A DNA stretch of 54,229 bases from Abditibacteriaceae bacterium (GTDB lineage Bacteria > Armatimonadota > Abditibacteriia > Abditibacteriales > Abditibacteriaceae): NCBI GenBank assembly GCA_031425655.1, contig JANPJS010000069.1:1-54229 (forward strand), given 5' to 3'. The position numbers were made by a program, and so were the translations under genes. The notes under the pieces were generated by a model. It made no database searches and had not been told where the DNA came from. It was given only the letters and a program-made list of their open reading frames with translations. Below, piece by piece: positions 1 to 54,229 of the stretch (position 1 is the stretch's first letter; every line of letters begins with the position of its first letter).

Positions 1-37
1 GTCGTTTCCGCGAAGCGAAGCTCCGTGTTCCATTCAA
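1..37. repeat. Right arm of palindromic intergenic repeat (family A), truncated by window start
   Basis: Reverse complement TTGAATGGAACACGGAGCTTCGCTTCGCGGAAACGAC matches 10937-10973 with 2 mismatches. Confidence 0.85.
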
Positions 38-67
38 ACTTCCTCCGAACTTCAGACCCGAACTCCT

Positions 68-679
68 ATGTATCAGCCCTCTGCTTTCAAAGTTGAAGAT
101 TTCGCACAAATCGCGGCGATTATCGAAGAAAACTCGTTCGCCACATTAGTGACTTTCGATGGCGCGGCGCCGTTTGCCACGCATTTGCCGCTGCTTTTCG
201 ACGGCACGCGCGGCAAATTCGGCACGCTGGCCGGACACGTCGCGCGAGGCAACGCGCAGTGGAAGCACCTCGAAAATGGCGGCGAAGTGTTGGCGATTTT
301 TCAAGGGCCGCACGCTTATGTTTCGCCCTCGTGGTATGAAACTCAACTCGCGGTGCCGACGTGGAATTATGTCGCGGTTCACGCTTACGGCACGGCGCGA
401 TTACTGGACGATGCCGCGCTCGAAGCGCAACTCGGCGCCATGATCGAAAAGTATGAAAGTGGCTTTGCCGTTCCGTGGCCCGCCGATTTGCCCGCTGATT
501 TTCAAGCGAAATTGCGCGCCGGCATCGTCGGCTTTGAAATCGAAATCGCGCGGCTCGAAGGCAAATGCAAGCTGAGCCAGAATCGTTCGCAGACCGATCA
601 AAACGGCGTGATGGCCGCGTTGCAAAATTCGCCGCACGAAGACGGGCGGCGCATCGCTGAACTGATGAAGTGCGTGTAG
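68..679 (+). CDS. paiB: FMN-binding negative transcriptional regulator (PaiB family)
   Basis: 203 aa. Motifs MYxP, ATHLP, GHVARxN, GPHAYVSPSWY, VPTWNY, KLSQNR are typical of the family. Confidence 0.9.
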   Translation: MYQPSAFKVEDFAQIAAIIEENSFATLVTFDGAAPFATHLPLLFDGTRGKFGTLAGHVARGNAQWKHLENGGEVLAIFQGPHAYVSPSWYETQLAVPTWNYVAVHAYGTARLLDDAALEAQLGAMIEKYESGFAVPWPADLPADFQAKLRAGIVGFEIEIARLEGKCKLSQNRSQTDQNGVMAALQNSPHEDGRRIAELMKCV

Positions 680-683
680 TCCC

Positions 684-733
684 AAAACGCAAAAGAGGGG
701 CGCAGATTGCTCTGCGCCCCTCTTTTGCGTTTT
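684..733. terminator. Bidirectional intrinsic terminator between convergent genes
   Basis: Perfect 23-bp inverted repeat AAAACGCAAAAGAGGGGCGCAGA / TTGC loop / TCTGCGCCCCTCTTTTGCGTTTT, with A/T tails on both sides. Confidence 0.85.
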
Positions 734-3563
734 AGCGTTGCGCCATCTTTTTGAGGCGTTCCAACTCGCGCAGCAAGTCTTCTTTGCCGGACTTAGGCAC
801 GATGGCACGAATATGACTGTTCAAACGCGCCCGATCTTCATCGGTGATGTCTTTGGCCGAAAAGATTAAAATGGGGATTTCGCGCGCTGCGGGATGCTCG
901 CGCAGGCGTTGCACCACATCGAAACCGGTCAGGCCGGGCATCATTAAATCGAGAATAATGGCGTCCGGCAGATGTTCTTCGGCCAATGCGACGCCGTCTT
1001 CGCCGCTCAATGCCTGCAAAATCTTGTAGCCTTGCTGTCGCAAAATATCGCTGAGCATTTCTACGGTTTGCGCTTCGTCGTCCACGATTAAAATTGTGCC
1101 CGCTTCCTCGCCGTGCGGCGTGATGGCTTTGCGCACCGCGTCCAGCAAACGCTCTTTTTGAATCGGTTTAACCAGAAAATCCACCGCGCCTAAGCTGAAA
1201 CCCAGTTGTTGATCGTCGGTGATGGAAACAATAACGACCGGCACGTCGGCGGTGGCCGGCGCCGCTTTGAGTTCGGCCAAAACTTGCCAGCCGTCCTTGT
1301 TCGGCAACATGATGTCGAGTGTCACGGCGTCAAAATGCAACTCGCGCACGCGCTGCAAGGCTTGTTCGCCATCGAAGGCGCGCTCGACGCGATAGCCGGA
1401 TTCGGTTAAATAATGCGCCAATAAATCGCTGGCGGGCAGATTGTCTTCGACGACCAGAACCGTCAGCGGCGCGACGCCGTTTTCGGGCGTGCCGTTTGGC
1501 GATTCGCTGGTGGCTTCGGGCGCGTTTTGGGAAGGCTCGGCTGCGAGGAGCGCGGAAGGCCCGCCGGGCAATACGAAAAAGAATGTGCTGCCTTTGCCTT
1601 CCACTCCTTGACTTTCGACCCAGATGCGCCCGCCGTGCATTTCGACCAGACGCCGCGTCAAAGCCAAGCCCAAACCTGTGCCCTGCTGCTGGCGCGAATA
1701 CGACGAATCCACCTGCTCGAATTCGGCGAAAATGCGCTCCTGATCTTCGGCTTTGATGCCGACGCCGGTATCGGAAACCGCGATGCAAACCGGCACAATA
1801 GCTTGGCCGTTGGAGGCGTCGGGTGCCACCGTGCCGGACAGCGCCGTCACGGTCACAACGCCGCCGTTGGGCGTGAATTTGATGGCGTTGGAGAGCAGGT
1901 TATACATAATCTGCTTGAATTTCGGCGCGTCCGCCGTCGCGGGCGGACAATCGGGCGCAACTTCGACTTTCAACTCGATATTCTTCTTGGCGGCCAATGT
2001 TTTGACGATATTGACCACGTCTTGCAGCGCCGAACTGACCGGGAACGTGACGTAGTCCAACTCCATTTTGCCGGCTTCGACTTTGGACAAATCGAGAATA
2101 TCGTTGATGAGTTGTAAAAGGTGGCGCCCGCTGGTCAGCACGTTAGAAATGTATTTGCCCTGACGCGGATTAAGCTCGCCAAAAGTCTGGTCTTCGAGAA
2201 TTTCCGAAAAGCCAATGATGGCGTTTAAGGGCGTGCGAAGCTCGTGGCTCATGTTCGCCAGAAACTCGCTTTTGGCGCGGCTGGCGGCCTCGGCGGCGTC
2301 TTTGGCCAGATGCAATTCGACGTTGGAACGCGCCAATTCCTGCGCTTGGCGCGCCAGAGCTTCTTCGGACTGCTTGCGTTCGGTGATGTCTTCGGAGATG
2401 CCCAGCAGGTATTGAGGCTTGCCCGTGGCGTCGTAAATCGGCATCTTTTTGGTGTGCAAAATACGCACGCCATGCTCGGTTTGAACGGGTTCTTCGGGAA
2501 TATCCAGCAGCTTGCCGCTTTCGAGCACGGAGCGGTCGGCGGCTGTAAAAAACGCGGCTTCTTCGGCAGGAAAAAGGTCGCCGTCGTTTTTGCCGATCAT
2601 GTGCTTGCGCGGAATGCCGATGAGGTCTTCTTCGGCTTTGTTCAAGCTCACAAAGCGCAGTTGCTCGGCGTCTTTCACGAAAATCATGTTCGGGATATTT
2701 TCGACGATGGACGTAAGAAAGGTTTGCACGCCGCGCATCGCTTCTTCGACGCGCAAACGCTCGTTGATTTCGGTTTCAAGCTCGATATTGGCGCCCGAAA
2801 GCTCTTCGGTGCGTTGCTGCACGCGCTGTTCGAGCGTGTCGTTGAGAGCGCGTAACTCAATATCGCGCTCTTGAATTTGCGACAACATCGCGTTGAAGGT
2901 ATCAATCAGCTCGCCGATTTCGTCCTGACCTGTTTTAACGGCGCGCACTGAATAATCTTTGTCTTCGCTGACGGCGTGCGCCACGCCCGCCAATTCGACA
3001 ATCGGATTGGAAATGAAGCGCTGAAATCCCGACGAAAGCACCAGCGTCAGCATTAAAAGCCCCACGATGACCGTTCCCACGATGCCGATGTAATTCATCA
3101 AATGCGTGCGAACGCCTTGCATATCGTAGCGCAAACAAACGGTGCCCACTGTTTTGCCGCGCTCTTTAATCGCGCGGAATACGTTCAAATAATCGCCCTG
3201 AATGCGTTCGCCTTCGGCTTCGGCGCGGGCCGGAAGCGTCACGCTTTTCAGGTCGGAGCGCAGATATTGCGTGAAAAGTTTGCCGTCTGCCTCGTAGATG
3301 CCGGCGGCGGCGATGTCGGGCCGGGCTTTGAGCGCCGCGAGGTTTTTCTGCGCCACCTCGGCATCGTCGAAATCCAGCGCGGCTGTGCTTTGCGCGCCGA
3401 TAATCTGCGCCAGCGAAGCCAGATTTTCCGTTTCGCGTTGCTGAAAAGTATTGCGCTCGTAAACCACGATAGCCGTGCCCGCCAGCAGCAATCCCAAGCT
3501 GCTGACCAGCATGATGACCAAAAGGAGTTTGCGGCGTATCGGGAAATCACGAAATGAGCGCAT
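732..3563 (-). CDS. Hybrid sensor histidine kinase (TM-CHASE8-like-TM-HAMP-PAS-HisKA-HATPase-REC-REC)
   Basis: 943 aa. Two TM helices, HAMP ([11 protein letters not shown]), PAS (IFVKD...EDITERK), H-box [12 protein letters not shown] boxes ([22 protein letters not shown]), two receiver domains with intact Asp (LDIMLP, LDLMMP). Confidence 0.93.
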
Positions 3564-3598
3564 CGGGGCTGTTTATTCTTTGTTTGCCGACAGGAATT

Positions 3599-4174
3599 TT
3601 AACGATGCACGACTTTGGTAGCCAACTGCATGAGTTTGGAACTGATTTTCAAGCCGGCGCGCTCGGCGGCATCGGCGTTGATTTCAAAGCGCACTTTTTT
3701 GTCTTCGAGAATGAAATTAATGGTGCCGCCGCGCGCGAGACACTGATCGTTATCGCCGATAATCAGGGTGTGCGCTTTACCCACGCGCTCGACGATTTTG
3801 CTCATTCTGTCTTTCTCCGAGCGACACACGAAAAGAATGTGGCAGGTTTCCAAATCGGTCTGCTTTTTGAAGCGTTTGACGACGATTTTGTGAGTGCTTA
3901 GCGACTTACCTTCGACGATGTTATCGAGATTGGCGCCGAACTGATCTTCGCCGATCACGCCAATAACGAATGGGCTTTTCTCCTGTGGAAACGCGGCGGC
4001 GGGCCAATCCACGTAATCGGTGATTTTATACAAATATTTCGCTTTGAGATCATACTCCGGCTCCGTGACCACCGCGCGTGAAGGCCCGCCAAGCAGCGAC
4101 AAAACGAGGCACAGCAGCGCCGCCAGCGTGCCGTTCATGCCGTCTTTTTGTCGCTGTTTGGTGTTGTGCTGCAT
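3599..4174 (-). CDS. yfiR: YfiR/DUF4154 family periplasmic protein
   Basis: Signal peptide followed by EYDLKAKYLYK..DYVDWP, CHILFV, C..GGTINF, FEINADAAERAGLKISSKL. Start may be ATG 4138. Confidence 0.88.
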   Translation of the reverse strand: MQHNTKQRQKDGMNGTLAALLCLVLSLLGGPSRAVVTEPEYDLKAKYLYKITDYVDWPAAAFPQEKSPFVIGVIGEDQFGANLDNIVEGKSLSTHKIVVKRFKKQTDLETCHILFVCRSEKDRMSKIVERVGKAHTLIIGDNDQCLARGGTINFILEDKKVRFEINADAAERAGLKISSKLMQLATKVVHR

Positions 4175-4223
4175 TATCGTGTGCTCTTCTAACTACTAAA
4201 TTCCAAATGAAACGCTTTCTATT

Positions 4224-6431
4224 TCAGAAGCGCCGGTCGAGGGACAACACGATTTCTCTTCCTCTGGGCCGATAGGTGTCGCCGTTGATCTGCGAGCCGA
4301 CCGGATTGCGATTGCCAAGCAGATTGCGTGCTGACAGGCGCAAATCCATGTCTCTGCCCCGCACGTTGTGCCAAGTCAACGCGGCATCGAGATAGTAGCG
4401 ATTGCGAATCGTCGTGAAGACCGACTGATCGTTGGGACGGAATTCAACCGCAGCCTGATTGGTAAAATACCGCACTCCGGGTGAAAACGTCAGGTTGTCG
4501 CTGACCTTATAGTCGCAGCCTAAGTTGGCGGTATATTCTGCCGAGCCAATGATGCGGCCCTCCCGATTGATATACGAGTGATGAGCCTCAACTCCTCCCG
4601 ACCCCGGACCAAACAGTTCAGGGCGGAATAATTTAAGCTTGGAATTGTTCCATGCCCCGTTGGCCCAGATCGTCAAACGGGGATTGAGCGGCGCCTGAAT
4701 GCTCAGTTCTGCTCCGGGGCCGCTGAAATTCCCGCCATTACTGTGTGGCGCGAACCAGCTTATGAAGTCTTTCAATCTCTGATAATAAATAGTGGTTCCG
4801 AGCCGGACGCCCCCCAGATAGAAGACGTTCTGCAATTCGATCGTCGAGAGAATTTCCGGATTCTGGGGCTGAGAAGAAATTTGAGCAAAGGGCGGATTAT
4901 TTGGATTATTCAAATGATCAGCCCCCCAGACCTCGTTCAATGCCGCGAGAGCTGATGGCACTCGCACCGAGCGATTGTAGATCAGCTTCGAAACCCAATT
5001 GGGCTTTGTCTGATAAATAAGAGCGGAGCGTCCACCTAAAAACCATCGGTTGCCTTTGAACCTGGTGTTTTGGTCCACGCGCAAGCCGCCGATAAACTTT
5101 AATCGCTTATTCACTTGCACCGTGTCGTCGGCATAAATGCCGTAGGCGTGGGTGTCCTGATCAACCAGTGTTGTTCGGGGAATGGAGCCAGGCTGCGAAG
5201 GCGCGAGGAAGGTGAAAAATGTATCGAAGTTGTGATCATAGGAGCCTTGAATGCCGACTTGGACCACATGACGCGCGAAGCCGGTGTAACGCAACCCGAC
5301 CTCTCCTTTATAAGCCCATTGCTTGACGGACTGCTGCACAGCATCAATCGGCGGGCCGCCGTCGTTCAACCGAGTTTGCTCTTTGAGGGCAGCCTCCAGA
5401 CGCACCACGCGCGTCAGAGTAGAGGATGAGGCGTGCTCGTTTTTCAAGAACGCCGAATAATGCTGCTCCGTCATTTTGCCCCGGTTATTCAGAGAGCCGC
5501 TGTTAATGTTCAACTCTGGCCAACTCGACTTGTAAGCGACTATCTGGCCCGATGTCTCGCCACGCTGTCCTTTCAAAATGCCGAAGAAGTTAGGCTGATC
5601 GAGTTCTCCAGTCAGGTTTCTGCCTGCTAAATTGGGCCACCGGGTAGCGTTCCAAGCATCGAAGCCTTTCTTTCTTTCGGTAGTCAGAGAAAAACTGGCC
5701 GACTTGTCCGGCGCCCAGCGTTTGCCGGCCATCAGTGTCGCAGAGTAAGGCAAAGCGTTACCAACGGCGCCGACCAGTTCAGTGCCCTCCACATCCTTCG
5801 TAATCACGTTGATGGTCGCCGCCAGAGTGTTAGCCTGCTGAAAGAAAGAGGAGGGGCCGACAACGAGCTCGACTCGTTCGACGTTGTCCAGATTGATGGG
5901 ACCGTTAAGAAAATCCTGCTCATGCAGTCCGAGCACTAACTGGCCGTTGACGAGCAGGGAAACTTTGTCGTTGTCGTTGGCGTTCAAGCCACGCACGCCT
6001 ACCACGAAATCGAGATCGCGGTGGAAAACAGTGAAGCCCGGAACGGTTTGCAGCAACTCCCCCAAACTCCGATAGCCTCGATCTTGAATGACGCGCCTCG
6101 GAAACAGGTAAACGCTGCCGGGCGCGTCATCAATTTTCTCGTCCACACGCGACACGGTGGAGACCTGCACCTTCATCAAGTCTTCAAGGCTCAAATCATC
6201 CAATTCAGAGGACTTCGGCTTGGCCAGTTCAGTAGCGGGCACCGGTTCGGTAGCGGCAGGCACGTCGGCGGGAATTGGCGCCTCGTCCGCCGCGCGAGCC
6301 GCGAAAAGGGACGAAGCCAAACACAATCCGCCCAATCCCAGCACACAGAATTTCCACGTCGAAGCCCAACGCAATGCACGGCAAACCCGTTGGCTTTTCA
6401 GCCGGAGACGACTTTCCCAGAAGCGGTTCAT
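4224..6431 (-). CDS. TonB-dependent outer-membrane receptor
   Basis: 735 aa. Signal peptide, LSLEDLM, plug motifs (TVPGF, VRG, LLVNG, VERVELVVGPSS, INVITK), ARNLL near the C-terminus and terminal Phe. RBS GGAGG upstream. Confidence 0.9.
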   Translation of the reverse strand: MNRFWESRLRLKSQRVCRALRWASTWKFCVLGLGGLCLASSLFAARAADEAPIPADVPAATEPVPATELAKPKSSELDDLSLEDLMKVQVSTVSRVDEKIDDAPGSVYLFPRRVIQDRGYRSLGELLQTVPGFTVFHRDLDFVVGVRGLNANDNDKVSLLVNGQLVLGLHEQDFLNGPINLDNVERVELVVGPSSFFQQANTLAATINVITKDVEGTELVGAVGNALPYSATLMAGKRWAPDKSASFSLTTERKKGFDAWNATRWPNLAGRNLTGELDQPNFFGILKGQRGETSGQIVAYKSSWPELNINSGSLNNRGKMTEQHYSAFLKNEHASSSTLTRVVRLEAALKEQTRLNDGGPPIDAVQQSVKQWAYKGEVGLRYTGFARHVVQVGIQGSYDHNFDTFFTFLAPSQPGSIPRTTLVDQDTHAYGIYADDTVQVNKRLKFIGGLRVDQNTRFKGNRWFLGGRSALIYQTKPNWVSKLIYNRSVRVPSALAALNEVWGADHLNNPNNPPFAQISSQPQNPEILSTIELQNVFYLGGVRLGTTIYYQRLKDFISWFAPHSNGGNFSGPGAELSIQAPLNPRLTIWANGAWNNSKLKLFRPELFGPGSGGVEAHHSYINREGRIIGSAEYTANLGCDYKVSDNLTFSPGVRYFTNQAAVEFRPNDQSVFTTIRNRYYLDAALTWHNVRGRDMDLRLSARNLLGNRNPVGSQINGDTYRPRGREIVLSLDRRF

Positions 6432-6550
6432 AGCTCCTCCTTCGACCGATTGAATTGCATCTTCGCAGACGACAGGGTGTTAATGATTATATTATGCCGC
6501 AGACTGCACTTGGGCGTTGGTTTGCAAGGAGTAAAAGCGTCGGGTTCTCG

Positions 6551-9500
6551 TTACTGCCACGCGCACAGCGATGCGACGTAAGCCGCCGAGCCGTCGCGCA
6601 GCCAGCCGTCGAGTTGGGCTTGATCTTTCAATTGTTGTCCGCGCCCGCGCGAAACGGCCACGAAACGGCAATTTACGTCCGGCAAAGCGGTCATGTCGCC
6701 CCACAACTTCTCGAATTGCGCGACGGGAAACACGTCTTCCTGCCCGTGTCCCCAACGCCGTTTCACGTCTTTGAGCGTGACGTAAGTCGGAACGCGCATC
6801 GCAAGGGCGCGAATCGCGTGTGTCACTTCCATCGCATCGCCGAGTGTTGCGCGCGTTAATCCGAAAGCGGCGAGCAGGCCGTCAATGTGAATCCACGTTG
6901 TGAGCGTGTTGTAATACGAAAGCCCGAATTCCTGTTCTTCGCGCGGCATCGCCAAGCCTTCGACCAGGCGCACACGCCCGTCTACGCGCGCTAATCCGCC
7001 GCCGCGATCTTCCAAGCGGCGCGGGATGACCTCAAAAGTCAGCGCGGCGCCGCTTTCGATGTGCAGGCCGAGCAGCGACGGGTCGGCGTTGGCGCCCAGC
7101 GTATCAATGTTGTGCAACATCAAATGCTGCAATTGCGGCTGCGCGGCTAAAAGCGACGCCAAAGTGCCGTTGCGCAGCAAATTGGGGATTTCATACCAGT
7201 GCCCGACGGGATGCAGGCATTGCATCGGCAAATTGTCGGTGTAATCGCCGGCCTCACCGCTTTGCTGTGCCCAATTCAAGAGCGCCGCCTGCCCGCTGAG
7301 CCGCACTTTTTGCGCCTGCGTGTCGAGTTGCTGTTGCGGCATTTCTTCCCACGCGAAGCGCAAATCGCGCACGGTGGGAATCATGCGCAGGCCGATGGCG
7401 CGGCCCGGCGACAGCAGCAACGGGCCGGGATAATCGTAGTTATTTTCTGCCGCTAAAAACTCTTCAATCGGGCCGTGCGTGGGCTGGCTGGTGGTGATAA
7501 TATGCGGCAGCGCGCCGCCGAATTGCTGCTGCACACGGCGGCTTTTGGCGAGATGCACTTCTAAAAACGTGCGATGGCGCCCGTCGAATTTGGCGAAAGG
7601 ATGCAACGCTTTCACGACGCCCGCGCCCTGCGTCCAGCGGCTGCCCACGCCCGCCGCCAGCGTGACAATTGCCACTTCGCAGGCTGCTAACGAGGTTTCG
7701 CCGCGTTGCCGCACAGCGTCGGAGGCATAATCGGCTTCGCTGAAAACGTCGCCGGGCGCCACGTCGCGGATGTCGGTGGTGACAGGCAAACGGTTTTGCG
7801 CCAATCCGATGCGTCCGCTTTTTAAATCGGCGCGAATTTGCTCGTGTTGCACAGCGTCGAAGCCAAATTCGTTGAGCAAATGCGCCAAGTCTTCGGAGGA
7901 GTTTGCGTCCTGCGCGGGAGTCGGCAGCAAACGGTCGAGCAGCGTTGGCATCATGCGGCTAAATTCGGGGCGCGAATGGCACACGGCGGCGAAAGTTTCG
8001 AGTTCGGCGCGTTGCGCGGGGCGCAGCCGGCGCGGATCGAGGCGCATCAAACGCGGCACGACGAGCGCGTAATATTCGGCGGGCAGAGGCGCGCTGGCGG
8101 ATGGTAAGAGTTCGGCCCAGGTGCCGCGCTCGTTGATGGCGAAATCGTAAACCACCGGCTCCATCGCAAACGGCAGCGCACTTTCGAGTTGGCTTCGCAG
8201 CGCGCTCATGCTTTGCTGCAACGCGATTTGCGCTTCGGCTTTGCGCTTCGGCGCGAAAATAAAGCCCATGCCGCCGCCGGCCATGCCGCCGAGCATCCAA
8301 AAGCCCCAGAAATCGGCGCCGAAGCGCGTTTTCACTTCGGCGATGAGCCGTTCCGTATAAACATTGCTGACCCACGGCACGATGGTTTGCAGCGGCCCGA
8401 AAAAGTTTTGCGTCGTCGCAGCGCCAATCGCTTCGATGTCGCCCTCGCGCAGGTGCCGCAGAATGTCGTCCAAAATGCGCCGCGTTGCGCCGCGAGCCTG
8501 CCATTCCTGCGGCGAGCGCAGCAGGTATTTTTCGGTCACCATTTCCAAAATCGGCCCGACGTTTTGCGCCATGCCGCCGTGAACCAAAACCAAGCTTTCC
8601 TGCAAAGCGCGGCGCGTTGCGGGCGGCGCTTGTGCATCGTCCAAAATGTGATGCGATGGCAATAATCGGCCCCGGCTGATGCCCCATTCGGGGTCATTTG
8701 GCGCGGAATTTTGCCCTTCGATCAACTTGATGCCGGGCCACACGCCGCCCGAATCCTGCCAGCCTCCGCCCGAACCGGCCAGCCATTCGCCCAAAATCGC
8801 CCGCGCTGCCACTAAAGATCGCTCGGTTTCTTCGAGCGCGCCGGTTAAATTTCGCGTTTGTCCGGTCGCGCGCATACAGGCAGCGATGAGCGCGGCCAAA
8901 AGGTTAGTCGAAACCGCGAGGCGCGAGCCTTTGGGAATGCGATTGACGTTGCTGACGAGTTCAATTCCGCGCCCCGGCCCGGCAAGGCGCTCCAACAACG
9001 CCACCAGACTTTGCTCCGAGCCTTCGATGCCCGGCGGCACCAATCCCGACGCGATTAAAGCCGCTTTCAAAAGTCCCAGATAATCGCGCGCGAAATCGAA
9101 AACTTCGTCTAAGCTGGTGATGTCGGCGCTGGCGCCCAAATCCACGCTGACAAGGCGCAAAACCGGCTCGTCAATGATGCGAAAATAGGCTTCGACCGGC
9201 GGCTGCGGGACAGGTTTTTCGACGTTTTGCGCGTCCAAAACTGCGAGGTCAATCGAGACGTTCAGCACGCGAGCGCCTTCGGGAAAATCCATGCCCAAAA
9301 AGAAAATGTCGCTCCACGCGCTGTGCGTCAAATCCATGCGCACCGGCGTGCGCTCCTGCAAAACCGGATAGCCGCCGTGCGCGGCGTCGAATTGCAAAAG
9401 TTCGGGGCGAACGCGGAGCGGCTGGTCGCCGGGATGCCCGACGCGAAACATCCATTGGTTGCCGCGCACCGAGCGCACGCTGCGCCGCACCTGATCGGCT

Positions 9501-9880
9501 AAAGTTTGAAAAGCCAGACGATGATAGGCCGTCGCCAGCGCGCTGCTGAGCGCATCGCTCGGCCCCTGCTCGTTTTGCGCTTGAAGAAAAAGCACGATGG
9601 CTTCCTCGAAACGGCGATTGAGCAGATGCAAATAGCCTTCAAAGGGAATGCGGCCCAGCGGCGTCAGTCTGGAGCGCGCTGGAATATGAAACCGATGAAT
9701 CGCGTAAAGGAAAAAGCAGGCGCGCACGCGCTCGTAGAGGTTTTCTGAAGCGTGGCGAAAGATTTCAAGATCAGCGCATTCGTCCAACAATTGCGCCAGC
9801 GAGGCGCCTTCGCACGCTTCGTCTAACGCATGGTCGCGTTGCGCTGGATCAGAAGACGTGATGATTGTGCGAAATTTCAT
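6551..9880 (-). CDS. Fusion of GHMP-family sugar kinase (fucokinase-like) and UDPGP-type UDP-sugar pyrophosphorylase
   Basis: N-terminal half has [25 protein letters not shown] and GGMAGGG (GHMP-like). C-terminal half has [22 protein letters not shown] and GGGL (UDPGP-like). Start set to ATG 9880 because the longer ORF start lies inside a repeat. Confidence 0.8.
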
Positions 9881-9902
9881 GCTATCGGGTGGCTGTTTAA
9901 TA

Positions 9903-10017
9903 GGACGCGGGCTTCGCACACGGAGCTTCGCTGCGCGGATTTTCGCTGTTCACTTCCAATCCAAAGAAAATCAGCGTAAACCCGCGCAGCGAAGCTCCGT
10001 GTGCGAAGCCCGCGTCC
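9903..10017. repeat. Palindromic intergenic repeat (family A) with perfect 36-bp arms
   Basis: GGACGCGGGCTTCGCACACGGAGCTTCGCTGCGCGG (9903-9938) and its exact reverse complement (9982-10017). Confidence 0.92.
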
Positions 10018-10020
10018 CAT

Positions 10021-10908
10021 TCAAAGCCCTGAGGCTTCCTCGACCAGATTTTCCATGCCGGAGGCCAAATCGCGGCGCGCCAGCAAATCGCAGATTTCGG
10101 CTAAAACTTCGGCGCGGTCTTTTCCGCTCAGCGACAGCGCGAGTTGTGCGATGAGCAGGCCGTAATTGGCATCCAAAGCGTAGCGGCGGCCTTGCACCTG
10201 CAAGGCTAAATAACGCTCGCGGCGTCCTAATTCATCTAAAATCGGCGAAAGCTGCAGACGGTCTTGTGGCCCGCTTTGCGCGATGCGCTGCTGCAAAAGT
10301 TCCATCACGGTCGGGGTTAAAACGTGCATTCCGAAAAAGCACAGATAATGCCCGGCGCGCAGGCCCGGCACCATTAAAGATTGCTCGGCGGCGGTCGGTG
10401 TGGGCTTTTCGATGACTCTTTCGACTTCATAGAGATCACTCGTGCTTTTGACGCGCTGTCCGCCAACGGCGCCGAAATACGGTAACAAATGCTCGCGCGT
10501 CGGCTGCACGCCCGAAAGGGCGCAATCGTGATTTTGCGCGGCGACCACAAGCTGCTGCGCGCAGCCGGCGCCCATATCGCTGATGTAAATATGGTCGCCA
10601 ACCATGTGCAAAAACGCTTCGTCGCCGGTCCATTCGCGGGCGCAGAAAAGCGCGTGGCCGTAGCCAAGCGGCTGCTCTTGTGCCACGAACTGCAAACTGC
10701 CGGCATCTGGCCCCGCCGCCTGACGATAGGCGGTTTCGTCTCCGGCGCAGACCACCACGCATATCTCCTGCACACCGGCGCCTAAGGCTTCTTCGATGAT
10801 GATCTTGAGGACGGATTTCTGGCGCCCGTCGCGGTCAACTAAAGTTTGCAGCGGCAGAGTGCGCTGAAAACGCGACGCCGCCGTAATCACAGCTTTGGTG
10901 ATTTTCAT
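10021..10908 (-). CDS. GalU-like sugar-phosphate nucleotidyltransferase family protein (degenerate active-site signature)
   Basis: 295 aa. [21 protein letters not shown] motifs. The canonical GxGTR is replaced by SRFQR. Confidence 0.8.
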
Positions 10909-10936
10909 AGTTTTGCTGTTGCCGGGTGCATCTACG

Positions 10937-11076
10937 TTGAATGGAACACGGAGCTTCGCTACGCGGAAACGGCACGGATTTGCGCAGTTTTTTCTTTAAA
11001 TTGAACTGCGGAAATCCGCGCATGAAATCGGGGCACCCGCTTGCGGGCAGGATAGCGAAGCTCCGTGCTCCATTCA
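10937..11076. repeat. Palindromic intergenic repeat (family A) with nested stems
   Basis: 24-bp outer arms TGAATGGAACACGGAGCTTCGCTA (10938-10961) / 11053-11076 (1 mismatch). Inner 15-bp arms CGGATTTGCGCAGTT / AACTGCGGAAATCCG. Confidence 0.9.
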
Positions 11077-11088
11077 GCATTCCTTATC

Positions 11089-13125
11089 TTAAGCCGCCGG
11101 AATCGCTTTCAAAGCCTCGTTCGCTTGTTTCAGCGTGTTTTCGTCCTTCGAGGTGGCGACGATTTTATCCAGCGCGGCTCTGGCTTCGACGGGATTTTTG
11201 CCGGCGATGCTGCGCGCGATGCCGATAGCCGCTAAAGCCGCTTCGTTACGCACGTTTTCGTCGTCGAGCAGCGGCGTAATGAGCGCCAACGATTGCGGTG
11301 TATTGGTTTTCGACAGGCCGGAGATAATCGTCCTTCGCTCTTGCGCTTCGGTGGCGATTTTCAGTGCCGGCTCGTAAAGTTCCACGGCGTTCGCGCCGCC
11401 TTGCACGCGCCCTTCGGCCAAGCGCAAATAGCCGCGCAACGAGAGAATTTGATGCACTTTTCCGGGGCCATTGGCGGCGAGACCCAGCAAATCTTTCATG
11501 GCGCCGGCGTCGGGCGTGACGGCTAAAGCGCGAATCGCCGCGTCCTGAATTTTCGCGTCGGCGTTGTTTACATCAGCGCGCAGCGCGTTCAGCGCCGCGC
11601 CGCCGCCCTGCGCGCCCAGCACTTTCAAAATCGAAACGCGATTTTCAAACGGCGCGGCGGGTAGGGCAGCGACAAGCGCAGCGGTGCGGTCGGCTTCGGA
11701 AGGCACTAACTTCGCTAAGCGCGTGACGAGATTTTCGGCAACTCCGCGCTGTCCGTTATTTTTCATAGAGAGCAGCACGCCGACGGCAGAAGCGTAATCG
11801 GCGGCGCCCGCGACTTCGCCCAGAGCGCTGAGCGCATTGTCCTGCGAAGTCGAGGTGTCGTCAGCAGCGATTTTGAAAAGCAGCGGACGCGCGCTCATCG
11901 TGTAACGCTGGCCCAGAGCGTAAACCAATTCGCGGCGCACAGTCGGTTCGGCATCGGGAATCGCGGCCATAATCGCGTCGTCCAGAGCCGCGCCGCGCAT
12001 TCCATAAAGGCCGGTGCGCGCCGCCTCGCTTTCGGCGTTGTTGTTGCGTGCGATGACTTTGGCCAGCAACAGTGCGATATTGGCGTTGGCCTGCGCATCG
12101 GCGCCGGCTTGCAGCGATGCGAAAGCGCGCATCGCGGCGCTGCGAATATCTACGTCCGGCGAAGCCGACGCGCGCAGCAAAACCGGCCCCATCGCCGGAT
12201 CGTTGCGCTCAGCGAGGGCACTGAGCAAAAGTGCCTGACCGGGCGCGGGCAGTTTTTCGACTTCGGCGGACAACTGTTTTGTCGGAGCGCCCGAAACGCG
12301 CACGAAGCGCGCGGCGACGGCGCGCAAATCGGCATCATCGCCGCGCAGCAGTTCCAAAATCAACGGTGCAGATTGCATTACATCGTTGTTCAGCAAGCCG
12401 CGCGCAGATGCCATGCGCGCCGGCATCGGGGCGGCTTTGTCGGCTAAAATCGGACGATAAATCGCCTGCGCTTCTTTCAAGCCGCCTTTGCGAGGGAGCG
12501 CTTGGTCGGCGGCAATAAGCAGCGCCTGATAAACCGGCAAGCTTTTGTTCGGCATCGCTTGCACTTGCAGTGCGAAGACAGCCTCGCGCGTGCCGATTTT
12601 GCCCAGCGCGGCGACAGCAGCACTGGCCACATCGACATCAATATTCTTTGCCAATGGCGACAGCATCTTCGCTGCTGCGGCATCGCGGCGTTCGCCCAAC
12701 GAGTTGATGATGCCAATGAGCGCTTTGCCTTTGGCAGCAGGCAAAGCGGCGCGTAATGCGGCACCCGCAGATGGATCACGATTCTGTTCCAATGCAAAGC
12801 GCGCGACGTTGCCGAGCTTTTCGTCGGCCAGCCATTTAGCGAGGGCCGGAACCGAGCGCGCCGTGCCGACAACGCGCAGCATTCGTCCGATTTCTTCGTG
12901 CGCCGCGTAAGTCGTGGCCGGGTCTTGCAAAGCCGTCAGCAAATGCGTTTCGATGTCGCTCATCGTCGCGGCATCGGCGCCGCGAATCATAGCGTTGATG
13001 GCCTCGACCGGCTTGCGATTCTGGAAATCGTAAGTTTTCAGGGCTTGAAACGGCGCTTCGTCCACGGCAGCGAAAGTGGGCGCGGCGAAGAGCAGCGCGG
13101 AAATGAGGAGATATTTTGGTTTCAT
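11089..13125 (-). CDS. Secreted HEAT-repeat protein
   Basis: 678 aa. Sec signal peptide (MKPKYLLISALLFAAPTFA). Repeated 'A..ALG.IG...A...L' and 'D..VR..A..AL' helical units. Confidence 0.85.
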   Translation of the reverse strand: MKPKYLLISALLFAAPTFAAVDEAPFQALKTYDFQNRKPVEAINAMIRGADAATMSDIETHLLTALQDPATTYAAHEEIGRMLRVVGTARSVPALAKWLADEKLGNVARFALEQNRDPSAGAALRAALPAAKGKALIGIINSLGERRDAAAAKMLSPLAKNIDVDVASAAVAALGKIGTREAVFALQVQAMPNKSLPVYQALLIAADQALPRKGGLKEAQAIYRPILADKAAPMPARMASARGLLNNDVMQSAPLILELLRGDDADLRAVAARFVRVSGAPTKQLSAEVEKLPAPGQALLLSALAERNDPAMGPVLLRASASPDVDIRSAAMRAFASLQAGADAQANANIALLLAKVIARNNNAESEAARTGLYGMRGAALDDAIMAAIPDAEPTVRRELVYALGQRYTMSARPLLFKIAADDTSTSQDNALSALGEVAGAADYASAVGVLLSMKNNGQRGVAENLVTRLAKLVPSEADRTAALVAALPAAPFENRVSILKVLGAQGGGAALNALRADVNNADAKIQDAAIRALAVTPDAGAMKDLLGLAANGPGKVHQILSLRGYLRLAEGRVQGGANAVELYEPALKIATEAQERRTIISGLSKTNTPQSLALITPLLDDENVRNEAALAAIGIARSIAGKNPVEARAALDKIVATSKDENTLKQANEALKAIPAA

Positions 13126-13134
13126 GGTTCAGCT

Positions 13135-13245
13135 TTCAATTGAACACGGGTTTTCACGGAAACGGCCACGGATTTTTGGATTGATCTGTGAAAACCCGTG
13201 TCGTTTCGGGTGCCCTCTGGGCAGGTAAACCCGTATGCCATTCAA
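13135..13245. repeat. Degenerate palindromic intergenic repeat (family A relative)
   Basis: AACACGGGTTTTCACGGAAACGGCCACGGATTT parallels 10946-10981. ACACGGGTTTTCAC / GTGAAAACCCGTGT inverted repeat. Ends in CCATTCAAA like the other copies. Confidence 0.75.
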
Positions 13246-13253
13246 ATTCAATC

Positions 13254-14546
13254 TCACAGATGCCACGGCGCGCGATAGGCCGAGGCTAACATCCGCGAAG
13301 CGGTCGGATCGCCGATAATTTCCTCGGTGTCGGGATTCCACTTGATTTTGCGGCCCAAAAGCATGGCGATCTGGCCTAAATGCCCAACCGAGGCCGAGCG
13401 ATGTGCGGCTTCCGCCGGAGTAATGGTCGTCTGGCGCGTTTTCACGCAGTCAATGAATTGGCGATGGTGGCCCGGCGTGCGCATCAGTTGAATCTCGTTG
13501 GGGCCGATTTTTTCAAGGAGCAGGCTGGCCGGATTCGCTTCCAGTCCGCCTCTGTCCACCCAGACCCAGTTACCGTTTTCGCCGATCCATTTGGTGCCGC
13601 TGCGAATGCCTTTATTGCCGCCGTTGGCGACGTGCATTTCGGTGCCGTTTTTGTATTTGGCCACGAAGTGATATTGCGTGGCGGCGTCCCAGATGCCCTC
13701 GTCGGGATAATTGGCGGTTCCTTCGACTTCGACGGGGCCGGTTTCATCCCAGCCCATGCCCCAGTGCGCGATGTCGGCGTGATGTCCGATCCAGTCCATC
13801 ATCTGGCCGCCGCCGTAATTGAGCTGCCAGCGCCAGTTCCAGTGCGCGCGTTTGTCGGAGTAAGGCGCCCACGGCGACGGGCCAATCCACATATCGTAAT
13901 CGAGTTCAGGAGGCGGCTCGGTAAATTTCACCGGGCCGGAGCCGCCGCCGCCGGGCAAGCCGACTTCGATTTTCACCACTTTGCCGATGCGACCATTACG
14001 CACCAACTCGCAGGCGATGCGGAACTCGCGGCCTGAACGCTGCCAGCTTCCGGTTTGCCAGATGCGGCCATAATCCCTGACCGCGTTGGCCATGGCGCGG
14101 CCTTCAGCGAGGCAATGCGAAATCGGCTTTTCGCCGTAAATGTCCAATCCGGCCCGCGCCGACATAATGGCCGGAATCGCGTGCCAGTGATCGGGCGTAG
14201 CTAAGGAAATCGCGTCGAGGTCGGTGCGCGCCAGCAGTTCACGAAAGTCGGCGTAAGTCGCGCAATCGGTGTTGTTGTAGCGCCCGTCCACGGTGTTTTT
14301 AGCGTTTTTGACATGGTTTTTGTCCACATCGCAAACGGCGACGACTTGCACGTCGGACATTCCCAAAAAGCTGTTCATGTTGCCCGAACCCATGCCGCCC
14401 ACGCCGATACAGCCCATCACGATGCGATTGCCGGCTGCCGGGCGCGCGGCATCGGCTTTCACCCAACTGATGCCGGCATAGGGCGCCGCTGCGAGCGCCG
14501 CCGCGCCGCCTAAAAAACGCCGTCTGGATACACGATTGTCTGTCAT
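13254..14546 (-). CDS. Tat-exported Gfo/Idh/MocA family oxidoreductase
   Basis: 430 aa. Tat motif SRRRFL, Rossmann GVGGMG, ATPDHWH, EKP, WRW..YGGGQMMDWIGH. RBS AGGAG. Confidence 0.92.
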   Translation of the reverse strand: MTDNRVSRRRFLGGAAALAAAPYAGISWVKADAARPAAGNRIVMGCIGVGGMGSGNMNSFLGMSDVQVVAVCDVDKNHVKNAKNTVDGRYNNTDCATYADFRELLARTDLDAISLATPDHWHAIPAIMSARAGLDIYGEKPISHCLAEGRAMANAVRDYGRIWQTGSWQRSGREFRIACELVRNGRIGKVVKIEVGLPGGGGSGPVKFTEPPPELDYDMWIGPSPWAPYSDKRAHWNWRWQLNYGGGQMMDWIGHHADIAHWGMGWDETGPVEVEGTANYPDEGIWDAATQYHFVAKYKNGTEMHVANGGNKGIRSGTKWIGENGNWVWVDRGGLEANPASLLLEKIGPNEIQLMRTPGHHRQFIDCVKTRQTTITPAEAAHRSASVGHLGQIAMLLGRKIKWNPDTEEIIGDPTASRMLASAYRAPWHL

Positions 14547-14706
14547 GGCTTCTCCTGATTGGAACGAATGTCTAAAATCCGGCTATGCAAGTAGGTGAGA
14601 AAATCCGAAGGAAGGCATCGGAATGCGAGATTTGAACAACGAAATCCACGCGCTACCAGCATTTTTCTGATGAGTTGTGATTGGCAATGCCAAAAGGATA
14701 GAGAGA

Positions 14707-15588
14707 TCACGGCTTGTTTGCGCTAGTCGGCTCGACATCGTGTTCTTTGATGTAGGCAGCGCGGTCTTTGGCGAAATCATCGGCTTGGTTTTCTTCGATG
14801 ATTTGCACATCTCGCATTCGTCCCAGATAATCCTTTGCGCGAGTATAAGCCGTTTTGTTCGCTTCCAGAGTCGGGGCACCTAACAACAAATAAATTCGGG
14901 AGACTTCGGGAGTTTCAGACAACGCTACGCTATAACCCGCATATTTTGCCGCTTTTTCGGCGATGCTCTGGCTCCGCAGCAAATCGAAGCTCAAGGGCTG
15001 CAAAATGTGAATTCGCTCATTCTTAAAGGTATGATCGAATTTCAATTCAAACGCGCTGGTTTGAATCGTCCGGCGCTGCAAATACTTCGTAACGGCAGCG
15101 CGATTGAGTGCTCCCTCGTAAGAGTGCCACACTTCTTCATCGTTGCGACGATCCTCCCCATGCTTTTCGGGACGTTGAGCGGCCACCATTCTTTCAAAAA
15201 TCTCAAGGGTAACGGTTCGCAGATCGTGAGTCACGCCGGCTAACAAAGGCGAGGTTTGAAAGCTCAAATCATTATCAGGCCAGATGTAACGACAAACGGC
15301 CAAAGCATCCGCGGGAAGTCGCGCAGCACGCAGTAGCCTCTGCTGCTCTTGTAAGAGTGTGCTTTTAATATGCTCAACCTGCGCCTCAAACTGAAGCAAA
15401 ACTTTTTTGAAGTGTTCTCCATCGAAGCCGGCGAACAGGTCGGAAAACGCTCCATAACGGTGTTCGATTTTTACCGATAAAAAGCGGGCCTGTGACGAAT
15501 AAACGACCACGCCCACGTTGATCGCCTCGCCCGCTACGGGATCATGCACGTAGCGAAGCACACAATATGTATAAGGAATCAATTCCAT
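14707..15588 (-). CDS. DUF3037 domain-containing protein
   Basis: 293 aa. N-terminal Y.YCVLRYVHDPVAGEAINVGVV is characteristic of DUF3037. C-terminal KFDHTFKN..IHILQPLSFD region. Overlaps the upstream kinase by 10 bp. Confidence 0.82.
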   Translation of the reverse strand: MELIPYTYCVLRYVHDPVAGEAINVGVVVYSSQARFLSVKIEHRYGAFSDLFAGFDGEHFKKVLLQFEAQVEHIKSTLLQEQQRLLRAARLPADALAVCRYIWPDNDLSFQTSPLLAGVTHDLRTVTLEIFERMVAAQRPEKHGEDRRNDEEVWHSYEGALNRAAVTKYLQRRTIQTSAFELKFDHTFKNERIHILQPLSFDLLRSQSIAEKAAKYAGYSVALSETPEVSRIYLLLGAPTLEANKTAYTRAKDYLGRMRDVQIIEENQADDFAKDRAAYIKEHDVEPTSANKP

Positions 15589-16442
15589 AAATCACCCGCC
15601 TGCTTTTCGATTTGGCTGAGACACGCCGACAGTTCAAGAGTAAGACGCTTTGCGTTATCACTTACATCCATCAGGTGATTAACCACCTTTTCCGCAGAGG
15701 CACGCCATTCTTCGGGAATACCTTTAATCAATTCTTCGAGACGCCGCTCGTTGAGATTTTCAACACTGGCTGCGAATTCTGACCAGTCCGGCGATTCTTT
15801 GAATAACACAGCCTGAAATAAATGGCGTGGTGCAATGTTCTGTTTGGAGAATTCCCACGGTTTTCCCAGCCGCACCACCTCGTAGACAAACCCGAAGGCA
15901 AGCTCAAAGTCAAAAGCCACTATGTTGTGACCGTCGAAAGCGCAATTTGGTTTGTCCGGGCGACGATCTCCATTTTGTATCAGCAAATCAAAAGCATAAA
16001 TGGCCACGGCTTGCTTGAGAAGTTCAGGCCTCCAATGAGTGCTGAGCGAGAAATTCGCCAAGCCCGCGGACAAATATTCGCTGCCGACACCAAATCCTGG
16101 GCGCAACTTAATGCCGTGATGAGCCACCACAGGATTAACAGATTGAACGAACGCCGGTGTCAGGAGAATCAGCGCCGGCGCCGGAGTGACAATCCCGAAA
16201 TCACGGGCAAGCAGATTACCGAACACTTCGAAAAACAACGATGTTTCTCGAACCTCAGGATGCCCCAAGCTTTTGAGAACAAAAGATTTGGGTGCTGGCC
16301 CAGTCTCGCCGCCTTGAACATCAGCGATTAGACCACGCTCATTTTGTAGATGGTAATTCGCAACGCACCGAGCCACAATTGGCTTTGTGCGACCTGATTC
16401 CAATGCTTTTTCAAAGCTTCGGGCTTCCCAAATCTCCAGCAT
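15579..16442 (-). CDS. HipA-like (HipA_2 / PI3-4 kinase-like) protein kinase
   Basis: SGRTKP loop, FVLK lysine, E...LA..FGI.TP, catalytic FDLLIQNGDRRPDKPN and AFDFELAF. Start ATG 16442, alternatively GTG 16469. Confidence 0.85.
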   Translation of the reverse strand: MLEIWEARSFEKALESGRTKPIVARCVANYHLQNERGLIADVQGGETGPAPKSFVLKSLGHPEVRETSLFFEVFGNLLARDFGIVTPAPALILLTPAFVQSVNPVVAHHGIKLRPGFGVGSEYLSAGLANFSLSTHWRPELLKQAVAIYAFDLLIQNGDRRPDKPNCAFDGHNIVAFDFELAFGFVYEVVRLGKPWEFSKQNIAPRHLFQAVLFKESPDWSEFAASVENLNERRLEELIKGIPEEWRASAEKVVNHLMDVSDNAKRLTLELSACLSQIEKQAGDLWN

Positions 16443-16653
16443 TTCGCTTCTTTCGTGACCCGGCACCAACGCTTTTTGCGTCAGCGCCTACCTTGCGTGC
16501 AAGTCCTAATATATTTTGTTCCCGAAGCCGCATGGCTTCTCCTGACCGCGCGGATTTTCAGATGCCCGCGCCGGCTTCGCTATTATTCTATCTGCGCTCT
16601 TAGGATAATAAAAAGCACTCCTAAGTTTCGGGCATTCGCCGAACGCAAATACA

Positions 16654-19344
16654 ATGACTCGTTCCAATCCCGTTTACCTCACGATGCTCCGCAATGTGGT
16701 GCGCTTGACGAGTGCCGCCGTTATCACGGTCGCCGCTCTGGTGCTTTTGGGCTGGGTGCTGCATAACGAAACTCTCAAGCGCATCGTGCCGGGCATCGTG
16801 GCCATGAATCCGGTGACGGCGCTCAATTTCATCATGGCGGCGGTCGCTCTACGCTTGTTGGAAGCGCCAACGGACGGCGCGGCGAAAACGGACGGCGCGG
16901 CGAACGCGGCGCAGCGCAGCATGGCGCAACGCAGCGTGGCGCGCATTTTGGCGTCGTGCGTGGCCTTAATTGGACTGCTTTGCTTCGGCGCGATTCTTTT
17001 GCAGCGGCCCGGTATAGACCAATGGCTTTTTCACGATCAGTTGGGTATCGGCTCCACGATTCCCAACCGCATGGCGCCCAATACCGCCATGAATTTCATC
17101 TTCATCGGCCTCTCGCTTTTGCTGATTGATGTCGAAACCCGCAAAGGCGCGCGGCCTTCGCAATTTGTGGCGCTGGCGGTCGCGCTCATCGCTTTGTTAG
17201 CCGCCATTGGTTATCTTTACGGCGCCGTTTCGTTTTATCAGGTCGGAAAAACCTATATTCCGATGGCCGTGCATACCGCCACGAATTTCCTGATGCTGGC
17301 GACGGGAATTCTCTGCGCCCGCCCGGATAAAGGACTGGCGGCGCGCTTCACCAGCGACGGCGCCGGCGGCATCATGGTGCGGCGGATGCTGATTTTCATC
17401 ATCGGCATCCCGATTACGTTGGGCGGCCTGATTATCACTTTGCAAAAGGCCGAGCTTTACGATCCGACCTTTCGTTTTGCGGTTTATGTGGTGCTGATCA
17501 TGGTGTTTTTCTCGATCATGGTCTGGAACAACGCCACTTCGCTCGACCGCAAGGAAAGCGAGCGTGACCGCGCCGAGGAAGCCTTGCGTCGCGCGCACGA
17601 TGAACTGGAAACGCGCGTGCAGGAGCGCACGGCGGAACTGGCAACCGCCAACACTTCGCTTGTAGCCGAAGTTAAGGAGCGCCAGCGCGCCGAAGTGGAA
17701 TTACAGCAGGCGCACGACCAATTGGAAGTGCGCGTGCAGCAGCGCACGGCAGAACTGGCGACGGCCAACGATTCCCTACAAAGCGAAATCGTCGAGCGCA
17801 AACGCGCCGAAGAGCAAGCCCAGCAAGCGCGCCAACTCGCCGAAACCGCAACGCAAGTCAAAAGCGAATTTTTGGCGAACATGAGCCACGAATTGCGCAC
17901 ACCTTTGAACGCCATCATCGGATTTTCGGAGATTTTAGAAGACCAGACTTTCGGCGAACTTAACCCGCGCCAGACCAAATACGTGTCGAACGTGCTGACC
18001 AGCGGACGCCATTTGTTGCAGCTTATCAACGATATTCTCGATCTGGCCAAAATCGAAGCGGGCCGCCTCGATTTGGACGCGCAGCCGTTTGCTGTCAGCA
18101 GCGCCTTGCAGGATGTCGCTACTATCGTGAAAACGCTGGCGAACAAGAAAAACGTGCAGTTGCACGTCGAAACGCCGTCGGAGCTGCCGGCATTGACCGC
18201 CGATCAGCCGAAATTCAAGCAAATTCTCTACAATTTGCTTTCCAACGCCATCAAATTCACGCCCGAAGGCGGCACCGTCATTCTTAAAGCCGAAATAGAA
18301 AGCGGGGCGTTGATGCGTATCGCCGTGTCCGATACCGGCATCGGCATCAAAGCCGAGGATCAAGAGCGCGTTTTCGGCGAATTCGAGCAGGTGGATTCTT
18401 CGTATGGCCGCCAGCAGCAGGGCACCGGATTAGGGCTGGCCTTAACCAAGCGTCTGGTGGAATTGCACGGCGGGCGCATCTGGGTGGAAAGCGAGGGCAT
18501 CGAAGGCAAAGGCTCAACTTTTGTTTTCACGCTGCCGGTGGACGGCCCGGCGGCACAGTCGCAATTGCCTGAAGCCTTATATTACGGCGCGATAGCAGAT
18601 TCCGAGTCGCGGCCTTTGGTTCTCATCGTCGAGGACAACGCGCAGGCCAGCGAGTTATTGACCCTTTATTTGGCGGATTCGGGCTATCGCATTGCGTGCG
18701 CTTACGACGGCGCGCAAGCCTTGCAAATGGCCGACGAACTCAAGCCCGATGTCATTACTTTAGATGTCATGCTGCCGCAAAAAGACGGCTGGGAAGTGCT
18801 GGCCACGCTCAAATCGGCCTCAGCCACCCAAAACGTGCCGATTATCATGGTTTCCATGACCGAAGATCGCCAATTAGCCTTCAGTTTGGGCGCCATCGGC
18901 TTTCTCACCAAGCCTGTGGACAAAAACCAACTCACGCAAGCAGTCGGCAAAGCCATAGTCGGGAAATCGGCGCCGACGGTGCTGGTGGTAGACGATGAAT
19001 CCACAACGGTCGAAATGCTCGGCGACGTGCTGCGCCATCAGGGTTGTCGGGTGTTGCAGGCTTCGGGTGGCCAGCAAGCAATTGATTTAGCTATCGCGCA
19101 TCTTCCCGATGTGATGGTGCTTGATTTGATGATGCCGGACGTGACCGGCTTCGACGTAGTGCGCCAGTTGCGTGAGCATCCCCAGGCCAAAGAAATTCCG
19201 ATTCTCGTCTTCACCGCCAAAGACATCACCGACGAAGATCGTCAGCGTTTGAATAACGGAATTCAATCCATTATCGGCAAAGGCGGCAAAGAAGAATTGA
19301 TGAGCGCCTTAGCCGCGCTGTCTTTAACCAAACGCGACGTGTAG
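16654..19344 (+). CDS. Hybrid sensor histidine kinase with multi-TM sensor (HisKA-HATPase-REC-REC)
   Basis: 896 aa. About 8 hydrophobic segments (MNPVTA, RMAPNTA, MAVHTA repeats), duplicated coiled-coil linker, [10 protein letters not shown], two REC domains. Confidence 0.93.
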   Translation: MTRSNPVYLTMLRNVVRLTSAAVITVAALVLLGWVLHNETLKRIVPGIVAMNPVTALNFIMAAVALRLLEAPTDGAAKTDGAANAAQRSMAQRSVARILASCVALIGLLCFGAILLQRPGIDQWLFHDQLGIGSTIPNRMAPNTAMNFIFIGLSLLLIDVETRKGARPSQFVALAVALIALLAAIGYLYGAVSFYQVGKTYIPMAVHTATNFLMLATGILCARPDKGLAARFTSDGAGGIMVRRMLIFIIGIPITLGGLIITLQKAELYDPTFRFAVYVVLIMVFFSIMVWNNATSLDRKESERDRAEEALRRAHDELETRVQERTAELATANTSLVAEVKERQRAEVELQQAHDQLEVRVQQRTAELATANDSLQSEIVERKRAEEQAQQARQLAETATQVKSEFLANMSHELRTPLNAIIGFSEILEDQTFGELNPRQTKYVSNVLTSGRHLLQLINDILDLAKIEAGRLDLDAQPFAVSSALQDVATIVKTLANKKNVQLHVETPSELPALTADQPKFKQILYNLLSNAIKFTPEGGTVILKAEIESGALMRIAVSDTGIGIKAEDQERVFGEFEQVDSSYGRQQQGTGLGLALTKRLVELHGGRIWVESEGIEGKGSTFVFTLPVDGPAAQSQLPEALYYGAIADSESRPLVLIVEDNAQASELLTLYLADSGYRIACAYDGAQALQMADELKPDVITLDVMLPQKDGWEVLATLKSASATQNVPIIMVSMTEDRQLAFSLGAIGFLTKPVDKNQLTQAVGKAIVGKSAPTVLVVDDESTTVEMLGDVLRHQGCRVLQASGGQQAIDLAIAHLPDVMVLDLMMPDVTGFDVVRQLREHPQAKEIPILVFTAKDITDEDRQRLNNGIQSIIGKGGKEELMSALAALSLTKRDV

Positions 19345-19611
19345 TGACATAATTCCTGCTCTTCTCTCCGGTGTCGCGCGGCGTAAGCTCAAAAGCTGAT
19401 GCAGTGGGCGCTGTGCGCATTGGCAGTTCAATATCTGCTTTTAAGGCCTTGCTGAGTGCGACATCTGATAGCAATTGCCTTGAAACGAAGCGGCGACATG
19501 GGCTAACATCAATGTGAGATGGTTTAAATTCTGTGAGGACAAAAGCCGAGCGGGCACCTCTATAAATATGCAAGAAAACCTGTCTCAAAAGGCACCGCGC
19601 CACACAATCTG

Positions 19612-21690
19612 ATGAGAACACGTAGAAAGAGCCTCGAAAATTTGTATTGGTCGCAGTTGCCGTTGATGCGTGTTTCCGGGCAAAAGCTACTCGACGCCGC
19701 TTACTCACTGGCTAATCGCACCAGCCCCAATCTCGTTAAAGCTATGGTGGATATGGTTCTCATCGCGCTGGCTGCGGTGTGGACGTGGTTTGTGTGCTTC
19801 AGTCAGGTGCCGAATCCTCCCGATCCTCTGCCGTCCATCATCGTGGTTTTGTTGGCGCGATTGCTGATTTACCGCGCTTTCGAGCTTTACAGAATGTCAT
19901 GGACGCACGTTTGCCGCCACGATGTGATCCGTTTGGGAGTCAGCGCCTTGGTGGGTTCACCGTTCATTTTGCTGTTGTTCATGGTGTTGCCCGATCCTTT
20001 TTCTTTGCAAGGCACAACGCGGCCCCATCTTCTTTTGATTACCGAGGCGGCCTTTTACACGCTGTTATTGGGTAGTGCGCGCATTGCCACGCGCACTTTG
20101 GCCGAAGCGCGGGGCCGCAAGCGTATCGGACAACGCCGCTTGCTCATATTTGGAGCCGGCTCGACAGGCCGGTCGCTGGCTTATCAAATTCAACAAACAG
20201 CGCGTGACGAATATGATCTGGTTGGCTTCTTGGATGACGAAACGCAACGCCAGCAACGCAGCGTGCATGGCTTTCCGGTGCTGGGTGCGCTCGAAGAATT
20301 GCCGAGATTCGCGCGCGATTATGGAGTTCAAGACGTTATTATCGCCATTCCCAAGTTGGCTCCTGAGCGTTTGCGCGAATGCCTTCGCCTTTGCCAGTCC
20401 GCGCAAGTGAGCGTGCGTATTTTGCCGGAACTGCGCCAGATTATTGGAAAAGCGCAATTCACGGCGCTGCGCGAAGTGCAAATGGAAGACTTGCTGCCGC
20501 GTCCCGAAGTCAAGTTAGATCGCGCCGTTATCAGCGATTACGTTGTGGGACGCACCGTTTTGGTGACGGGCGGCGGCGGTTCCATCGGCGGCGAGCTGTG
20601 CCGTCAGGTGCTGGATGCCGGCGCGGCGCGTTTATTAGTGCTGGGACGCGGTGAAAACAGCGTTTTTGAAATGGCGCAGGAACTGAATGAACGCAGCAAA
20701 AATCTTTATCCGGCTTACACCGAAGCAGATTTCAGTGCGAGTAATGGCCATTCCCAGAACGGCCACGCTCAGAACGGGAGTTCTCCCGGCAAAACGCCCT
20801 GCGAGATTATTCCCATTATTTGCGACGTTCGTGATCGTGCAGGTTTGGAGAAGGTTTTCGAGCGATTTGAGCCTCAGGTCGTCTTCCACGCCGCTGCCCA
20901 TAAGCACGTGCCGCTGATGGAAGCCTTTCCCGCCGAGGCCATCAAGAATAACGTCATAGGAACGCTGAATTTAGTGCAACTGGCGTGTCGGAGCGGCATT
21001 GAGCGCTTCGTGATGGTTTCCACGGATAAGGCCGTGAACCCGACGAACATCATGGGCGCTTCCAAGCGCATCGGCGAAATGATCGTCAAAAGCTATGCGG
21101 CTACTCACAGCGCCAACATGGTCTGTGTGCGCTTTGGCAACGTGCTGGGCAGCCGGGGCAGCGTGGTGCGCACCATGCAGAATCAGATTCGCCGTCATTT
21201 GCCCGTCACCATCACCGACCCGGAAATGGTGCGCTTTTTCATGACGATCCCCGAAGCCGTGCAGTTGGTTTTGCAGGCCGGCGCGCAAGGCGGCTGCGGC
21301 GAAGTTTTCGTGCTGGATATGGGACATCCCGTGCGCATTCTCGATTTGGCCTACGATCTGATTCGTCTCTCCGGTTTGGTGCCGGAAGAAGATATTCCGA
21401 TTCGCATCATCGGACGACGCCCCGGCGAGAAGATGCACGAAGAGATGCTGACGACCAATGAAACGCAGTCCGCTTCCAAGAGCGGCGCTTTCTTTATCGC
21501 TCCGCCGCAAGCCATTGATCAGGACGCTTTGCTCGAATCCATCGAAGAACTGCGCCAAACCGCCGCTTTAGGCGATACGGCGCGGGTTATCTCGCTGGTG
21601 AGGGAATTGGTGCCCGCCTATAACCCTGATTACAATCCGGATAACGCTGCACACGCTGAACTCGCCGCTGAGCGGCTTGGCCAGGATTAA
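19612..21690 (+). CDS. pglF: Membrane-bound UDP-GlcNAc 4,6-dehydratase (CapD/WbpM/PglF family)
   Basis: N-terminal TMs, GAGSTG, EDLL.R, TGGGGSIGGEL, HAAAHKHVPLME, STDKAVNPTNIMGASKR, RFGNVLGSRGSV. Start approximate. Confidence 0.92.
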   Translation: MRTRRKSLENLYWSQLPLMRVSGQKLLDAAYSLANRTSPNLVKAMVDMVLIALAAVWTWFVCFSQVPNPPDPLPSIIVVLLARLLIYRAFELYRMSWTHVCRHDVIRLGVSALVGSPFILLLFMVLPDPFSLQGTTRPHLLLITEAAFYTLLLGSARIATRTLAEARGRKRIGQRRLLIFGAGSTGRSLAYQIQQTARDEYDLVGFLDDETQRQQRSVHGFPVLGALEELPRFARDYGVQDVIIAIPKLAPERLRECLRLCQSAQVSVRILPELRQIIGKAQFTALREVQMEDLLPRPEVKLDRAVISDYVVGRTVLVTGGGGSIGGELCRQVLDAGAARLLVLGRGENSVFEMAQELNERSKNLYPAYTEADFSASNGHSQNGHAQNGSSPGKTPCEIIPIICDVRDRAGLEKVFERFEPQVVFHAAAHKHVPLMEAFPAEAIKNNVIGTLNLVQLACRSGIERFVMVSTDKAVNPTNIMGASKRIGEMIVKSYAATHSANMVCVRFGNVLGSRGSVVRTMQNQIRRHLPVTITDPEMVRFFMTIPEAVQLVLQAGAQGGCGEVFVLDMGHPVRILDLAYDLIRLSGLVPEEDIPIRIIGRRPGEKMHEEMLTTNETQSASKSGAFFIAPPQAIDQDALLESIEELRQTAALGDTARVISLVRELVPAYNPDYNPDNAAHAELAAERLGQD

Positions 21691-21809
21691 CGGGCGCTGC
21701 CGGCAAATGTGTCGTTCGACACCGCACAAAGAGCGGCTTTGATCCTCCTGCCATCGCCTCCTTGATAAGTCTTCTCATTGATTTACAGTCGGTGAGTTCC
21801 GAAATAGTG

Positions 21810-21818
21810 TGCTATAAT
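21810..21818 (+). promoter_or_regulatory. Extended -10 sigma70-type promoter element upstream of wza
   Basis: TGCTATAAT (TGn + perfect TATAAT) in an AT-rich intergenic gap. No good -35. Confidence 0.55.
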
Positions 21819-21834
21819 TTATCTGAATTGGGTT

Positions 21835-24165
21835 TTGCTTTATGCTCAACATTGTGTCAAGCCCCAAGCAAAACCGATAACGAACGACGAAGGTTTAACC
21901 ATTGTGAAGTTGACAATCCGCTCCAAACAGTCGGGAGAAGCGCGCCCGGCATTCTCCCCATTCTCCCGCCTCGGCACCTCCTTGATCGTGAGCCTCGTGA
22001 TGATGACACAAATCTTCACGGGCATTGACGTAGTTTTCGCTCAAAATACCAACCCCTCGCGCGCATCGCAGGAAGAAGTTTTGGCCCCCGACGATGTTCT
22101 GGGCATCACCGTTTTGGATCATCCGGAATTCAGCGTTGATAATGTCACCGTCGGCTCCGACGGCAAGATTCAGTTGCCTTTAACCGGAAGCATTTTCGTG
22201 GCGAAAAAGACGCTGCGTCAAGTCACCGAAGCTGTGCGTAAGGCGCTTTTGAGAGAATTGCGCGATCCTCAGGTCACCGTCACTTTAAAACTGGCGCATC
22301 CGCGTCGTGTTTTCGTGCTGGGCGCTGTGGTGAAGCCGGGCATCTATGAAATCAAGCCGGGCTGGCGCATCACCGAAATCATCGCGGCGGCGGGCGGCTT
22401 GGCCGTACGTCCCGAACTGGCCGAAGCCGCTTTCACTCGTGGACAACAAGCGCCCAAGTCGCTTGACATCGCTCGTATTTTAGCCGTCGGCAGTGATCCC
22501 TCGAATGTCCTGCTCAAAGAAGACGACGTGGTGCGCATTTCTTCGCGCACTGTGCAAGTCAATGTCGCGGGGCAGGTTAAAAATCCGGGCAGTTACGATT
22601 TGCCCATCGGCAACGGCGTCGTCGAGGCTATCGCCATAGCGGGCGGGCCGACAGAACGTGCCGCGAAAACGCAAATCACGGTTAAGCATTTGGACGGCAC
22701 AGTCCAAGCCGTTGACTTGGCCAAGCTGATGGCACCGGGCAACGCGGCCCTCAACTTCGCTTTGAAAGCCGGCGATCTGGTTATGCTGCCGGAATCGCGG
22801 GCGCACGTCACGGTGCGCGGCGCCGTTCTCAAACCGGGCTACGTGGACATTCCCGACGGCGAAGTTTTGCGCGCCACCGAAGCCATCGCTTTAGCCGGAG
22901 GCGCCACAACTCAGGCCGCGCTTTCCAAAGCCAGCGTGACTCGGCAGGACGGCACGGTTATTCCCGTTGATCTTTTCAAAGCTCTGGTGCGCGGCGAAGC
23001 GGGGCAAAATCCGCAGCTTCAAGATGGCGATGTCGTTGTGCTGCCGGAATCGCGCACGCACGTTACGATTCGCGGTCTGGTGACGAAGCCGGGCTACGTG
23101 GACATTCCCGATGGCGAAGTTTTGCGCGCCACCGAAGCCATTGCTTTAGCCGGCGGCGCCCTGCCTTTGGCTGCACTTTCCAAAGCCACGATAACGCGTC
23201 TGGACGGCACGGTTACGCCCATTGATCTTTATAAAGCTCTGGTGCTGGGCGACAAAAACAGCAATGTGGTGTTGACGGCAGACGATGTGATAGACATTCC
23301 CAAATCTATCGGCATTACGGTTTTAGGCAATGTGGCCAAGCCCGGCACTTATACCGTTGAGGCCGGCACGGCCCTTCTCTCCGACATATTGGCTTTAGCC
23401 GGCGGGTTGAACATTAAGCCCGAAGACGCGCGCATCAATGTTTCCCGCACGCTGGCGACGGGCAAGCAGATCATCTTAAATCCGGTCGCGCTGTCGTTAG
23501 TCAATGCGCGCGATTCGTCGCAGAATGCGGTTATCATGGATGGCGATTTGGTCACGGTAACGTCTGCGGAATCGAAGAAAGTCATTATCAGCGGTCAGGT
23601 GCAACGTCCCGGAGAGTATGAACTGAACGAAGGCGACAGCGTGCCCGAATTGATCGCGCGTGCCGGCGGCCCGACGCTGGCCGCAGCTTTATCGCGGATT
23701 TCGGTCACTCCGCTCGGTGGCACATCGCAAACCGTGGACGCTTATCAAGCCGTGCAAACCGGGCAAAAATTGAATTTCCCTCTTGGTAAAGGCGATTTCG
23801 TCGTCGTGCCGGAAAATAAGCGCACCGTGGTTATTTTAGGCGCCGTGAACAAAGCGGGCGCGATTCTCATCCCGGAAAAAGAGACTTTAACGCTGGCCAC
23901 GGCTTTAGGTTTGGCGGGGGGGCCTCAAAAGGAAGCCGCAGTCAAGGAAATTGGGATTTTTCGTAAAGACCCAACTTCGCCGACAGGCCAATCGGAGAAA
24001 CCGCTGATTGTGTCGCTGCAGCAAAAGAAAGGCGGCCCGTCGGCTTTAAATATGCCGATTGAAGAGGGTTCGGTTATTTATGTGCCCGAAGGCAAGCAAT
24101 CCTCAACGATTTGGAGCAAAATTAGCTCGCTGGCTTCGGCGGCGTTAGCTCTCACCCGTTTTTGA
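21835..24165 (+). CDS. wza: Polysaccharide export protein (Poly_export + seven SLBB-like repeats)
   Basis: LAPDDVLGITV..V..DGKIQLPL.G.I export domain followed by 7 'V.V.G.V.KPG.Y...AGG' units. True start may be downstream of TTG 21835. Confidence 0.88.
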   Translation: MLYAQHCVKPQAKPITNDEGLTIVKLTIRSKQSGEARPAFSPFSRLGTSLIVSLVMMTQIFTGIDVVFAQNTNPSRASQEEVLAPDDVLGITVLDHPEFSVDNVTVGSDGKIQLPLTGSIFVAKKTLRQVTEAVRKALLRELRDPQVTVTLKLAHPRRVFVLGAVVKPGIYEIKPGWRITEIIAAAGGLAVRPELAEAAFTRGQQAPKSLDIARILAVGSDPSNVLLKEDDVVRISSRTVQVNVAGQVKNPGSYDLPIGNGVVEAIAIAGGPTERAAKTQITVKHLDGTVQAVDLAKLMAPGNAALNFALKAGDLVMLPESRAHVTVRGAVLKPGYVDIPDGEVLRATEAIALAGGATTQAALSKASVTRQDGTVIPVDLFKALVRGEAGQNPQLQDGDVVVLPESRTHVTIRGLVTKPGYVDIPDGEVLRATEAIALAGGALPLAALSKATITRLDGTVTPIDLYKALVLGDKNSNVVLTADDVIDIPKSIGITVLGNVAKPGTYTVEAGTALLSDILALAGGLNIKPEDARINVSRTLATGKQIILNPVALSLVNARDSSQNAVIMDGDLVTVTSAESKKVIISGQVQRPGEYELNEGDSVPELIARAGGPTLAAALSRISVTPLGGTSQTVDAYQAVQTGQKLNFPLGKGDFVVVPENKRTVVILGAVNKAGAILIPEKETLTLATALGLAGGPQKEAAVKEIGIFRKDPTSPTGQSEKPLIVSLQQKKGGPSALNMPIEEGSVIYVPEGKQSSTIWSKISSLASAALALTRF

Positions 24166-24260
24166 GATGCAAGTCCGTAACGGATTGAGCGCCGGGAAGT
24201 GATAGATGATTCCCGGCTGAAGCATTCGATAAAGGTAATCCATCTGCAATCGCGCCGCGT

Positions 24261-26615
24261 GTGACGGCAGAATATACGAATATGAACGATAACACGGAAC
24301 GTGATTCTCTGGTTTCTACCACCACCACGGCCAACGGCTCACCCAATCCTGAGTTCAACCGTTTGGCGGTTGACGATTCGCGGCAGTTCGGCATGGCGCA
24401 GCCCGCGCCGATGTTCCGCTCCGCGTGGAATATGGGTGCTGGCGAGGAAACGGATTTAAATCCCCGTCAGGTTTTGGCGGTCTTTTTCCGGCGCTGGAAA
24501 ATCATGCTGGCCACGTTTTTGACGGTTGTGCTTTCCGTCGCCGCTTATACCTTCACCACGACACCGATTTATCAAGCCGAAGCTTTGGTTGAACTGGAAC
24601 AATCGAACGGCTCACAGCTCGGCAATTTCGACGCGGCTATGCCGTTCTTAACCGAGATGATGGGCGCTAATCAGCAAGTCTCCCAAGATACCGAGGCCGT
24701 TATCATTCGCAGTTCCACAGTTCAGGACGCCGCCGTGCTCCGGTTGGCGCCGCAACAGCGAAAAAGTGTTGATCCCACGTTCGTGACCGTGGCGACATTG
24801 CCTCACACCAACTTATTGAAGATTTCCGCGAAGAACTCCAACCCGAAGACAGCCGCGACTCATGCCAATGCCGTTTGCGATGCCTATATTGATCGCAGTC
24901 TCAAGAAAGCGCGTGGTCAGGTTGGTGTTGCTACCGATTACGTGCGGGATCAACTGGTTATTGTGCGCCGCGACTTAGATCGCGCACGCACAGCGCTGCG
25001 ACAGTTCAAAGAGAAAAACAACACCGTTGATCCGGGCGCCGAATCGTTGGATATGATCAAGCGTTTGGGCGACATCGAGTCGGAACTGAAAATGGCCCGC
25101 GCCGAATACGCCGGCCAGATGGCCCAAGCCGCGAAGTATGCGGCCATGTCTCGTGGCATGGCGTCAAACATAGAATCGGCCTCAACTATAATTGTTCCCC
25201 AATACGTTACAGATTTAAGAGCGCGTCTGAGCCAACTTGAGTTGGAGAGGGGGCAGTTGCTGGTCACATATCAACCTACGAGCCGCAAAGTGCGTGATAT
25301 TGACAGGCAAATTGCCGCCGTCCGCCAGCAACTCAGAAAGCCGATTAAGAGAGAAACTCAGATTTCAAGGCAAGACCCCAACCCGGTGCGCATGAGCATC
25401 ATCCAGAAACAAGCCGAGGCCGAAGGGATGATTTTAGCGGCGGGCGCTCGTTCACAGGCATTGCAGCAGGCTTCTAACACTTTGCGGGGCCAGTTGGGGC
25501 AATTGCCGGGTCGTCAAGCGCGGCTTAGCCAGCTTATGAGCGATCTCACGACCGAGGAACAAACCTACGCTTTGCTCAGCGAGAAGCATCAAACCCTGAA
25601 ACTCAGTGAAAACGCGCGCCAGGCCAACGCCGAAGTCATCGAAAAAGCTAAGGTGCCGATTGACCCGATTAAGCCACGAAAACTCATCAATCTCAGCCTG
25701 GCGATAGTGATGGGCTTGGTCTTAGCAGTTCTTTTGGCGGCTGTCGTCGAGCGGTTGGATGATCGCGTGCATTCGGGCGAAGAAGCCTCGGACATCACGC
25801 AACTGCCCGTTTTGGCTTATGTGCCCTTAGTTGAAGGCGAGCGCGACAAAATGCTGGTTTCCACGGCCACTCAAAATCCTTTGCTGCGCGAAGCGTTTCG
25901 GATGCTGCGCACCAACATTTCGTTTATGGCCATAGACGCGCCGATTCGCTCGATGGTGGTCACCAGCACGCAGCCGGGCGAAGGAAAATCCATTAGCTCG
26001 GTCAATTTGGCTATCACGGCGGCTCAAGGCGGCGAACAAGTGATTCTGGTGGACTGCGACCTGCGCCGACCTTCTTTGCATCGCATTTTCGACCTGACCA
26101 ACAAAGTCGGCTTCACCAGCGTGGTTTCAGGCGCCAGTTCGCTCGAAGATGCTCTTCAGCAGACCAATGTGCCCAATTTGCGCGTATTGACCAGCGGCCC
26201 GGTGCCGCCGGATTCTTTTGCGCTGCTGAAATCGCGCGCCGGACGCGCTTGTTTTCAGCAGCTTGCTGAAGCTGCCGATTTCGTTGTTTTAGATACGCCC
26301 CCGGCTTTGGTGATGACGGATGCCCAGCTTGTCGCTTCGGTTTCGGATGCGGTTCTCTTCGTGGTTTCGACCAAAGAAGCCTCGAAACGCGATGTCGCCC
26401 GCACGCGCGATTTGCTCACGCAAACAGGCGCCAGCGTTTTGGGCATCTTGTTCAACAAGATGTCAGCGGGCGGCGGCGGCTATTATGGTTATTACAAATA
26501 CCAGAATTACAGCCATTACTTCGATTCCCAAGAGCCGAGCGAAGACGATGAACACGAGCCGACAGCCGCGATTGAGGAAGCTCACGGATCATCGAACGGC
26601 AACAAAAAAGCGTAA
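24261..26615 (+). CDS. wzc: Polysaccharide co-polymerase / BY tyrosine kinase
   Basis: Two TMs flanking a coiled-coil, EAFRMLRTN, Walker A PGEGKS, DCDLRRP, DTPP, Tyr cluster YYGYYKYQNYSHY. Alternative start ATG 24282. Confidence 0.93.
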   Translation: MTAEYTNMNDNTERDSLVSTTTTANGSPNPEFNRLAVDDSRQFGMAQPAPMFRSAWNMGAGEETDLNPRQVLAVFFRRWKIMLATFLTVVLSVAAYTFTTTPIYQAEALVELEQSNGSQLGNFDAAMPFLTEMMGANQQVSQDTEAVIIRSSTVQDAAVLRLAPQQRKSVDPTFVTVATLPHTNLLKISAKNSNPKTAATHANAVCDAYIDRSLKKARGQVGVATDYVRDQLVIVRRDLDRARTALRQFKEKNNTVDPGAESLDMIKRLGDIESELKMARAEYAGQMAQAAKYAAMSRGMASNIESASTIIVPQYVTDLRARLSQLELERGQLLVTYQPTSRKVRDIDRQIAAVRQQLRKPIKRETQISRQDPNPVRMSIIQKQAEAEGMILAAGARSQALQQASNTLRGQLGQLPGRQARLSQLMSDLTTEEQTYALLSEKHQTLKLSENARQANAEVIEKAKVPIDPIKPRKLINLSLAIVMGLVLAVLLAAVVERLDDRVHSGEEASDITQLPVLAYVPLVEGERDKMLVSTATQNPLLREAFRMLRTNISFMAIDAPIRSMVVTSTQPGEGKSISSVNLAITAAQGGEQVILVDCDLRRPSLHRIFDLTNKVGFTSVVSGASSLEDALQQTNVPNLRVLTSGPVPPDSFALLKSRAGRACFQQLAEAADFVVLDTPPALVMTDAQLVASVSDAVLFVVSTKEASKRDVARTRDLLTQTGASVLGILFNKMSAGGGGYYGYYKYQNYSHYFDSQEPSEDDEHEPTAAIEEAHGSSNGNKKA

Positions 26616-26729
26616 ATCAGGCCGCTCTGGCCTGATTGCATTGACACGGCTTGCACGGCCTGATTTGGTGGTTTTTCCACAATGAACGTGAGTCGTTAAG
26701 CGGCAAGAGCCATAAAATCGTTTGACTTT

Positions 26730-28757
26730 TTGCCGGCATTGAAGAGGATTTCACGTTTGTTAGCGCCTCGCTCCATCGTTCGTATCCTGCAAAAAGGCCC
26801 GCGCGTCTTAGCTTATCGCGCCTTGCAGGCGGGCACCTTGTCCGTTTTGCATTCCAGCGGCTACTGGCCGCGTTTGGAGCATCGCGTCGGCGCATTCTGG
26901 TCGAGCCGGCGCATCAAGCAGTGGCTCGACCACGCGCGGCAAGACACATTACTAATTGGCCCCGCCAATTTGAATGCCGTGCGGAACTGGGCCAAGAATC
27001 AGGAAGAATGGCGGGGCGCCGTCGGCGATTGGGCGCACGCCGTTGACAGCGGACGCATTGCCATTTTCGATCAAGAATTCACGTTCGATACCGATAATAT
27101 GCCGTGGCACACCGATTGGCGCTACGCGCATCGCTGGCCGCCCGGCTATTATCACGACTTCAACTTCTACGTTGCCGATAAGGCGCAGCCGTATGACGTG
27201 AAATTCCCGTGGGAACTTTCGCGTTTTGCCTTTCTATTGCCGATGGCGGAAGCATCGGTGCTGGGAATCCACGATTACCGCGCGTGGATTGCTTCGCTCG
27301 TGGCCGATTGGGAGAAAACCAATCCCGTCGCGTTTTCCGTCAACTGGTTTCCGATGGAAGCCGCGATGCGTAGCATTAACTTGGCTTTGGCGACGCAAAT
27401 GTTGGCCTCAGACGACAAAACGACTTCCGAGCAACTCGCGCCTCTGCTGCGCCAATTGACACTGCACGGCGAGTTTCTATTTCGCACCCTCGAATACACC
27501 GATGTGCGCGGCAACCACTACGCGGCGGCAATCGTGGCCCTCGTGCTTTTGGGCACGACGCTTGAGCCATTTTACAAACCGGCGCGGCGTTGGCTGGATT
27601 ACGCCGCGCCGCGCATCACCTCGGAAATCGAGCTGCAATACTGCGCCGACGGTGTGAATTTCGAGAAATCCGTCGCTTATCACCGGCTTGTGACCGAACT
27701 CTTCTTATTGAGCGTGATGGCTTTAGAAAAAGCGGGCCGCGACGTGTCGCCGACGGCACGCGAGCGATTGAAAAAAGCGTGCGTTTATACAATGTCTTAT
27801 ACGCGACCGGACGGCCAGACGCCGAATTGGGGCGATAACGACAGCGCGCGAGTTTTAGGTTTCGAGCCGCGTTTGTTGCGCGATCACCAGGCTTTATTGA
27901 CTTTAGCCGCCGCTTATTTTGACGAGCCGGCCTTCAAAACATCCGAAACTTCCGCCGCGATTCCGTGGCTGCTCGGCGAAAATGGCGTGCGAAGTTGGAA
28001 TCAATTGCCTGACGCCGGCAACAAATCGCAGTCGCGCTGGTTCGAGGCCGGAGGCATGGCCGTTTCGCATCACGAAGGGCATTATTTCTTTGCCGATTTT
28101 GGTGAAGTTGGGCAAAAAGGGCTGGGCGGTCACGGTCACAACGACATTTTCAGCTTTGAGCTAAGTTTAGGCGGCGTGCCGATTGTGGTTGATGCCGGCA
28201 GCCCGGTTTACACCGGCGATTTGGCCATGATGGCGCGTTTTCGTGGCACGGAATCGCATAACGGCGTGCGCGTGGATAGCGAAGAAATCGCGCCTTTATT
28301 GGGCACATGGCGCATTTCCAACGTATCGCAACCACATAACGTGACTTATCAAACCAATGACCAATGCGATGTCATTCAAGGCGAACATCGCGGTTATGCT
28401 CGTTTGGAGGACGCGGTGACGCACCAGCGCACGCTGACTTTCTACAGAAAGCAGGGTCGTTTGCATTGTGCCGACGTGTTACGCTGTGCCGGTGCCCATC
28501 GCGTCGAGCAACTTCTGCATTTCGCGCCGCAAATCGCGTTGAATCTGCGCGAAAATGACGTGAGTATCAACGCGCCGGGCGGCGTATGTGCCGTTGTAAC
28601 ATGGTCGCCGGGCACGCGGGCGCGATTGGAAAAAGCGCAGGTCAGCGACAATTATGGGCATCTGGCGGACAGCCAGGTTTTAGTTTTAGAGCAGAATATC
28701 ACCGGCGAAACTCAACTTGATTTTGAGATCGCGCTGGAAAGGCAAACGAATCCGTGA
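26730..28757 (+). CDS. Heparinase II/III-like protein (copy 1)
   Basis: DVKFPWELSRF, GNHY, DGVNFEKSVAYH, GDND, GHGHND, DAGS..Y, FRGT.SHN. No obvious signal peptide. Start uncertain. Confidence 0.87.
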   Translation: MPALKRISRLLAPRSIVRILQKGPRVLAYRALQAGTLSVLHSSGYWPRLEHRVGAFWSSRRIKQWLDHARQDTLLIGPANLNAVRNWAKNQEEWRGAVGDWAHAVDSGRIAIFDQEFTFDTDNMPWHTDWRYAHRWPPGYYHDFNFYVADKAQPYDVKFPWELSRFAFLLPMAEASVLGIHDYRAWIASLVADWEKTNPVAFSVNWFPMEAAMRSINLALATQMLASDDKTTSEQLAPLLRQLTLHGEFLFRTLEYTDVRGNHYAAAIVALVLLGTTLEPFYKPARRWLDYAAPRITSEIELQYCADGVNFEKSVAYHRLVTELFLLSVMALEKAGRDVSPTARERLKKACVYTMSYTRPDGQTPNWGDNDSARVLGFEPRLLRDHQALLTLAAAYFDEPAFKTSETSAAIPWLLGENGVRSWNQLPDAGNKSQSRWFEAGGMAVSHHEGHYFFADFGEVGQKGLGGHGHNDIFSFELSLGGVPIVVDAGSPVYTGDLAMMARFRGTESHNGVRVDSEEIAPLLGTWRISNVSQPHNVTYQTNDQCDVIQGEHRGYARLEDAVTHQRTLTFYRKQGRLHCADVLRCAGAHRVEQLLHFAPQIALNLRENDVSINAPGGVCAVVTWSPGTRARLEKAQVSDNYGHLADSQVLVLEQNITGETQLDFEIALERQTNP

Positions 28758-30931
28758 AGCAGGTTTTTCTGTCGGGCAAAGGCGAAATTGAAGTCTTGGA
28801 CGTTCCGGTTCCGGGACGCTCTTCCAACATGGTTTTGGTCAAGAGCGCGTATTCGGTCATCAGCACCGGGACGGAAGGCGCGGCGGTTTCGCGGCGCGGC
28901 GGCTGGCTCGGCGTCGCGGAAAAAGCGGCGCATTCGCGCGAGCGCGTGCAGCAAGTCTGGGATTTGGCGCGCGTTCAGGGCATCGGGCAAACCTGGGACA
29001 TGGTTCGCAATAAGTTGGACGATTACATCATGCCCGGCTACAGTTGCGCGGGCCAGGTCGTGGAAGTCGGCGGCGACGAATCGCCTTATCGTCCCGGCGA
29101 TCTCGTCGCTTGCTTCGGCGCCGGTTTCGCCACGCATTCCGAATACGTTGCCATGCCCACCAATTTGATGGCGCCGCTTCCCGCCGGGGTAGATTGTCAG
29201 GAAGCCGCTTTCGGCGCGATAGCCTGCATTGCCATGCAAGGCGTGCGGCGCCTTGAACTCACGCCGGGCGAAACCATCGGCGTTATCGGGTTGGGCCTGA
29301 TCGGGCAAATCGCGGTGCAATTGTTGACGGCGATGGGCTATCGCGCTGTGGGATTGGATTTATCGCCCGCGCGGGCCGCCAAAGCCGCAGAATTGGCCGG
29401 AATCGAAGCGTGGGGCGCGCAGGAAGCCGATAGCATTTATCGCGTGCAGGAACTGACGGGCGGGCGCGGTTTGGATGGCGTTATCGTCTGCGCTGCCAGC
29501 CGCAGCGACGGCATCATTAATCAGGCTTTCGATTTGTGCCGGCGGCGAGGGCGCGTTTCCCTTGTCGGCGACGTTGGTTTGGCTTTGCAGCGCGCCAAAA
29601 TGTATCAAAAAGAACTCGATTTGCGGATGTCCACTTCGTATGGGCCGGGCCGCTACGACGACGAATATGAGCTTCAAGGCCGCGATTATCCGCTCGCCCA
29701 TGTGCGTTGGACGGAACGGCGCAATTTAGAGCATTTTTTGTCGCTTCTTCAAGCCAAAAAGCTGCAATTGCAACCTTTAATGAGCCATTTGTGCCCGATT
29801 GACGACGCGGCGGCGGGTTATGCGCGCCTCAAGCAGGGCGATCAATCCACTTACGGCGTGCTTATTGATTACGGCCCTTTGCCCGAAAATCCGCAGCCGC
29901 CCAAACGCGAAGCGTATATCACACGGCGCGCGACGCCCGCAGCCGCGCAAGCGACATCGGGCGTTATTCAGCTTGGTGTTATCGGTTGCGGCGGTTTCGC
30001 TAAAGCGGTGCATTTACCCAATTTGGCGAAGCTGTCGTCGCTTTTCAAAATTCGCGGAGTCGCCACGCGCAGCGGCGGCAGCGCCGAAGTCGTGGCGCGC
30101 AAAAGCGGCGCAGACTTGGCCACCAGCGATTATAAAGTGCTGTTGGAAGATTCCGCCGTCAACGCCGTAATTATCTCGACGCGCCACGCCTCGCACGCGC
30201 GCATGGTTTTGGACGCGCTGGACGCCGGAAAACACGTTTTCGTCGAAAAGCCGATGTGCATCAGCGTCGAAGAAGGCCAGCGCATCGTTGAAAAAGCGAA
30301 ATCCACCGGATTAATCGTGCGCGTCGGTTTTAATCGCCGTTTCGCGCCTTATCTCAACACCATGCGCCAGGCCGTCGGCACGCAGGGAGCGCGCATTTTC
30401 ACTTGTCGCGTCAATATCGGCGCCATCGGCAACGATTGGAGCAACACGCCCGAAGAAGGAGGCCGATTGATGGGCGAAGGCGTGCATTTCTTCGATTTAT
30501 GCAACTGGTTTGCGGGCAGCGAGCCGGAGCGCATCACGGCTGTCGCTGCGGGCGAGGCTAAAGTGACGAATCCCAATATCCTGCTGCAAATCCATTATCC
30601 GAATCAATGCGTGGCGCAAGTGCTTTACACTTCGCTCGGCCATAAAGGCGCGGGCAAGGAATTTTTCGAGGCCTTCGGCAACGGGCGTGCGGCGCGCTGC
30701 GACGATTACAAAACGGTGGAAATTTCCGGCGCGCCTGCGGCCAAAAGCAAAAACGGCGGCAAAGGGCATCTCGAAGAATTGGAAGAATTCGCCGCCGCGA
30801 TTCAAAATCGGCCTTATCCTGTTGCCGGAGCCGATGCGCGGGCCGGTCTTGTCGCCACCTGGATGGCGACGGCGGCTTATCAAAGCGCGCAGGAAAACGC
30901 CACGGTTTTGAACCCGCTGGCGGAAGATTAA
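28754..30931 (+). CDS. Bi-domain oxidoreductase (MDR/Zn-ADH-like + Gfo/Idh/MocA), copy 1
   Basis: ISTGTE, GYSCAG, GLGLIG, SYGPGRYD, RWTERRN, then GCGGFA, HVFVEKP, GFNRRF, EGVHFFD. GTGA overlap with the upstream gene. Confidence 0.92.
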   Translation: MKQVFLSGKGEIEVLDVPVPGRSSNMVLVKSAYSVISTGTEGAAVSRRGGWLGVAEKAAHSRERVQQVWDLARVQGIGQTWDMVRNKLDDYIMPGYSCAGQVVEVGGDESPYRPGDLVACFGAGFATHSEYVAMPTNLMAPLPAGVDCQEAAFGAIACIAMQGVRRLELTPGETIGVIGLGLIGQIAVQLLTAMGYRAVGLDLSPARAAKAAELAGIEAWGAQEADSIYRVQELTGGRGLDGVIVCAASRSDGIINQAFDLCRRRGRVSLVGDVGLALQRAKMYQKELDLRMSTSYGPGRYDDEYELQGRDYPLAHVRWTERRNLEHFLSLLQAKKLQLQPLMSHLCPIDDAAAGYARLKQGDQSTYGVLIDYGPLPENPQPPKREAYITRRATPAAAQATSGVIQLGVIGCGGFAKAVHLPNLAKLSSLFKIRGVATRSGGSAEVVARKSGADLATSDYKVLLEDSAVNAVIISTRHASHARMVLDALDAGKHVFVEKPMCISVEEGQRIVEKAKSTGLIVRVGFNRRFAPYLNTMRQAVGTQGARIFTCRVNIGAIGNDWSNTPEEGGRLMGEGVHFFDLCNWFAGSEPERITAVAAGEAKVTNPNILLQIHYPNQCVAQVLYTSLGHKGAGKEFFEAFGNGRAARCDDYKTVEISGAPAAKSKNGGKGHLEELEEFAAAIQNRPYPVAGADARAGLVATWMATAAYQSAQENATVLNPLAED

Positions 30932-30933
30932 CC

Positions 30934-31203
30934 TGTAGGGGCGCAATATATTGCGCCCTCCCTGGCGTTTTCGAGCGCATGACAAGGGCGCAACAGGTTG
31001 CGCCCCATAGGCATCAAGCTAAGGCATCGTCCACTCGCTCCCCCGATTGAAATCGGGGGCTACGGCTACGAAGTCCGCCTTCGCGGACTCGAAACTTAGT
31101 CCGCGCAGGCGGACTTTGTAAGAATAGCGCCCCATTTTAATGGGGTGAGCACAGGCGAAATTCTTAAGTTGATGCCTATGGGCGCAACAGGTTGCGCCCC
31201 TAC
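30934..31203. repeat. GTAG-type REP doublet (REPIN) whose right REP is split by an inserted cassette
   Basis: GTAGGGGCGCAATATATTGCGCCC at 30935-30958. Inverted partner GGGCGCAACAGGTTGCGCCCC(TAC) occurs twice, at 30986-31006 and 31180-31203. Confidence 0.88.
31007..31179. mobile_element. MITE-like cassette, copy 1
   Basis: Terminal inverted repeats ATAGGCATCAAGCTAAG / CTTAAGTTGATGCCTAT, flanked by a 21-bp direct repeat. Near-identical inverted copy at 34364-34526. Confidence 0.8.
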
Positions 31204-31223
31204 TTGAATTGGAGTTTTTTCCC

Positions 31224-33152
31224 ATGTGTGGGATTTGTGGAATCGTCCGACTGAATACTTCATCCAGCCCGCCCATTGAGCCGGCCACGCTGGATGCCAT
31301 GACCGATAGCATGAGCCATCGCGGCCCCGATGGGCGCGGAACCTGGCTTTCTCCCGAAGGCGCCGTCGGTTTGGGCCATCGCCGCCTTGCCATCGTGGAT
31401 TTATCGCCCTTAGGCGCGCAGCCGATGAGCAATGAAGACGGCACCGTTCAGGTGACGTTTAACGGCGAAATTTACAATCACGTCGCGCTGCGGCACGATT
31501 TGGAAAACAAAGGCCACCATTTTCGCTCGCGCTCCGATACCGAAGTGCTGGTTCATCTTTACGAAGAATACGGCGTCGGCATGATTGAAAAGTTGGATGG
31601 AGACTTCGGCTTTGGCTTGTGGGACGGGCGCAACAAGAAATTGCTGATGGCGCGCGACCGGGCGGGCGTGAAGCCGGTTTATTACACGCAGGTTGGCGGG
31701 CAGTTTTTGTTTTCTTCGGAAATTCGCGCGCTTCTGGCGCATCCTTTGGTCAAGCGCGAAGTAGACAAAGAATCGCTGTATCATTACCTGACTTACTTGG
31801 TCGTTCCCGCGCCGAAAACCTTAGTGCGCAACATTTACAAGCTGCCCGCCGCCGCTGCGCTGGTGCTTGATCTCAAAGCGGCGAATCCCGAACCCAAAGT
31901 CTGGCAATTCTGGGAAGCTTTGCCGGGTCAGGCGCAGTTGGAAGACGATTTGGACGCTCAACTGCGCGATCTTTTCGAGCGTTCGGTCGAAAAGCGATTG
32001 ATGAGCGATGTGCCGGTCGGCGTGCTGTTTTCGGGCGGCGTGGATTCCACTCTGAACGCGGTTTATTTTCAACAGCGTGCCGGGGCGCAGCGCATTCGCA
32101 CTTATCATGTGGGAATGCCGGGCGCCGCCAATTTGCAGGACGAAAGCGAAACCGCGCGGGCGATGGCGAAGCATCTGGGAACCGAGCATTACGAAATCGC
32201 CATTACGGAAAAAGACCTGCTCGGCAGCGTCGAATCGCTGGCCAAATTTCAAGATGAGCCGGTTTCCGATCCGGTTTGTCTGCCGCTTTATTTCATCACC
32301 AAGCACGCGCGCGAAACCGGCACGATTGTGTTGCACGCCGGAGAAGGCGCCGATGAAATCTTTTGCGGTTACAGCAACTATCGTCGTTTTCTGGCGCAGC
32401 ACGAATCGCACTGGAAGCCGATGCAACGCCTTCCCAAACCGGTGAGCCGTGTGGCGGCATCGGCGCTGGGCCGCTCATCGGCGCCGCAGCACCGCAAAAT
32501 GGCCGACGCCCTGCGCCGTTTGGCACTGGGACAAGAGTTTTTCATGTCTTCGGCGGTCGGTTATTACGAAGACGAGAAACAAAGCGTTTTATCGCGCGAT
32601 TTTCGCCGTGCTTCCGCCAATTTGGATTCGTTCGATGCCGTCGCGCCGTATTACAAACGCTTGTCGGAAACGCATCCCAACGCTTCGGTTCTGGAGAAAA
32701 TGACCTTCGTGGAGTTGCAGCTTCGCTTGCCGGAATTGCTGCTGATGCGCGTGGATAAGATGGCGATGGCCAACTCCGTCGAGGTGCGCGTGCCGTTTTT
32801 AGATAGAGATTTAGTAGACTTTGCCTTGTCCGTGCCCGAATCTTTCAAGCTGCGCGACGGCATTTCCAAAGAGCCGGTGAAGCGTTTGGCGGCGCAATTC
32901 GTGGATCGAGAAGCGATTTATAACCCAAAACGCGGCTTCGGCGTGCCGATTCAGGATTGGTTTCGCGGCGATTTGGGCGATCATTTGCGCGATATGTTGG
33001 ACGATTCGCAGATGCAGGCCGGCGAGTATTTCGATACGAAAATGCTGAAGCACAACCTCGATCACGGGCTGAAAAGCGTCAACCAAGCCTTTCAATTGTG
33101 GGTTGTTTACAACTTTCTGCACTGGCAGCAGCATCTCACGCAAACTTCATGA
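31224..33152 (+). CDS. asnB: Asparagine synthase-like glutamine amidotransferase (polysaccharide amidation type)
   Basis: N-terminal MCGICG, HRGPD, GHRRLAIVD, NGEIYN, SGGVDS, GEGADE, E.RVPFLD. RBS GGAG at 31211. Confidence 0.93.
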   Translation: MCGICGIVRLNTSSSPPIEPATLDAMTDSMSHRGPDGRGTWLSPEGAVGLGHRRLAIVDLSPLGAQPMSNEDGTVQVTFNGEIYNHVALRHDLENKGHHFRSRSDTEVLVHLYEEYGVGMIEKLDGDFGFGLWDGRNKKLLMARDRAGVKPVYYTQVGGQFLFSSEIRALLAHPLVKREVDKESLYHYLTYLVVPAPKTLVRNIYKLPAAAALVLDLKAANPEPKVWQFWEALPGQAQLEDDLDAQLRDLFERSVEKRLMSDVPVGVLFSGGVDSTLNAVYFQQRAGAQRIRTYHVGMPGAANLQDESETARAMAKHLGTEHYEIAITEKDLLGSVESLAKFQDEPVSDPVCLPLYFITKHARETGTIVLHAGEGADEIFCGYSNYRRFLAQHESHWKPMQRLPKPVSRVAASALGRSSAPQHRKMADALRRLALGQEFFMSSAVGYYEDEKQSVLSRDFRRASANLDSFDAVAPYYKRLSETHPNASVLEKMTFVELQLRLPELLLMRVDKMAMANSVEVRVPFLDRDLVDFALSVPESFKLRDGISKEPVKRLAAQFVDREAIYNPKRGFGVPIQDWFRGDLGDHLRDMLDDSQMQAGEYFDTKMLKHNLDHGLKSVNQAFQLWVVYNFLHWQQHLTQTS

Positions 33153-34237
33153 AGAATTCGCACTTATCTCCATCGGAATCGCTGGCTTTCAGGCAGCAGG
33201 AAGCCACTTCGATGCCCAAATCAACCACTCCGTCACAAAGCGGAAGCACCGTGGCGCCGCGCGATCAACTGATTTACATCGCCGGCAGCGGGCATTCCGG
33301 CTCCACGCTGCTTGATATGATGTTGGGCGGCCACAGCCAAATTTCAAGCTTGGGCGAAGTGCATCGCCTGACTATGAATGCCTGCGCCAAAACCGATTTC
33401 GAGCTGCATCGCTGCACTTGCGGTTTGACTGTCGAAGCATGTCCGTTCTGGCAAAAAGTAGCGACTGAGCTTCAAAAACTGCTTGGCGTTGACGACCCGG
33501 ATATTTTCAAAAAGCACTGGATTACCGAACGGCGCAATCTTCAGCTTGACGACAGTTGGGACGCCTGGGAGCCGGTCAGCACCGGGCGCAATTTGTTCCG
33601 CCCTCGACTGCTGAACGTCGCTACGGCTGCCGGCAACCGCGCGGTGTGGCGATTGCTGGCGAATTTCAACCGCGAAGTGCGCGAGTATCGCAAAATCATT
33701 CGCAACAGCCTTGATGTTTACGAAGCGGTGCGGCGCGCTCATCAAACTCCCATCGTGATTGACTCGACGAAAAACGCCACGCGCCTTCAAGGCTTTAACA
33801 TGGAATCCGCGCCCAATCTGCGGGTGCTTTTTATGCTGCGCGACGGGCGCGCCGTGTGTTACTCGCGGATGCGCCGCCAGGAAGTTTCGATGGAAGTCGC
33901 GGCGCGCGTGTGGAAAGCCGAGCATTTGAAACAGCGCCTCGTGCATCGAAACATGGATAAGAGTTCGTTCCTGCGCGCCACTTATGAAGATTTATGCCGC
34001 GCACCGGAAGCCGAATTGCAGCGCATTTGCGCATGGCTGGGCGTGGAGTTTCAACCTTCGATGTTGGATTTTCGCGCGGATCGGCACAATTTAGGCGGCA
34101 ACCCGATGCGAATGCGTAGTCAGGAACGCACGATTCAACTCGATGAAAAATGGCGCCGCGAACTCAGCAGCAAAGATTTGGAAGAATTCGACAAAGTCGC
34201 CGGAGACCTCAACCGTGATTTAGGCTACACCGCTTGA
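33149..34237 (+). CDS. PAPS-dependent sulfotransferase (copy 1)
   Basis: 5'-PSB YIAGSGHSGSTLL, DSTK, 3'-PB RDGRAVCYS, YEDLC..PE. ATGA overlap with the asnB stop. Confidence 0.88.
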   Translation: MKNSHLSPSESLAFRQQEATSMPKSTTPSQSGSTVAPRDQLIYIAGSGHSGSTLLDMMLGGHSQISSLGEVHRLTMNACAKTDFELHRCTCGLTVEACPFWQKVATELQKLLGVDDPDIFKKHWITERRNLQLDDSWDAWEPVSTGRNLFRPRLLNVATAAGNRAVWRLLANFNREVREYRKIIRNSLDVYEAVRRAHQTPIVIDSTKNATRLQGFNMESAPNLRVLFMLRDGRAVCYSRMRRQEVSMEVAARVWKAEHLKQRLVHRNMDKSSFLRATYEDLCRAPEAELQRICAWLGVEFQPSMLDFRADRHNLGGNPMRMRSQERTIQLDEKWRRELSSKDLEEFDKVAGDLNRDLGYTA

Positions 34238-34261
34238 GTAGAAAAGAGAGTTTTGCGGTGT

Positions 34262-34551
34262 TGTAGGGGCGCAATCTATTGCGCCCTCGTCATGCGTCCC
34301 CACACTTTTAGCACTAGGCGACACGTTACGGATCGCAGCGGAGGGCGCAATAGATTGCGCCCCATAGGCATCAACTTAAGGAATTTCGCCTGTGCTCACC
34401 CCATTAAAATGGGGCGCTATTCTTACAACGTCCGCCTGCGCGGACTAATTTTCGAGTCCGCGAAGGCGGACTTCGTAGCCGTAGCCCCCGATTTCAATCG
34501 GGGGAGCGAGTGGACTTGATGCCTAGGGGCGCAATAGATTGCGCCCCTACA
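34262..34551. repeat. GTAG-type REP doublet (REPIN) whose right REP is split by an inserted cassette
   Basis: TGTAGGGGCGCAATCTATTGCGCCCTC at 34262-34288. Partner GGGCGCAATAGATTGCGCCCC occurs twice, at 34343-34363 and 34527-34547 (+TACA). Confidence 0.88.
34364..34526. mobile_element. MITE-like cassette, copy 2 (inverted relative to copy 1)
   Basis: Begins ATAGGCATCAACTTAAG and ends TTGATGCCTA. The ~150-bp core equals the reverse complement of 31029-31180 with 2 substitutions and 1 indel. Confidence 0.8.
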
Positions 34552-34594
34552 TTCACTGCTTCTCGTTCTCAGTTGTCATCAATTCACCTCGTTT

Positions 34595-36064
34595 ATGCTG
34601 CATCGTCCTCTTTCCCCACGAAACCCGCTTTTGTTAGACGCGCGTCCGCGCACGTTGAAGTCGCGCGCGGCGAAGGCTCAACAGGCGCCGTTGTCTGCGG
34701 CAATGCGCATCGAGCAGCGTCATCAAAAGCAGTTGGCGCGAGCGATCACTTACTGGGTTTTAGGCACTCTGCTCGGCGTATTGGTGCTCACGGCGCTCGG
34801 CCTGCTGCCCGGCGCGGTGGCCAACGTGATTCGCCTTTCGTCCGTTTGCGTTTTGCCGGGATTCGTCTTTCTTTCCACCTTGCGCCTCACGCGGGCTGTC
34901 GAACGCGGTAAATTCGCGCGTGCGCTCACCACATTTTTGATGGCGCCGCTGATTCTGCTGCCGGTAGTCAGCGTTATCAACAGCAATTTAGACACGAATC
35001 TGATTAGCAGCAGCGGCGGTTTCGACGCGGTTCTGCGCCTTATTCCCCTCGGTATTCACACCCTGAACATTTTGGTGCTTTTTCCGCGTCTGCTGGCGCA
35101 ATTTCAGGACGTGTCACCGTTCGTGGACTCCTTAGCGCGAGCCTATGTGAATATCTGCGCCGGACTGACGGTTTTGGCGATGATCTTCTGGGCCGCCGGA
35201 CTCAATCCGACTTTGCGATTGGGTTACCCGTTAGCGGCGGGCGTGTTCGCTTATTACATCGTCATTGCCTGGCTGGTTACGGTTACGGTATCTCCCAATA
35301 CATGGCTGAGTATTTTGTTCAGCATCGCCGTAGTCGCCTCCGGCTCGCGCACTTCGGCGGCCTTGCTGGGTATTTTCTTCCTGATTTTTGCGATTCAGCA
35401 TTCGCGCCGCACGCTCGTAATCTTAGCCTTAGCGATACTTGGCGTTTCCGTTTGGTATGCGCGCGATCCCGATGTGCTGCGCCCCTTTTTAGTCGAGCGA
35501 AGCGAAGTGACTTCGGGCCGGGGCCTGATCTGGAAAAAAGCTTTGATCATGATGCAAAGCAGTCCCGTCCTCGGATTCGGCGGGCCTCAAGAAGTTGATA
35601 TTTCCGAATATCTAACTGCAAAGGTGAAAGAAGAAGAAGGCGAAATCGGCACCCACAACGCTTTCATTGATGCTTCGCTGACTTACGGCGCGCCGTATGC
35701 GATCTGTCTTTACGTGGTCTGGATTGCCTACTTTTGGCCGCGCCGCGACCCGCGCATGGCACTCGATCCTCGAAAACGACAATTATACCGTTTGCAAGTC
35801 GGCTTGATGGTAGCTGTTGCCGCCAAATCTATGGTCACCAATACGTTTTGGATCAACATGGGCGATGCCGCAACGCTGTTCGCGTCCATGATGCTGCTGT
35901 GCCCGATTCGTAGATTCGGCCCGGAAATTTCGGCCCAACCTCTTCCTTCTCAACCTCTTCCGCCCGGCCCCGCTGCGCAACCACAGCAACGCCCGGCCAT
36001 TCCCCTCGCCCTTGCCGCCCCGCGCCGGCCTCAACGCTTTGAACGCAACCGAAAAGGCAGATAG
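34595..36064 (+). CDS. wzy: O-antigen ligase/polymerase family membrane protein (probable Wzy)
   Basis: Many TM segments, SGSRT, TSGRGLIW, HN motif (GTHNAFI). Lies within the EPS locus. Confidence 0.75.
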   Translation: MLHRPLSPRNPLLLDARPRTLKSRAAKAQQAPLSAAMRIEQRHQKQLARAITYWVLGTLLGVLVLTALGLLPGAVANVIRLSSVCVLPGFVFLSTLRLTRAVERGKFARALTTFLMAPLILLPVVSVINSNLDTNLISSSGGFDAVLRLIPLGIHTLNILVLFPRLLAQFQDVSPFVDSLARAYVNICAGLTVLAMIFWAAGLNPTLRLGYPLAAGVFAYYIVIAWLVTVTVSPNTWLSILFSIAVVASGSRTSAALLGIFFLIFAIQHSRRTLVILALAILGVSVWYARDPDVLRPFLVERSEVTSGRGLIWKKALIMMQSSPVLGFGGPQEVDISEYLTAKVKEEEGEIGTHNAFIDASLTYGAPYAICLYVVWIAYFWPRRDPRMALDPRKRQLYRLQVGLMVAVAAKSMVTNTFWINMGDAATLFASMMLLCPIRRFGPEISAQPLPSQPLPPGPAAQPQQRPAIPLALAAPRRPQRFERNRKGR

Positions 36065-36202
36065 TCGCACGAACTTCACAACAACGGGCACGTCTGAGGC
36101 CATCCAAGCGTCGGGTGGCGTTGGCGGTTACGCCGCGTCGTTAACAAAGCGAGCATCCCCCTTGTATTTTTGTAAAGCCGTATGAAGCATTAGGAAAGCG
36201 AT

Positions 36203-38650
36203 ATGTCGAAATTTTTGAATTTGATTTTCCCGATTTGTCTGATCGTGTTTTTTTTGAATTTACGTCCCACGCCGGCCTCGCCGGCAGTGTCTATCGTGAA
36301 GCAACATCAACCTCAGGCGACGATTGTCACGCCGGATAACGCTTCGCAGCAGGTGCGCGAAGCGGCGCAAATGTTGGCTCAATACATTGCGACTTCTACG
36401 GGCGCGCGGCTGGCTCTGAGTTCCGAATCGCAGGCGCAGAATGGCGTGCGTATTCACGTCGGCCCCACGCAGTTTGCGCTGCGCGCCAATGTGATAGCCG
36501 GGCTTGGAATTGACGGTTTCGTGATCCATCCCGCCGACGCGAACAACATCATCATTTTGGGCAGCGATGATTGGGGCACCGAATTCGGCGTCAACGAGTT
36601 TTTGGAGCGGTTTTTGGGTGTGCGCTGGCTGATGCCGGGCGCCAACGGCACCGTGATTCCTCAAAAAGCCGATGTCGTGGTGCCCGGCCAAAGCATTAAG
36701 CAACAACCTGCGACCATCATGCGCCGCTTGGGCGGATTGTCCGGCAAAGCCGCCGAAGACTGGGCGCGACGCAATCGGATGCACGCCTGGCTGCAATTCG
36801 GCCACAATATGTGGCGCTTATTTCCCGCCGCACGCTACGGGCGCAGCAACCCCGAACTTCTGCAACGCGACGGGCGCGGCGGCCCAATTCGCGCTCCAAA
36901 AAGCGAAGCGCCCAGCGATCCGGCCAATCGCGGCTGGCAGCCGTGTTTTAGCTCGCCGAACGCCGTTTCCGAGGCTGTTCGCAACATCAACGCTTATTTT
37001 GCTCAGAATCCCCAGGAAAGGTCTTTTTCGCTGGGTGTCAACGACGCCGGTGGGTTTTGCGACGCCGATTTAGCCGGTGGACGCAATTCTCTGGGATTGC
37101 CCGACGCCTCGAACGCTTATTATCGCTGGGCCAACGCGGTCGTCGCCGAAGTGCTGAAATCGTATCCCGACAAGTGGTTCGGCGCTCTGGCTTACAGCGA
37201 AATCGTTTCGCCGCCGAACTTCAAATTGAACCCCCGATTGATTCCGCTTTTGACTGAAGACCGCATGAAATGGGCGAGTCCGCAGCATAAATCCAAAGGG
37301 CAGGCGCTGGCGATGGCTTGGAAAAACAGCGCGCCTACTCTCGGATGGTATGACTATCTTTACGGACGTCCTTATGCTGTGCCCCGCGTTTATTTTCATC
37401 AAATGGCGCAAAACTACCGCTTCGCTTACGAGAACGGCGTGCGCGCTCACTACGCCGAAGCCTATCCCAACTGGGGCGAAGGGCCGAAGTATTATCTCGC
37501 TTTGAAGCTGCAATGGGACCCGTATCAGGATGTGGACGCTCTGCTGCGCGATTGGTATGCGGCGTGCGTCGGCCCGGCGGCAGCGGGCGATCTCGCGGCT
37601 TATTACAAGCTGTGGGAAGACTTCTGGACAGGCCCGGCGGTGCAGTCGGCGTGGTTCAAAACTGTCGGGTCAGGCCACGGACAGTATCTCAACTTCAAAT
37701 CGCCGACTTATCTCGATGCCGTAACGCCCGATATGCTGGCGCGCAGTCGCAACTTGCTTCAAGCCGTCAAAGCCAAAGCGCAAACGCCCGGCGAAAAAGC
37801 GCGGGCCGACGTGTTGCTGCGCTCCTTTGAATCCTCGCAAGTGACGGCTTATTCTTACTTGAGTGCGCGCAACAGTGGCCGTCCCTTGACCAGCGAAACG
37901 CAGGCTTTAAGCGCCGTAGCCGATGCCGAACGCGTCGGACGTTTGGGAAGCAAGCGCCGCCAACTCAGCATGAACGATGCTGCCGATGAAGTCTTCGGCC
38001 CGATGGCCAAGAAACCCTCGCCGATAGATTCCATTTCCTGGACGGCAGGCTCGTTTTGGGGCTTAATGCCGTGGCTGGCGCGCTCGCCGCGTGTTTTGCA
38101 GGAAGTGCAGAAGTTGTCTAATTCCGACGACCCCGAAGTGGCGCGCCAGGCGCAGTTTCTGCTGCGGGTTCACAGCGGCCAAGCGCAGGCGGTTACAACG
38201 AATGCGAGCTTTGAGGAAGGCGCCGGCGATAAAACGACGGGCTGGAACTACTGGCTGCCGGATGGCGACGGGATGCGCCGCACTACAGAGTTCGCCCACA
38301 CCGGTCGGTCGAGTTTGGAAGCTACTGGCGTCAATCGAGGCGGCCCCACGCAAAATGTTCCCGCCGCTCCCGGCCATTATGTCGGTTCGTGTTATATCTA
38401 TGTTCCGCTGGGCCAGCAAAGCGAAGGCACGCTGAATTTATCCATCAGTGTGAAAAGCGACACGGAAAAACCGGATAACACCGCGACTCTGGTGCAGCCC
38501 GTTCCCGGTCAGTGGACGCTTGTTACGGTTGAGGCGGACGTTCCCGCCGGAGCCGACCGCATCTTGTTTGTGCCCACGCTTCAGGGCTTCGATCCCGGCG
38601 ACCGCGTCTTTTTAGACGATTGTGTGTTATACCGAGACGGCGGCGGATAA
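36203..38650 (+). CDS. Secreted DUF4838-domain protein with C-terminal carbohydrate-binding-like module
   Basis: Signal peptide, GH20/GH67-like N-terminal domain (FGVNEFLERFLGVRWLMPG), HN..QPCFS..SLGVND...YRWAN.V...LAYS core, C-terminal NASFE...W...AHTGRSSL jelly-roll signature. Confidence 0.75.
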   Translation: MSKFLNLIFPICLIVFFLNLRPTPASPAVSIVKQHQPQATIVTPDNASQQVREAAQMLAQYIATSTGARLALSSESQAQNGVRIHVGPTQFALRANVIAGLGIDGFVIHPADANNIIILGSDDWGTEFGVNEFLERFLGVRWLMPGANGTVIPQKADVVVPGQSIKQQPATIMRRLGGLSGKAAEDWARRNRMHAWLQFGHNMWRLFPAARYGRSNPELLQRDGRGGPIRAPKSEAPSDPANRGWQPCFSSPNAVSEAVRNINAYFAQNPQERSFSLGVNDAGGFCDADLAGGRNSLGLPDASNAYYRWANAVVAEVLKSYPDKWFGALAYSEIVSPPNFKLNPRLIPLLTEDRMKWASPQHKSKGQALAMAWKNSAPTLGWYDYLYGRPYAVPRVYFHQMAQNYRFAYENGVRAHYAEAYPNWGEGPKYYLALKLQWDPYQDVDALLRDWYAACVGPAAAGDLAAYYKLWEDFWTGPAVQSAWFKTVGSGHGQYLNFKSPTYLDAVTPDMLARSRNLLQAVKAKAQTPGEKARADVLLRSFESSQVTAYSYLSARNSGRPLTSETQALSAVADAERVGRLGSKRRQLSMNDAADEVFGPMAKKPSPIDSISWTAGSFWGLMPWLARSPRVLQEVQKLSNSDDPEVARQAQFLLRVHSGQAQAVTTNASFEEGAGDKTTGWNYWLPDGDGMRRTTEFAHTGRSSLEATGVNRGGPTQNVPAAPGHYVGSCYIYVPLGQQSEGTLNLSISVKSDTEKPDNTATLVQPVPGQWTLVTVEADVPAGADRILFVPTLQGFDPGDRVFLDDCVLYRDGGG

Positions 38651-38683
38651 GCCGAGTAGCATCTTAGAGGACACCGAACTGGC

Positions 38684-38726
38684 GCAGAACCCCCAGCCCC
38701 CTTGCCAAGGGGGTTGGGGGTTCTGC
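38684..38726. terminator. Strong GC-rich hairpin after the DUF4838 gene (terminator or RNA stabiliser)
   Basis: GCAGAACCCCCAGCCCCCTTG / CAAGGGGGTTGGGGGTTCTGC, 21-bp arms with one G-T pair. No U-tract. Confidence 0.5.
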
Positions 38727-38762
38727 ATATGTCGCCGCGTTATTTAACTTCGCCGCGTTTTT

Positions 38763-40241
38763 ATGCTTTCCACACTTCTTCGTCGCACGCTCTTAGTTTT
38801 GGCCGGCAACGGATTCAGCAAGTTATTGCTGCTGCTTTTCGAGTTTTTGCTTGTCACCAAAATCGGCGCGGCGGGTTACGGGCTTTACTCGATTTGCGCC
38901 GCCCTGTTACTCGTGGTCTCAAATCTCGCGCTGCTGGGAACCGATTTCGGCATCGTTCAACATCTGGCGATTTATCAGGAACAGAAGCGCGAAGATAAAG
39001 TTCAATCCCTCTTGGTTTGGTGCTTAGTCGTAATCGGTGCCGTCGGCCTGCTAACCGGAGCGCTAATCGCCTTCAGCGCGCCGTTTTTAGCGCAGCGCGT
39101 CTTCGCCAAGCCGGAGTTGGCTTATCCGATTCTTCTCGTTAGCCTTGCCATTCCTTTTGAAACCATCAATCAAGCTACGAGCGCGATGTTTCGCGGCTTT
39201 CGCTCCTATAAAGAACACATCTTCGTTTCCGATTTGGCGCGCAACGTCTCGCTAATGCTTTGCCTGCCTCTCGTGACGATTCTGCACTGGCGGCTTGAAC
39301 ACATTCTGTTGTTTTCGTTAGGCGGCTCCGTCACCGCGACGTGTTTCGGCATGATGCGGCTCTCCAAACGCTTGAAAGGCGCTTCGCTGCGCCTTTTGCG
39401 AGATCGCACCGTGTTTAAGGAAGTCTTCGGGTTTTCTTACAGCCTGTTCATCTGGAATGTGTTCCAAAAAATCGCGGGACGCAGCCAAATGCTGCTGGCG
39501 GGAATGTTCCTTTCCAGCCACGATGTCGGCATTTTTGGCGTTTTCATGCGCATGATTCTGCTGTTTACCTTCCTGCAAACCGGAATCAACATGACCGCGC
39601 CAGTCGAATTCGCGCGGCTAAACCATTTGGGCGAACATAAAAAACTCAACGATTTGCTGCAAATCACGGCAAAGACGCTTTTCATCGCGTGCATTTTGCT
39701 GGCGATGCCGCTCGTGGTTGATCCCAAAACCCTGATGGCCTATTTCGGCAAGGGTTTCGAGACTTATGCGTGGCTGCTGGTGCCGCTGACCGTCGCGCAG
39801 GTCGTGAACGTCGGGACGGGGCCGATTGGGCAATTGCTTATCGCCTGTCGCAAGCAAAATTCATTGTTTATCGTCAGTTTGTTAGGCGTCAGCGTGCAAA
39901 TAATTCTCAGTGTTCTTTTGATGCCGCGCTTCGGCTTGCCGGGCGCGGTCATGGCCGAAACCGCGACGAACCTCACGCTGACTGCCGCCAAACACGTTTT
40001 CAGTTTTCGCGCGCTGCGCATTCACGCTTTTACCAAAGAATTCGTTTTGCTCAGCGCCGGCGGAATCGTCAGCGCGATGATCGGCTGGCGCATCGCCGAG
40101 GCTATGCCGGGCCGCTTCGGCTACTTTAGTGGTGTGACGATGGCCTTAATTTGCTGCGCTTTCCTGTTGGCACTTTATTCGTCGTGGGATCGGCAGTTTA
40201 AAAGTCAGGTGCGCGTCATTTTAAGCAGAAAAAGGAGCTAA
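38763..40241 (+). CDS. wzx: Oligosaccharide flippase (MOP superfamily)
   Basis: 492 aa, about 12-14 TMs, GAAGYGLYS, VNVGTGPIGQLL, LMPRFGLPGA. Confidence 0.88.
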   Translation: MLSTLLRRTLLVLAGNGFSKLLLLLFEFLLVTKIGAAGYGLYSICAALLLVVSNLALLGTDFGIVQHLAIYQEQKREDKVQSLLVWCLVVIGAVGLLTGALIAFSAPFLAQRVFAKPELAYPILLVSLAIPFETINQATSAMFRGFRSYKEHIFVSDLARNVSLMLCLPLVTILHWRLEHILLFSLGGSVTATCFGMMRLSKRLKGASLRLLRDRTVFKEVFGFSYSLFIWNVFQKIAGRSQMLLAGMFLSSHDVGIFGVFMRMILLFTFLQTGINMTAPVEFARLNHLGEHKKLNDLLQITAKTLFIACILLAMPLVVDPKTLMAYFGKGFETYAWLLVPLTVAQVVNVGTGPIGQLLIACRKQNSLFIVSLLGVSVQIILSVLLMPRFGLPGAVMAETATNLTLTAAKHVFSFRALRIHAFTKEFVLLSAGGIVSAMIGWRIAEAMPGRFGYFSGVTMALICCAFLLALYSSWDRQFKSQVRVILSRKRS

Positions 40242-40244
40242 ATC

Positions 40245-41081
40245 GTGTCCGAGATTGATCAAGTAAACGCGAAAGTGTTAGTCAACAGCCTGCCGAAATC
40301 GGGCACCAATTTGTTGGCCAGCATTCTCGATTGCACGCCCGGCGTTCAATTTCAGCGCGTTATTCTCAATCGCAATTTGCGCTGGCATCCTTTCAACTAT
40401 TTGCCTTTCGGCGACCGTCGCACTTGTCTTGCCGGCGTGGATCAACCGGCCAAAGTCACGCTCAGCGCGGTGCGTCAAGTGCTGAGCAAACTTCAGCCGG
40501 GCTGTTACACCAGCGCGCATATGCCTTACGATGCCGGCGTCGAAGAAATTCTTACGAAACTCGATATTCGCCCTTTTTTCGTCATCCGCGACCCGCGCGA
40601 TGTGGCCGTATCGGGCGTTAAGCACGCCATGCAGCACACCGGGCACTTTTTGCACGAAGCATACAAAGATTTGCCGTCGGATAAAGCGCGATTATTAGCC
40701 GCCATTCAAGGCATCCGGCGCGACGACGGCACTTTCATGGGATCGGGCATGGCCGCGAAAATACGCAGCATCGAAGGCTGGCTGGGCGCGCCGTCCGTTG
40801 TCACGCTGAAATTTGAAGATATGATCGGCGCGCAAGGCGGCGGCAGCGACCAAGCGCAGCAATCGGCGATTTTAAAAGTCGCCGAACACATCGGGTTATC
40901 GCTCACGCCGGACGCGGCGCTGGAAATCGGGCAGCGTGCCTTTGGTCGTGGGAACACTTTTCGCGCGGGGCAAATCGGCAGTTGGCGCCAAGCGTTCGAT
41001 GACGAAGCAAAGGCGATTTTTAAACAGGAAGTCGGCGAGTTATTAGTCAAAATGGGTTACGAAGAAGGTAGTAATTGGTAA
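40245..41081 (+). CDS. PAPS-dependent sulfotransferase (copy 2, Sulfotransfer_1-like)
   Basis: NSLPKSGTNLL, RDPRDVAVS, KFEDM, FRAGQIGSW. Confidence 0.9.
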   Translation: MSEIDQVNAKVLVNSLPKSGTNLLASILDCTPGVQFQRVILNRNLRWHPFNYLPFGDRRTCLAGVDQPAKVTLSAVRQVLSKLQPGCYTSAHMPYDAGVEEILTKLDIRPFFVIRDPRDVAVSGVKHAMQHTGHFLHEAYKDLPSDKARLLAAIQGIRRDDGTFMGSGMAAKIRSIEGWLGAPSVVTLKFEDMIGAQGGGSDQAQQSAILKVAEHIGLSLTPDAALEIGQRAFGRGNTFRAGQIGSWRQAFDDEAKAIFKQEVGELLVKMGYEEGSNW

Positions 41082-41090
41082 CTCATGTTC

Positions 41091-41122
41091 GTGTTCCCTG
41101 CGATTTCAATCGCAGGGATCAC
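41091..41122. repeat. REP-like hairpin
   Basis: TCCCTGCGATT-TC-AATCGCAGGGA. Shares the CGATTTCAATCG core with the hairpin inside the MITE-like cassette. Confidence 0.6.
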
Positions 41123-41237
41123 AGCGCCGCGAATGGACGCTTCTTTGGTTGTTAGCTAAAGCCCCGTTGCCTATACTCGCTCACGCATTCGTTGGCCCGT
41201 AAATCGTTAGTGGAAGTCTGAAAAGTGGGCAGCGTGG

Positions 41238-41381
41238 CTCCTCTCCCCATTTGGGGAGACGGGCGCCCGTTGGGCAGGTGGTGAGGGGCGAACCGCGAAG
41301 CGGTTCCTAAAACCGGATGCTCAGAGCCGCTTGGCGGCTCACCCCTCACCCTAACCCTCTCCCCAAATGGGGAGAGGGGAC
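41238..41381. repeat. BoxC-like palindromic repeat (CCCTCACCCTAACCCTCTCCC type) with inner hairpins
   Basis: Right arm CCCCTCACCCTAACCCTCTCCCCAAATGGGGAGAGGGGAC (41342-41381) and interrupted complementary left arm (41238-41288). Inner stems GAACCGCGAAGCGGTTC and GAGCCGCTTGGCGGCTC. Confidence 0.8.
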
Positions 41382-41440
41382 TTTTAGACCGCTACTCAGG
41401 TTTCCCGGACGGTTTGGCCGCAATTTTACTTTTCCCTTTG

Positions 41441-42685
41441 ATGTCAATGCCAGTGGATTTGAAATCTCACCCGCCCCCGCTTGGTCGCGGTTATACCATC
41501 TGTTTTCTTTCTTCCATGCACCCGCCGCGCGACAAGCGGGTTTTCGATAAAGAAGCGGTTTCACTGGCTCAGGCGGGCTACTCGGTCATTCATCTGGCGC
41601 CCGATAATGGGCCGTCTTTTGTCGAGCAGGGCGTAAAAGTCGTCACTTATCGCCGTCCGCGCGGCATCGTCGGACGGCTGACGCAAGCGCCGCGTTTGTT
41701 TCGCCGAGCCTCGCGTTTGAATGCCGATTGTTATCACTGTAACGAAGTGGATTCGTGGATTATCGGCGTGCTGCTGAAATTATCGCGCGGCAAGCAAGTC
41801 GTCTTCGATGTGCATGAGCATTATCCCAGCACCTTTGCCGAAAGCCGCTTTCCGCCTTTTCTGCGTCCTACGGTTGCAAATCTGATTCGCTTGGTTTTTC
41901 GCTCTTTTACGCCCTTCACCAACCGCCTGGTCTTTGCCAAACGCAGCGTGGCGGCGGATTTTCCCGGCACCGAAAAGAAACAGGTTTTAGTGCAGAATTT
42001 CACGCCTTTAGCCGCGCGTTCGCCGATCAATGAAGGCGAAAAAGCCGCGCCGAAGGCTGAGAAAGCTGCCGGGCAGCCGATTACAGCGATTCATCTGGGT
42101 TTAATCAGTCGCGTGCGTGGCTGGCCTCAGCTTTTGGATGCCGTCGGGCAAATGCAGCACGATAATTTGCATTTGCTCATCGTGGGAACATTCAACGACA
42201 ACACAAAAGCCGATTTTGACGCGCAAGCGAGCGAATTGAAGCTGACCGAGCGCATTCGCACGTTGGAATGGGTGCCTTTTTCAGAAGCCTACGCGCTGAT
42301 TTGCAGCGCCGACATCGGGCTGGTTTTGTTTCAACCGGGCATTCAAAATCACGTTTTCGCGCTGCCGCATAAAATGTTCGATTACATGATGGCGGGTTTG
42401 CCCGTAATCGCGCCGGATTTCGCCGAGGAAGTTTCGGCCATCATCAAAGAAGCGGATTGTGGTATTCTCGTTGATCCCTCGAAGCCCGATGAAATCGCCG
42501 CCGCTTTAGAGCGATTGGCGAGCGACCCGGAAGAGCGAGCGCGGTTGGGGCGCAATGGGCAGCAGGCGGTCGCAACGCTTTATAATTGGGAGGCCGAGGC
42601 GGCCAAATTAGTCACTATGTATCAGGAATTGGAGGGATTAAAGCGAAACAAGTCATTCAATATATTAAAACCGGCGAAACCGTGA
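41441..42685 (+). CDS. Glycosyltransferase family 4
   Basis: HPPRDKRVF.KE, DVHEHYP, PHKMFDYMMAGLPVI, YNWE. Start ATG 41441 or 41447. C-terminus probably extended by a lost stop at 42644. Confidence 0.9.
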   Translation: MSMPVDLKSHPPPLGRGYTICFLSSMHPPRDKRVFDKEAVSLAQAGYSVIHLAPDNGPSFVEQGVKVVTYRRPRGIVGRLTQAPRLFRRASRLNADCYHCNEVDSWIIGVLLKLSRGKQVVFDVHEHYPSTFAESRFPPFLRPTVANLIRLVFRSFTPFTNRLVFAKRSVAADFPGTEKKQVLVQNFTPLAARSPINEGEKAAPKAEKAAGQPITAIHLGLISRVRGWPQLLDAVGQMQHDNLHLLIVGTFNDNTKADFDAQASELKLTERIRTLEWVPFSEAYALICSADIGLVLFQPGIQNHVFALPHKMFDYMMAGLPVIAPDFAEEVSAIIKEADCGILVDPSKPDEIAAALERLASDPEERARLGRNGQQAVATLYNWEAEAAKLVTMYQELEGLKRNKSFNILKPAKP

Positions 42686-44841
42686 TTGCGAACGTGCCGG
42701 TTCCGGCTCCGGGCCGGGGCCGCGTTCTGGCGCAAACGCAGGCCAGTCTGGTTTCGGCGGGAACCGAGCGCATGGTCGTGGATTTCGCCGAAAAAAGTAT
42801 GCTCGACAAGGCGCGTTCGCGTCCCGATTTGGTGAAACAAGTCGTGGATAAAGCCAAGCGCGAAGGCGTTTTGACCACTTTGGATGCCGCGAAAAACCGC
42901 ATGGAGCAGCCGATGGGATTGGGCTATTCGTGCGCCGGCATCGTGCTGGAAACGGGCGAAGACGTTCACGGATTGCAGGCCGGCGACCGCGTGGCCTGTG
43001 CCGGCGGCGGCTACGCGAATCACGCCGAAGCCGTCGCCGTGCCGAAAAACCTTGTCGTCAAGCTGCCCGATAATGTGGATTTCGAGTCCGCATCTTTTAC
43101 TACGATTGGCGCCATCGCTTTGCAGGGAATTCGCTTAGCCGATGTGAAATTGGGCGAAATCGTGGCCGTGATTGGCTTGGGATTGCTCGGCCAACTGACA
43201 ATTCAGATGCTTAAAGCCGCCGGCTGCATCGTAATCGGCATGGATATTCAGCGCCAGCGCATCGAACTCGCACAGCGCAACGGAGCCGATGCCGTCACGA
43301 CCTCGCAGGACGAATTGGATTTGCTTTGCCGCCAGTTTTCCGCCGGACATGGCGCCGATGTGGTCTTGATTACTGCCGACACCAAAAGCGATCAGCCGGT
43401 GGCGACTGCCGGTGAAATCGCGCGACGCAAGGGCATTGTGGTGGCTGTGGGCGCCGTCGGCATGACGATTCCGCGCAAGGTTTATTACGAAAAAGAACTG
43501 GATTTTCGCATTTCCTGTTCTTACGGCCCCGGACGCTACGACACGGATTATGAAGAAAAAGGGCTGGATTATCCTTACGCTTATGTGCGCTGGACGGAGC
43601 AGCGCAACATGGAAGCGTTCGTGCAGCTTTTAGCCGGCAAAAGCATCAACGTCGCATCGCTGATTAGCCATCGTTTCAACATTGACGAAGCGCCGCAAGC
43701 CTATCAAGTCATCACGGGCAAAACCGGCGAGCCGTTTTTGGGTGTGGTTTTGCTGTATCCCAACCCTCCGGATTTGAGCCGCAAAATCGTTATTCCACCC
43801 AAAGTGGAAGCCGGAGCGCCGGCGCAGGCCGAGCCGGCAGAAAGCGTCGGCGTGGGCATCATCGGCGGCGGAAACTTCGCCAACGCCACGCTGCTTCCGG
43901 CTCTGAAGCAGGTGCCGGGCCTCAAATTGGTGGGCATTTCCAGCGCCAGCGGGCTGAGTGGGCGCGCCACCGGCGACCGCTTTGGCTTTTCGTATTGCTC
44001 GACGGACACGCAGCAATTGTTGGACGATGCCTCGATTAGCACCGTCGCTATTCTCACGCGGCATCACTTGCACGCGAAGCAAGTCGTCGCCGCGTTGCAA
44101 GCCGGAAAGCACGTTTTCGTCGAAAAGCCGCTGTGTTTAACCGACGGGGAATTGCAGGAAATCATCGCCGCGTATCGCGCTTTGGACGCGCACAAAAAGC
44201 TGCTGCTGATGGTCGGCTATAATCGCCGCTTCGCGCCGTTTGTAGTCGAATTGAAAGAGCATTTGCAGCGCGTGCAGGAGCCTTTGGTGATTCATTATCG
44301 CGCCAACGCCGGCTTTTTGCCTTCGGATCACTGGACGCAGGATTTGGCACAGGGCGGCGGGCGTTTGATGGGCGAAGGCTGCCATTTCATTGACCTTGTT
44401 TATCACCTGACCAATAGCAAACCGCAGTGGATTACGACGAATGCGCTTCCCGACAACGGGCGCTATTCGCAGGATAATTTCGTGGTCAATATCGGTTTCG
44501 AAAACGGCTCGTTGGGCACCGTTACTTATCTCGCTAACGGCGATAAGAGCTTCGGCAAAGAGTATCTCGAAGTGTCCGGCGGCGGTTTATCGGCGCGCTT
44601 GGACGATTATCGCTCGCTGCAAATTTCGCACGGCGCCAAGCAAGTGAAACGTCTGGCGCGCTTGCGGCAGGACAAGGGGCACAAAGCGGAATGGCAGGCC
44701 ATCGCCGATTATTTAACGAAAAGCGGGCCGCTTCCGATGACTTTCGACGACGTTGTTTGCTCGACCGAAGCGGCCTTAGCCGCGCAACGCAGCCTGCTTC
44801 AAGGCCGCACGGTGATGATGGATGAGGAGAAATCAGAGTGA
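42643..44841 (+). CDS. Bi-domain oxidoreductase, copy 2 (expected start codon reads GCG; alternative GTG 42682)
   Basis: Colinear with 28754-30931 (VSAGTE, GYSCAG, SYGPGRYD, EKP, GYNRRF). The paralog begins MKQV; here KQV follows GCG at 42643, 7 nt after GGAGG. Confidence 0.88.
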   Translation, partial: AKQVIQYIKTGETVIANVPVPAPGRGRVLAQTQASLVSAGTERMVVDFAEKSMLDKARSRPDLVKQVVDKAKREGVLTTLDAAKNRMEQPMGLGYSCAGIVLETGEDVHGLQAGDRVACAGGGYANHAEAVAVPKNLVVKLPDNVDFESASFTTIGAIALQGIRLADVKLGEIVAVIGLGLLGQLTIQMLKAAGCIVIGMDIQRQRIELAQRNGADAVTTSQDELDLLCRQFSAGHGADVVLITADTKSDQPVATAGEIARRKGIVVAVGAVGMTIPRKVYYEKELDFRISCSYGPGRYDTDYEEKGLDYPYAYVRWTEQRNMEAFVQLLAGKSINVASLISHRFNIDEAPQAYQVITGKTGEPFLGVVLLYPNPPDLSRKIVIPPKVEAGAPAQAEPAESVGVGIIGGGNFANATLLPALKQVPGLKLVGISSASGLSGRATGDRFGFSYCSTDTQQLLDDASISTVAILTRHHLHAKQVVAALQAGKHVFVEKPLCLTDGELQEIIAAYRALDAHKKLLLMVGYNRRFAPFVVELKEHLQRVQEPLVIHYRANAGFLPSDHWTQDLAQGGGRLMGEGCHFIDLVYHLTNSKPQWITTNALPDNGRYSQDNFVVNIGFENGSLGTVTYLANGDKSFGKEYLEVSGGGLSARLDDYRSLQISHGAKQVKRLARLRQDKGHKAEWQAIADYLTKSGPLPMTFDDVVCSTEAALAAQRSLLQGRTVMMDEEKSE

Positions 44842-45923
44842 GAATCGCTCATGTTATTGGCGCGCGGCCTAATTTTATGAAAGTCGCGCCGGTCGTCCGG
44901 GCCTTGAATGCTTGCGAAAACGTGAATCAGGTCTTGATTCACAGCGGTCAGCATTACGATCCAAATATGTCGCAGGTGTTCTTTCAGCAATTGGAATTGC
45001 CGGAGCCGGACGTGAATTTAGAGGTCGGTTCCGGCTCGCACGCCGCGCAAACCGCGCAGGTGATGGTGAAATTGGAAGAATTTTTCCTGAAAGACCGGCC
45101 CGATTGGGTTTTGGTTTACGGAGATATTAATTCGACCGTCGCGGCATCGTTGGTTTGCGCCAAAATGCTGATTCCCATCGCGCACGTCGAAGCCGGCCTG
45201 CGCTCGTTCGACCGCGCCATGCCCGAAGAAGTCAATCGCTTGGTGACGGATCGCTTGTCGGATTTGCTTTTCACGCCGTCCTCGGATGGCGACGAAAACC
45301 TGCTGCGCGAAGGGGTGCCGCAAGAGAAAATCCACATGGTCGGCAACGTGATGATTGACACGCTCGTGCGCTTACTGCCCAAAGCCGAAGCGCAGTGGGA
45401 CGATTTGAGTTCGCGCCTCAATTGCACGGGGCGTTACGGCCTTGTAACGCTGCATCGCCCTTCCAACGTGGACGATGCGGCCATGCTGGGGCCGCTGCTT
45501 GACGCTCTGAGCGAAATCAGCCGCGATTTGCCGCTGATTTTTCCGATTCATCCGCGCACGCGCCAGCGCATGAAAGACAGCGGACTGAAAGTTTCCAACG
45601 ACAATTTGCGCTTGGCCGAACCGCTGGGCTATCTCGACTTTTTGGCGTTGCAGCGCCACGCTGCGGTCGTCATTACCGATTCCGGCGGGATTCAGGAAGA
45701 AACGACCTATTTGGGCACGCCTTGCCTGACCATGCGCGAAAATACCGAGCGCCCGGTTACGGTCACGATGGGAACCAACTTGCTCATCGGCCACGATTTG
45801 CAGCGCTTGCGCGCCGAAGTCACTTCTATTCTTAACGGCGGCGCCAAACAGGGCACGATTCCGCCTTTTTGGGACGGCAAAGCCGGCGAACGCATCGCCG
45901 CGATTCTGACCCAAATCGCCTGA
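44838..45923 (+). CDS. wecB: UDP-N-acetylglucosamine 2-epimerase (non-hydrolysing)
   Basis: GARPNFMK, HSGQHYD, GDINST, HVEAGLRS, PEEVNR, TDSGGIQEE, RENTERP. Confidence 0.95.
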   Translation: MRIAHVIGARPNFMKVAPVVRALNACENVNQVLIHSGQHYDPNMSQVFFQQLELPEPDVNLEVGSGSHAAQTAQVMVKLEEFFLKDRPDWVLVYGDINSTVAASLVCAKMLIPIAHVEAGLRSFDRAMPEEVNRLVTDRLSDLLFTPSSDGDENLLREGVPQEKIHMVGNVMIDTLVRLLPKAEAQWDDLSSRLNCTGRYGLVTLHRPSNVDDAAMLGPLLDALSEISRDLPLIFPIHPRTRQRMKDSGLKVSNDNLRLAEPLGYLDFLALQRHAAVVITDSGGIQEETTYLGTPCLTMRENTERPVTVTMGTNLLIGHDLQRLRAEVTSILNGGAKQGTIPPFWDGKAGERIAAILTQIA

Positions 45924-45938
45924 TATGAGGAGCGCAAT

Positions 45939-48116
45939 TTGAGCCGCGCGCGGCGAGTAGGGCAACTGATGCAGGCTTTTGGGCCGGGCTGGCTGGCTTT
46001 TCGGGCCTCTTACGCGCTGCAAGTGAAAACCGGCGCGCTCAGTCGCCGCCTGCCCGTCAGCAATTGGGAATCCCAACCGCTGCGCGCTTTTCTTAGCGAT
46101 GCGGCTTTGGCTTCGCCCGAAGCCTATCTCGCTTATCGCCGCGACGGCGCGCCGCGCTTTTTCTTCGCGCCGGGTGACCGCGCCGCTTACGCGCCGCTTT
46201 TAAACGCTTGCGATTCGGGTGAAGCCAATCCGCAGCGCAGCGCCGATGAAATCGCGGGCGGCATCTGGCCGTATTTCGAGCATACGCCGGTGCAGTCCAC
46301 CTTTCCGCCCATCTGGAATACCAACCCCATTACCGGCGAAACCGCGCCCACGAATCAACATTGGAGCCGCATCGGCGATTTTGGCTGCGGCGATATTAAA
46401 GTCATCTGGGAAACCAGCCGTTTCGGCCACGCTTATGCCTTCGTGCGCGCTTACTGGCGGGGTGGCGACGAGCGTTATGCGGCGCATTTCTGGCAATTAG
46501 TAGACGATTGGCGCACGCATAATTTGCCGCAGCAAGGCCCGAATTGGAAGTGCGGACAGGAAGCGACTTTTCGCGTAATGGCGTGGTGTTTCGGGCTTTA
46601 CGGCACTTTGGATAGCGCGGCAGCCAATGCCGAGCGCGTGGCGTCTCTGGCCGAAATGATCGCTGTTACAGGGCGACGCATCGAAGGAAATCTTCGTTAC
46701 GCGCTGAGTCAGAGCAACAATCACGGCATCAGCGAAGGTTTGGGGCTTTTCACCATCGGCGCGCTTTTTCCCGAATTCAAAGACGCCGCGCGTTGGCAGG
46801 AAACAGGGCGCCGCGTGCTGGAAAGCGAAGCGCGCAAGCTGATTTACAAAAGCGGCGCCTTCGCGCAGCATTCGGTGAATTACCATCGCTTGATGCTGCA
46901 CGACTACGTTTGGGCGCTGCGATTGGGCGAAATTTTGGGCCGGCCTTTTAGCGCCGAATTACAGGAAATCGTGCGCCGCGCGGGCGAATGGCTGTATCAA
47001 ATTGGGGACGAAATCAGCGGCGGCGCGCCGTGTTACGGCTCGAACGACGGCGCTTTAGTTTTGCCGCTGGACAACTGCGATTATCAGGATTTCCGCCCGA
47101 CGGTGCAAATGGCGCATTATTTATCCACACAGCGGCGCCGATTTAAAAGCGGGCCGTGGGATGAAGCTTTGCTCTGGCTTTTTGGCCCGGAGGCGGCGCA
47201 AAGCACGACGGAAAACGCGAAAAGCACGCCGCGCGCCGATTTGCGCGACGAAGAAGGCGGTTATTTCGTGCTGCGCTCGCCCGAAGGCTTCGCGTTCACG
47301 CGCTGCGCTAGCTTTCGTCATCGCCCGGCGCAGGCGGATATGCTGCACGTTGACTTGTGGTGGCGCGGCCAAAACATCGCTTTGGACGCCGGAACGTATT
47401 CCTACAACGCGCCCGCGCCGTGGAACAACGCGCTTGCCGGAACCGCTTGCCACAACACGGTTTTAGTAGACAATTTGGATCAAATGGAGCAGGCCGGAAA
47501 ATTCCTCTGGCTGCCGTGGCTCAAGGGCAAAATGCGCCGTTTCGAGCGCTCGTCCGATGGCGTTTTAGCTTATTGGGAAGGCGAACACGACGGTTATCAT
47601 CGCTTGAAAGCGCCGGTTCGGCATCGCCGCGCAATTGTCTATTTAGGCCACGAGACTTGGCTTATCCGCGACGATTTGAGCAGCGATTCCGTGCATAATT
47701 ACCGCCTGCACTGGCTCTTTCCTGATTTAGCGCACACTTGGGATGCAGACTCGGCGAAATTGTCGCTGCAAACGCCGCAGGGCAATTATTACGCGCAATG
47801 CGCGGCCAGCGAAGATGCCAAAAGCGATGCAACTTTGGTTCGCGCCGACGAAAATTCGATACGCGGTTGGCGCTCGCCTTATTACGGTCATCGGGAGCCG
47901 GCGCTGTCGTTGGCGCTGACGCAACAAGCCGCAAATGGCGGTTGCTGGACGCTTTTTAGTCCCGACATTTGCGAAGTTTCGTGGGGCGAAACCGTGGCTA
48001 TCGCTGCCAAAGATTGGCGCGCCACGCTGCGGCTTTCGGCGTTGGAGAATGAGCCGCTTTTCACCAATGTGCGCTCCGAAGAAGCGGAAATTTCTTCGGA
48101 ATTGCGATTATCATGA
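45939..48116 (+). CDS. Heparinase II/III-like protein (copy 2)
   Basis: DIKVIWETSRF, NNHGISE, QHSVNYHR, GSNDGA, RPAQADMLH, DAGTYSYN, HNTV. TTG start with GAGGAG RBS. No signal peptide. Confidence 0.88.
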   Translation: MSRARRVGQLMQAFGPGWLAFRASYALQVKTGALSRRLPVSNWESQPLRAFLSDAALASPEAYLAYRRDGAPRFFFAPGDRAAYAPLLNACDSGEANPQRSADEIAGGIWPYFEHTPVQSTFPPIWNTNPITGETAPTNQHWSRIGDFGCGDIKVIWETSRFGHAYAFVRAYWRGGDERYAAHFWQLVDDWRTHNLPQQGPNWKCGQEATFRVMAWCFGLYGTLDSAAANAERVASLAEMIAVTGRRIEGNLRYALSQSNNHGISEGLGLFTIGALFPEFKDAARWQETGRRVLESEARKLIYKSGAFAQHSVNYHRLMLHDYVWALRLGEILGRPFSAELQEIVRRAGEWLYQIGDEISGGAPCYGSNDGALVLPLDNCDYQDFRPTVQMAHYLSTQRRRFKSGPWDEALLWLFGPEAAQSTTENAKSTPRADLRDEEGGYFVLRSPEGFAFTRCASFRHRPAQADMLHVDLWWRGQNIALDAGTYSYNAPAPWNNALAGTACHNTVLVDNLDQMEQAGKFLWLPWLKGKMRRFERSSDGVLAYWEGEHDGYHRLKAPVRHRRAIVYLGHETWLIRDDLSSDSVHNYRLHWLFPDLAHTWDADSAKLSLQTPQGNYYAQCAASEDAKSDATLVRADENSIRGWRSPYYGHREPALSLALTQQAANGGCWTLFSPDICEVSWGETVAIAAKDWRATLRLSALENEPLFTNVRSEEAEISSELRLS

Positions 48117-49351
48117 ATGTTCTTTTGATTCATCAGGCTTTCGTTTCGCCCAAAGACGGCGCGGGCGGCACGCGCCATTACGAATTGGCGCAACACGTCA
48201 TGCAGGCCGGGCACAGCATGACGGTGGTGTCCAGTCCGCTGAATTATCTGTCGGGCAAAAGCGACGAAGCCGGAGAAAGTGGCTTGTTTACAGAGCAAAA
48301 CGTGGACGGCATTCGCGTCTTGCGCGCTTACACGTATCCGTCGCTGCATAAGAGCTTCGTCTGGCGCATCGTGTCGTTTCTCAGCTTCATGCTCAGCTCG
48401 CTGCTTACGGCGCTGCGCTCCGGCCCGGCGGATGTGGTGATGGGCACTTCTCCGCCGATTTTTCAAGCGGTTTCGGCCTGCCTCGTGGCCAAACTGCGCC
48501 GCAAGCCGTTTTTGTTGGAAGTGCGCGATTTATGGCCCGAATTCGCGGTAGATATGGGCGTGCTGACAAATCCGGCCCTGATTCGCTTGGCGCGCCGCGT
48601 CGAGCGGTTCCTTTATCGCAACGCCACGCATATTCTTGTGAATTCGCCGGCTTACCGCGATTATTTAATGAAAAAAGGCGTGCCGCAGCGCAAGATTTCT
48701 TTAATTTCCAACGGTGTTGACCCTGAAATGTTCGACCCTCAGGCCAAAGGCGAGCGCATCCGCCAACAGTGGAATTTGGACGATCAATTCGTGGTGACTT
48801 ATGCGGGCGCTCTGGGCATGGCCAACGATATTCCAATGATTTTGCGCGCCGCCGAGCGCTTGAAAAATCAGCCGAACATCCGCATTTTGCTGGTCGGCGA
48901 TGGAAAAGAGCGGGCTGCGCTGGAAAAGCAAGCACAAGAAATGCAACTCGAAAACGTGACCTTCACCGGTTCGCATCCCAAAAGCGAAATGACGGAGTTT
49001 TTGGCCGCTTCGGACGCCTGCTTAGCCACGCTGCAAAATATCCCGATGTTTAGCACAACGTATCCGAATAAAGTCTTCGATTACATGGCGGCGGGCCGTC
49101 CGACGCTTTTGGCCATTGACGGCGTAATCCGCGAAGTGATTGAATCCGCGCAGGGCGGCGTGTTCGTCCAACCGGGCGATGATGCGGCCTTAGCCGAAGC
49201 CATTCAAACGCTCAGCGCCGATGCGGAAAAGGCGCGCAAAATGGGCGAATCGGCGCGCGATTATGTGGTGCAGCATTTCAATCGCAACACGCAGGCGGCG
49301 CAGTTTGTGGAACTTGTGGAATCTCTGGCCAAGCGGCGCGCCAAAAATTAA
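48113..49351 (+). CDS. Glycosyltransferase family 4 (WbuB-like)
   Basis: GTRHYE, TSPP, EVRDLWPE, NGVD, YAGALG.AN, PNKVFDYMAAG. Confidence 0.92.
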   Translation: MNVLLIHQAFVSPKDGAGGTRHYELAQHVMQAGHSMTVVSSPLNYLSGKSDEAGESGLFTEQNVDGIRVLRAYTYPSLHKSFVWRIVSFLSFMLSSLLTALRSGPADVVMGTSPPIFQAVSACLVAKLRRKPFLLEVRDLWPEFAVDMGVLTNPALIRLARRVERFLYRNATHILVNSPAYRDYLMKKGVPQRKISLISNGVDPEMFDPQAKGERIRQQWNLDDQFVVTYAGALGMANDIPMILRAAERLKNQPNIRILLVGDGKERAALEKQAQEMQLENVTFTGSHPKSEMTEFLAASDACLATLQNIPMFSTTYPNKVFDYMAAGRPTLLAIDGVIREVIESAQGGVFVQPGDDAALAEAIQTLSADAEKARKMGESARDYVVQHFNRNTQAAQFVELVESLAKRRAKN

Positions 49352-49356
49352 TTTCC

Positions 49357-49986
49357 ATGCGAAGCCATTTTTACCGCGACGGAGGCAAGCGCTGCGTTGA
49401 TTTCACGCTTGCGCTGATTGCGCTCATCGTGCTTTCGCCAATCTTGCTGGTGACGGCGCTGCTGGTGCGAATCAAACTCGGCTCGCCGGTGATTTTTCGC
49501 CAGCAGCGGCCCGGTTTGCGCGGCGAGCCGTTCATGCTTTTCAAGTTTCGCAGCATGACCGACGCGCGCGATGCGAACGGCGCTTTGCTTTCCGACGAAG
49601 TGCGTTTGCCCCCTTTCGGGCGCTTTTTGCGTGGTTCCAGCTTAGACGAACTGCCGGAACTCATCAACGTGTTGAAAGGCGAAATGAGCCTTGTCGGGCC
49701 GCGTCCGCTGCTCATGGAATATCTGAATCACTACACGCCCGAACAAATGCGCCGCCACGAAATGCGCCCCGGCGTGACCGGATGGGCACAAATCAACGGG
49801 CGAAATCTGCTCTCGTGGGAAAAGCGATTTGAGCTTGATGTCTGGTATGTTGACCATGTGAGTCCGATTTTAGACTTGAAAATCCTGCTGCTCACCTTGA
49901 AAAAAGTGGTGGTTCGAGAAGGCGTCAGCGCCGAAGGACACGCGACGATGCCCAGTTTCACGGGGTCGCCGAAAGAATCGCCATGA
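49357..49986 (+). CDS. pglC: Initiating sugar-phosphate transferase (PglC/Bac_transf)
   Basis: KR..D, FRQQRPG, KFRSM, SLDELP, MSLVGPRP, PGVTGWAQINGRN. Confidence 0.92.
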   Translation: MRSHFYRDGGKRCVDFTLALIALIVLSPILLVTALLVRIKLGSPVIFRQQRPGLRGEPFMLFKFRSMTDARDANGALLSDEVRLPPFGRFLRGSSLDELPELINVLKGEMSLVGPRPLLMEYLNHYTPEQMRRHEMRPGVTGWAQINGRNLLSWEKRFELDVWYVDHVSPILDLKILLLTLKKVVVREGVSAEGHATMPSFTGSPKESP

Positions 49987-50606
49987 TGCGGCCACACAAC
50001 GTCTTCGTCATCGGAGCCGGCGGCCACGCGGCGGTCGTTATCAGCGTTTTGCAGGAGTGCGGCATTTCTATCGCCGGCGTTTTCGATGACGACAGCGCTC
50101 GCTGGGGAATCGAGATTTTAGGCGTGAAAATTATCGGCCCAAGCCGCGAATTACAGCAAGAATCGGCGGCAAGCGCCGTGATCGCTATTGGTCACAATCG
50201 CACGCGGCAGAAAATCGCCGCATCCTTGGCGCTGAACTGGATTAGCGTTGTTCATCCGCGAGCTTATGTGCATCATTCGGTGGTTTTGGGGCCGGGCACG
50301 GTTGTTTGCGCCGGAGCGGTTATCCAACCGCGCACTGTTGTGGGCGAACACGTTATCGTTAACACGGGCGCCACGGTTGACCATGATTGCGCGTTGGGCG
50401 ATTACACGCATGTCGCGCCCGGCGCGCATTTAGCGGGCGCCGTGCAGGTCGGTGAAGGCGCCATGCTTGGCATCGGCAGCGCGGTGATTCAAGGCGTGCG
50501 AATCGGATCGTGGGCGATGGTGGGCGCAGGCGCCGCCGTGGTGCGCGATGTGCCCGACTTGGTAACGGTCACCGGCGTGCCGGCACGCATTAAGGAAATT
50601 AAATGA
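49983..50606 (+). CDS. pglD: NeuD/PglD-family sugar acetyltransferase
   Basis: GAGGHA, AIGHN..R, hexapeptide repeats, VDHDC, GVPAR. Confidence 0.9.
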   Translation: MMRPHNVFVIGAGGHAAVVISVLQECGISIAGVFDDDSARWGIEILGVKIIGPSRELQQESAASAVIAIGHNRTRQKIAASLALNWISVVHPRAYVHHSVVLGPGTVVCAGAVIQPRTVVGEHVIVNTGATVDHDCALGDYTHVAPGAHLAGAVQVGEGAMLGIGSAVIQGVRIGSWAMVGAGAAVVRDVPDLVTVTGVPARIKEIK

Positions 50607-51769
50607 GCCAAATACAATCTTCAGACACGCCGAAATCGCGCATTTTTCTTTCGCCTCCGCACATGGGCGACGAAGAGAAAACGCTGCTCAACGATGCCTT
50701 CGATTCCAACTGGATTGCGCCTCTCGGCCCTCACGTTGATGCCTTCGAGCAGGAACTCGCCGCTTTCACCGATGTGCCTTATGCCGTCGCTTTGTCATCG
50801 GGCACGGCGGCCATTCATCTCGCGTTGCGCTTGTTGGATATTCAACCGGGCGACGAAGTAATTTGCTCTTCGCTGACTTTCGTGGCCAGCGCCAACCCGA
50901 TTGTTTACGAAGGCGCCCACCCCGTTTTCATTGATTCGGATGCCGCGACGTGGAATATGTCGCCGGATTTGCTGCGCGAAGAATTGCGCGACTGCGCGGC
51001 GCGCGGCAAGCGGCCTCGCGCGGTCATCGTGGTTGACCTTTACGGACAAAGCGCCGATTACGAGCGGCTTCAGCAAATCTGCGACGAATACGAAGTGCCT
51101 CTCATCGAAGACGCCGCCGAGGCGTTAGGCGCGACTTACAAAGGGCGAAAAACCGGCGGTTTCGGAAAATTCGGCGTTTTTTCGTTTAATGGCAACAAGA
51201 TTATCACGACTTCCGGCGGCGGAATGCTGGTTTCTCACGACTCTGCTCTGATCAAGCGCGCCCGCTTTTTAGCAACGCAGGCGCGCGATGAGGCGGCGCA
51301 TTATCAGCATTCGGCCATCGGCTTCAATTATCGCCTGAGCAACCTGCTGGCGGCCATCGGACGCGGCCAGTTGCGCGCTTTGCCTCAGCGCATCGAAATT
51401 CGCAAAGGCCATTTCAATTACTACCAGAAAACGTTAGGCGACTTGCCGGGCGTGGAATTTATGCCCATCGCCGATTACGGCCAGCCCAATTACTGGCTAA
51501 CCTGCCTGACTCTCGACGCGGCGCAATTCGGCGCAACGCGCGAAGATGTGCGTTTGGCGCTCGAAGCCGAAAACATCGAATCGCGCCCGGTGTGGAAGCC
51601 TCTGCATCTGCAACCCGTTTTCGCCGAAAGTCGCAGGCGCGGTGGCGAAGTTTCGCAAAAGCTGTTCGAGAACGGCTTATGTCTGCCCAGCGGCTCGGCT
51701 TTAACGCCGTGCGAGTTGGAGCGCGTCGTCAGCGTGGTGCGCGCCATTGCCGAACGCCGCGCGGGGTGA
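50603..51769 (+). CDS. pglE: DegT/PglE-family PLP-dependent sugar aminotransferase
   Basis: FLSPPHM, SGTAAIHL, EDAAEALG, SFNGNKIITTSGGG, GFNYRLSN, ESRPVWKP.H, CLPSGS. Confidence 0.92.
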   Translation: MSQIQSSDTPKSRIFLSPPHMGDEEKTLLNDAFDSNWIAPLGPHVDAFEQELAAFTDVPYAVALSSGTAAIHLALRLLDIQPGDEVICSSLTFVASANPIVYEGAHPVFIDSDAATWNMSPDLLREELRDCAARGKRPRAVIVVDLYGQSADYERLQQICDEYEVPLIEDAAEALGATYKGRKTGGFGKFGVFSFNGNKIITTSGGGMLVSHDSALIKRARFLATQARDEAAHYQHSAIGFNYRLSNLLAAIGRGQLRALPQRIEIRKGHFNYYQKTLGDLPGVEFMPIADYGQPNYWLTCLTLDAAQFGATREDVRLALEAENIESRPVWKPLHLQPVFAESRRRGGEVSQKLFENGLCLPSGSALTPCELERVVSVVRAIAERRAG

Positions 51770-51782
51770 TTCTTCGTGCCAT

Positions 51783-51829
51783 AAAAATAGAGGCGAGCGA
51801 TATTTTCAATATCGCTCGCCTCTATTTTT
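51783..51829. terminator. Bidirectional intrinsic terminator ending the EPS locus
   Basis: Perfect 22-bp arms AAAAATAGAGGCGAGCGATATT / TTC / AATATCGCTCGCCTCTATTTTT between convergent genes. Confidence 0.87.
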
Positions 51830-51848
51830 GAATGCTACATTAGGACAC

Positions 51849-52640
51849 TCAGCGGGTTGCGGTGCGGTAAAGCGAGCCGCTTTTCTCGATTGTCCACAGA
51901 AAGCCGTTCAAAGCCGTCATTTTGCTGGTGCCTTTCCAATCGCCGGATTTGCCGATTTTCTGGAACTCTCCATTTTTCTGTGTGCGATAAAGGTCGCCGC
52001 CGCGTTCGATTGACCACAGTTCGCCGTTCATTCCAGTCATCACCTGAGTGTTGATCCAGTCGCCGGTTTTGCCCACTTGTTTCCACGCGCCGGTTTTATC
52101 GGTGCGGTAAAGCGTGCCGGTTTTCTCTATAGTCCAGAGTTCGCCGTCTAACACCGTCAGAATTTGTGTGCCGCTCCAATCGCCCTTTTTCCCCACCTGT
52201 TTGTAATTGCCGGCTTTGTCGGTGCGATAAAGAGTGCCGTCTTTTTCGATACTCCACAAGTCGCCGCCCATGACCGTAATAAACGTGGTATTGGCCCAGC
52301 CGCCGTCGCCGACCTTCGTCCAGCCGCCACGCTTGGTGCGATACAGGTTATCGCCCGCGAGCGCCCAGAGCGCATCCTCAGCCGCCACAAACGCACGCAC
52401 GTCCTTCAAATTGCCAGCCGGCCCGACTTGCTCCCAGGCGCCCTTTTCAGTGGTCATGTAGAGCGTGCCGTCGCTTTCAACGCTCCATAACGCGCCCGCC
52501 GTGGCTGACAAGAACTTGGTTTCGACCCATTCGCCCGTTTTGCCGACCTGCTCCCACGCACCGGGAACAGCAAAAGCCGGCGACGCAACGCACGGAATCG
52601 CAGCCACAATCGTTGCGACAAGCAAATTCTTCCACTTCAT
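51849..52640 (-). CDS. Secreted six-repeat beta-propeller protein (lectin-like)
   Basis: Signal peptide ending AFA, then six 38-40 aa repeats G.W.QVGK.GDW..T......G.LW.IEK.G.LYRT. Confidence 0.8.
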   Translation of the reverse strand: MKWKNLLVATIVAAIPCVASPAFAVPGAWEQVGKTGEWVETKFLSATAGALWSVESDGTLYMTTEKGAWEQVGPAGNLKDVRAFVAAEDALWALAGDNLYRTKRGGWTKVGDGGWANTTFITVMGGDLWSIEKDGTLYRTDKAGNYKQVGKKGDWSGTQILTVLDGELWTIEKTGTLYRTDKTGAWKQVGKTGDWINTQVMTGMNGELWSIERGGDLYRTQKNGEFQKIGKSGDWKGTSKMTALNGFLWTIEKSGSLYRTATR

Positions 52641-52851
52641 GAAATCCTCTCGTAAATTACCGAATTGATGCCAACATTCGTGGTTTCACTGGCGTTGGCG
52701 AACTCGTTTTATCTTAACACCCATTTTCCAATCGAACTCCAAATTCCAAGCGGAGCCATGTTTTTGCGCCCGCAAAAACTTACGAACGCAGCGCGCATTT
52801 CGCCGTCTTTAGCGCCGTGCCCCTTGAAACGGGCTTTTTTTGCAATCACAC

Positions 52852-52869
52852 TTGTGAAACTATTCACAA
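52852..52869. promoter_or_regulatory. Rex operator upstream of nadA
   Basis: TTGTGAA-ACTA-TTCACAA is a perfect match to the Rex consensus TTGTGAA-N4-TTCACAA. Abuts a candidate promoter TTGAAA(52824)-17 bp-CACACT(52847). Confidence 0.8.
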
Positions 52870-52893
52870 AAGGCGAAATCGGAGGACAGCATC

Positions 52894-54108
52894 ATGGCAA
52901 CATTGAATTTGCAGGGCGATTTAGCACGCAGCTTCACCAAAGTGCGCGAAGCGGAAGGCGCGCTCATCGGGCACCTCACGATGGAACACGGCGCGCAGTT
53001 GCAAGTGCCGCTGCCGCCTCGATATACCACGCTCAATGCCGATGAAATCGCGTTGGGAATCGCGCGGGCCAAAGAAATTCTCGGCTCGAAACTGGTGATT
53101 CTGGGCCATCATTATCAGCGCGAAGAAGTGATTCGCTGGGCTGATTTTCGGGGCGATTCGTTCAAGCTGTGCAAAGACGCGGCGGCGCGGCCCGACGCCG
53201 AATATATCATTTTTTGCGGCGTGCATTTCATGGCCGAAAGCGCCGATATTCTCTCGGCACCGCACCAAAAAGTGATCTTGCCCGACCTGCACGCCGGCTG
53301 CTCGATGGCCGACATGGCCGACATTGACCAGGTCGAAGAAGCGTGGGACGATTTGCAAGAAGTCTGCGCCGGACAAAAAATCATCCCGATCACTTATATG
53401 AACTCGGCGGCCAATTTGAAGGCGTTCGTCGGGCGCAACGGCGGCGCGGTTTGCACTTCGAGCAACGCCAAAAAAATCATGGATTGGGCGCTCAGTCCCG
53501 TCGCCGAAGGCGGAGCCGGCGGCGAAAAGCTGCTCTTTTTCCCCGATCAGCACTTGGGGCGTAATACTGCGGTGCTGGAAATGGGCTTTTCATTAGACGA
53601 TTGCGCAGTGTGGAATCCGTTTGAAGACCTCGGCGGGCAAAGTGAAGCCACGCTGCGCCGCGCGCCGATTCTGCTCTGGAAAGGGCACTGCTCGGTTCAC
53701 GGCACGTTTCTGCCGATTCACATTGACAACGTGCGCAAGAAATATCCGGGCATCAAAGTTGTCGTGCATCCCGAATGCGTTCACGAAGTCGTCATCAACG
53801 CCGACGCTTACGGCTCAACGGAGAAGATTCGCAACATCGTCGAAGCCGGCAAACCCGGCGATGCTTTCGCCATCGGCACAGAAATCAACTTAGTCAGCCG
53901 TTTGGCGCGCGAACACCCCGATAAAACGGTGGTCTGCGTAAACCCGAACGTCTGCGTTTGTTCGACCATGTATCGCGTGGACGGCCCACATTTGTTGTGG
54001 GTGCTGGAAAATCTGCTCGAAGGCCGCGTGGTTAACCAAATTGCGGTGCCTGAACCGATTGCCAGTCAGGCGAAGTTAGCTTTGCAACGAATGTTGGATA
54101 TTGCTTGA
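52894..54108 (+). CDS. nadA: Quinolinate synthase
   Basis: GHHYQR, GDSF, FCGVHFMAE, AGCSMA, YMNS, CTSSNA, PDQHLG, GHCSVH, HPEC, GST, C.TM. RBS GGAGG. Confidence 0.96.
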   Translation: MATLNLQGDLARSFTKVREAEGALIGHLTMEHGAQLQVPLPPRYTTLNADEIALGIARAKEILGSKLVILGHHYQREEVIRWADFRGDSFKLCKDAAARPDAEYIIFCGVHFMAESADILSAPHQKVILPDLHAGCSMADMADIDQVEEAWDDLQEVCAGQKIIPITYMNSAANLKAFVGRNGGAVCTSSNAKKIMDWALSPVAEGGAGGEKLLFFPDQHLGRNTAVLEMGFSLDDCAVWNPFEDLGGQSEATLRRAPILLWKGHCSVHGTFLPIHIDNVRKKYPGIKVVVHPECVHEVVINADAYGSTEKIRNIVEAGKPGDAFAIGTEINLVSRLAREHPDKTVVCVNPNVCVCSTMYRVDGPHLLWVLENLLEGRVVNQIAVPEPIASQAKLALQRMLDIA

Positions 54109-54229
54109 GTTTCCAACCAGAAAAGCGGCGCGAAAATTTAAATTAGCGGGGCGGTTATTTGTTAAAAATTTTTAGGTTAAAACCAGGTGTAAACGAACAA
54201 AAAAAAAATTAAAGAAAACAAAAAAATAA

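Follow-up and report, generated by a model that had tools for sequence, protein, structure and literature searches.

Two short cassettes in the window (the whole 54,229-nucleotide stretch of DNA analysed here) are very probably MITE/MIC-type non-autonomous members of a broad, non-Bacillus radiation of IS231-like elements (IS4 family), mobilised in trans by a Tn5-fold DDE transposase with a fixed stagger of 19–21 bp. Both are real: they are two copies of a small, gene-less, non-autonomous element with IS231-type ends, CATAGGCATCAACTTAAG. The group to which they belong is an IS4/IS231 variant with a two-turn duplication, twice the family norm, and its analogy to Cas1 is only geometric.

Anatomy of the two cassettes

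Each cassette lies in the right REP of a doublet, with the following features (window coordinates, strand).

30934..30960, +, GTAG-tagged REP without insertion, left member of doublet 1
30987..31005, +, target-site duplication of locus 1 (19 bp), left copy
31006..31180, no strand, cassette 1 (175 bp), IS231-like and non-autonomous, both ends intact
31006..31023, +, terminal inverted repeat of cassette 1; matches both ends of autonomous L215 exactly and differs from the commonest form at 2 positions
31041..31148, no strand, nested REPIN of a second family in cassette 1 (72 genome loci, 36 free)
31163..31180, −, terminal inverted repeat of cassette 1; fits the IS231 signature CAT-N7-AA-N2-TAA
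31181..31199, +, target-site duplication of locus 1 (19 bp), right copy; REP tag next to it at 31200–31203
34262..34288, +, REP without insertion, left member of doublet 2; pairs perfectly over 27 bp with the right REP once that is restored
34344..34362, +, target-site duplication of locus 2, left copy; 19 bp, or 20 should one base be missing from the damaged end
34363..34527, no strand, cassette 2, 165 bp, opposite orientation; intact left end 34363–34380
34396..34503, no strand, nested REPIN core of cassette 2; limits approximate
34515..34527, −, damaged terminal repeat of cassette 2; ~13 outer bases remain, TAA signature deleted
34528..34546, +, target-site duplication of locus 2, right copy; REP tag next to it at 34547–34551

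The original prediction was of a ~165-bp cassette, present twice, that duplicates a whole 21-bp hairpin on insertion. The four 21-mers it listed as flanks are where it placed them, the same within a locus and different between loci, and the cassettes do have opposite orientations (135 bp at 99% complementarity). The predicted size is right for cassette 2 (165 bp, 34363–34527) and wrong for cassette 1 (175 bp, 31006–31180). Instead of 21 bp, 19 bp were duplicated at locus 1 and either 19 or 20 bp at locus 2, because the terminal C/G is the element's own, its ends being CAT...ATG. Nor is the hairpin duplicated whole: the duplicated stretch is 1 base short of a 20-bp palindrome, and its axis is off by 0.5. 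When cassette 2 and one repeat copy are removed, locus 2 shows, as foreseen, an outer inverted repeat that is perfect over 27 bp; the same operation at locus 1 leaves an outer inverted repeat of 12 bp.

The IS231 end signature, CAT-N7-AA-N2-TAA, is present at three of the four ends in the window and deleted from the fourth, the right end of cassette 2, where ~11–12 bp including the TAA are gone, a form unique in the genome. The cassettes have the attributes of a MITE in that they are short, lack a transposase, share their ends with autonomous elements (L215, L040 and L050), are flanked by a target duplication and are multicopy, with 19 complete copies of this end family (family A) in the genome. 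Both insertions are intergenic, inside a surface-polysaccharide-type gene cluster. Scans for promoters and terminators came out near chance (1 versus 1.7; 10 versus 6.6 ± 2.7).

The cassette interior, missed by the original prediction, is a REPIN of a separate family, with two tagged REPs in inverted arrangement and, across the genome, 72 loci, 36 of them free copies (away from contig ends). Two repeat systems are thus nested, a REPIN inside the cassette and the cassette inside another REP. Copies of the REPIN lie on both sides of a Y1 transposase gene at G000:C12, for which the label RAYT rests on context because NCBIfam calls the gene IS200/IS605 type. This flanking might suggest that the Y1 (RAYT-like) enzyme moved the cassette, or that recombination between repeats made its flanks, with no DDE enzyme involved; the shuffling of end modules among copies and the many inverted or unrelated flanks fit such an origin. 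We consider it very unlikely, since the 36 free REPIN copies lack these ends, and the same 19–21-bp duplication is produced both by REPIN-less autonomous IS4 elements and by small copies with unrelated interiors in G012, a genome of the host's family. Moreover, HUH enzymes are not known to make target duplications.

That the flanking repeats are true target-site duplications, as originally proposed, is supported by their matching within loci far above the cross-locus chance level: in this genome, perfect direct repeats of at least 15 bp flank 6 of 19 complete family-A elements, versus 16 of 684 cross-locus pairings. Taken by itself, locus 1 carries less weight, because its 19-mer is common (18 genome copies); the locus-2 19-mer has 6. 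If flanks had been mis-joined through a repeat longer than the reads, the loci would be assembly artefacts, and it is true that unrelated flanks are frequent around multicopy elements in short-read contigs and that no unitig in read run X1 covers an entire cassette. However, each of the four junctions is covered by unique-flank unitigs from X1 (probably the source sample, hence not independent) without a single difference, at a depth of 10.6–13.9. The excess of locus-matched repeats also speaks against mis-joining, as does the recurrence of the same anatomy on contigs of several megabases (G012, G456) and in the closed plasmid of L219. These data make an artefact extremely improbable. Runs X2, X4 and X5 gave scattered pieces at low depth, uninformative on either locus, and a search of three congeners for empty alleles of both loci returned none, the matches being short REP or weak coding hits.

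Duplication length and choice of target

Duplication length serves as a family hallmark and reports the distance between the two active sites. Among 178 catalogued elements, clean direct repeats flank 71 (10 bp long in 15 cases, 19–21 bp in 52), and the remainder have weak repeats (18), inverted flanks (21) or no repeat (68). The corresponding figures for family A in this genome (n = 19) are 7 clean, 3 weak, 4 inverted and 5 none; copies within any one genome are not independent of each other. Copies with inverted flanks include G000:C10, C42 and C91. Inverted or unrelated flanks probably stem from recombination and not from insertion itself. In autonomous elements with clean repeats the duplication is 19–21 bp in 21 of 26 cases and 10 bp in 5, so the duplication, which the original prediction held to be longer than in most IS elements, is indeed unusually long for the family, at 19 bp in the window and 19–21 bp in most autonomous relatives. 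Neither the IS4-family rule of about one helical turn (7–13 bp) nor the 10–12 bp of IS231 holds here. End sequence does not fix duplication length, because four small elements with nearly the same ends (L073, L085, L086 and L122) duplicate 10 bp.

In G012, a 1475-bp element whose ends equal the left end of cassette 1 sits in a REP with a 20-bp duplication (2 mismatches), and perfect 20-bp duplications flank 5 of the 6 small copies that have both ends. Tandem elements parted by one 19–20-bp target copy occur at G000:C228, C302, L038, L055, L291 and L327. Of 31 ends at which the target has another base, 30 keep the terminal C; the share of C at this position is inflated by some catalogued loci having been picked with C before the end. 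For a third end family (68 ends), no pairing within 450 bp was found, nor was a transposase found for the 10-bp cassettes of Chlamydiae (G454).

The original prediction had the integrase cutting at both feet of the hairpin, which the sites do not support. Duplication edges coincide with stem ends at only 8 of 56 sites (17 within one base), and at 18 of 56 the stem runs at least 4 bp past both edges, by up to 22–25 bp in Gemmataceae. A tabulation of duplication against hairpin length shows the two to be independent (rho 0.21, p 0.12, n = 56), with palindromes spanning 10–69 bp and duplications 15–22 bp. Folding is weaker than −3 kcal/mol at 9 of 56 sites, two of them at 0.0, and perfect 20-bp duplications flank non-folding sites at G000:C106, L349, L329 and L219. 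Insertion outside hairpins, which the original prediction named as contrary to it, occurs in this genome at C106 and C182, and with weaker evidence at C283 and C306. Of 112 half-sites, 93% have G at cut position +1 and 88% have it at +2, and mirror pairing falls from 48–51 of 56 at positions 1–2 to 21–36 of 56 at positions 3–8. Because length stays nearly constant across palindrome spans and 9 of 56 targets barely fold, the enzyme appears to measure about two helical turns between the GG and CC edges.

A structure-directed route, in which the target DNA is extruded into a cruciform whose two 5' feet the transposase attacks, so that the whole stem-loop is duplicated, has been described for IS1630 and modelled for some IS1182 members; it is drawn as pathway b in PMC5678879. 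The predicted preference for REP hairpins is supported, and stable hairpins are enriched: 37.5% of insertion sites fold at −7 kcal/mol or lower, versus 14% of background GGG-N15..17-CCC sites, a background taken from this genome alone. It follows that shape or a longer symmetric sequence may contribute. In addition, of the 44 sites for which a stem was scored, 34 have a duplication whose centre falls on the axis of the palindrome, and 33 of 61 family-A ends in this genome adjoin a hairpin of −5 kcal/mol or lower. Against the cruciform stand the near-constant duplication over the full range of spans, the rarity of edges at stem ends, the targets that barely fold and the 27 of 61 ends in this genome that lie beside flanks weaker than −3 kcal/mol (old, possibly spurious ends included). 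On balance we judge this route improbable and favour a fixed spacing; hairpins are preferred, not required, as landing sites.

The transposase of autonomous relatives

Autonomous elements of 1.4–1.55 kb that share these ends are found in several phyla as well as in the family of the host, and they encode an IS4 enzyme with DDE and YREK motifs, in agreement with the original suggestion of an IS4-type DDE transposase acting in trans. Three of four scanned proteins (L040, L050 and L064) exceed the cut-off of NF033592 (IS4), with 154–182 bits versus 115; the fourth, which lies within a longer pair of ends, is an IS1634 transposase. An IS1182 identity was rejected, because ORFs between the same ends pass this IS4 cut-off. 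The IS4 hallmarks (DDE triad, YREK, single ORF) were assessed on these autonomous relatives. D119, D191 and E325 are invariant in 9 sequences, with spacings of 72 and 134 that fit the family pattern D(60-110)D(100-150)E, and the triad is kept in 22 of 23 rows; the motif Y-x2-R-x3-E-x6-K is likewise present and invariant (Y318, R321, E325, K332). The five best fold matches of the transposase model (pLDDT 66.5) are all Tn5 transposase (E 1e-10 to 2e-9), and Cas1 is absent among the fold matches listed; as modelled, then, the enzyme has the Tn5 fold and not the Cas1 fold. A sequence search of solved structures gave 0 hits.

No cognate transposase was found in the host assembly, where the best tblastn match to IS231-like queries is 24–29% identical and lacks such ends; the genome has 10 DDE_Tnp_1 hits, and of the 7 inspected not one is flanked by these ends. 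The assembly comprises 327 contigs, and the gene may have been lost from it.

In the tree, Bacillales elements form their own branch, and L225, a 10-bp transposase, sits among the 20-bp enzymes, to which the 10-bp relatives are 30–41% identical. In 0% of 200 bootstrap trees does a branch separate the 18 rows from the others, as a single origin of the 20-bp trait would require, but such an origin is not rejected by the AU test (p 0.06); this tree left out 58 rows lacking a measured duplication, and the 81-row tree is a quick version. No protein feature separating 10-bp from 20-bp enzymes was found, and L225 shares the spacings of the 20-bp group, making it, with its 20-bp neighbour L218, a natural pair for comparing duplication length.

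A proposed two-turn mechanism and its known counterparts

In the mechanism we propose, a Tn5-fold DDE transposase, which would be supplied in trans in this genome, binds the 18-bp ends and excises the cassette, presumably by the cut-and-paste chemistry of its family. Each 3' end would be joined to a target strand just 5' of GG, with the two cuts a fixed 19–21 bp apart, about two helical turns versus the usual one, and gap repair would copy the stretch between them. The target would be recognised as symmetric (G)GG...~16 bp...CC(C), perhaps by reading sequence rather than shape. REPs are the commonest landing sites, often copied almost whole, because the local REPs are 20–22-bp GG...CC palindromes in intergenic DNA; since copying regenerates the target on both sides, tandem re-insertion is possible. 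The interior would be passenger DNA, here a REPIN of another family, and the way in which the 20-bp stagger is built is a conjectural part of the proposal.

No description of IS4/IS231 elements with ~20-bp duplications was found in the literature searched, and a named ISfinder member may have a long repeat. A two-turn group with the same fold and ends, together with 10-bp relatives, offers a handle on stagger setting and target bending in DDE transposases. Tentatively, a widespread Tn5-fold group might place its cuts at a distance of either one or two helical turns while protein size hardly changes (L225 having the same catalytic spacing), the 20-bp setting preserving REPs, regenerating targets and building repeat-insert-repeat arrays. 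This could be a convergent DDE route to CRISPR-like geometry, one needing a transpososome shape not yet seen.

With Cas1-Cas2 and casposons, too, a palindromic repeat is copied through a long stagger, and repeat-insert-repeat arrays are possible. The Cas1-Cas2 likeness originally drawn is apt for geometry and fails for the enzyme: the folds are unrelated, and the present group has no spacer capture, leader or polarity. Some IS1182 members duplicate a whole stem-loop. The group does not behave like such hairpin-foot duplicators (IS1630, some IS1182), as its duplication length is independent of the hairpin and its targets are not all inverted repeats. According to PMC5678879, the IS1182 family, including IS1272, shares the palindromic targets, with whole stem-loop duplication a proposed route; IS1272, however, deletes the stem-loop, family and ends differ, and in our group duplication is not tied to stem length. 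IS1630 of Mycoplasma fermentans (IS30 family) makes 19–26-bp duplications of inverted-repeat targets, as cited in PMC2853133 and PMC3317919, with a transposase of another family and a variable length that is nearly fixed here. ISRm22 (IS4Sa subgroup) is also an IS4-family element inserting in REPs at the palindrome axis, and some copies of such REP-targeting elements likewise lack direct repeats through recombination; it differs in duplicating 6 bp and breaking the REP, whereas in our group almost all of the REP is copied and insertion is not limited to REPs (PMC1525189 for ISRm22).

IS231 and its cassettes share with our group CAT-N7-AA-N2-TAA ends, DDE and YREK motifs, a single ORF, G-rich target edges and passenger DNA between conserved ends. 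The non-autonomous cassettes of IS231 are named MIC231. At the ends, IS231H differs from ours at 3 of 18 positions. In PMC2266710, IS4 is defined by a duplication of about one helical turn, the end signature is given (Table 1), and IS231 has direct repeats of 10–12 bp, identity often >50% and a range almost restricted to the B. cereus group. By comparison, our group spans many phyla, its transposases are 24–30% identical to IS231H, the spacing from second D to E is 130–137 (one 147) versus 151 in IS231, and duplications are 19–21 bp, versus the published 10–12 bp of IS231, for which L220, L415 and L416 gave 10–11 bp.

Anatomy of the window cassettes and their family

The two window cassettes are inverted relative to one another, as originally noted, and the four flanking 21-mers are all at the positions first given for them. 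Taking out cassette 2 does restore a perfect 27-bp REP doublet. Run X1 probably comes from the source sample, and its unitigs cross all four cassette junctions from unique flank with no differing letters; none of them covers an entire cassette. Both insertions are intergenic.

31006-31180: cassette 1, between genes for an oxidoreductase and an asparagine-synthase-like protein
34363-34527: cassette 2, between a sulfotransferase gene and a Wzy_C-domain gene

The cassette ends start with CAT and agree with the IS231 signature (Table 1 of PMC2266710). Of 112 half-sites, 31 have a target base beside the duplication that differs from the C/G in question, and at 30 of these the C/G is still present on the element. 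The cassettes therefore measure 175 bp and 165 bp. Locus 1 has a 19-bp duplication, originally put at 21 bp, and locus 2 has one of 19 or 20 bp; the uncertainty at locus 2 stems from damage to the right end of cassette 2.

The host genome holds 63 ends of this family (family A, ≤3 mismatches) and 19 complete cassettes of 118-269 bp. Clean direct repeats flank seven of the 19 (15, 19, 19, 19, 20, 20 and 20 bp), and the remainder have weak repeats (three), inverted flanks (four) or unrelated flanks (five). Perfect repeats of at least 15 bp occur at 6/19 true pairs versus 16/684 cross-locus pairs.

Other repeats were seen in the window.

3-44, 9896-10024 and 10937-11084: members of a further REP/REPIN family, with 87 genome matches to the 19-base core (≤2 mismatches)
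41212-41405: long intergenic inverted repeat resembling a REPIN, with 17 genome matches to its core
732-3563 and 16654-19344: pair of long ORFs, oppositely oriented, with several 108-241-bp blocks in common (70-83% identity), probably paralogues
17535-17768, 22766-23252 and 51952-52470: tandem repeats in coding regions, with periods of 117, 255 and 120 bp, respectively

Duplication length and target shape

We catalogued 178 elements with both ends present and 30 bases of flank. Clean direct repeats were found at 71, with lengths of 10 bp (n=15), 19-21 bp (n=52) and 15, 17, 18 and 22 bp (n=1 each). Had the transposase cut at both feet of a hairpin and duplicated the whole of it, as proposed originally, duplication edges should coincide with stem ends. 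They do so at just 8 of the 56 sites with long duplications, and at 18 the stem extends at least 4 bp past both edges. Duplications of 15-22 bp accompany rebuilt target palindromes spanning 10-69 bp (rho 0.21, p 0.12), and folding is weaker than -3 kcal/mol at nine sites. These data argue against cutting at the hairpin feet. A GG at each cut is the constant feature of these targets, and they are most simply explained by a stagger fixed at two turns on a symmetric GG...CC site, which REPs provide. Hairpins nevertheless remain preferred: -7 kcal/mol is reached at 37.5% of sites versus 14% of background (1,500 sampled sites), and 34 of 44 duplications are centred on the palindrome axis, so target shape may also contribute. 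The sites behind these counts are not independent of one another, and some were chosen for the C beside the end.

Transposases, other end families and copies with unusual flanks

Searching 185,579 species genomes for the ends yielded 105 stretches from many phyla, including elements of 1.4-1.55 kb whose ORFs pass the IS4 model, retain DDE and YREK, and have a predicted Tn5-like fold. Relatives number at least 1,358; 5 of 301 genomes in the host's phylum carry one, and the cognate enzyme was not found in the host's own assembly. Within the host's family, genome G012 carries a copy (1475 bp, one internal stop), the ends of which equal the left end of cassette 1; it lies inside a REP, with a 20-bp duplication. 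Perfect 19-20-bp repeats flank four of five autonomous copies in a Poribacteria genome (G456).

The Bacillales IS231 enzymes, which duplicate 10-11 bp, group together on one branch of a 23-row tree. The G429 enzyme, with perfect 10-bp repeats at four of seven copies, is sister to a 19-bp enzyme (support 92/92) and has the catalytic spacing of the 20-bp group. This 10-bp enzyme amid long-duplication enzymes, and four small elements with near-identical ends and 10-bp duplications, suggest that duplication length may have changed on several occasions; the AU test does not reject one origin for the long duplication (p 0.06).

A second small-element family in the host genome (72 ends, 17 paired) has IS4-type ends unlike those of family A and 10-bp duplications at 7 of 17 pairs, in a different REP. 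Three copies of its 1439-bp autonomous form are present in G021, each flanked by 10-bp repeats. This family serves as an internal control, sharing host and kind of target with family A while its duplication length is ordinary. The ends of a third family (68) likewise surround the cassette REPIN core; a scripted search of the host genome found no pairing of these ends within 450 bp. One host element has one third-family and one second-family end.

Second family: G000:C28:7802-8245, C46, C114, C126, C196, C314 (host contigs); autonomous form, L382:1500-2938
Third family: G000:C262:13043-13146, C226:16881-16986, C160:14482-14686
Chlamydiae cassettes with ends as in family A and 10-bp duplications: L072:358-2517, L085, L086, L122; one end pair surrounds an IS1634-family transposase gene
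Elements between inverted target copies: G000:C10, C42, C91, C228:5007; L050, L134, L327
Tandem elements with a single target copy between them: G000:C228:4971-5181, C302:6741-6932; L038, L055, L291, L327

Inverted flanks occur at 21 of 178 elements, some on long contigs (L050, L134, L327). They could stem from loss of the DNA between two inverted REPs, inversion of a target lying between two element ends, template switching or mis-assembly. Loss of direct repeats through recombination is described for ISRm22 (PMC1525189). The tandem elements are repeat-insert-repeat arrays; the one on C228 points to re-insertion, since the adjoining elements belong to different subfamilies.

Cassette interior and relation to known systems

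The cassette core matches 72 genomic loci: 30 adjoin family-A ends, and 36 are free copies not close to a contig end. As the core also exists free, and G012 cassettes have unrelated interiors, the interior is passenger DNA. Two core copies flank a Y1 transposase gene, one on each side (G000:C12:4652-5278; L033:1420-1869), the probable RAYT of this REPIN family. The C283 copy has one REP where its sister copy on C91 has a doublet. The nesting may have arisen by REPIN insertion into an existing cassette or by capture of a REPIN between two ends.

Insertion sequences that target REPs are well known (PMC1525189, PMC3184786), long duplications of inverted repeats are attributed to IS1630 in citations within PMC2853133 and PMC3317919, and duplication of a whole stem-loop is modelled in PMC5678879. 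We found no published report of a ∼20-bp duplication for IS4/IS231 elements, with most subscription journals and ISfinder outside the scope of the search. By enzyme and ends, the cassettes belong with the IS4 family. They work like IS231 and MIC231, but their group falls outside the IS231 subgroup in duplication length, identity and range.
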